A DNA stretch of 64,000 nt from Piromyces finnis finn. Its lineage: Eukaryota > Fungi > Neocallimastigomycota. The stretch covers positions 124,001 to 188,000 of the forward strand of contig MCFH01000050.1 of the NCBI GenBank assembly GCA_002104945.1. The letters run 5' to 3'. Of this stretch, positions 1 through 64,000 are shown piece after piece (positions within the stretch are counted from its first letter, which is position 1; each line of letters starts with the position of its first letter). Below the pieces are notes generated by a model. The model saw nothing but the letters and a program-made list of their open reading frames with translations. It was not told where the DNA came from and ran no database searches. The position numbers and the translations under genes were made by a program.

Positions 1-4276
<4,276 letters not shown>

Positions 4277-6294
4277 TTTAAATTTTTTAAAATATATTGG
4301 TAAAAATATGAAAATTGACTATACTATATATATAAAATTACAATATAAAATAAATTTATCAAATTATTTTTAATGTTTATGCAATATATAATTAATACAT
4401 AATAATTATAAATATTTAAATGGTAAAATCTTAAAAAATAAAAATATAATTAATTCTTTTTAAAATTTATTATATTTTTATAATTTTTCATAAATATGTG
4501 TAATTGGTTATACAAAACTTAACCATCCATTATTTTAAAAAAAAAAAAAATTATTCCGTTTTTCAAAAATAAATTATTAATTATTAATTAATTTCTCTAA
4601 AAATTTTTTAAAATTTTAAATTATATTGCATCAATTATTATGATATAAAGCATATACTACAAAGTATTACTTTTTGAATCAGTATTAAATATTATTCATT
4701 ATTCTTTTTTTATTATTTTTGACATTATTGTGATTAAAGCAATGTAGTTTTTACTATTAATAGTTATATTAAAAAAGGACTTGTATATTTTCATTTCTGT
4801 ATTTAAATCCAACATTATTATATAAAAAAACGTAACCATGAAAATTATTTATGAAAAAAGAATAAGTTCAATATTAAAATGTTTGCATGTGTTAATATAG
4901 TCTATAGTTATTAAACAAGCTTTATTATTACTGTTATTGTATAGTAATAATGTATTTGAAAAAAACAATTTATACTGTAATGAATATAGCAATTTAGAAA
5001 CTAATTAATTATATTGTTATTTTATTTTATTTTATTTTATTGTATTCTCACTCAATAATATTAATTTATTCATAATTTTTAAATTGTTAATAATACTAAA
5101 TATTGAATATTACGACCAACAATATTCATTATTCATTATATAATTTAAAAGTTAGTCTTTCACAATGAAGAAATGAATAGGTAGATAATTTATTCCAAAA
5201 TAATAATATAAATGAACAAAATTGGAAGATCAATTACAATCTAATAATAATAATAATAATAATAATAATAGTAATAATAATAATAATAATAATACAAAGT
5301 AAGAGATTGTATTAATATTACAATTATTTCCTATTCATTTATAGATTCTTAAATACTAGCATTTCAATTTCAATGAAACATTCCTTTTTCTTACTTTCAA
5401 ATAATGTACATGACTACTGATTGTTTTGTTTTGTTTTGTTTTTACTTATTTTATATATATATTTTTGAATAAAACTCTTTAAATATAGATAAGAAATCAT
5501 ACTTTTAATATAATTTTTAGATTTTTTTAAGAAAAAGTTGATTTCATATGTGATTTTATAAATAAAAATATATTTCAATATATGTAATATATATTTTTTC
5601 AACATATCTTAACAAGTTTTAAATAATATAAAGGAATGATATAAAAACTGTTAAAAGTTGTATTAATCTATCTGTAACAGCATAGTTACATTTTGTATAA
5701 TTAGTTATAAATTATAATTTATTATATCCAAGTTTGACAATAATTAAATTAAGCTTTTTCATATGGTGGTATGTGGAATATTAATGTTTCTTATTTTATT
5801 TATAATTATTTACCAATAAACATTATATATTATAAATATAATAAATATAATATCAAATAAATGAAAATATTATTATGATTGGATTAGTTTAATATATTAC
5901 AATAAATATTAATAAATTTATTATTAAATAAAATTGAGAAAAAAAAATAAATATTTAAACTTTTTTTTTTTTTAAATTTTTAAAAATTTTTAATCTTAAT
6001 ATCCATATTAATAAAATATAAAACTATCTGTCATTTCGTATTTTTTTAGAAATTAAAAAAATTATATTCATAATCTTAAGAAAATTAAAATTAAAAATCT
6101 TTATTTTTTTACCTTTTTTTTAAAAAAAAACAAGAAAAAACCTATAAAAGTATTTAAATTAAATAAAATATATCATTTATTATTTTTTTTTGATATATAT
6201 TAAAACTAAGGATATTAAAATTTCCTTTTAAATTGAATAATAAAATTAAAAATTGCATATAACAATATAAATTTATTAATTTTAATTATCAAAA

Positions 6295-6686
6295 ATGAGT
6301 AAAAGAAGTAGAAATAATGATAATGAAAATGAACATGTTAAGGTAAAATTTATAATATATTATTTTATAATACTGAATAAAAATATATAGTAGAAAAAAT
6401 ATTTATATAATATTTATGTAATATATATGTAATAAAATCTTTTCAGAAATTTTTTTCAACATATTCAAAAAATTTAAATTCACAAATCAATAGAGAATAT
6501 GATAATCAAATGGACATATATTATGATTCTAATAGTGATGATAGTATAATGACAGATAATAGTAGTAATGGTGCTTATTCTTCAGCAAAAGTAGTAGTAG
6601 TAAAAGAATCTCAAAGTTCAGAGATTTTAAGTTTAGATTTTTATCCAGGATTGCACAGGCATATAATAAATAAAATTGGTTGGTAA
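6295..6686 (+). CDS. Small two-exon hypothetical protein (~95 aa) or decayed gene, absent from the ORF track
   Basis: ATG at 6295, exon 6295-6342 (MSKRSRNNDNENEHVK), GTAAAA donor, TTTCAG acceptor, exon 6447-6686 open in frame (KFFSTYSKNLNSQINREYDNQMD...SEILSLDFYPGLHRHIINKIGW*). Confidence 0.45.
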
Positions 6687-7093
6687 AAATTATAAACCTA
6701 AATTTAAATGGACTGTAATTAGTTCACTTAACCAAAATTTTAAATACCAGAAAACATTGCTTTCAGAATTTTATTCTTAATATAATATCTTGAAATAATA
6801 TATAAAGACATATTTAAGAAAGATATATCCGGAATATTTTTAATTTTTAATTTTAAAAATATATTATATATTTATTTTTAATTTAATTTAAATTACATCA
6901 TTATTTATTAGTGCAATTATAAAGATACTATTTATTTATTTATTTATTTATTTTTAACTTATTCATGAAAGTTAATAATATTTTAAACTCTCCATTTATC
7001 ATTATTAAATAAAGATTACATATATATATAGCAAAATAAAATAAAAACTATTAATGTTTAACAAATAACTTAAAAACATATTTATAATATACT

Positions 7094-7134
7094 ATATATA
7101 CCATATATACCATATATACCATGTATACCATATA
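7094..7134. repeat. Short tandem repeat, 9-bp unit ATATATACC x4 plus a partial copy
   Basis: atatatacc atatatacc atatatacc atgtatacc atata, about 520 bp upstream of the WDR78 ATG. Confidence 0.8.
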
Positions 7135-7658
7135 AATATTAAAATTGGTTTATTACTAAAAATTGCTCTATTTTTTTTTCATTTTTTTTTTATACTTTTT
7201 TTATTTTTCATTCAATATTTTCTTTTTTTATAAAAAAATTATTGTAATTATTTCTTAATAATGTATATATCTAAAGATTAAAATAAATTTAATAAGAATA
7301 AACAATTTTTAAAAAATTATGGTAAATTAATTTAATTATAAATAAATGATTGTATACAACAATCATATAATGTTTTTATATTAAAATGTGAATTAAATAT
7401 TAATTCGGAGTTTTTAGGTTTTTTATAATATTTTTTAAGTTTAAATTAAGAGCAAAGTAAAAAAAATAAAAAAAAAATAGTGTAACGTTTTATTATTTTT
7501 TTTATTAGTTTATAACAAAAATATAAAACAATAAAAAACTACTTAATTTATTCTGTTAAATAGTATTTTTATACTAGATTCTTTCTTTTAATTTTCATTA
7601 TTAATATCATTAATCCATTAAGAGATAAATTTAAACACTATAATACAAGAAATAAAAG

Positions 7659-10600
7659 ATGAGTTCACAGAGAAAAAACAACTCTAATTCATCTTTTTAT
7701 AATAAAAGGTATCAAAATTATAAAAAGAGCAAATGTAGTATTTTAATAATATAATGATAATAAATTATAATAATTGACAATGCTGTATAATCATTTTTAT
7801 GTATAACATATATATTCGAAAATAATAGTAAAAGAAGCATGGCAACGTCTATGTTGTCATCATCACGTATGGTTTCATCTAGGATAAATAGATTAAAACA
7901 GTTTAAACCAACATTGATGAATAATAATAATTCTAATGTTATGCAACCATCAAAAGTTCAAATATTTGATAAAAATGGAAATGATGTTACTCCTTTGCCG
8001 ATGATTAATACTAATAAAAATAATAATAAACCACAAAAAGGAAGTGCATCATCTCAATCTGATATATCATTAACTTCATCTACAAAGGTATAATTTAATA
8101 TTTTAAAGTTTTATAGTTTTATTTTATTGATGAAGGTTTTAATAGTTTCTTTTTATATTTATTATATGAAAAATATTTAAAAATTTTATAAGGAACCTTC
8201 ATATAATGAATATTTATCATATTTTGAATCTCAATTAACAAAATCATTTTCAATGGCTTCCCAAATGAAACAATCATTATCAATCTCAACTGGAAGTAAA
8301 ATGCCATTAAATTCAATCGGCGAAAAGCATGAAGATGCCCTTTCTACTGATAGTGAAAATGAATTAGGTTAATAACACTTCTTTTAAAACTAAAATTTAA
8401 ACATTTTATTATATAAGATAATTAATCTATTTCTAATAATAAAATAAATAAATTCTGAAAGACCAAGGAGAAAGTTCATATTATCTTTTATCAAAAGATG
8501 TCAAAAAAAAGAATGCTAATCCCAATAAAAGAATATATATTACACTTACTGAAACACCAACAATGTGCTTATTTGATATGCCAAACAAAATAATTTTTGC
8601 AGATACGCCAGGAGCAAATGAAATTCAAGAAGAAAACTCAAGATATCAACAGGTAAATCTTTTTTAGTTATTTAATAATAATATTTAATAAATTATTACA
8701 TAAAATTAGTTTAAATTAAAAATATTATTTTATTAACATCTTTAAATAAATAGTTATTACTAAACAAAATAAATAATGATAATTTCGTAGAGAAAATAAG
8801 TCAAACAATTAATAATGATCCAAAAACGAAAGATATGCAAACAGATAATATCATTAAAACAAATGAACAAACACAAGCCAACGTTTGGGATATATATGAT
8901 AATATGAAGATAACGGAGCAGCAAAATAATCAAAATGACGATTTCTTAGATTATTAGTACATATAAAAATTAAAAGCTTTAAATATTTAAAAAAATATAT
9001 ATACATTTTCTAATCTTTATAATAATTTCTATTTTAAAAATTTAATAAAAAAAATTTTTTTTAGTGATACTCCTACTAATATAGATAGGAATGATACAAT
9101 TCAATCTTCAATTGATAACATTACATCATCAATAAATACTAATACAATAAGTGAAGCATCACTAACTCAACAATCTAGTGTAATGTTAAATACAAGTACA
9201 TTTGGAAAATCAATGTTCCAAACTACAGATATGACATCAGCTTCATTTAATAATTCAAATAGTATGATGATTAGTACATATGATGGATCTTCATTAGCAA
9301 ATACCAATAGTAAATCAAATAATGATTCATTAGAAAGATCATATTCATCAGCAAATTCAGTATCAGCAGTATGTATATACTTTTATAATAAATAAGTATT
9401 CAAAAATTAAATATTTAAACTTTAATGAATAACCATTTTAATTAATTCTATTAAATCCATTAGTTAAACCAAGAAAACTTTTTAGCTTCATTACATGTTA
9501 TGGAATGTGTAGTAGTTTCAAATAATTATTTTGATTTATTAGTTGAATATAGAGATTTACCATCCTTGGCAGGTGATAAAAAACCTAGATTAATCAAAAA
9601 GAAGACAAGAAAAAGTAGAAATTCAATAAATGAGGATTCAAACTATGATGAAGATGATGATAATGGTGATAATGATGAGAATGATAATGATGATAATGAT
9701 GAAGCTACTGAAGATTCCAATAATAACTGTAAAATAATAAATAAGAAAAATACTTTAATTTATAAAATAATTAATTTAAATATTTTTTTTTTTATTTTTA
9801 AATAAGTAACAAACTTTTTATTGGATACTCAATTACCTTCATTGCCATTCTTATGGAGTTTTAAATGTGATCTTTCAAGAGGAAGAAATGTTTCACAAAT
9901 TGCTTGGAATAAAAAATGTGAAGTATGTTTTTTTATTAATATTTATCAAATTAAAATATTAAACTAGTAATATATAATAAATAATATTTATTTTAAAAAA
10001 AATAAATATATTTTAAAATAAAAGGATATAATTGCTGTATCATATGAAGAAGTTAAAAATACTAATAATAGTAATTCCCCAAAAGGTTTAATATTGTGTT
10101 GGTCTTTAAAAAATTCAGAGGTAAATCCCTTAATAGAAATTTTAAAAAATATAAACATTTATCTATTTATAAAATAAAAATAATTATTATTCAGCAATAT
10201 GTTCATTTTTTTTGATGATATTTAATTTAATTATAATTATAATAATATTATTAATATATATAGTATCCATCAAGAGTATACAAATTAGATACAGCAGTAT
10301 CAACAATTGATTTTTCACAATCTAATCCAAATCTTCTGGCAGCTGGATTTATGGATGGACGTGTTGTGATTTTTGATATAAGATCCAAAAGCAATATCCC
10401 AGTTTTAGAAAACCAGTAATAATCGTTTTTTTATTATTTTATCTAATTATTTTTTTAAAAAAGTTCGGTAGTAATTAAATTAATTAAAAAATTGATATTA
10501 TATGTTTTTATAAATAACAATATTAGTGAAAATGGTGGTAAGCATTATGATCCAGTTTGGGATATGAAATGGGTGGAAAGAGAACGTATTTTAGGAGATG

Positions 10601-10841
10601 AACAAAGCAAAGGTGAAATATTAGTCACTATTTCTACTGATGGTAGAGTTATTCAATGGAATCTTAAACATGGGCTTGAATTTACAGGTAAAATAAATAA
10701 TAGATTATTAGTTGTTAATTTTATTTAATAATAATGTTGATATATATATATATATATTAATTAATATAGAATTGATGTTTTTAAAACGAGTCACAAAACA
10801 AGATTTTCCTGAACATAATAGTAAAGACAATAACAATAACA

Positions 10842-10877
<36 letters not shown>

Positions 10878-12017
10878 TATTTAAAAAGAAAAAAATACCG
10901 TCATTTATCTCAAGATTATCAGGAGGTTTATGCTTTGACTTTAATTCAAAAGATTCCAATATGTAATGATATATAATTAATTAATTTTTACTTTCTTTTA
11001 CAAAATGATAAAATTAATATTGATATAAAAAAACAAAATTTAATTTTAGTTATCTTACTGGTACAGAAGATGGTGTTATTCATAAATGTTCATGTTCCTA
11101 TAGTGAGCAATACTTACAATCATATTTTGGTCATTCCGGACCTATATATAAGATTAGATGGTCACCCTTCCTTCCAAATATTTTCTTAACTTGTAGTTCT
11201 GATTGGACTATTAGATTATGGAATCAAGAGGAAGAACAATATATATTTAAATTTGAAAATGAAAAGGTATTATTTATATAATATCTTTTTATATATTCAT
11301 GATAATATTAATAATGAATGTATATAAATTAATAATCAAATTATATATATTACAATTAATAGGATACTATTACAGATATTCAATGGTCACCAATGTGTTC
11401 AACTGTCTTTGGTGCAGTTACAAACAGTGGAAGAATTGAGATATGGGATTTATCATTCTCAGTGTATGATATATAAATTATAAAAGTTATTTTATTTAAA
11501 AACAAATATAAAAATGAAAAGAAGCTGTTTTAATAAAATAATATAACTATTTTATTACAAATTATTATTTTGATTTGTATATTATATTTCCAGTTTAGAT
11601 CCAATTATTGTTCACCAAGTGATGGATAGAAAATTAACCTGTATTACCTTTTCTAAGCTTCATCCTGTAGTATTAATTAGTGATGATGGTGGAAATGTTA
11701 ATATTTATAAATTAAAGAATTTCAACTATATTTCCAGTAAATCATTCAATGAACAAGTTGACATTTTACAAAATATTATAATTAATCGTAATGAAATTTC
11801 AGGACTTCAAAATAGCAGTATTAATAATAATTTGAGTAATGATAATGAAAATGAAAATAATGAAACCGAAAATCAAGAAAAGGAAATTCAAGAAGGTGCT
11901 GAAGAAAAGGTGAATAATTTAGAAAAAGCCCAAAGTATTAGAGCCATGTCTATTTATTCAATAACTGAAAAAAGTACTGAAAATATTAATTCAAATAACC
12001 CTGTAACAGAAAATTAA
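7659..12017 (+). CDS. WDR78: Axonemal dynein intermediate chain, WDR78/DNAI4 (IC138-like) WD40 protein; multi-exon
   Basis: Spliced peptides: VQIFDKNGNDVTPLPM, ITLTETPTMCLFDMP, TQANVWDIYD, LWSFKCDLSRGRNVSQIAWNKK, GLILCWSLKNSEYPSR, KHYDPVWDMKW, TISTDGRVIQW, GLCFDFNSKDSNIYLTGTEDGVIHKCSCSYSEQYL, GHSGPIYKIRWSPF, SSDWTIRLW. First exon ATG 7659 joins in frame to the 7829 exon. Confidence 0.88.
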
Positions 12018-12412
12018 TATAATATTTAGATTCAAAAAAAAAAATATCATTTATTAAAAATTTTAAAATTTAAATATATATATCCTTTAATAGATTTTTT
12101 ATTATATATTTATTAATTTAAAAAAAAATACTGATCTATTTATATAACATATATATTTTATATTTTACTTGTAATATAAAAAAATAAGAAATGATTTTTT
12201 ATTGAAATCTATATAATTTAACAATAAGTTGAATTAATTTTAAATTAATAAATAAAAAGAAAATAATAAAATAGATATAAAATAGTAATAATTAGAATTG
12301 TAAATGAAAATCATAAGATTATAATATAGCGTATAATTACTATTTTTATTTGATATTTAAAAATTGTCAAAATTTGATAATGATATTTAAAATTCTAATT
12401 TTATCGTATTAA

Positions 12413-15192
12413 TCATATTAACGCAATATTGTCAACTTTTGTTTGATCTAAACTTGCACACCAATCTAATATTCCGTCCGGATCTTCGCCATTTCGTATA
12501 ATTTCATTGTCATGATATGAAGTATTATTAATATCATTGTTATTACTATGGTTATTAAATTTTTTCATATTATTACTATTATTATTATAATTTTTAATAC
12601 TATGTTCATATTCATCGTTGTAAATAGAAGGTGTTATTGGTGTGACAACTTTTGATACATTTATATCAACATCAACATATTTTTTATCTTGTATTATATC
12701 ATCAAATTCTGTTATATAGTTTTCATTCAATTCTGTATTGTCTCTTTCTACATATGGAATAATTATTTTTTCAATATCTCTTTCATGTTGTTCTTCCAAT
12801 ACCCTATTAATTTCTATTTTAATCATTTTAAATGTGATTAAAAGAAGTTAGATTTCATAGCAAATAAAAAAATATATATATTAATATAAACATATTAATT
12901 TAACAATACCATCATATTGAGAAACCTCTGAACTTTTATAACAATCATTATTAATGTCCTTCATGTAATCATTACCGGTATCATTATTGTTATTATCATT
13001 AGTATCTTTTAGTTGACAGAGTCTTTTTTCTAATTCTTCTATAAAAATATTGTAATATATTTCATTTTCTAATATTTTATTCAAAATCAATTTATCTTCA
13101 TCATTTAATTTAACATCTAAATTCGATTCAATATCCTTTACATTAATAATATTAAGATACCGACATCCAAATTTATATTGATAAAGTTCACCATCTCTTA
13201 CATTAATAACAGGTTGTTCTTGACAATTATATTTTTCTTTTATAATTTTTTTAGTAGACATCAATGCATAATATATATTATCATATGAATTCAAATCATG
13301 GTGAACTTTAACTTCAGGAACTTCATCCATTTTTGTAGTATACTTCTTTGATGCTTTTGTAATGTGATATTTTTTATGGTGACCGAAAAACTTCATAATA
13401 TAGTCAATTTGATCAGTTTCTTTATCAATAATATTCGTTAAATCATGCTTTTTAAATATTTTTGATTCCTCTATATTATATTTATTTTCCTGACTGCTTA
13501 ATTCTGTTTCTGTTTTTATACTTGAGTTTGGAGATTTTAACTTTTTTTTTATTTCCTCTGGATCTTCCGTTTTTTCGTTGTTTCCTTGTGCCAGATTTAT
13601 TTTATTTTTATTTTCATTTATTTCTACACCTTCAATAGCACATTTTGATAAAGATTGATTAACCTTACTCGGGATCTCAGTTAAATTTTGATTTTTATTT
13701 CTTTTGATTTTTATTTTATTTATTGTTTTTAAAAATAATATAATTAGATAATTTTTATTATACTTTAAATAAAAATAATATTATATATACCTATTAATAT
13801 GATATTCATCCGGATTATGTGAATACCTTTTAAATCTTGATTCTTTTATTATAAAAATGAAAATATTTATATATTTTTAGTATTAAAAAAAGAAAATAAA
13901 GAAAAAAAATTTAACAAAAAATTAGTATTAAAAATTTAAAATTTAAATTACCATTTAATTTTGGTAAGTATGTTGCTGAATTAATCCAATCCTGATAATA
14001 GTCATCAAAAGATATTTTTTTTATTTTTTTTGGTATATCATTCATTTCATTACTCTTTTTTTCTTGTTTGTTATGAATGTTACTTTTTTCTTTTTCTTCA
14101 TCTTCATCAAAATAGTCATTATATGGTGAAAGACCAGCTATTATTTTCAATATTCAATAATAGAATTATTACTTATTTTTTTTAAATAATAATATATAAT
14201 TAATATATATTATTCTAACCTTCTACTTTTCTACTTGCAACAACACTATCTTTTACTAATTGATTATATAAATGAGGAGAACTTGAATATGCCTGTGCTG
14301 CAAATATATTGACAGCATTATCCAAAACCGGTTCAGCTAATAATAACTATATATAATTAGTATTATTATATATATTTAATATAAACAAAAGATGATTTGG
14401 AGTTATTTTCTATATAATTTAAAAATTTAAATTTTCGGATTTATATTGATAAATAATTTTTTCTTTATTTATCATTTTTTTAAGAAACTTACCTGCATTG
14501 ATTGTAATATTCCTGTTATTGTTGTTCCAGGTTTCCAAATCTCATCATTATCTAAGAAATCTACACAAGGTTTACCTGTTGTCATATCAACTATGTATAT
14601 ACAAAAATTATTGAAATACTTGTTATCATATCAAACTTTGAATTTAATATATATATCATCATTATATAATATTATTACTATTTGGATGAAATGGGACTGT
14701 TAGAAATATAATTTTGGGTGGTACTGAATCATATTCTTCGTTAAAATTCATTTCAATTGAAAAAATACCACCTTTTATTATAATTGATATTTATAAATAA
14801 GGATAAATTGTTGATTATTAATAATTATAAATTATTATTAAATAGTACATATATTTTTATATAATAATAACCTTCCCATGAAGTTCCTTTTAATCCAGAT
14901 ATTTTTGCCTTCCAATGATAATAATTACCATCGACAGCATTAGCTTCTATTCCCTAATATAATAATAAAATAATAAATATTAATTCTTTTATTATTTTTA
15001 TAGTAATCATCATGATAATGATTTATGATTCAATGTTATCAATATAACAACCAATTTTTTAATTCAAATAATTAATTTAATTATAAAAAAAATAAAAAAC
15101 TATATATATAATAGTATAAATTACCATACCCAAACAGGATTAGTTTTAATCCAATATTCTTCTCTTTGAAGTAACAATAAAGGACGAGACAT
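12413..15192 (-). CDS. UBE2U: UBE2U-like ubiquitin-conjugating enzyme (E2) with long C-terminal extension; multi-exon
   Basis: Exons 15192-15130, 14953-14872, 14771-14679, 14590-14493, 14346-14220, 14137-13952 and further give MSRPLLLLQREEYWIKTNPVW-GIEANAVDGNYYHWKAKISGLKGTSWEGGIFSIEMNFNEEYDSVPPKIIFLTVPFHPNIDMTTGKPCVDFLDNDEIWKPGTTITGILQSMQLLLAEPVLDNAVNIFAA. The HPN motif and catalytic Cys are present. The downstream ORFs 12881-13396 and 12413-12826 join in frame. The UBC core is not in the ORF track. Confidence 0.85.
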
Positions 15193-15972
15193 AACTTTAA
15201 ATGCTAAGTTAATAATACAAAATATAGAAATGTTTATATGTATATATAATTACTACTTTTTATAATGTTTGATTTAAGCTTTTATAATTTAAAAAGAGTT
15301 AACAAAAAATTATGTTAAAAATCATAAAAGAAAATAATTAATTTTTAAACCAAAAGAAACATAATTTTACGAATTTATTTCTTTCAAATATAATTAAAGT
15401 TTAAGCATATATAAACAACTCTATATAAAAATTATTCAAAAAAAATTATACTTTAATACACGTATTTATTATGTTATTTTTTTTTTTTTAAAAAAAAAAA
15501 TTTAGTATTTGATTTATTTTATTTATACAAATAATTAAAATAATAGATTTTTTTTTCTTCCATATAGTTTTTTTTTATTGTTTTGATTAAATATGGTATA
15601 TTTATACATTTTAATACCATTAAAATATATTGTCTATTATCGAACAAGCGTAAAACGAAACAAAAAAAAAGTAATAATTATAAAAAAAATAAAAAATTTT
15701 CGCTGTTTACTAATACTAAAATAACATTCATATATTAAAAAAAAAAAAAAAAAAAAAGATGAAATTTAACAGTGGTTTTTGTTTGTGGTATAATTGAATT
15801 AAAAAATAATTTGTATATTATCAAAAGTATTTAATTTATTTGTTTTTTGTTTGTTTGTTTCTTCTCATCTCATTATTTTATATTTAATTTTATTAAATTG
15901 TCGATATAAATTATTTTATATTATATTATCTTTATCAACAATTTATAAAAATATTAAATTAATAATTTTGTA

Positions 15973-16141
15973 TTATTGAAAAGAACTTTCAATTTTCTTT
16001 AATCTTGAATAACATTTTCTTCTTCTTTCTTCATTTAATAATGGATCATTTAATAATTTTCTTAATGTATCCGCTTCTGCTATTTTTTGTCTAAATAGCA
16101 ATATTTTTGTATTATCTATTTGATCTCTATTATTAGTAGTA

Positions 16142-16235
<94 letters not shown>

Positions 16236-16578
16236 ATCCTTGATCATTATAATTATTGCTACCATTATTTTCTTTTGAATATCTATCAGAATCATAAGAT
16301 GTAGTACTTAACTGTACAAAATTTAATGGGAACATTCCTCTCTTATTTGTTGTTTTATTTAAACCTAAATTAAAAATAATTAAAATAAATATTTAGAATT
16401 TCAAATTAAATATATATATTTTCTTAAGCTATATATAAAAAATTACCTTCTGCCCATCCGTCATCAAAACTCTTATATATGTTTACAGCATCACCTGGAT
16501 GAATTGAGATTTCATCAGTTCTTTGAGCTTTATATGGACGAACTACATAATAAATTATATCACTTATATTAGGTTGAC

Positions 16579-16667
<89 letters not shown>

Positions 16668-19336
16668 ACATTAGAATCATTTTTATTTAAATAATTACTA
16701 ATATTATTGTTAAAACATTTATTATTATTAATATTGTTGTTATTATTATTATTGCTTATGGGATAATAAGATGTTGATGGTTCATTATTTTTTTTAGAAT
16801 TACTTTGTTCTGGATAAGTTGGTGGAGGTTGATAAATTTGTTTTTCATCCATCTTTGCTGTATTATAATTGTTAAAAGGATTAATATTTCTATGATCTAA
16901 TGAAGGATCTATCATGTTTTTATCATCACCAATTAAACTATAAGAAGAACCATTAGAAAGTGACTGTAAGCTTGTACGAACTGGAGGTGGTAATCCTGAA
17001 GATAAAGATTCTAATGAATCATCCGAGTCAACATCATAATTTGGATCAATATCAGGGAAAAAGTTAATTTTTTTAGAATGACGTTTTATTTTATAGAATG
17101 ATCCATTCCTTTTTTGTTTATTTTCATTGTTATTATTAGAATAATTATTATTATAACTATTATTGTTGTTATTATTATTGTTATTATTATTGTTATTATT
17201 ATTATTGTTGTTATTATTGTTGTTGTTATTATTAATATTATTGTTATTGTTATGGGTATTGTTATCATAATAACTGTTATTTCTACTATTATTACCATTA
17301 TTGTTATTCATGTTACTTTTTTCATTAGAATAAGGTGTATTTACGGATGAATTTGAATTTTTAGATAATAAAGATTTCAGAGTAATTTGAGATATATTAC
17401 TTTGTTGATAACGATCCAAATCATCATTAATAAAGATGATTTCTTCATCATAATTTAAACTTGGATGTCTTGAATGATTTAAGCTTTGGTAATTAAAATT
17501 AGAATTGTGTCGATGATGATTTTTATTTGTATTGTCACTATTTTTCTTATGAAGGCTTGAGTTTTTTATTAATTCTTTTGGAATTGGTAAAGCTTTATCA
17601 TAATGTTTTTTCGATAATTTATGACCCTTTTTGCTATTTTTATTAACCAAGGTTGTACTTGAATTATTGGAATTAGAATGTTTATGGATTTTACCATTAC
17701 TATGATGATGATGATGATGATGACTACTTTTAATTGTATTTGACCTATTATTTTCATTACCATTTGTAGGATTTGATGAATCTGAGTTAATAATTTTATT
17801 TTCTTTGTCCTTCGATGATTGAACGGTAGCATTACGAACAGGAACAACAATTTTTGGTTTATATTGATCTAATTTTTTAAGATTATTTCTTACATTGTCA
17901 TTATAGAGATAGTGTGTAACATCTGAATCACTCCATTGAGCTTTATCAGATTCCACAGTATTTAAACTGAAATGATTATATTTACCAAAAAAAGGTTTTT
18001 TATTGTTATTATTATCATCGATGGAGTATAAGATTGGATCTTTATTATCACTATTATAATAATTTTCATTGTTAAAAGAGGTTGTATGAGGATAATTTTG
18101 ATTATATGGACTCTTTGTATTTATATTTGGATTATAATGCTCAGGTGATTCATATTGATACTCTGGTTGATCATGATAATTATAATTAATTTTATCATGA
18201 TGATTTAATGTATGTTTTGAATTACTTTTTTTTGGATTTTGATTGAAGCCATAGGGTGTTGAAGGGAAATATTTTTGATTATAGGAATCGTAAGGTTTCA
18301 CAGGTAAATCTTCAGCATAATTATTTTTTTTAGGTGTACGATTATATTTTGTAGAAGGATGGTAAGAAGAATAACCGCTACTATTGATTTTATTATAGGG
18401 ATTATATGATTTACTATAACTATAATTAGAATAAGAATTGGATTGGTAATCCTTTCTAAATGGATTTTTTCCATTCATAATAGCCAATTTTATATTTTCT
18501 ATTGAACCATTCCTTCTATAATGAATTACACAAAATACAACTAGCATAGAAATGAAAATAAGAATAAAAATCAAAATAACAAATCCAAATTTTCCTAATC
18601 CGTTATTTTGCATTTCTGTACATAAACTAATATTATTTTTACATTCTGAGTTCCAAAACTGAGAATTATCGGATAGACAAAGACCACTATTATGTTCTAA
18701 TTGGCAAGAAGTTATAGGAAGCGTAAGCATAAGATCAGGTATAGTGCCTTCTAAGTGATTACCATAGAGATATAATGTATTTAACATTGTCAAATTTGAT
18801 ATTGATTCAGGAATAGATCCTTTCAATTTATTTCCAGATAAATTTAATTCAATTAAATGATTAAGATGACCTATTTCCGTAGGTATTCCGCCGGATATAT
18901 CATTATTTATTAATACCAAATGTTCTAATTTTTTCATTTTACCTATAGTATAAGAAAGTTGTTTTATTTTATGTTTTGAAAGGTATAACGATTTTAATTC
19001 TGATAATTCTCCAAATTGTTCAGGAAAATTATCTGACTTAATTTGAAAATCATCATAACCTTGTAACGTAATAGATGTAACTTTTACTTCATTTTGTATT
19101 ACCGTACATTCAACCTTATTTATTATTTCATCATTTCGTTTTTCCATCTCAATATCTTTATATTCTTCATTGATTGCTGTAGTAGTATTCATTGAATGTT
19201 CATTCGATAGGTTTCTTTTTTTTGAATTATTTGAAGAACCCCATTGTATATCACAACAATTATTACCATTCCATATAATATTCATGGAATTTAATTTAAA
19301 CAAATTATTAATAGGTTCACAGTCTCTTGAATACAT
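15973..19336 (-). CDS. Single-pass receptor-like protein: LRR ectodomain, TM helix, long low-complexity cytoplasmic region, SH3 domain
   Basis: LRRs such as LVLINNDISGGIPTEIGHLNHLIELNLSGNKLKGSIPESISNL with Cys caps; TM FGFVILIFILIFISMLVVFCVIHY followed by RR. The SH3 is completed across intron 16446-16365: YYVVRPYKAQRTDEISIHPGDAVNIYKSFDDGWAEGLNKTTNKRGMFPLNFV. True 5' end is uncertain. Confidence 0.85.
16142..16233 (-). repeat. Coding (AAT)n microsatellite, poly-Asn after the SH3 domain
   Basis: About 30 ATT repeats on + within the final exon 16364-15973. Confidence 0.9.
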
Positions 19337-21849
19337 GATGATAATTACTATTTTTTCAATAATTTTAAAAAATTATTCTTTTTCTTTTAAATATATATAT
19401 ATAATATATTAAATAATGTATGATAATATTAATAATATTATGTTTTGTTCTTTTTTAAGATTTTATTTACTTTTTAAAAATATGAATATATTTACAATAG
19501 TTATTCAAAACTATATATTAATTGAGTCATAAATTTAAAATATATATTTTATGAATAAAAAAAGTTCTTTCGATAGTGTTGTTAAAGTATATTACTTTTT
19601 TATAAAAAAAAAAAAAAAAAAAAAAAAAAGAACAAAAAAGAATATTGGCTATGAAAATTCTCTTTTTTTATATATATAGGTCTATTATAAAATAATATAT
19701 TTTATAATACCACAATTTTACTCTTTTATTTTATAATTACTGATATAGCTTTTCTATTTTAAATAATGAATAATAGTTTAATAATTTATTTTAACTTTTT
19801 TTTTTTGTTATATACTATACTGATATATCTTCTTTTAATAATTGAGATAAGAAAAGATATATTATTAAATTAATTTGTTTTTTTGTTAAAGTTAATATTG
19901 TTAGGTGTATATTTAGATAATAGATAAATTCCCAATCTTTAATATTATATTGTATATATATATATTATATTTTAAATATTACTTTTTTTCCTGTTCTAGC
20001 AATATGATTATTGTTGTATAATAATAATGATAATAGTATAGGTTAATATTATTAATTTAGCAATTTCATTTAATAGTGTAACATTTTTTCTTAAAAAAAA
20101 AAAAAGTCTTTTATGATATCTCACTTTTCTTTACCTTTTATGTTTTATTCTCTATAATAATATTTTATGATATTATTTCATTTTAACATAAAAGCATTTC
20201 AATAGATTTTGTAGAAGTAAGATTTTCTACAAATTTTTAATAAAATAACATAAAAGAGATGTAAGAGGAATCTTTAAAAAAAAAATTTATTATGGAATAG
20301 AATAATACAAAGAGTTTTTTTTTAATAATTGAAAATTTTAATTAAATTTTATTTTTGATTTTGAACTTTATAATTACTTTTTATTTATTTATTTATTTAT
20401 TTAGTAGGTATATATAAATGTATTTATATAATATTAAAAATATTAATATCAACTATTAGTTAATAAATGCATAAAAAATATAAAATAAAAATAAAAAATA
20501 TAATTTATTAATATAATATTTAATGAAAAGAATATCTTTTTTTTTTTTAATAGAAAAAAATACATGAGAAATGAAATCAGAACAAGAATTTTAATCTTTT
20601 TTAATTAAAAAAAAAAAATTAATTTTTTTTCATTTTTTTTGAAATTTTAAATTAAATTAATACTATTAAAAATATATATTGAAGGTTAATTAAATTTTTA
20701 AATTTTAAATTATAATAAAAAAATATTTTTAAATGAAGCTAGGAATTGTTTTTAAAAACTTTCTGCATATTTTGACTTTTAATACTACTTTCATACTTTT
20801 ATAAAACAAAATAAAAAGGCATTACATATATATGCATATTAATTTTTTATTTCTAATAAATTAAGGAATTTATTAGAAATAAATACTATATTATCTTTAA
20901 TATTTAGTACAACTTTTATAGTTATTAATTAATACTATTTTAAATTAAGTTTTTTTTTTATAAAACCGACACATGTTGTTAATAATAATCTTTTATTTAA
21001 ATATATGTACTTTTTATATATTAATAGAATTATTTAATTAAAAATAATTAAATATATATGTTTATAATTACATATTATTACAATAAATATAATTAAAAAA
21101 AAAAGTTAAAAAATGTTTTCTACCACTATAATAATATATATTAGGTACTATGCTAAGGCAGTAGTAACTAATAATAATAACTTATAGTGTATTGTATATA
21201 TAACTATATGAAGTAACTCTATTATTACTTTTAATTTTTAAACGATTGTATAAACCTTTTTTCATAAAAGAAAACTTTAATAATGTTTCTTTATATTATA
21301 ATTAAATAAAGTAATAAAAAAGAAAACAGATTTATTAGAATATATTTTTTAAAAGTTACGTATTATTATGTATTATTGTTTAGGTTATGTAATATTTAGA
21401 ATTAAAATATAGCTAATTTTTTTTTCTTTTACTTATAATAATATAATGTAAAATATAAAAAAAATAAACAATAAGAATTTTTTCATTTTACAATTGGTCC
21501 TTTTTACTTTATGAAATTAATATATAATTAACAAAGTAAAAGGCTTTATTTTTTTTTTAAAATTTAAAAGTATAAAATACAAAATATTTCAAAAATTCTT
21601 CATCATTAAACATTTATATTAATAATATGTGTATTTTAAGGATATTTCCATAATGTAACAACTTTGTTAATAGTATTTTATAATATACTCTTATTATAAC
21701 TTTGTTAATAAATTTAAAATAAACCCTTTTTTCTTTTTAATAGTTTTTAATAAATTTAAAATAAACCCTTTTCATATATTATATTTTACCAAAAAAAAAA
21801 AAAAAGGCAAATTTTCTTTTTTTTTAATATACATACCATACCTAAAAAT

Positions 21850-21880
<31 letters not shown>

Positions 21881-22214
21881 AAAAAAAGATGAATGAATTA
21901 TATAATTTGAATGCTTTATTTGCGTTAAATAATTGTTTTCTTTTATTTAAGTAATTCTTTATAAAATTTATTTTGTGTCTAAATAAAATTAAAAACACAT
22001 TTTGAAATGGTAAAATAAGGTGAAACCTTATTTTATTAAAAATTTTAATTATTTATTAGTTTTTTTTTTTTTTTTTTTTTTTTTTATAAAAATACGAAAT
22101 TCATTATAATTAGGTTTATTTTTTGCTTTTATTTTTTCAAAATAAATATACTCGAAAAAGTATATAGAAATATAATACTAGTATTAATAATAAGTATATA
22201 AAAATATATAGAAA

Positions 22215-23480
22215 ATGAATCAAATTCCAGGATACTCACTTTACGAATGTATGATATCATTTCATTTGATGTTAAAGAATATTATATCGATGAATAAATA
22301 AAGAAAATGGAAAAATTTACAAAAACATTATCCTTATTTATATGTCTATACAAGCATTGAGAATAAAGAAAATAATTTTTCAGATAATTTATCTTTAAAA
22401 ACAAATCTTAGAAAAGAATTTATCATTGAACGAATGTTTAACAAAAATTATCAAAGTCTCTGAACCAATGATAAAAACTGAAAATATCAATAAAAAGAAT
22501 TATTTATTATCTTATGGTTATTGGCATAATAATAATAATATATAATATACCTTATTCGGTATAAGTTCATCCCATGCCAAAATTGATTTTAAAGGTTTTT
22601 CCTATATATCAACCATCTTCTTAAACAGTTTTGACCAAACTATCACAATTTATTCTATGGAAAGTATTTATCTGGCATTAGAAGAAAAAAAATTAATACT
22701 ACCAAGAAGGAAGAAAGAGAAGTAATAGTTTAAAAATTTTAATCTTATCAACATCCCTTAAAATTTTATTATGATAAAGTTAGAGAAGATTAGGTTAAAG
22801 AATTCAGAAAAGAAAATACAAAAGATAATACTCTTGAAAATAATCCTGAAAATATTCCTCATTATTTTTTTTTAATCGAAAATAATGACATAAAATAAAA
22901 AGAAATGAAATTAATACACTCATTTTGTAAAACTAGTAAATTGTCTATTTAATCTTTATTATCAGTATCTTTTTTAAAAGCTTCTCTAGAATTATTTCAA
23001 ACTAATTTAAAAGAAGATATTGATATTGTTACTTTTCAAATTATATTTGATGAAAGAATTGTATTGGCAAAAAATAAAAAATGTGTTGGTATATTCCCTG
23101 AAGCCGTCATCCCATATATTTCTATTGATTTAATCAAAGAACTTGACGAAACTAATAAAGAAAAAAGTAAAGGTTCATTGATTACCATTGTTGATTGTTT
23201 AAAAAAATACATTCAAAAAATTTTTTTACAATTCTGAAGAATTAAAAAGATTCAGAATATAATACTATTATCAACATGAAAATTATATTCCAATTGATGT
23301 TTCTGTAGGAGGATCTATTATTGGAAAATTTAATGTTTTTGAGGATTTAACAGAAACTATGAAAAGTAAAACATTAGATTATTACTTCAATGGCGGAAGT
23401 AGAACTCCTTTACTTATAAGGTATACAAATTCATATGTACAGTTTATTTGATGGAAGTTGTAATACGTCTTTAAGGTTTC
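22215..23480 (+). pseudogene. Decayed, apparently intronless gene, probably a CoA-dependent (HxxxD) acyltransferase / alcohol acetyltransferase-like protein
   Basis: Island of codon-like, less AT-rich sequence broken by stops and frameshifts. Fragments: LFGISSSHAKIDFKGFSYISTIFLNSF (HAKID at 22573-22587), FCKTSKLSI*SLLSVSFLKASLELF, FDERIVLAKNKKCVGIFPEAVIP, SVGGSIIGKFNVF, MYSLFDGSCNTSLRF. Family call is by motif order only. Confidence 0.5.
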
Positions 23481-25677
23481 ATTTTCTGCAATGCTTTTAT
23501 TATCGAGTTTTTTTTTATTTTTTATTTATTCATTTATATTATATAATTGTTAAAAGACAAACTTTTATTCCATTCAATAATTATATTCATTCTAATTAAA
23601 TATGAAAAAGGGTATTGCATTACAAAAAAAAAATAGTATATAGAACCTTATTAATTCTAATTCTTTTTCAAATCCTTTTCAAATAAAATTTATAAAAATC
23701 AATATTAAAATTATCTTTAATACTTTAAATAATTATTACAATAATAAAAGTAATGCTTAAATTCTTTTCACACTAAATATAAAAATAAATTATTGTTTTT
23801 TATATAATAAAATATGTGATTATTATGAAGTTATAAAGTTTAAACTTAAATAATATTGAAATAAATAATATATTTAATTTATATTTCTATATCTTTTTTT
23901 TTTATAAAACAGTTTTTATTCTAACTACTATTAACATATTCAGAGTTATAATGGAATTGCTATTTTTTACATTTTACATTATTTAAATGATGTATCAATA
24001 TTGTATACATATTTTATATTTGTATATATATAAATAAATATAAATAATTTAAATAAATAGTATAATGAAAATAAATAAATATTTAAATAAATATATTTGG
24101 TAGACAAAAGAAAAAAAACATAATATAATTTCCATTTTAGGATTATCCTTTTAATATAATATATTAAAAATTTAATTTATTAATTTCATCTTTACATATA
24201 TTAAATAATTTAAAACTAAAGATTTTTGAAAGTATTAAAGCGGCCTATGTTTATTATTATTGTTATTATAATAATAAAAAATAATAAAAAAAAAAAAAAA
24301 TAATAATATCAAATTTAATAAGACAAAGATAAATGGAATAAAAGATTCTTTTTTGTTTGATGTTAATACCTTTTAAAAAAGGTAAATCTAAAAATAAAAC
24401 AAATATAAAAAATAGGGCATCAAGAAAATCATCATTTAAATAAAAACATCTCATAATTTTTTTTAAAAAAAAAGTATGTAAACTTAAAATGTGACATGGC
24501 AGATGCATTTTTAATTTATATTATTTTTTTACTTATTTATTTTATATTTTATTAGATATATTGGAAATTATAAATAGTATTATATAATAAAAAAAATACA
24601 AAAAGCAACATCTTTCTCTAAAAAATATTTATAGATTTTTTAGAATTAAGATAGTTTAATGATCTTTTCATTTTTCAAGATAAAAATAAAAGAGAAATTG
24701 TTTAAATTCCATTACACTCTAAATTTGTCAAAATATTGTAACATTAACATTAATATTAAAAGTGACATGACATTATTACATGTTTTCAGATTTTTTATTA
24801 TAAATATTTCACTGAGTTTTTTTAAGAAAAATACTACTAATACAAATATAATTTGATTAGTGATACTCATTAGTATTGTGAAATAAAATTGATTAATAAA
24901 TAATTTAATTAACAAAGAGCAAAAGTTACATTGTATATATTACAATTATATAGAGTGAGATTTAAGGTGATGTGACCATAGAAAATAAAATAAATTAAAT
25001 AAAAAATAACTATCTCTACAACACGTAGACATTACGTTTACAACACTTTTAATGTATGTTTATATTTTTATAAGATAACCACGTGCATACATAAATATAT
25101 GATATGACATAGATAAATAAAAATATGTATCCATAAATTTTCACAAGTATAATAAAAACTTATTTTTAAAATAAAATTTTTGTTAATTTTGTGTTACCTT
25201 CCGACCATCCATTAGTTTTTTTAAACCAAACTTGAATTACATTTTATTGAAAGTATTATCCAATAATATTGTGATATTTTATTTAAATGTAATTTTAATG
25301 TAGTGATAATTTATGTGTGAAAAGTTTAATACATAAATAATAGAAAATTCATAATAAAATTTAGTAGTGGAGATATAAAATAAAATAATATAATATATTA
25401 TATATTAGAATGTAGTAAACTATATAAACATAATTAAGTTTTAAATATAATGATATTATTACCTTTTTAATGAATCTTGTAAGAATTTAATATAAAAAGT
25501 TACCATATAAATAAATTATTAATTATATATAGCCAATTAAAATAAAAACTATTGATATAAATATTAGTTTAATTTATTATACATTAAATAATGGAAAAAA
25601 TATTACAAATTTAATTTAATTTCCACTACCTGTATATTATTAAATTTTAGAATAATATACTTTATATTATTTAATAG

Positions 25678-25688
25678 TAAATAAATAA

Positions 25689-25751
<63 letters not shown>

Positions 25752-25770
25752 ATGGATAAATAAATAAATA
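25678..25770. repeat. (AAAT)n tetranucleotide microsatellite
   Basis: About 20 AAAT units with minor interruptions, intergenic. Confidence 0.9.
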
Positions 25771-28598
25771 CTTTTTTAAAATATTTTGGTAATAATATTG
25801 GAATCATTATTCAAAATTGCCCTTATTAGATTCTTCATATTAGTTAAAGGTTGTTTTAATATTTCTATTTCTATTTTAAATGAGGGTCAATTTCATTAAA
25901 TAACACCAAAGTAAATGAATGAATCAACGATTTCATTTTATATTTGAGTATTATTACAATAATAAAACAATAATTTTATATCAAATATTTTCATTATCCC
26001 TTTGTTAGCAATAACATAATTCAAATTAGTTGTTTGCTTGAATTGATTCGTATTTACGATTAATGCATAATACATAATACACTTAAAATGCTTTAACAAA
26101 TTATTGAATCTAGTTATTGCGTACAAAAGAGCGGCAATTATTTTTCGATACAACTTAACCATGATTCTTTTTATTTTTGCCTGAAAGTCTGCATATATAT
26201 TGAAATCTACAACTTACTCTTTGGTTGGAAATATTATTGTGAATATCCGCAAATTGAATTATTAATTGGAGTTAAATAATTATAAATATTAAAATTAATC
26301 TTTTTTAATATAGACTACAGTTAATTGTTATCATATATTGCTATTAACTTTAAGAATTTTAACTATATTTATTGAATGATACATTTTATATAAATTATTA
26401 AATATATTTTAATATAATCTAATATATTTCAAAATGAAATAAATAATATATAATATAATATATTTAATATTATACGCAATTCAATTGAGTACTTTTAATA
26501 TTAATTTAATTTATTTTATATTGATTTATAAATATAATAATATATTAAATTAACCTATTTTATATACCTCAAATAAATTGTGTAGTGTAAGTCTATATAT
26601 AATATAAATATATAATCAAATAAATTTATTTTTAAATATAATTTGATTTTAAATATATTTTTATATTGTTTTTAATAGATAATATATTACATCATATATA
26701 AAAAAGAGGAAAAAGTTACTCTAATTAGTATATAACTATATATCACTATATATTAATAATTTATTATATCAAAAATTAATAATAATATTTTTTAACTATT
26801 TAATATATTTCTTTTTTTAAATAGTAATATATATAATATATAATTTAATAAATGATATGAATAAATTACCAAATATATTAAATTATTTTTTATATTAGAA
26901 AGGAGTAAAAAAATAAAAAAAAAGTTTAGTTTAAATAGATTTTTAATCTATCATTTATATTATTACCCTAAACTAAATATGTAAATGAATGAATAAATAA
27001 TAATTAAATAAATAATCTATAAATTAAATCATGAATAGTATAAATTATAATAGTAATAATTTATTTACAAATAAAAACGTTCTATTCAATAAGTATATTA
27101 TTCTCCTTAAAAATATTTATTAAAATATTATATAATTTATTCATTTATTTTTTAATAGAAGATATTGTTATTTACTTTGGGTGGTACTAGTGTAATTCTG
27201 GTTAAGCTTCTGGTATTATAAAATAAATTTTACCACTATTTATATTAATTTTTAAAAAAATATATATTCTTGTACCATGATATTTCAAAATAAAAAATAA
27301 AAAATAAATAAATATTTTTTTTTAATAATAAAGTTTATTAATTATTAAAATTATTATTATTATTTTTAGGAATTCCATTTATTACAAAATACAAAATATA
27401 ATTTTAATTATGAAATGAATTTTTCATAATAATTTTTTTTTTTTATTTTTTATTTTTCAAATATCTCCTTTTTTTTTTTCTTATTCAATTATTTTTTTTT
27501 TTTTTTTTTTTTTTAAAAAAAAAAGTATTAAGTAGAAAATAATTTAATAACATTTTTTTTTTAAAAAAAAATATAATTAATCATAATAATATTATTAAAT
27601 TATTTAAAAAGAAATAAAAACAAAATAGATTATTTTTAATAAGTTTAAATTTCTTTTTATTTAATTTAAATCGATAAAAGAAACAATTGTATATTTTTAA
27701 ATTTTGTATAAAGAAAGTAGACAATCTTATTTAAAAATATATAAATCAAAATATTATTATTACAAATAAATACAACAAAAAAAAAAAAATTTTTTTTTTA
27801 AAAAAAAGAAACTGTATAAAGACAAATTAAAGGAAACAAGAAACAAAAATAAAGGGTTATTATCTTTGTAAATTTTTATTTTTATTATAGATGGAATATG
27901 GTTTGAATGGAAAGAAAGATTAGATTGTTAGGAATCAATTTTTAAAAGGATAAAGTTATTGTTTATAAATTCAAAGATAGAACCGATATTATTTTTATTA
28001 GAAAAGATTATTAAATAATCTAAAAATGATATTTAAAAAACATTTAAAGTTTTTTTTATTTTATTTTAAAAAAAAATAAATTATAATATTAATATTATTC
28101 TTTTAAATAATATATATTATTGTTTTTATAGATTATAAAAAAAAAGGTTTATGTTCTTATAAACATACCCATATTAATATTTATTATAACGGATGTAGTA
28201 AAGAGTAAAACCTTTTTTTTTTAAAAATATATATATACATAATCAAAAAACAGAAACAGAAACAAAAATAAAAGTAAAAATAAAAAAAAAAAGTAAAATA
28301 AAAGTAAATTAGACAATTTTCAATAAGAATTAAGAAAAATATTATAGCAACAGATTAATCGATTTCAGTATTAAAAAATCACATATCTTATATATACTAT
28401 CAATTAAAAATCAACTCTTTTATTCCTTTTAAAGTAAATATAAAGTGGATTTTTTATATATTTTTCAAAAATATCACTTATTACTCGCTTTAATCTCAGA
28501 TTTATTAATTAATGATTCATCATAATTTCAATATATATTCATCATAGGCATATTTATTTTTCATATATTCAAGAATTTTATAATATAAACATATAGCA

Positions 28599-31337
<2,739 letters not shown>

Positions 31338-31802
31338 GGAGAAAACGGATATAAATATTTTAACATATATTTTTATTTTTTTTATATTTAATTAATCTAT
31401 TTTAATCAATAAGTTTTCTAAAAATATTTTATTAATTATCATTTGATAATACATCATATGAATAATTTATACTATTTCATTATTTTTACTATTTTTTTTT
31501 TAAAAAAACAATAATAGTGAAATATTGATATATAACAATCAATACAGTCAAACAATAAAGAAAAACAAAAGAATAATGAAAGAAATGAAAAACTAAAAAA
31601 AAATACATTTACCAAAAGTTAATGCAAGATGAATATATAATAATAAAAAAGTGAAATATAGTATATTTTTTTAATACCTTTTTTTTTACTATATATAAAA
31701 TAAAAAAAGGAAAATAGCATTCCGAATAAAAATAAGGGCAAAACAACATACAAAAAGTCATATATTAGAAATATAATAATAACAATAATAATAATATATA
31801 TA

Positions 31803-31833
<31 letters not shown>

Positions 31834-32328
31834 CACAAAAGAAGAAAATAAATTAAATTCTTCAACTTTTTTTTTCTTTATATATAGATTTGTTACTACT
31901 TTTAATAATTTATAAAAGTAAACAAATAATATGTAAAAGAAAAAATAATAAAATAAAACGTTTCTTTTCTATTTTAAATAGTCATAATTTATCTTATATA
32001 TTTATAAAATTTTAAAAGTACTTATTTTTAATTAAAGCAAAAACGAAAAAAAAAAAAAAAAAAAAAGAATATATATAAAAATTAAAACAAAAAGGTAATG
32101 ATTCACCATGATAGACAAATTTTAAAATAATAATTAAATATATATATATATATTATAAAACAAACAAATTTTATTCTTTATAAAAATTAAAATATATATA
32201 TATTAACATTCAAAAAACAAAAAATATAACAATAATAAATTAGAAAATAACATTATATATAACCTATTTCCTTTTTCTTTTCATAAGATGATAGTATGGA
32301 TTAATATTATTTTATAAATTATATTTTC

Positions 32329-32361
<33 letters not shown>

Positions 32362-33733
32362 TAAAAAAAATTAGAATGTAATAAATAATAATAAAAAAAA
32401 AAAAAGTATATATACAAAAAAAAAAAAAAAAAGATAAACTAAAATAGAAAATGAAAGAAATTAGAATAAAAAATCAATATAATTATAATTAAATAAATAT
32501 ATATTTGAAATATATATAAAATAATAATTTTTTATTTTATATATTCATTCATATTAATAATCTACTTTTTTTATATTTATTTTTTATATAATTACTTCCT
32601 TTTTATTCTTAAAAATATATAAAAGTACCCTTTTTTTTTTTTCAACTATTATTATATAATCATATTGAATATTATTTTTTTTTTTTTTATTTTTTAAAAA
32701 ACAAACAATAACCTATACCTTTTTTAAAAAAATGTATTTTTTTTTTCTTTATTTCAAATTTTTAATATTTTTCTTTTTTTTTTTTCAATTTCATTAAATT
32801 TATGTATTACTTTGCTATTCATATCTAACGTTCTATCAAAGGATAAATAAATAAAATAATTTATATATTTTATAATAATTTTTTTTTTCTCTATGTGTGT
32901 ATACATATGTTTTTTTTTTTTTTTTTTTTTTTTTTTTCCACCCTTTATAAATTTGTGAGTTGGTTCTAAAGTAGTTGTAGCTAATTAGTCAAAATTACTA
33001 GTTCATTTTAAATATTAAAATATTTTTTTTTTTTTTTTTGTTTGTTTAATAGAAATATTAAAATTCTTTAGCTTTTTATTTTATACTTTTTATTTTTGAT
33101 AAAAGAAAAAATAGAACTATTTATATATATATTTAAATACTAATGCTAAGCTATAATATAATTTAAATTGTTATTAATAAAGATTTTCTTTTTTTTTTTT
33201 TTTTAATAAAATATTGTAAAAGAATTAAATTGTAGTAATAATAGTTAGAATGAAATATATAAAAGGGTAATATAATAAAATCTAAATTTTTTTTTTTTTT
33301 TTTTTTTTCAATCTTTTATTAAACATTCTAAATTAAATGAAAAAAAAAAAAAAATAAAATAAAAAGAGAAAAGTAATCTAATAAAAAATCTATTTAAAAG
33401 TAAAAAATATATATATATTAGAACTATTTATATATAATTAAATTATATTTCATGATGATAAATAAAATTATTATCTTGAATATAACTTTCTTCTAATCTA
33501 TTAAAAATAAATAAAATAAAAAAATAAAAAAAAAAAAAAAAAAAATTAAATGGAAAATAATAAATATAATGCTATAGAATGAATTTTTATATAAAATTTA
33601 AAAATAAAATAATTTTAAAAATAAAAAAAAAAAAGATATTTTAATTATATTAAAATAGCTTTAAAGAATAGATTTATTTATATTATAACATGTCATAATT
33701 GTAATTTTTGTTTTGAATTTCTATTGAATTTAA

Positions 33734-35940
33734 TTAATTGGTATTTTGACTGGGAGAATAATAAGAAGTACTACGAGTAGAATAGTAAAGTGGTTGATTT
33801 TTAAAAGAAGATGATTGTAGTTGTTGTTGCTGAGTTTCATTCTTCATTCTGGAAGGAGAATGATAGAAATTAGAAGGAGTAATGGTATCGTTATTAAGAT
33901 CTTTATCATTAGAGGATAATATTTCAGAGATGGATTTATTCATAGTAGGGGAATTATAATTAGAAATCATTTCCATAGTTTTAGGTTTTATTCCTTCAGA
34001 TAGGGATGGTTGTGAATGTTGTGCTAATGGTGGTGCTGATGATGATGATGGTAATGGTAGACGATGATTTCGTGAAGGAGAATAATTTATACCAGGAATT
34101 AATGTGGAGCCAGGTGATGATGAAGAACTTATATGGCTATTATGATGAGAAAAGGCACCTTCACTATGGATAGATGGAGATGACGGTGAATTGATATTAG
34201 GTTGAGAGGTACTATCTTTCAAAAGATTTTTCCAACGACCAAAAAGATTAATACAGCGTTGTTGAATATTATATTGATCATTGAAAGGGTATGGTCTTTT
34301 TGCTAAAATTTTAATAATCTTTCCAATTTTGGTATACTTTAAAATATTAATAGAAAGTGTTTTCTTTTCTATTTCATCTAAATAGGTATTGATATATTTT
34401 AAAACGGATGAGGAAAGATCTCTTTTTAATGTTTTTTGTAATTTAATTCTAATTTTCAATACTCTTTCTGCCAACTCAACCTCTTCTGATTTAAGAGGAA
34501 CTTCTTTTTCTTTTGAGACTTTATCTGTTTCTGGAGAAGATATTGATTGATGTTGATGGTGACGCTGACTTGGGGAAAGATATGTATTATCATTAGAAGC
34601 TACGGTAGGAGACGACTTCGATGAATGATGATATGATTGTGAATAGTGATGCGAACGTGAATGCGAATGGGAACTAGTATGTGGGCTGGAATAATGATGT
34701 CTTGAAGAAGAAGATTGATCTTGACGATGACTTGAGTAAGATTTTGGTGTATGTTCATGAGAAGTCTTTTGATAAGATTTAGGGGTTTGATTTACATTAG
34801 AAGTAGATGAATAAGGCGAAGAGTGATGTGAAGTAGTTCTTGTCGATTCTACAACTTGTTTTGGGGTTGATGGATATAGGGTTGGATTGGTTATAATATT
34901 TTTCGAAATAGTTTGTCCAATTTCATTTTCAACACAAATTTTTTTTGGAGTATGGGGTTGTTGTTGTTGTTGTTGTTGTTGTTGTTGCTTTGAATTTTGA
35001 ATGTTTTCTAGAGAGAGATTTTGATTAGTATTTAAATTTTGAATGGGTGTTGATATCATCATACCATTTTGATTTTGATTTGGCAATTGAATTTGAGTTA
35101 AATTAGTTACATTATTTCTATTTGGTGTATGCATAATATTTTGACTCGTATTTTGTTCATAGGGTTGAGCGGAATTATAATTTTGGATTTGATTATTTCT
35201 TGGGCTATTTATATAGATGGTATTAAGATTATTATATCGAAGGGGTGACTGATTAAAAGTTGAATAAGAAGCGTTTGGTTTTGGTATCTTGGGAACATTT
35301 TCTTTTTTAATTTTAACAAATGGATATTTTTGAGGATAAAGTTCATGAAGTGCTTTTGAAATAGCAATATTAAATAAATTTGTTCTTTTTTCTGTAATAA
35401 AGATTCCTTTATATTTTTCAAATGGTTTAATATATTTTGTATTCGCCCATGCACTTTTTTTTTTTAAAAAAAAAAAAAAATAAATAAATAAATAAAATAA
35501 GAATAGAGAATAAAATAAAAAATTCATTAATCATCAAATTTTAAAACATTTATATGAATATATTAATTTCTTACAATTTTTCCTTTCCATAAACATAAAC
35601 AGGAATATGTTTTAAATGTGTTTTTGGTTTATATGATAAAAATTCTGAAGATAATTTGTCTTCACTTTCTATCTAAAATATTTTTATTTAAAAATAATAG
35701 ATGATAAAGTAAATTTAAAAATTATTATTAATTAAATATTCATATTATTGTTAATTTAGAAATTTATATATATATGTAAAGAAAAACATTTATTTTTAAA
35801 ATAGTAATAATTACAATACAACAACAATAATAATAATAGCAATTAAACTTTTGTTAAAATAATATATTCACCTTTGAAGGCCACCAAGGATATCCTCTAA
35901 ACTTTACCCATACAATAGATCCATTTGTGATTGTATTCAT
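33734..35940 (-). CDS. PWWP-domain chromatin reader with C-terminal TFIIS-N/LEDGF-IBD-like helical domain
   Basis: Exon 35940-35872 (MNTITNGSIVWVKFRGYPWWPSK), exon 35672-35575 (IESEDKL...IPVYVYGKEK), exon 35453-33734 (FAWANTKYIKPFE...F..AI..A). Later: YLDEIEKKTLSINILKYTKIGKIIKILAK...IQQRCINLFGRWK. The first ~24 aa of the listed ORF are intronic. Confidence 0.85.
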
Positions 35941-38272
35941 TTTTAAATTAATGTCTCTTAAAATTTATAAAAGCTTATATTGTCTTTAACCAAAATACGC
36001 TTTAAAAAAAATCTATACTCTTATTTCGTATATATTTTATTTTTCTTTATTGTGTATTAAAAATCTACATATTATTATTATTACTGGTATATTGATATAT
36101 CCAAATTTTCTATTGATTTTATTTTTATATTATTTGAGTTTATTAATAATATAAAAAGAAAAAAGAGAAAAAATTTTAAGATTATTAATTCTTATTTTGA
36201 TAATATTGTATATATTATTCTTTTCTTTTTTTTTTTTTTTTTATTTTTATTTTCTACACAAAAAAGAAAAGAAGAGTCATATATATTTTATATTTATTAT
36301 TAGCACTGATGAAAGTTGTAATATTTACTAATAAAAAAAAAGTATAGAAAAGCAAAGTAAATTGGCTTTATAAAAAAAATAATAATCTATTCGACTTTGG
36401 TTATTATACAAAATTTAATATTATACTAAACTTTTTAAAATTATTTACAAATTCGTTCTTTTTATTCTATTAAATATATGAAATTATTATTTTATAAATT
36501 AAATTATTTTTATCAATTTTATAAAAAAAAAAAAAAAAATTAACAATATTAATACATTTATAACGAAAAAATAAAAATGTTTTTTTTTATATACTAAATT
36601 AATATAAATTATTTTATATTAAATAATATATATACAATTTATTTTAATATATTAATCGATAATATTAAATTTGAAATAAACATTATAAATTATACTTTTC
36701 AATTTTTATTTTTTGTAATAGTGATTTTAAAAATTTTAAAATTTTATCTGTCTGTTGTCCATGGCAAAGTTAATTTAATAATGTATATTCATCATTAATT
36801 AATGTATAATACATATATTAAAATGACGATAAAATGAAAATCATGAATGTAAATCACGATGAATATCAAAAAACTTTGAAAAAAAAAAAAAAAACCAAAG
36901 ATTTAGAATAATAAAACTTTGAAATTAAAAAAGCATTAATTGAAATAATTATAAACTTTAAAGTAACATCATTGTTAAATTTATAGCAGAAAAATGTATA
37001 ATAAATATTTTAGATGCAATTTTACCAATAAAAAAAAACATAAGGGGTAAAAAGGAAAGTTACTATGAATGAAGAATGAAAAAAAAGGAAAATGGTATCG
37101 CAAAAGTAAAATATCGTTTTTATTTTAATTTAAAAAAAATTTTTTTTTTATCTCAACTTTAGTATTAAAATTAGTTTCAACGTTGAATTTCATTTAATAG
37201 TTTTTATTTTATTATAAAAAAAATGTATTTAATTTACTTTTTTTTTTTATTTTTTTTTTATTTTGTTACTATATGTTTTTATAAATTTAAATATTTTTAT
37301 TTACATAAATGTTTCATTGATTTACGTTTTTTTTTTTTTTTTAATTACTTTATTGTATTATTTTTTTGTTCGTTTTTTTTTTTTTTCTGTTTAGTTTTTT
37401 GTATTTTCTTTTTAATACTGTATGATATTTTTCTTTTCCTTCATTTATATTTACTTATTAAGTGTCTATATAAATTAACTAAAACAACGCTTTGTTTTAT
37501 TTCTTTTTATATATGTATATATAAAGAATATTTTTGATGTAATGAAAACATTATAAGTTTTTGTGATTTTATTTGGTTTTTAAATTAATTATTCTTATTC
37601 TAATAATTATAATTTTTTTTTTTTTTTTTAATTTATAAGTTAGCAGATGCAGATATTTCAATGATGTGCTTTTTCTTTGTTTTGTTTTGCTTTTTCTTCT
37701 TCTTAAATAATTTTTTTTTTCTTTTAAAATAAATTATAAAAAAAAAATTTTAAAATATATAATAAAAAATATATCTTATGAAATTAAATTAAATGGTTTA
37801 ATAAATAAATTATTGAAAATAGGTATTAAATTACGTTATTGCTTTTAGGATATAAAATGATATATATTTTATATATATTCTAATATCTTTTATGATAATG
37901 ATGTTGTTGTTATTTTTTAATAATATAAAAAATAAAATAAAAAAAAAAAAGGCATTATTGAAATAAATATTGATATTTTGTTTTTTTAAATAATTAAATC
38001 TTTGTGTGTTGTTGAATTGTTGGTGTTTTTTTTATTTCCAAAAATTTTTTATATGATTTTTTTTTTCTTGATTTTAATTTAACTTTTCATTTTTTGTATT
38101 ATGTTTGGTTTAATTATATTTTTAACTGTTTCTTTCTATAATAAACTATTATTATTATGGTTTTTTTTTTTTTTTTTTTTCTTCCTTTTTAACACCATAA
38201 TAGTTTATATCATTATATTTAATCCCTTATTAACTTTTATATTTTTGTACAATTCGTTTATTTTTGTTTTGA

Positions 38273-41165
38273 CTAATCTCTCAATAAAATCTGTCTATCA
38301 TTTTTCCTTAAACCTCTGGAGAAATATAGCATAATTGGTATGTCTGAACGGTTTACATTTAAAACATTAATAACTGAATCTTGTTTATTTTCAGTTTCAG
38401 TCTTTCCCAATTTTACAAATTTAAAAAATAATTTTGCTTTACTAAAATTAAAATATATATATATGTAATAAAAAATTATAAATATATTATATATTATTAC
38501 TCATCATGGTTTATCCAAAGTATAAATGAAAATAACGTTAAAATCAATTAGATTATAAATGGTATATATGATAAATGACTTACTTTAACCATTTTTCTCT
38601 AAAAACGTGCATTTGAATATCAAAAACTTTACTTGGAATATCCGATTTAATAATATGTTCAATTTGATCAATTAATACACTTTTTTGAAATGGATAATTT
38701 GTTTGTAATTGATCAATCACAGGTTTGAATTGAATATTAATAATTTCATTTGTATTTTCTTCAGTTGAAATATCTATTAAAACATAATTAGATTCATCAA
38801 TTTCAGATGGAATTTCCACCTCTTTTTTAATTCCAAGCATATTACAACGCCATGGTTCCATATACTCATCTAAATAATTATACGAGGTACAACAAGATTC
38901 TGGAATAAATGACTAGTATAAAAAAAAGATATTAATAAAATTTTAATTATGAAATTAATTTCATTAATAAAAATTATGTAATGAAATAAATATTTAATAG
39001 AGTTTAATGATTCCAATTTACCTTTAATACTTTAATTATAGAAGTAGCAATTTCAATTTTATCAGTACGAATAATAATTTGTGTACCAATAGCTGTGTTA
39101 TATATTAAATATTTAAAATGCATTTCACCAAAAATTCTCCATAAATCTTTTAAATTTTCAATCATTATTAGAGATGATTCTGGTTTTTCTGAGGATTCAC
39201 TCGAAAGATTAGATCCATTTATACTAACTTTATTGCCTTCTTGATCCAACAATATAACTTTTTCATTATTATCGTTTTCTTCTTCATGATCATTCGTTAG
39301 TTCTTTATATTTTAAATATAAAATTGTATCCACCTATATTTTATATTATAGTTAATAATATATTGTTTAGTTTAAAATAAAAATATTTCATTTACGTCAA
39401 AAGTTATTTCTTTGATATCAATTTTATTTAAATTTTTATATTAATTTACCATATCATAATTTTCTTGACACTTTTCATAAAGTCTGTCTCTTGACGCTCT
39501 CAAAATCCATGAAAATGTTGAATGTAAATGCATAAATATATTCTATTATATATAATAGAATATATATATAATTATTAATATTTGGTATGTAATAAAAAGT
39601 TATAAAATGAAGATAATATAGAATGAAAATGACATACAGGATTATTAAGAAGATCCACTAATGACCTCAGTGGTTGATTTCCACGTCTTCTTATAAATTG
39701 CTCTTTTAATAAAAAAAAAATATTATTAAATAATACATTAACAAATTAATATTTATAATAATTATTTAATTATTTATATATACCAGGTGATAATGGACTA
39801 TAGATCTTAGCGCGATTAATATTAAGATCTTGATTAGATTTCTTTTCAATTTCAAATGTTTTTTCAGCAGTTGCTTGTAAATCTTTTGCCGTTGATTTGA
39901 ATTTACTAAAGTTTATTGTATTTAAATTTATGCTTATTAATATATCTTAATATCAATAACAATAATATTGATATAAACTAACCTTACTAAAAATCCCCAT
40001 GAAGCAATAATAAATGACTTATCTGAATGTAAGAATGAAATACTGTACCATCTTTGAAATCCTCTAGCTTGAATATCTTTTAATTTAAATATATAACTTA
40101 AAGAATATCCATTTTGCTCATCACCAAAAAATATGGCACCCTCTCTGCCTGGACAGAATTCACAACTTAAACTAAAATAATTATAAAATCATTTAATTAA
40201 TATCACAAAATTAATAATTTTTTTTCTAAAAGAATTAAAAAATGATTTATATAAACATAAAATAAAAAAATTATTTATGTTATAAATATAAAATAATAAA
40301 TTTAAAAATAAATTAAAATTTTTACCTTCTAACACATGCTTGTCTTACAATTGGGTATAATCGACTGAGATATGGGTATCTTGTGGTGATATAGGTCATA
40401 TTGTTTTCTAAATCATCCGATATAAATCCTTTAAAACCTTTTTCATTTTCATTTGAAATTCCATTCGTGTCGATTTTATTCGTAGCAGGTTTATTATTAA
40501 TTTTATGCATTTCAGCTATTTCGTTTGCTCTTTCTTCTTTGCTTATATCATTACTTTTACTTTTAATATTAATTTGAAGAGGACGATCTTCTTCTTCCTC
40601 TTCTTCTTCAACAGAAGCATTACTTTGTCTATCGATATCGAATTGCTTCCTAACATCACTTGGGTTAGAAAGTTGATTATCCAATTGATTTTGGTCAAAA
40701 TTTATTCCTATATTCAAAGGTGCTTGTTGGAATTCTGAATTAGATTGATTCTCTTGTTCCGAACCCTTTTCATTTATAAGACTTGAAACTTGTTGAGGTA
40801 CAATTAATGAACAGCCTGAACATGATGATTTTGTTGTAATTTTATTGCTATTTTCAGATATAAATTTTTCTAATTTATAAAATTGATTAACTGGAAAACA
40901 TTGAGAACATGAAATTATAGATGGACCTATATTAACCATATCCAATATATACAAAATAACAAAATAATTAGAACTTCATATAATTTCAAATTTTACTTTT
41001 TATTAAACAATATTAATTACTTACCATGAACTTCACAAAAATTTGAAAATGCTATTTATATTATTATTTATTATTTATTTTAAATTATATTTATTATTAA
41101 TATCTTTTCTTTTAATATGAACAAAATATTCAAAATTATTAAAATAGTTTACCTATTATCATCAT
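38273..41165 (-). CDS. FLCN: Folliculin (FLCN/Lst7/BHD); multi-exon
   Basis: [22 protein letters not shown] from microexons 41165-41153 and 41051-41025, [49 protein letters not shown]-terminal [10 protein letters not shown]...LYFSRGL. Stop TAG at 38275-38273. Confidence 0.93.
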
Positions 41166-44100
41166 TTTTTAAATAAATAGTAAATTTGTTTCGTTTGTAT
41201 TAAATTAATTTTATATATGGATGTTGGGATAGAAAGAAATTATCTGATAGTTTTTTGTTTTTAATTTTTAATTTTTTATTTTTTTTATTTTTTATTTTTA
41301 TTTTATTTTTTTTTTTTTTTTGTTTAAAAGTATATTGTATACTGATTTACAATATATTTTTTATTGTTTTTTTTTTTTTTTTTTATATATACTGAAAAAA
41401 TATTGAAATTTTATACTAATGGAAATATAGATATATATCTTCCTATTAATACATTTTTTATTATTATTATTATATTAATTAATATATTGAACTTTTAAAT
41501 ATTTAAATTCTATATTATTATTTATAGAAAATCTTATGATAATAAAAAACACTAAATTTGTTTTTTATAGTGCTGAATAATAAATATATAGAATCTTTTT
41601 ATAAAAAAATTACTATTAGTAAAATAAAAATTTAAATAAATATACTCTCTAATAAATATAATTTATATTTAATAAACAATTCCAAAATATATATATTTAT
41701 TCAGTGAAATTAATAAAATAAAAAGAATTATAATTGAATTTATTCGTTTAATCATTATTGATATTAAAAATATTGAAAATTCAATTTTATATGATATAAT
41801 ATAATATGAAAATATTAAAAATATTGGTAGTTGATATATAATAAGGAAAAACATTGAATATCACATTAGAGTAATAAATATTATTAGTAATTAATTATTT
41901 CAATGACATCAACAATAATGAAAAAATTGTTCAAAAAAAATATATTGTCATTATATTGTTTTATATTGTACAAAAATGTTATTGATAATATATATAAAAA
42001 AAGTTAATATATAAAATAAATATAAATTATTGTTTTTCTTAAATTAATAATAAAAAATTAATATTAATAATCATAATGTTTACCTATATCTAATATTTTT
42101 ACCCCGTTCGCTCTTCTTAACCTTTTGCTTTATTATTATTATAAATTATTAATTAACATAATAAATGTGTTTTTTTTTTTTTTTTTTTTGTTTTGTTTTG
42201 TTTTTGTTTTTTTTAAATTTTTAGTATTATCGTTTTTTTATTCAAGTATAATATTATTAAATAAATATAAAATTCTCTTTTCTTTTATACTTTTATCATA
42301 AAAAAATTAAAAGGAAAGTAAATTTTTTACAGTTTAATAAAGCATATGATAATAAAAGTATTGAATTGGAAAATTATAATATTTAATTTGAAATTAAAAA
42401 ATTAATTTTTAGTTTTTGGAAAATAAAATTTCAAATTTCTTAAATATAAAGAGATATAAAGGTAGTTAAAATTTTTTATAATATAAATAAAAATTATCCT
42501 TAATTATTACTTAAATAAATAATAAAAAGAAATAAATGTAAATTTAGGATAATATAATTATATTATATATTATAAAATAGAGAAATTATATGTTTAGAAA
42601 AAATAATAGAACTTTACAAAAACTCTTAAAATTATTTTATTTTTGTACTTTATTTTTTAATTGTTTTTTTTTTATTATTGTTGTTGTTGTTTATATAGAG
42701 TTTAGATTATTAACAAAATTTCAAAAATGTATCATTTAATTTCTAAATTCTATATTATTTTAATTTTTAAATAAACAAAATTCAATATTCTATGAAAAAA
42801 AAAAATTAATTTTATCCACTTTTGTATATATTCCCTTCTTCCATTTAATATTTTAACCCATAATACAGCTTCATCATTATAATTATTTTAACCTTTTAAT
42901 CTCTTTAAATTTAAATAAAAAAAAAATAATAATTAAAATAGAAAAGAATAAAAATTGCAAAATAAAAGTATAAAAAGAAATTATTTAATATTTATATATT
43001 TCCACCATTTATAATTAAAATGTATTTAATTTATATAGTAATATATGAAAATCTTTAAAGATTTATAATAAATAGTTTTTATAAATTTTATATATTATTA
43101 TTTAATATTTAATATATATAAAATAATATTTTTTTATGATTTTTTATTATTATTATTATTATTATAAATTAATAATTATCATTCTTACCTTTAATAAAAA
43201 TCATTAAAATGATTCAAATAATATATATAATCATTACATTATTATATATATTATTTATTTATTACTTCTATTTAAAATGGATAAAATGTTTTTTTTGTTT
43301 AATGGATACATCATTTATATTAATTAGTCTAAGTCATGTTACATAATTTACAATATGCTCAATTTATTTTGTTTTATATTTAATATATGGAAAAATTGAT
43401 ATTTATATATTTGTATATATATTAAAAATTCATAACTATAATTACTTTAATTACTTTAAAATCATATATTTTTTTGAATAAAGGATTATTTTTTTTTTCA
43501 ATAATTTTATTTTTTAATTAAATGAGATTATATAATTATAATATATTAATATAAATATATTATTTAATATAACTAAATAAAAATAATATATTCTATGGTC
43601 AAAAATATAAATGAATTTTAAAATTATTCAATTTCATAACCTTCCTTATTTGTTAATTTTGCAAAGAAAATTTTACACAATAAAAAGTTGGTTAAGAAGT
43701 AAGAATACTTCACCAAATTCAGGTATGTCTTGATTTAAATTCATTCTAAAAGTCTAACAGTAATGAGAATGGTTTATGATAATATTATCATACTTTATAT
43801 TGAAAAATAAAAAATATAATAGTGATTGTATTTAACTAATTATAAATATATTGTGTTACCTGTTTTTATATAATATTTAATTTAAATAAAAGATATTGCA
43901 CTATAAAAACTAAGCATTTACATCAATAATCCAATATTCCAATATTCATATAAATATAACTAACATACATATATCTTATTAATTTAATAATTCACTATAT
44001 ACTTTATTTTAAATCTTATTTACTATAAAAATAAATGATAAAAAATAGCAATAATATTATAAAAAAAAAAAGATAAATATAATGATAATATGAGTACTAA

Positions 44101-45662
44101 ATGAATATGGATGTATATACAATATTATAATATTTTATTTATTCATGACGTATAAGTTATTATATTTAACAATACAGCGCACTACTATGAATTTATATAA
44201 ATTTAAATAGCTTATTATTAGAAATAAATGATTTTTTTTCTTTGTTAAAATAATTAAAACTATATTAAAATATTCATTTAATTAAAGTTTAATATTTCCT
44301 TTTTATTTTAATGAAAAAAAAAGACTATTAATACTAATTAGGAATAAATATTGTAAATATAACTTTATAAAATGGGAATAATAATAATGATAACTATTTT
44401 TTCTGTATATTTTACCATATTTATACTTATTATTTGTATTATAATAATAGTTTGTATATTTAAATAACTTTGTTAATGTAACATATACAATAATATACAA
44501 TAATTATTTGTCATTGTGTATATTATTTCTATTTATACAAATTTTGAATTTCTTCAAAGAGGCAATTAAAGTATATTTTAATAATTAATATAACAAATTT
44601 CTTTTCAAAAAATATCCATAATTATTATATAAATTTGAACTTGAAACAAAATATTAATGTTTTTAATTAATACTATATTCACTATAATAATAAAATAAAG
44701 TTAAATATTATTAAATAATTATTATATATATTCATTGTATTGCATTTTTATTAATTTCTATAATACTTACTAATTCATTTATTGATTAGATGAGCAATCT
44801 TCATTTTCATATGTAAATATATTTATTATTAAAAAAATAAATAATAAACAATAATAATTAGGAAGATATCAATATAAAAATATATGTACATGCATAAATA
44901 TAGTTATATAAAATATTATAATCTATAAATTCAAGTAATTTATAGATAATTATATATTAATTCTTACTTTTTTTAAGCATATCAAAAAATGTCATTTTAA
45001 TAACTTTTAATTAAATGATAAAAAATTGAATTAAAATATAGATTATAGTTACACAAATATTTCGGATATGGATCATTTTGCTTTGATACTATCAATAATA
45101 ATTAATATTTTCAATAAATACTAATACTAATAATATTTTATTATTTTTTAAATATCATTTATATTACTTTTTCTTTATGCCTATTAACTTTTTTTACTTT
45201 TTTATTTTTTATAAACATTAAACAAATGCACCATTTATTAATTCCAAATATATATATATGTTTATCTTATTTTTATTATTATGTAACTTGGTTTCTTGAA
45301 TTTTATATTTTTGTGAAAATAAATTATAATTATTAATATATTTCAAGATAACTTTATAATATGAAACATTCTATAAAAAATGAAATAAAATGTTCAATTG
45401 ATAATTATCCAAACAAAATAACATCATATATTATTTAAATTATTATATGTTTATTTCTCTTGAAATAATTAAAATATAGTTCTTGAATATACTGATTTTC
45501 ATTTTTAAGAAGTAGTAACTAATTGAATATATGTTAAACGGAATGTTAATTATTTTTATATTTATTTAAAATTATTATTCCGAAATTACATTCAAAAACA
45601 GTTGTATTTTTTGAAATTAATAAAAAAATATAAATAATTATATATGTTTTTTTTATCAATTT

Positions 45663-45698
<36 letters not shown>

Positions 45699-46389
45699 CT
45701 CAATTATATTTAAAAAATATTAATTATGATAAAATATTTTTAGCTACGTTTTAAATAAGTTTGTTATTAATAAAAATCTATAATTAAATAATAAATGCAA
45801 AATACATAACTTTGCTAATAGTAAAAAAAATTTTAAAAAATTTTCAATAAAGTTTAAAATTAATTTATTTCATATTAAAAAAGAAAATTCTATTAAATAT
45901 TTGCTGTTTTACTATTTATTTAATCATAAAATTTTTGAGAAATGAAATGAAGATGTAAAGATTATTTGAGTTTTTTATTTTATTTTTGTATTTAAATATG
46001 CTTACTATTCGGTGTAATATGAAGAAAAAAGAATATTTTTATAATAATATATATTTTAATTTTTTTTTTGTTATTATAACAAACTTTTCAATGGTCAATT
46101 ATTGGGATTTTACATTATCTAATTTATATAAATACTCTTCTAAATATATTGTTTATCACAATTAAATAATTATTCTATTATTTATGCATATCTCTTGCCT
46201 TCATAAAGTTTTTCACAATAACCAGATTATATTCTTAGTATAATTCCATTATTTTAATTAATCTTATGTATACTAATAAAAAATAAAAAAACTTTAAAAA
46301 TGAATTGTTTATTATTATTATTTTATTTGTTTTATATTTTGATTTGTACTATATATACAATTATAACGTATGTAACAACAAGAAATAAT

Positions 46390-46910
46390 TAAAAGTGAAA
46401 AAAAACTAATACCATGACATAATGAGTACTCTTATTATCCTTATATTTATTTATAAATTTACCATACATTTCTTTATTACATTCCATAGAAAACATCATT
46501 ATCATTATATATGTATCAGTAAGTAATTTACCCCAATGAATATACGAATTATAAGTATTATAAAATACAATATATAAAATATGTCTTCATAAGGTTATAT
46601 TTTCGTTATATTTATTATAATTATCAACACATTTATTAGATAAATATTCTATCAGTACATTTTATATCATAACAATCATCTTTATATTTTAATTATTACA
46701 AGTATTATGAATATATTTTTTTACATTTCCATTTTCATATGAAAAGTCAACAAACTCATAATAACTTGGAAATGTAATATTTCATTTTTACATTAGTAGT
46801 CTTCATTAGTTTGACGTTTTGCTGATTAGTAAGCTTTAATATTTTTTATTTACTTTAATAATTATTATCACTTATGTTGAATGTATTAATAATTGAAACA
46901 TGAATATTAA
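46390..46910 (-). pseudogene. Decayed fragment of a small Cys-rich protein gene
   Basis: Frameshifted fragments TFPSYYEFVDFSYENGNVKKYIHNTCNN*, YKDDCYDIKCTD, YLSNKCVDNYNKYNEN, NSYIHWGKLLTDT and a hydrophobic end (STHYVMVLVFFHF). Their order resembles a Cys-rich multigene family recalled from gut-fungal proteomes; not verified. Confidence 0.4.
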
Positions 46911-47413
46911 TAAATACTATAAACAAAAATTTTTACTTTTTTTTTAACAATATAAATAAGTTCCCAAAAGAATACTTTAAAATTGGAATATAAAAGTTAA
47001 TTTTTTAAATTTAATTATTAACCTAACAATGTATACATTAATTATTTCATATGTATTTCAATAATATAAAATTTAAATATTATTGGTTGAAATTTTTAAA
47101 TGTTTGATTGGGTATAATTAAATAATAGATTTATTTTTTATTTTTTTTTTTTTTTTAAAAAAAAAACAATTATAATTAAGTCATATTGAAATAAATATAA
47201 AACTTTATTACATATTTAAAAATTCAAAAATACATTATAAATATTAGTTAAATAATATTAAATTTTTGTAATACAATTACATATATAAATATCAATCTTT
47301 AATATTAAAAATTAAAAAAAAAAAAAATTAAAATTTTTTCATTTTTACTTTATTAAATTTCATATTCGTCTTTTTTTTTTTTTTTAAATTGAAATTTAAA
47401 ATAAATAATTAAA

Positions 47414-49380
47414 ATGGGTAAAAGAAGAGAAGTTATTGCCAGTAGTAAACAAAGTATTGATATGGAATATGATGATTCTTCTTCCGATGAAGAAACTTCT
47501 TACTTAGGTAAAAAAGCTTTACTTTCTATGGCTCAACAAAATAGTAATGAAGATGAAATGGAAGTTGAAGTTGATGAAACTAAAGATAAAAAGGTTGAAA
47601 CCAAAGAAAAAGACAATCAACCAAAAGAATTCAAAAATAGACAAAGAATTATGCTTCTTTGTTCAAGAGGTATCACTGCTAGGTAAAAATCCATAAATAA
47701 CATTTTTATTAAATGAAAAGGATGTATATATATGATAATTAAAAATCATAAAATTTCAATTGAAAAAGAAAATCATAAAGTATACAATATACAAACAATG
47801 AAGTAACCAGAAAATTTTCAATAAAATATTATTTATTAATAGTAGAAAGTAAAATATTATTGAAAGGAAAAATATTCATAATAATAAATTATTTTACTAT
47901 TAATAAAAATTTGAAATTCTAATTAATTATTTATTCAGATATTTCAGAAAAAAAAAAAAAGATTCATTCTTTTTTATATATATATCCTATTTCAAAATAT
48001 GATACATTTAATATTATATTTTAAAATCCGTTGTAATTAATTTTAATATTAATTATAAATCATATTATATAAATAATTTAGACATCGTCATTTAATGTCA
48101 GATTTACAAGCTCTTTTACCACATGCTAAAAAAGGTAGAAATATTAAAATAAAATAACAATTTATTTCATATAATATATGCTAATAATACTTTTTTTTTA
48201 TTTAATATGCTTAATCTAAATGTATATTTCAAAAACTTATTTTAAATTGTAACATTTAACAATTCACATAAAAATCAAAAAATAATAGATAGTAAACTCG
48301 ATTCTAAGAGTAGATTATACATTCTTAATGAATTAGCTGATATCAATAATTGTAATAATTGTATTTACTTCGAAGGTAGAAAGCACACTGATTTATATAT
48401 GTGGCTTTCAAAAACACCAAATGGACCAAGTATTAAATTCCATGTTACTAACAGTAAATATCAAATACTATTAAATATTAGTATTTATAAAATGTTTAAA
48501 TATATTATAGAATTAAATCTCAAAATAGAACAAAGCAATTAATAAATATACTTTATATTAATGATTTCTTTAGTCCATACTATGAGTGAATTACATTTAA
48601 CTGGTAATTGTTTAAAGGGTTCCAGACCAATTGTCTCTTTCGATAAAACTTTTGATTCTACTCCACATTATAAATTAATTAAGGAAGTTTTATTACATGT
48701 AAGTATATAATAATAGATTCAAAAATAAATAGCATCATAAATAAATGTATTAGGAATAAAAATTAATAAATTTTAAATAATTAATAGAATTTCAGTACTC
48801 CAACTACTTCAAGAAGAATAAAGCCATTCGTTGATCATGTCATTACTTTCTCTATTGCTGATGGAAGAATATGGTTTAGAAACTACCAAGTATGATTTAT
48901 TTTTTTAAAAAATTTCATTTTTTTATTCTAATTAAAAAGGAAATGAGCTAAAATTTTAATTATATTTTAAAAATCATTAGATAGTAGAAAAGGATGATGG
49001 TACTAAAAAGGAAAAGGAAATGTCTTTAGTTGAAATTGGTCCAAGATTTGTTTTACAAGTTATGAGAATTTTCGATGGTTCCTTCTGTGGTTCAACATTA
49101 TACAAGAACGGAGACTTTGTATCACCAAATGCTGTAAGAGTCTTTAACATAAAATTGCATAAATATTATATAAAAACGAAATATAAATATAAATTAATAT
49201 TAAATTTTTTTTTTTTTTTTTTTATATTTTTTATTTCATGAAAAACAGATAAGAAGATTCCAAAAACAAGAAATGTCTATGAAATACAACACTCGTGTTA
49301 ATAAGAATCTTGAACATGTTAAGCGTCTTGAAGAAGCTAATAACTTACCAAGTGATCCTTTAGATGAAGTTTTCCAATAA
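47414..49380 (+). CDS. BRX1: Ribosome biogenesis protein Brx1 (Brix domain); multi-exon
   Basis: NRQRIMLLCSRGITARHRHLMSDLQALLPHAKK, ELADINNCNNCIYFEGRKHTDLYMWLSKTPNGPSIKF, TMSELHLTGNCLKGSRP, IKPFVDHV, IWFRNYQI, LVEIGPRFVL. Stop at 49378-49380. Confidence 0.96.
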
Positions 49381-49449
49381 ATAGAGAAATAGACTACAGG
49401 AAAATATTTGTTTTCGACTTTAAAATTATAGATATTATCAAGTGGTTCT

Positions 49450-49492
<43 letters not shown>

Positions 49493-50460
49493 TCAAACTA
49501 TAAATTTATTTATTTTGTTTTATTAAAGTATTTAGAGATTATTTTTTTTTTTTTTTCTTATTTAAAAAAAAAAATAAATAATAAACGATTTTTTATTTTT
49601 AATTATATTTTTTTTTTTTTTTGTTCTAAACATACAAGTATTTCTCCATTAATAATTCTTATATTTGTTCATAAATTAATTATAAAAATTTAAATTATAC
49701 TATTTTCATTCAAAAAGTTTTTTATATAAAATAAAAATAAAAATTATTTATTTAAATCTACATTTTTTTATCATTTTTAAACATCAATAATGTGTAAATC
49801 ATTATTGATATTATATATATATATACTAAAAAGGATCAAGCAAAATAATACCACCAAAAAAAAAAAATTGACCTTCTTTTAATTGTTAATTATGTTTTTT
49901 AATTCTTTAAAAATTAGTATCATTCTTTTAAAAAATTATATTGCCAATTTTAACATGTTATGTGACACCATTAAAAAATAAAAAATAAAATTTATAGCTT
50001 TTTGTGTTTATTAACAAAATATATATTATATCTTTATTATATATTAAATAATTTTTTTTTTTTTTTTATCTTAAATACTTTTACAATAATGATACAAATT
50101 AATATATATAATCATATAATATTATATAATATATAATTTTTATTTTTATTAAATTTAATGAAAATAATTTATCAAAGGTATGTGCAAATATTTATGTATA
50201 AATTTCTTGGTTATTTTTTTAAATAATCTTTTTTTTTTTAAAGCTAGTTTTTTTTTTTCTCTTCTTTTTTTTTTTTTTTTTTTTTCCTTTTTGTATGATT
50301 TAGTTTTTGAATAAATAGGTTTTTTTTATTAACATTTTATTAAATTTATAAAAAATGTTCAATTTTTGCATTATTGTTCTCTCTTATAATACTTATTTGT
50401 TTATGAAAATAATTTATGATAATTTTTTATTTGTGACGTATTATAAAATTATTTCTCAAT

Positions 50461-54086
<3,626 letters not shown>

Positions 54087-54258
54087 GTTGTATGCTTTTT
54101 TTATAATTAATAAAAATGTAAATTATTAATTTAATTAATATTAAATTAACTAAATAAGAATAGAAATAAAATAATTTTTTAATTTAAAATAAAAAAATTA
54201 TTATTTATTTCACTAGCTTTTTTTTTAAAAAAATTATTTAAAAAGTGTAGTGTAGAAA

Positions 54259-54289
<31 letters not shown>

Positions 54290-54750
54290 AAATGTATTTA
54301 TATAAATTAAATTTTAATACATTTCTCAATAATAATAAAAAAATACAAATATTAATATACATTATTTTAGTACATAATATTATTAAAAAAATTTTTACAG
54401 TTAATGTATAATATCCAATCACTAATTAAAATCTAATAATCCATCAAATTTTATGTTAGTATTTATATGATTTGATTTTGGTACCAAAGATATATGGTTA
54501 ATAACCAAAATAACAACCCAGATAGAATTGCTTTTGTTTTGCTTGCTATAAATATATTTGGAAATTCGTAATGAAGAAATAAAAGTTAATATCTTTTTAC
54601 AAATTAACAGTGAAAAGATAATAGTAATAATATGTCTAATTATTAAAAATAAAAAACAATAAAACGAATCAAGATAGTATTTAATAGATCATAGAAACAT
54701 AATTTAATAATTAATGTGTCATTTATCAATAGCATATAGTATGATTATAC

Positions 54751-54829
54751 ATCTGAATATAATATTCATATCTATTTTCTTAATATAAAATAGATATTGA
54801 GAAAATAGATATGAATATTATATTCAGAT
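54751..54829. repeat. Inverted repeat / hairpin with 30-bp perfect arms extending to a 36-bp stem
   Basis: 54751-54780 atctgaatataatattcatatctattttct is the exact reverse complement of 54800-54829. The stem continues through one T:G pair and 5 more pairs around a 7-nt loop (54787-54793). Confidence 0.95.
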
Positions 54830-55960
54830 CTATTTTAACATTTTTCTTTTTACTCTTCTTTTTTAATAATTTATAGAAAATGTGTAATGTGTAATGTTAC
54901 ACAAATATTCATTTAAAAATTATTTAGAAATTTTAATATTAATTTTGTTTTAATAATTAATATTTTAAAAAATATAAAAGAATAGATGAGATTTTCACCT
55001 TTTTTTTTTCTATTTATTGATATTTCTCTAATTTATAATTGTCTATAATAATTTTTATGAGTCTTTTCTTATAATTAAAAAAAATGATGAATCCACTTTA
55101 AAAGAGTATATTATTTTTAATCATCATTACCATTATTAATATAAGTAATAATTAATGTAAGGCGCAGATAAATGTAATAAAGAATTAATGGATCATTTTC
55201 TATAAAAATATATATTAAATTTATTAATTGTGGCGTATTAAATTTATTATTATTTGTTTAAAGTATTTTAAATTTACCAAGAAAAAAAAATTGTTTTGGG
55301 AGTTGTTGTAGGTAGAGTATATTAATAATACTAATACCTCATTAAATTAAAATATTTTATTTTTCTACCATATTTAATATATAATGAATATGTATTTTAT
55401 TTAAACTTTTAAAATAATACTTTTAATAGTTTGGTTTATTTTTAAAAGCAACAAAATAAAATTAATATTTAAATTATTATTAAAATCAAAATAAGAAGAA
55501 TAAAAATAATAGTAATAATTAATAAATATTAATTAACTTTTACTTTTAAAATAACAATCAAATAACAAAATCGAAATATATTGGTATATAAATAAAAATA
55601 GCGAAGAGAAAAACAAAAATAAAGAAGTATTAAAAGAGATATATGTTTATCATATATATATATAGACAAAAAGAATAAGAAGATACTTAAACATAGAAAA
55701 GAGTCAACTATTATTAAAGAAAAAATATAAATTTTAGAAAAGGAAAAATTAAACTAATAAAAAAAAATAAGAAAAAAAGAAAAATAAAAAAAATAAAAAT
55801 AAAAATAAAATAAATAAAAATAAAAATAAAAACAAACAAACAAAATAATAACAAAATATAATAAATAATATAATCAATTAAAAATAATAATAAATATATT
55901 CAATAAATAAAAAATACATAAATACATATACATTTACCAAAAAAAAAAAAAAAAAAAAAA

Positions 55961-56128
55961 ATGATCAGTGGTGTATTTATTTTTAATGTAAAAGGTGAAG
56001 TTATCATCTCAAGACTTTTCCGTCCAGATATCAAGTAAGAAAAATAAATGTTTATTTTTATCTTGGTTATTTTTATATAATAAAATACCTCTTAATATTA
56101 TTAAATATAATAAAAATAGACATAATAG

Positions 56129-56169
<41 letters not shown>

Positions 56170-58402
56170 ATAATATAATACTATAATTGTTTTACTAATT
56201 TTTATTTTTATTTATTAAATAATAACATATAATCAATGTTAATATAACTTAATAACTTATAACATAAATATTAAATAAAATAAAATAAAATAAAACCATA
56301 AAATATAAAAGACGTTCATTATCAGATGTTTTTAGAATTCAAGTTATTTCAAATCCAGATATAAGATCACCAATTGCTACATTAGGTTCAACTTCTTTTT
56401 TCCATGTCAAACATGAAAATATATACATTGTTGCTGTCACAAAGTTAAATGCAAATGCTGCAATAATTTTCCAATTTTTATACAAATTTATTTCAATAGG
56501 AAATGTTTATTTTGGAAAATTTGACGAAGAAGCTGTTAAAAACAATTTCGTATTAATTTATGAATTATTAGATGGTAAATAATAATGCAATGAAACATTA
56601 TATTTAGTATTTTCAAAGTTGATAAATTTTTGAAATAATAAGAACTAAAATATAGAAATATCCGAAAAAGAAAAAAAAAAAAAAAAAAAACAATTAACTA
56701 TCAAATATTACATATTTATTCAAGAAAAAGAATTAATTTATGTATATCACAATAACTAACTATAATATTTTCATTTAATATTCATAATATAATATAACAT
56801 TAAAAAATATAAAATAATCATTATTGTTTTTGCTTAAATAAAAAAGAAATTCTTGATTTTGGTTATCCACAAAATTGTGAAACTGAAACCTTAAAGATGT
56901 ACATTACAACTGAAGGTGTCAAATCAGAAAGAGCAATTGTAAATATTAATAATAATTATATTCGACTTACCGAATTAATATATAACATAACCTTCATTAA
57001 TTAATTAATGTGTATTTCATAATTTAAATAACATTATTAATAATATATAAGAGTACTGATTCTTCAAAGATTACAATTCAAGCTACTGGTGCTACAGCAT
57101 GGAGAAGACCGGATATTAAATATAGAAAAAATGAAGCTTTTATTGATGTTATTGAAAGTGTAAATTTATTAATGAGCAATAATGGTAAGAAAAAAAAATA
57201 AATAAATAAGAAATAATTATTTTAATATAACAAAAGAATATGTTTTTTATTAATGTTTAAATATAATAATATTATATATAAAATAAAATATTAATTATAA
57301 AAATAGGTGCTGCACTTCGTTCAGATGTTTCAGGTAAAATTTTAATGAGAGCCTATCTCTCAGGTACACCAGAATGTAAGTTTGGTTTAAATGATCGTGT
57401 ATTATTAGAAAAAGAAGGTCGTAGAGATAATGTTGGAAAAAAAACAGGAAGTGTTGAATTAGATGATTGTCAATTCCATCAATGTGTCAAACTTGGTAAA
57501 TTTGATACCGATAGAACAATTAGTTTCATTCCACCTGATGGTGAATTTGAATTAATGAGGTAAGGAAAAAAAAAAAATTGAATAATACATTTAATATTAA
57601 GCTGTCATATCATATTTTGTAAAATCAATAATATTCACTTTTAATTAATGAATATAAATTTTAATAAAATTCAAAAAATATTTATATTTTAGATATCGTA
57701 CTACTGATAACATTAATCTTCCATTTAGAATAAACCCAATTGTTAAGGAAATGCCAAATAACAAAGTTGAATATCGTATTGTTGTTCGTAGTCAGTTCTC
57801 AAATAAAGTATTTGCTCAAAATGTTATTATAAGAATTCCAACACCATTAAATACTTCAAATACAAAAATACATGTCAACCAAGGAAGAGGAAAATATGTT
57901 GGTAGTGAAAATCATATGGTTTGGAAGTTAGTAATCTCAACCTAAAAAACTCGATAAAATAAATTTTATTGACCCATTTTATTAATTTTATTTTTCACTA
58001 TATTTATATTTTTTTTCATCATCATAATATCTAAATTATATTAAAAAAAAAAAAAAGAATAAATCGTTTCCAAGGTCAACAAGAATATTCCTTCAATGCA
58101 GTAGTAGAATTAACACCAACAACTAATAAGAAAGCTTGGTCAAGACCACCTATATCTATGGACTTCCAAGTATTAATGTTCACAGCTAGTGGTTTATTGG
58201 TTCGTTTCTTAAAGGTCTTCGAAAAGAGTAATTATCAAAGTGTCAAATGGGTTAGATATATGACTAAAGCTGGAAGTTATCAAATACGTGTAAGTTTTTT
58301 ATTATTTAATACAAATAAATATATATATCATAAAGTAATAACTTGTTAATAATAAATTTATTGAAATCATTATTTTTTTTTTTTTTAATAATTTAGTTTT
58401 AG
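55961..58402 (+). CDS. AP2M1: AP-2 adaptor complex subunit mu; multi-exon
   Basis: [146 protein letters not shown]. Terminal coding exon TTT TAG at 58397-58402. Confidence 0.97.
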
Positions 58403-59225
58403 GGAAGGAATTCTTTTTCCAATATATCTTTGAAATAAATATCTATTTAAAATGCTTTAAAATATATATATATATATATATATATAACTCACACTTTAAA
58501 AAAAAAAAAATAATAATATAAATTCAAAAAATTAAAAATTAAAGCACTTAAAATCTGTACACAAAAGTATAATTTTTTATTTAATTTACTCCTCCTATAA
58601 TTCAAAATAATAAACAATTTAAAAATAAAAAATAAAAAATAAAAATAATAATATACATAAATTTCATAAATAATAATTATAATTGTAATTTTAATTGTAA
58701 AATATACTAAAGTATGCTAAGGATTTATACATAAAAAAAAATAATAATAATTATTTATTTTATATAAATTAATAGTATAGGTATAAATTATATAGAACAT
58801 AAAATAACAATAAAATACATAATAAAATAATAATAAAAGATAAATATAAAAGATAAATTATATTATTATTATTATTATTATTATTATTTGGTTAAATTTG
58901 ATTTTGTTTTATACATAATTTTTAAATGATAATTTATAATTTTATTACTTGTTTTATTTATTACTTATATGAAAAATGAGACTACATATTTTTATAAATT
59001 AATAAAATTATCTAATATTTATTATTTATTTATTTATATATTATATAAGTATATGAGTTAAAATTTTATTTTTATTTTATTTTATTTTATTTTTGGTTTA
59101 AGTATATATATATTTTTTTTTTTTTTTTTTTGGGATTTACTTAATAATAACTTAAAATAAAAGATAAATGAACCCGATATATTATGAGTTTTAATTAAAT
59201 TATGTTTTTTTTTTTTTTTTTTTTT

Positions 59226-60989
59226 TTACTTAAGTTTTATTTGATTATCAAGACCTTCATAATTAAAACCAGCGGATTGTGCACTTACATCATCTTGACT
59301 ACCATGAAGAGCAAGATATAATTTATAGATTTGATAATCCATAACTTCAGATGAAGCGTCTGGATCTGCAAGAATATTCTGAGCTTGTTCAAATATTTCT
59401 TTAAATGCTATGTAATTCTCATTGGTAACCCAATAAGTTCCTGGAGTTACATCACTTCCATTGGCACTAGCTTGAAGAACAGAAAACTTCTTATTAGCAA
59501 AATTGATAGCCATAGAGAGGAATATCTTTGCGTTGTCATTTGTAGTAAAACCACATGGTGCGCCAAGATCACCAGAATAAGTGTCAACAAACCATAAACT
59601 TACTTTAAGATCCTCTTTATTTTTTGTAAATCCAAAGTAATTATGTGCATTAACAAATTCACTACATCTATTAGAAATAATTACATTATCACGACTGAAA
59701 TTTATAGCATCAGGATATTTTGTATCATCCATTTGATAATAATTGTTTTCCTTTCCTTCTGTTAAAATACCATTAATTTCATAGGCTTTAATAACATTCC
59801 ATCCAGAAGGTGTATACTTAAATACAGCCATATCACCAATTTGAAGTCTACTATCTGATAAATCCTGTTTAGTAATAACTTCACCTGACAATCCAGTAAA
59901 ATGATCACCATTGTATAGTTTTTTTCCTTCTTCATCAACAGAAGCGCGAACTATTGAAACATTACCATTAACATAGGTAAATATCTTATTTACAATAAAT
60001 GGTTCAACATAATATGCTGAAATTCTATCAATATAACCATCATTATCATCATCAACACCACAAATTTCATTACCAGCAGGAATCTTTTTATTAAGAGCAA
60101 CAACAGCATCTAAATAATCAGTATAAATTTTTTCATCGATGATATAACCATTATCACCACTTTTAGACATCCATACATTTCCATTAACAGCAAATCCCTC
60201 TGGATACTCTTCATCAAATTTCTCTTCATTCTCGGATAGATAAAAATCATTTATTGAATATCCACCAGAACTAACAATAGCTTTAAATCCATCTATAGCA
60301 TTATCATTATCTGATATTTTATATAAATGTCTATATTCATCATCTGTAATAGTTATAGAATCATCTACTCCTTGTTCTTTTCTTACAATAACAGTTGTTA
60401 TATTACTTCCACTTTCTTGATTTTCATAAGAAATATTACCTTCATTCTCCTGATATTCATTTCCATAATCTTCTTCATTGGCTAAGAAACGTCTAAATAC
60501 TTCTTGTGAATGAATAACTAAAACTGAAAATACAGCAGGTGGTATTTTTAAAGTTGGACAAAAGATTAATCCTAAATTATTAATTGTCATTTTATTTAAA
60601 TCAGAATTATCTGACACACTAGAAAATTTGATGTTCATTCAAAATTTTTAGAAATAGGAAGCAATATTTTTATATTAAAATATATAAAATTTTAATATAT
60701 AAATAAAATAAAATTAAAATTAAAATATCATTAACAAAATATAACTATTAAATTTTAACTATATTATGCCTGAATATGAATTAAATAAATATTTATGTAC
60801 CTTTTTAAATGGAAACATATATAACCTAATAAATTATAATTCCATTCCGGTATTTCTTCTAATATATCAGCAAGTTCATCATATTCTGTAAAATCTTCTG
60901 GTTTTTCAATGCAATATTTTCTTATAACATCAGTTAATTTTATATTATGTTCTTCATCAACTAATTTTGTTGGTACTTTACAGAATTAA

Positions 60990-61020
<31 letters not shown>

Positions 61021-61894
61021 TTAATAAATTGTAAATTCTTTCTAATTTTCAAAAATAAACTAAAATGGATGAAATATTTAATATTTACAGTTTCTTAAGA
61101 ATAATTTTAATAAAGTAGCTACTGTATTTGGATTTTCTCCTTTTAAATCAACTGGCTCTAAAAAATCATATTTATCTCTTAAAACTTCAACTTGATGTGT
61201 ACTTCCTGGAATTCTGTACAAACCAACTTCATCGATTGCATCGGTTAATTCATTAATACAATCATAAACAATGCATGGTATTCCATATTCATGACCTGAA
61301 TATTCCATAACATACTTTGTTTTTTAAAAATTTATTTATTTTTATATAATATGTATATATTATAATAAAATGTTATTATTTCATGTTTTTAATATTATTA
61401 TAAAATAATTCATATTATAATTTACTTCTAACGGAACACCAAAAACATAACGTTCTCTAACTTCTTGTTGTTGTACTGGTTGTTCCTCTTTTATATAAAA
61501 AATATGAGAAAAAAAATAATTTTATTAATATCATTTATTAAACATTTAATTATATAAATATAATAGGATTTTATTTTAATAAAACTTAGTTTTACAAATG
61601 TTTTTTTTTTTTAAAAAAAAATTTTAATATATAATACTAATGTATATTTTGCAATGATTTTAAAAATATTTACAAAATTATACCTTTTTTAATCTTTTGC
61701 ATAATATTACGACTTTGTTGGTTGGCATATACTGCAAATTCAGAACCTTTAGTTTTTGCATAATTTGATAATTCCATTTGCTTGTTTTTAGTTTTTTGTT
61801 TAAAATCACTAAATTTTGAAGAAAAAGCAGACCAAGCTGAGCTTTTTCCAGTTTCCTGATTATCTTCCTGTGAATTTAAACTACGATTTGACAT
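59226..61894 (-). CDS. RhoGAP fused in frame to a ~370-aa bacterial-like domain (688 aa, 5 exons)
   Basis: Exons 61894-61684, 61487-61426, 61314-61089, 60975-60801, 60618-59226 total 2067 nt in frame. RhoGAP motifs: VFGVPLE, IPCIVYDCI, GLYRIPG (Arg finger), VATLLKLFLRNLP, LLGYICFHLK, NKMTINNLGLIFCPTL. These are followed without a stop by a non-repetitive globular domain. Confidence 0.88.
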
Positions 61895-64000
61895 TATTGA
61901 ATTATATTTACTTTGTTGTTTATTTTAAAATATCTTGTTATATGATAATTTTTACAATTACTATTAAAACTTTATTTATTTCTATTGAAATTTTTTTTTG
62001 AATTTTTTTTGAAATTTTTATTGAAATATAGGCACTTTAATTTTATTATTGTTGCTTATATTATTACTATCCGCTAAATTATTATATTATTATACTGTTA
62101 TATTTTCTATATTTATTAAAACAAGTTTTCACTCATTTATTTATAATTATTGTTATTCCTCGAATATTACTATGTTTTATTGTTGAAATTATAAATAAGA
62201 AAAGAATATTTTAATAATAATTAAGATATCCTTTTTTTTTATGTAATTAGTACTGATATTAAAAAATAAACGAATATTATATACATAATATAGTTTATAT
62301 AATACAATTCAACGTTACTATAAAATTAATATTTGATTAAATTTTATTATTTCTCGATAATATATATTATTAAATATACTTTGAAGATGTTTAATTTTTT
62401 CTATTCTATGTTTTTTTCTTTTGTTTGTTTGTTTTTGTTTTGTTTTGTTTTGTTTATAAATTATAATTTATTATATGAAATGTTGAAAATTTTAATTATA
62501 AATAATGTCCCTATAAAATTTAAATATTTATCATAACAAAATATTTACAAATTAATAATTTTAATATTAAATATTTGAAAATATTATTTTATTATTTATC
62601 ATTACTTAAATAAAAGATGACTATCTTACTTTCAATTTTTGTAAGGCCAACGTTAATATGAATGTCTAGTTATTTATTATAATCAATTAATAGAAATGAT
62701 AATTTTTACTTTGACAATTTATTTTATTATATTAAATTTTAAATTTATAATCTAGCTATTAAAAAAAAAAAAAGCAAGTCAATTTTATTTATTATTTAAA
62801 GCTTTAATATAATTATTCTTCTTTAAAAAAGAAAAAAAAGATATATATTTTTAGTATTGTTCTAAACAAATTTTACTTTATAATGATATTAATAAAGTAA
62901 AATTATAAATTATTTAAAATAAAATAAAAAATTATATTTATGTTATAATAAAAAAAAAAAATATTTAATATTTATATTATACATTAAAAAGGGATAAATT
63001 CAACATTTTCAATTTTTTAAATTTTCATATATTAAAAATATATAGTTAATATACTTTAATTATATTAGTTTACATATAATTATATAACAAAAATTTCAAA
63101 AACTAGTAATGATTTAATTCTATTTTTAATTATATTTTTAAAACTAATAAAACAACTTTGAGGATGTTGGATATGATTGTAAAATATAAATATTCATGAA
63201 CTATATATCATATATCAACAACATTATTATTTATTCATAATCACCATTATATAATGATTATAGTTGTTGTGATAAAAATGATATGTTTAGTATTAATAAA
63301 ATTTTAATAGATAAATATTATTATATAATATATATAATATATTTAATAATATAATTAAAAATCATTTGTCATGTTGATCCTCCTTTTAAAACCATCATCT
63401 TTATATCATATCCTATTACTATAGAAATAAAAACAATAAATAAGTATTATTTTTAAAGAATTATAATAATTATCAAATTACTCTTAACGTTTCTTTTTGT
63501 TTGCTTAATTCATCCTATATTACATCTATCTTACATGAATATAAATTATTTATTATCATTTGTCATTTGGTATATTAATTTTTACTTTTTTAAAATGAAC
63601 TCTTTTTTTTTTTTTCCTCTTTTAACATTTCATTATTATATAAACAATTATGAATTCATGTATTTGTTTTTTTCAATATCGATAATATTTCTTTATATTA
63701 ATATGCTTAAACCACTATCATTATTATTAATATTATTATTCTAATTATATAGCAATATTATTACCAAATAATAATAGCGGCCTCTTTTAATTAAAAAAAA
63801 ATATTAAGTAATTAGTTATAAAACAACATAAAATTGATATGTTAAATTTTATTGTTCATTACGGTGACTTACCATCATATCATTGGTTTAACTCTTAATA
63901 TATAGAAAATTATGAATATTTGTATCCTTTCTGCATTTAATATTATTAATATACATTATTAAACCATATATTAACTTTGTTTAATAGTAAACTAAAAAAT

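Follow-up and report, generated by a model that had tools for sequence, protein, structure and literature searches.

Most of the documented gene transfers into gut fungi concern secreted enzymes and metabolic genes. Among early-diverging fungi, fusions of a xenolog to a host domain that arose after the transfer are known, with about 100 of 829 xenologs reportedly fused (Ciach et al. 2024, PMC11291939). Those cases resemble the Piromyces finnis gene described here, in which a RhoGAP is joined to a module of bacterial affinity, in that bacterial DNA lies in or beside a fungal gene and is joined to its reading frame; they were found, however, through named domains and are mostly enzymes, whereas the part acquired here has no named domain. 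The P. finnis fusion gene was not found in the text or supplements of Ciach et al. that we searched. Searches of the literature on horizontal transfer in Neocallimastigomycota and on FIVAR in connection with anaerobic fungi likewise turned up no mention of this fusion or module family, in line with the first-pass annotation of this DNA, which knew of no RhoGAP with such an architecture.

For the RhoGAP part the closest known system is that of the fungal RhoGAP proteins, in particular an unfused ortholog of 373 aa from Anaeromyces robustus (P0248), which is annotated as a 'Rho GTPase activation protein', is 79% identical and has the N-terminal region, the RhoGAP domain, the arginine finger and all invariant positions in common with the P. 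finnis protein. For the other part, the closest system is an unnamed bacterial wall-associated module, AFDB cluster A0A257FJP7, whose members include SLH proteins of Oscillospiraceae and Clostridiales MAGs and P0018, which carries choline-binding repeats. It has the same predicted fold as the fungal module and shares with it an ISNR motif and a DxDxDG loop. The bacterial members are secreted or lipid-anchored, tied to the wall and sometimes accompanied by a BD-FAE esterase, whereas in the fungus the module lacks an export signal and sits on a cytosolic signalling domain. The FIVAR proteins NagH of Clostridium perfringens (2ozn), ZmpB (7jrm) and Embp (6gv8) contain a three-helix bundle comparable to that predicted for the end of the module, but instead of an array of repeats the module has one FIVAR-type unit, which is always joined to a beta-rich core of 288 aa not present in FIVAR proteins.

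The window analysed comprises 64,000 nucleotides of P. finnis contig MCFH01000050.1 (positions 124,001 to 188,000), and all coordinates are given within it. The gene runs on the minus strand from 61894 to 59226 in five exons, every border of which is GT..AG, and its 2067 in-frame nucleotides encode a product of 688 aa (P0001), the same protein as that deposited for P. finnis under BCR36DRAFT_335513:

61684..61894, minus strand: exon 1, 211 nt, with the ATG at 61894 and the donor GT after 61684; hydrophilic N-terminus
61426..61487, minus strand: exon 2, 62 nt, AG/GT borders, in frame; leads into the RhoGAP domain
61089..61314, minus strand: exon 3, 226 nt; N-terminal half of the RhoGAP domain, Pfam PF00620 profile positions 1-67
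60801..60975, minus strand: exon 4, 175 nt, AG/GT borders; central part of the RhoGAP domain, conserved among the aligned orthologs
59226..60618, minus strand: exon 5, 1393 nt
60483..60618, minus strand: start of exon 5, final RhoGAP helices, PF00620 profile positions 119-147 (from the translation)
60405..60482, minus strand: 26-aa acidic linker joining the RhoGAP to the module (from the translation)
59541..60404, minus strand: beta-rich module core, 288 aa; in the AF2 model an alpha/beta lobe followed by small beta-barrels
59229..59540, minus strand: FIVAR-like three-helix bundle and short C-terminal tail, 104 aa, predicted from the family profile and structural matches
59226..59228, minus strand: stop codon TAA, followed by an A-run (from the sequence)

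The first-pass annotation had proposed a RhoGAP built from four small exons and completed at the start of a 1393-nt last exon, and all exon borders and the frame bear this out. The intact arginine finger it described lies at 61201-61224 (GLYRIPGS), and translation of 59229-60482 gives the short acidic linker followed by an intron-free domain whose composition is free of poly-N/Q. The calcium-binding-like DxDxDG motif is present in the loop DDDNDGYIDRIS at 60018-60053. The end of the RhoGAP, the linker and the intron-free module of 392 aa (59229-60404) share one uninterrupted ORF. The scaffold bearing the gene is 409 kb long, and the neighbouring genes, for alanyl-tRNA synthetase and an AP mu subunit, are eukaryotic. 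The fusion protein has no signal peptide or TM segment, again as first described: the mean hydropathy of its first 30 residues is -1.27, and the sole hydrophobic 19-mer is a buried RhoGAP helix. SLH, LysM and choline-binding domains were absent from it in a Pfam search. Judged by these features, the fungal fusion protein bears the module and yet is predicted to be no surface protein itself.

Profile and arginine finger together place the protein in the RhoGAP family, and GAP activity is predicted. The exon 3 product matches Pfam RhoGAP PF00620 with an E value of 4.6e-12 and a score of 46.5 bits, the curated cut-off being 24.5; the full protein has a precomputed PF00620 assignment, and the finger residue R125, in a G-x-Y-R-x-x-G context, is invariant in 11 of 11 orthologs. 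A search of Neocallimastigomycota for unfused orthologs, which the first-pass annotation had suggested, found them in A. robustus and in further gut fungi. The N-terminal region is conserved among fused and unfused gut-fungal forms; from the linker onward the unfused orthologs run into a different acidic tail of 50-70 aa that ends in a conserved ENTS[ED]TLI, where P. finnis has the 392-aa module instead. More distant RhoGAP relatives occur in Basidiobolus, Blastocladiella and Mortierellomycota. The fusion is lineage-restricted, and in the RhoGAP tree the fused forms make up one group nested among the unfused ones, a weak grouping (77/51). Because the unfused ancestral form persists in sister lineages, both forms are directly comparable.

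The fusion is a genuine, transcribed gene in P. finnis. The same ORF and exon layout recur in 15 independently assembled genomic metagenome contigs from a relative at 79% identity, and intronless, transcript-like contigs of 2.1-2.2 kb from two JGI samples encode the whole 667-aa fusion of a more distant relative, so that the same fusion, for which the first-pass annotation had suggested a search, is found in other gut fungi. In P. finnis itself, four RNA-type runs (labelled 'RNA?', a mark for runs whose kind is guessed) contain 0.68-0.71 of the words of 59100-62000, an interval whose exon fraction is 0.71 and of which exon 5 alone would yield at most 0.53. All four contain 1.00 of the sampled words across the junction at 60250-60618, and intron words are missing; continuity of the P. 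finnis transcript is read from these word shares and the deposited gene model rather than from spanning reads.

Neither Pfam nor NCBIfam has a family that matches the core of the module. An alignment-based AF2 model of the module, a prediction also suggested earlier, reached a pLDDT of 94.9 (only 31.6 from the single sequence) and shows a beta-rich core with a three-helix end. Its sole full-length fold match is the unnamed AFDB cluster A0A257FJP7 (TM 0.91), the partial matches being SLH and S-layer proteins. Foldseek found no meaningful whole-module match in the PDB (TM < 0.2), a profile search of PDB sequences with the module returned nothing, and wider structure comparisons matched the helical end alone, the core being without a solved relative. 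ESM Atlas features pointed only to Bacillota clusters without a name, and the score of 0.75 is not diagnostic. The most conserved motif of the module family, ISNR, lies at 59667-59678. Of the 64 columns with a conservation of at least 80% in bacteria, all four fungal sequences retain 45. Many bacterial loops read D-x-N/D-x-D-G-x-x-D-x-x-E, in keeping with the ligand pattern of an EF-hand-like loop (D/N, D/N, D, D and E at positions 1, 3, 5, 9 and 12). In the fungal loops positions 1, 3, 5, 6 and 9 are retained, whereas position 12, a Glu in the bacterial loops, is occupied by Ser; the missing Glu weakens the reading of the loop as a Ca2+ sensor.

The last ~100 residues of the module are predicted to form a FIVAR-type three-helix bundle, with helices at 289-308, 328-346 and 352-367 in the AF2 model. 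Built from 49 members of the family, a profile that covers residues 286-392 matches single FIVAR units in P0116, P0090, P0084, P0075, P0101 and P0061 (i-E 4e-7 to 1e-4 at a database size of 1.8e9), and the matched units score as Pfam FIVAR (PF07554), while the Pfam FIVAR model itself gave no match to the P. finnis segment 59229-59534 at E <= 10. In structure comparison the end of the module reaches Z scores of 4-6 with the CAMP factor C-domain, NagH FIVAR, EngBF, ZmpB and Embp bundles, a level that is common for helical bundles and is also seen with Hsp70 lids and designed bundles. The FIVAR-like C-terminus noticed at first reading is upheld by the family profile.

The module aligns with bacterial homologs over its full length at 35-45% identity, with E values down to 1e-150. 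Its non-fungal relatives are either bacterial secreted proteins and lipoproteins or free-standing rumen-ciliate proteins. Clustered at 50% identity, the bacterial copies fall into ~40 groups from Bacillota, Actinomycetota and Spirochaetota, with Clostridiales, Oscillospiraceae, Bifidobacteriaceae and Treponema among the taxa. In these proteins the module follows a signal peptide or lipobox, often in tandem, together with SLH, choline-binding, LysM, Cu_amine_oxidN1 or feruloyl esterase (BD-FAE) domains. Among the eukaryotes in 1.84e9 representatives searched, only the gut-fungal fusions and a rumen-ciliate clade carry it. Ciliates aside, each non-fungal full-length match whose N-terminus is present starts with a bacterial-type signal peptide or lipobox, and on account of these N-termini the exhaustive search yielded no further eukaryotic homolog. 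In the module tree the fungal clade (100/100) is nested in bacterial sequences, with P0018, P0040, P0052, P0033 and P0037 as neighbours at moderate support (90/93, not starred); the tree has no outgroup and does not by itself give the direction of transfer. The origin from bacterial surface proteins proposed in the first-pass annotation is supported by these signal peptides, lipoboxes and wall modules and with the nesting of the fungal clade, and the homologs are neither broadly eukaryotic nor normally attached to RhoGAPs. P0018 is surrounded by genes of bacterial type. When one genome of each bacterial species was scanned, a 16-sequence alignment added a single copy, on an uncultured Treponema contig, and because the scan gave this one Treponema MAG, named donors are few. 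Bacterial neighbourhoods of the module, with an OmpR-type two-component pair upstream in two contigs and a Clostridial sporulation-type context in a third, gave no functional clue.

The rumen-ciliate homologs are free-standing and lack a signal peptide. Their assignment follows from a contig (L004/L006/L007) that has eukaryotic genes, a GC content of 18% and telomere junctions with (CCCCAAT)n, the repeat being the published rumen-ciliate telomere. Free-standing, signal-peptide or dockerin paralogs of the module, which the earlier reading had thought worth seeking, were not found in gut fungi; the AT-rich free-standing homologs are all from ciliates. All eukaryotic copies fall into two tight clades, both limited to organisms of the herbivore gut.

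Within the fungal gene the codon bias of the module is that of the host (GC3 is 0.126 in the module and 0.115 in the RhoGAP part), and since codon usage is fully host-like, the capture is old. The module is an integrated segment and not contamination, given its scaffold, eukaryotic neighbours, shared ORF and host codons. At least five fungal sequences, with identities as low as 56%, retain a full-length ORF, and the module has a dN/dS of about 0.26 at a dS of 0.45, so that by its substitution pattern it is under purifying selection. Identity to P0004 and P0005 is 56-58% in the module and about 80% in the RhoGAP part.

We read the gene, with a probability of about 0.8, as a chimera of a vertically inherited fungal RhoGAP and a module acquired horizontally from gut bacteria. 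The ancestral protein would have had the hydrophilic N-terminal region, the arginine-finger domain and a short acidic tail, as in the unfused relatives. In one gut-fungal subgroup this tail would have been exchanged for the 392-aa module through horizontal transfer from gut bacteria; inserted into the last exon and free of introns, the module would then have taken on host codon usage and come under purifying selection. A single transfer from bacteria to eukaryotes, with the module reaching the fungi through rumen ciliates or being passed on to them, is an unlikely variant. It would suit the free-standing ciliate homologs on the telomere-joined contig, and an AU test did not reject a tree with fungi and ciliates as a single clade (p = 0.25). 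The best tree, however, gives the two groups separate bacterial neighbours, the ciliates grouping with P0022 (95/92*) and apart from the neighbours of the fungi, and the fungal module is no nearer to the ciliate copies (about 39% identity) than to the bacterial ones (36-45%). The reverse direction, an anciently eukaryotic module that gut bacteria received from fungi or ciliates, can draw on the lack of an outgroup, but is highly improbable in view of the far greater diversity of the bacterial copies, their many architectures with wall anchors and bacterial FIVAR relatives, and the confinement of the eukaryotic copies to two gut-dwelling clades with no further eukaryotic homolog.

That the module is a functionless passenger of recent capture, decaying neutrally, would agree with the other gut fungi that manage with unfused orthologs, with its faster evolution relative to the RhoGAP part and with the lost Glu of the loop; the retained full-length ORF, the low dN/dS, the family-conserved positions still in place and the host-like codons of an old capture make this very improbable. 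In early-diverging fungi, errors in gene calling are known to give rise to apparent post-transfer fusions (PMC11291939), and misassembly or bacterial contamination could have a similar effect. The single ORF, the independent contigs, the intronless whole-fusion contigs and the junction words free of intron words, as well as the host-like codons and eukaryotic neighbouring genes, nevertheless leave an artefact refuted for practical purposes.

Since the fused chimeric protein lacks a signal peptide, the module would sit in the cytosol, where it would most likely serve as an appendage for binding, through which GAP activity toward a Rho-family GTPase is localised or gated. The core has no known biochemical function, family name or solved relative, and for that reason the mechanism, including a ligand, a Ca2+ dependence and an effect on GAP activity, is given here as what we infer. 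Localisation or partner binding is our tentative choice of role, at somewhat less than even odds, and Ca2+ sensing is given less weight. A non-enzymatic bacterial surface module would in this way have become part of a core eukaryotic signalling protein, under selection. The comparisons also point to an undescribed bacterial module family with a beta-rich core and one FIVAR-type unit, for which there is no Pfam or NCBIfam model or solved structure. In gut Clostridia the module is common on surface proteins of the SLH and choline-binding kinds, and two rumen eukaryote lineages have apparently acquired it; its ligand, once known, would account for both the bacterial role and the gain to the eukaryotes. 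It is conceivable, if doubtful, that an extracellular wall module of gut bacteria came to be used inside the cells of two unrelated eukaryotes of the herbivore gut, as a C-terminal input or targeting domain of the fungal RhoGAP and as a free-standing protein in ciliates. There it might recognise a shared rumen ligand or a membrane or Ca2+ cue, coupled in the fungus to Rho-controlled polarity or the cytoskeleton. The copies of one ciliate lineage start with MGNDICC, a sequence resembling a myristoylation/palmitoylation signal.

The chimeric gene lies on the minus strand of an extremely AT-rich window (19% GC overall, 7–12% in introns), and its five exons with canonical GT..AG borders join in frame to a total of 2067 nt. 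Translation gives 688 aa, the exact sequence of the database entry 'hypothetical protein BCR36DRAFT_335513 [Piromyces finnis]' on a 409-kb scaffold. Both flanking genes are ordinary eukaryotic housekeeping genes. Intron 3 holds a (TA)n microsatellite of ~30 nt (window about 60990–61020).

Features of the chimeric gene and its neighbours, in window coordinates.
61894–61684, minus strand, exon 1, GT..AG
61487–61426, minus strand, exon 2, GT..AG
61314–61089, minus strand, exon 3, GT..AG, Pfam RhoGAP match
61201–61224, minus strand, arginine finger GLYRIPGS, from translation
60975–60801, minus strand, exon 4, GT..AG
60618–59226, minus strand, exon 5, GT..AG, RhoGAP end, linker and module
60483–60617, minus strand, last RhoGAP helices, exon 5, uninterrupted
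60405–60482, minus strand, acidic linker of 26 aa, exon 5, uninterrupted
59229–60404, minus strand, acquired module of 392 aa, exon 5, uninterrupted
51900–53240, minus strand, neighbour gene, alanyl-tRNA synthetase exons (12 protein letters not shown)
57345–57563, plus strand, neighbour gene, AP-complex (clathrin-adaptor) mu subunit fragment (12 protein letters not shown)

The Pfam RhoGAP profile matches exon 3 (E 4.6e-12) and, at profile positions 119–147, the beginning of exon 5. No signal peptide or membrane segment is present: the protein starts with a hydrophilic stretch, and its one hydrophobic 19-mer belongs to a RhoGAP helix that is buried. The first-pass annotation had described a RhoGAP with an intact arginine finger, one exon running from the RhoGAP end through an acidic linker into an intron-free module, and no export signal or TM; its sequence description is accurate in all details checked.

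No splicing is required to join the two halves, since one ORF contains both the RhoGAP helices and the module, and four independent lines of evidence support the fusion. A relative at 79% identity has the identical layout, with ORFs of 76 aa (exon 1), 86 aa (RhoGAP) and 452 aa (last); it recurs in 15 genomic metagenome contigs, each assembled separately, that come from several JGI samples. In a more distant relative (module 56–58% identical, RhoGAP part about 80%), contigs of 2.1–2.2 kb carry the full 667-aa fusion in a single uninterrupted ORF with short untranslated ends, as assembled transcripts would. For P. finnis itself, four sequencing runs from three studies (labelled 'RNA?', a guessed kind) contain 0.68–0.71 of the sampled 31-mers of 59100–62000. 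This share matches the exon share of 0.71 and exceeds 0.53, the maximum from exon 5 and its flank alone; genomic DNA, with its introns, would give a higher share. Across the junction (60250–60618) the same four runs contain 1.00 of the words, a measure of 31-mer shares rather than of reads aligned across it. The junction at 60618–60300, for which reads or transcripts had been proposed as a check, is carried both by the relatives' contigs and by these word shares.

The RhoGAP half is fungal, as judged from its relatives. The search for unfused orthologs and for the same fusion in gut fungi, suggested earlier, found both. A close ortholog without the module is the 'Rho GTPase activation protein' of Anaeromyces robustus (P0248; 373 aa, 79% identical), as are eight metatranscriptome-type proteins of 327–378 aa, and further relatives include RhoGAPs of Basidiobolus, Blastocladiella, Mortierellomycota and other early-diverging fungi. 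The unfused orthologs have the N-terminus and RhoGAP domain in common with the fused forms and end in an acidic tail of 50–70 aa. In the RhoGAP tree the three fused proteins form a weak group (77/51) nested among unfused ones, which fits a single fusion event within a subgroup of gut fungi. The unfused tails (P0248, P0180, P0249–P0254; alignment A3) are otherwise low-complexity and acidic, and close with a conserved ENTS[ED]TLI that fused forms lack; this could serve as a short linear motif for binding or sorting, replaced by the bacterial module.

Neither Pfam nor NCBIfam has a family that matches the module. When 1.84e9 representatives were searched exhaustively with HMMER, 144 proteins matched, including 42 at E < 1e-30, and the full-length matches besides the fungal fusions fall into two groups, bacterial proteins and a tight AT-rich clade. 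The bacterial proteins bear signal peptides or lipoboxes, in architectures that include three tandem module copies with choline-binding repeats, LysM, SLH with or without a BD-FAE esterase, and Cu_amine_oxidN1. Named members come from MAGs of Oscillospiraceae, Clostridiales and Bifidobacteriaceae and from an uncultured Treponema, and the gene of one homolog, P0018, has clearly bacterial surroundings, with two-component system, MurJ/MatE and NUDIX genes next to it. On two bacterial contigs (L005:12–1942 and that of P0021), a 412-aa HisKA/HATPase_c kinase and a 231-aa OmpR-type response regulator lie directly upstream on the opposite strand, with a MatE/MurJ-type gene downstream of the module-bearing surface-protein gene(s); this may be a conserved regulatory neighbourhood. 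In bacterial P0020 and P0040 the module is joined to BD-FAE (feruloyl-esterase type) domains and SLH repeats, which hints at action at a plant cell-wall or bacterial-wall interface.

The AT-rich clade comprises proteins of 375–423 aa without export signals. One of its genes lies on a 26.8-kb contig of 18% GC beside Arf, UQ_con, protein kinase, DOT1, Sec1 and CEP44 genes, and this contig contains internal head-to-head (TTGGGGA)n(CCCCAAT)n junctions. Since (CCCCAAT)n is the published telomere repeat of Entodinium caudatum, shared by every rumen ciliate examined (PMC6211341; 10.1101/2022.01.05.474053), the clade is assigned to rumen ciliates. The homolog lies on a macronuclear chromosome of about 16 kb, and the assembler appears to have linked several such chromosomes through their telomeres.

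Telomere arrays and free-standing homologs in ciliate metagenome sequence (L004, L006, L007; contig ERZ4903371 contig_77860).
L006:8048–8150, head-to-head telomere array
L007:428–535 and 2423–2490, head-to-head telomere arrays
L004:4464–4512 and 20644–20718, head-to-head telomere arrays
L004:10001–11212 (also L006:13638–14849); contig ERZ4903371 contig_77860, free-standing homolog, about 400 aa, no signal peptide

The ciliate cluster P0029/P0179 begins with MGNDICC right behind in-frame stops, a myristoylation/palmitoylation-like start. P0166, of the same 90% cluster, is present on 48 contigs.

In a tree of 52 module sequences (IQ-TREE, LG+C20), the five fungal modules form one clade (100/100) inside bacterial diversity, with P0018, P0040, P0052, P0033 and P0037 as nearest neighbours (90/93). 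A bacterial origin, as first proposed from the resemblance to surface proteins, is well supported by the phylogeny, and the surface setting is borne out by the export signals and the SLH, LysM and choline-binding partners of the relatives. The ciliate clade (100/100) stands beside another bacterial protein, P0022 (95/92*), and the AU test does not reject a tree forcing fungi and ciliates together (p = 0.25). The module may have entered eukaryotes twice independently, or once and then passed from one eukaryotic lineage to the other.

The module is old, integrated and constrained. The module and the RhoGAP part have the same codon usage (GC3 0.126 vs 0.115), and comparison with the relative at 79% identity gives dS 0.45 and dN/dS 0.26 for the module, similar to the small RhoGAP/linker part of exon 5. 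Across 40 bacterial sequences 64 columns are at least 80% conserved, and the four fungal proteins all keep the residue at 45 of these, including R246, W271 and the ISNR motif. The AlphaFold2 model (49-sequence alignment) is confident, with pLDDT 94.9 and pTM 0.92.

Predicted parts of the module, in module residues.
About 1–110, alpha/beta lobe
About 113–287, run of small beta-barrels, including the DxDxDG loop and ISNR helix
289–367, three-helix bundle, followed by a short tail

Over its whole length the module matches the fold of one unnamed AFDB cluster only (TM 0.91, 32% identity), and no solved structure matches the core. The barrel region partially matches SLH/S-layer and DUF5666/5667 proteins, with Bacillota proteins as ESM Atlas neighbours. 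The C-terminus had been called FIVAR-like, and the helical end bears this out. Residues 293–365 match repeat units of long surface proteins called FIVAR by Pfam, a profile of the helical segment matches single FIVAR units (per-unit E down to 4e-7 at full-database size), and the bundle superposes on NagH, ZmpB, EngBF and Embp modules and CAMP-factor C-domains (Z 4–6), values that Hsp70 lids and designed bundles also reach and that are common among helical bundles. The Pfam FIVAR model does not match the window's own segment, which is accordingly described here as FIVAR-related and not as belonging to the Pfam family. The DxDxDG loop (60018–60053) is conserved across the family; many bacterial loops are EF-hand-like, with D, N/D, D, G, D and E at positions 1, 3, 5, 6, 9 and 12, and fungal loops retain this pattern except for Ser at position 12.

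Neocallimastigomycota are well known to have gained genes, chiefly for enzymes, by horizontal transfer (10.1101/487215), and xenolog–host domain fusions are reported to be frequent in early-diverging fungi (about 100 of 829 xenologs, detected via named domains only; PMC11291939). The gene, confirmed as a real chimera whose HGT interpretation is supported, therefore belongs to a known class of event rather than to a new kind of phenomenon. The texts and accessible supplements of these two studies mention neither this gene nor RhoGAP or FIVAR, and our literature search found no paper linking FIVAR to anaerobic fungi. Several elements are new. A RhoGAP is combined with a surface module from bacteria, and the module has thereby moved from outside the cell to the cytosol; rumen ciliates have this module too, and the family to which it belongs is undescribed. 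The case is clean, testable and moderately surprising to a specialist, and comes with a natural unfused control.

Where its ancestor had an acidic tail, a cytosolic RhoGAP with its catalytic arginine intact bears a folded, conserved module that derives from extracellular proteins of bacteria. Bacteria display the module on their walls beside anchors, in some cases with esterases, and no catalytic signature can be recognised in it, so its most likely role is binding. The fungal copy would then serve as a localisation or partner/ligand-binding appendage, setting where or when the GAP turns off a Rho GTPase. A Ca2+-dependent switch is possible, though weakened by the loss of the position-12 Glu. 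The ciliate copies have no export signals either, and one lineage begins with MGNDICC, which would fit a role for the module inside eukaryotic cells, close to membranes.
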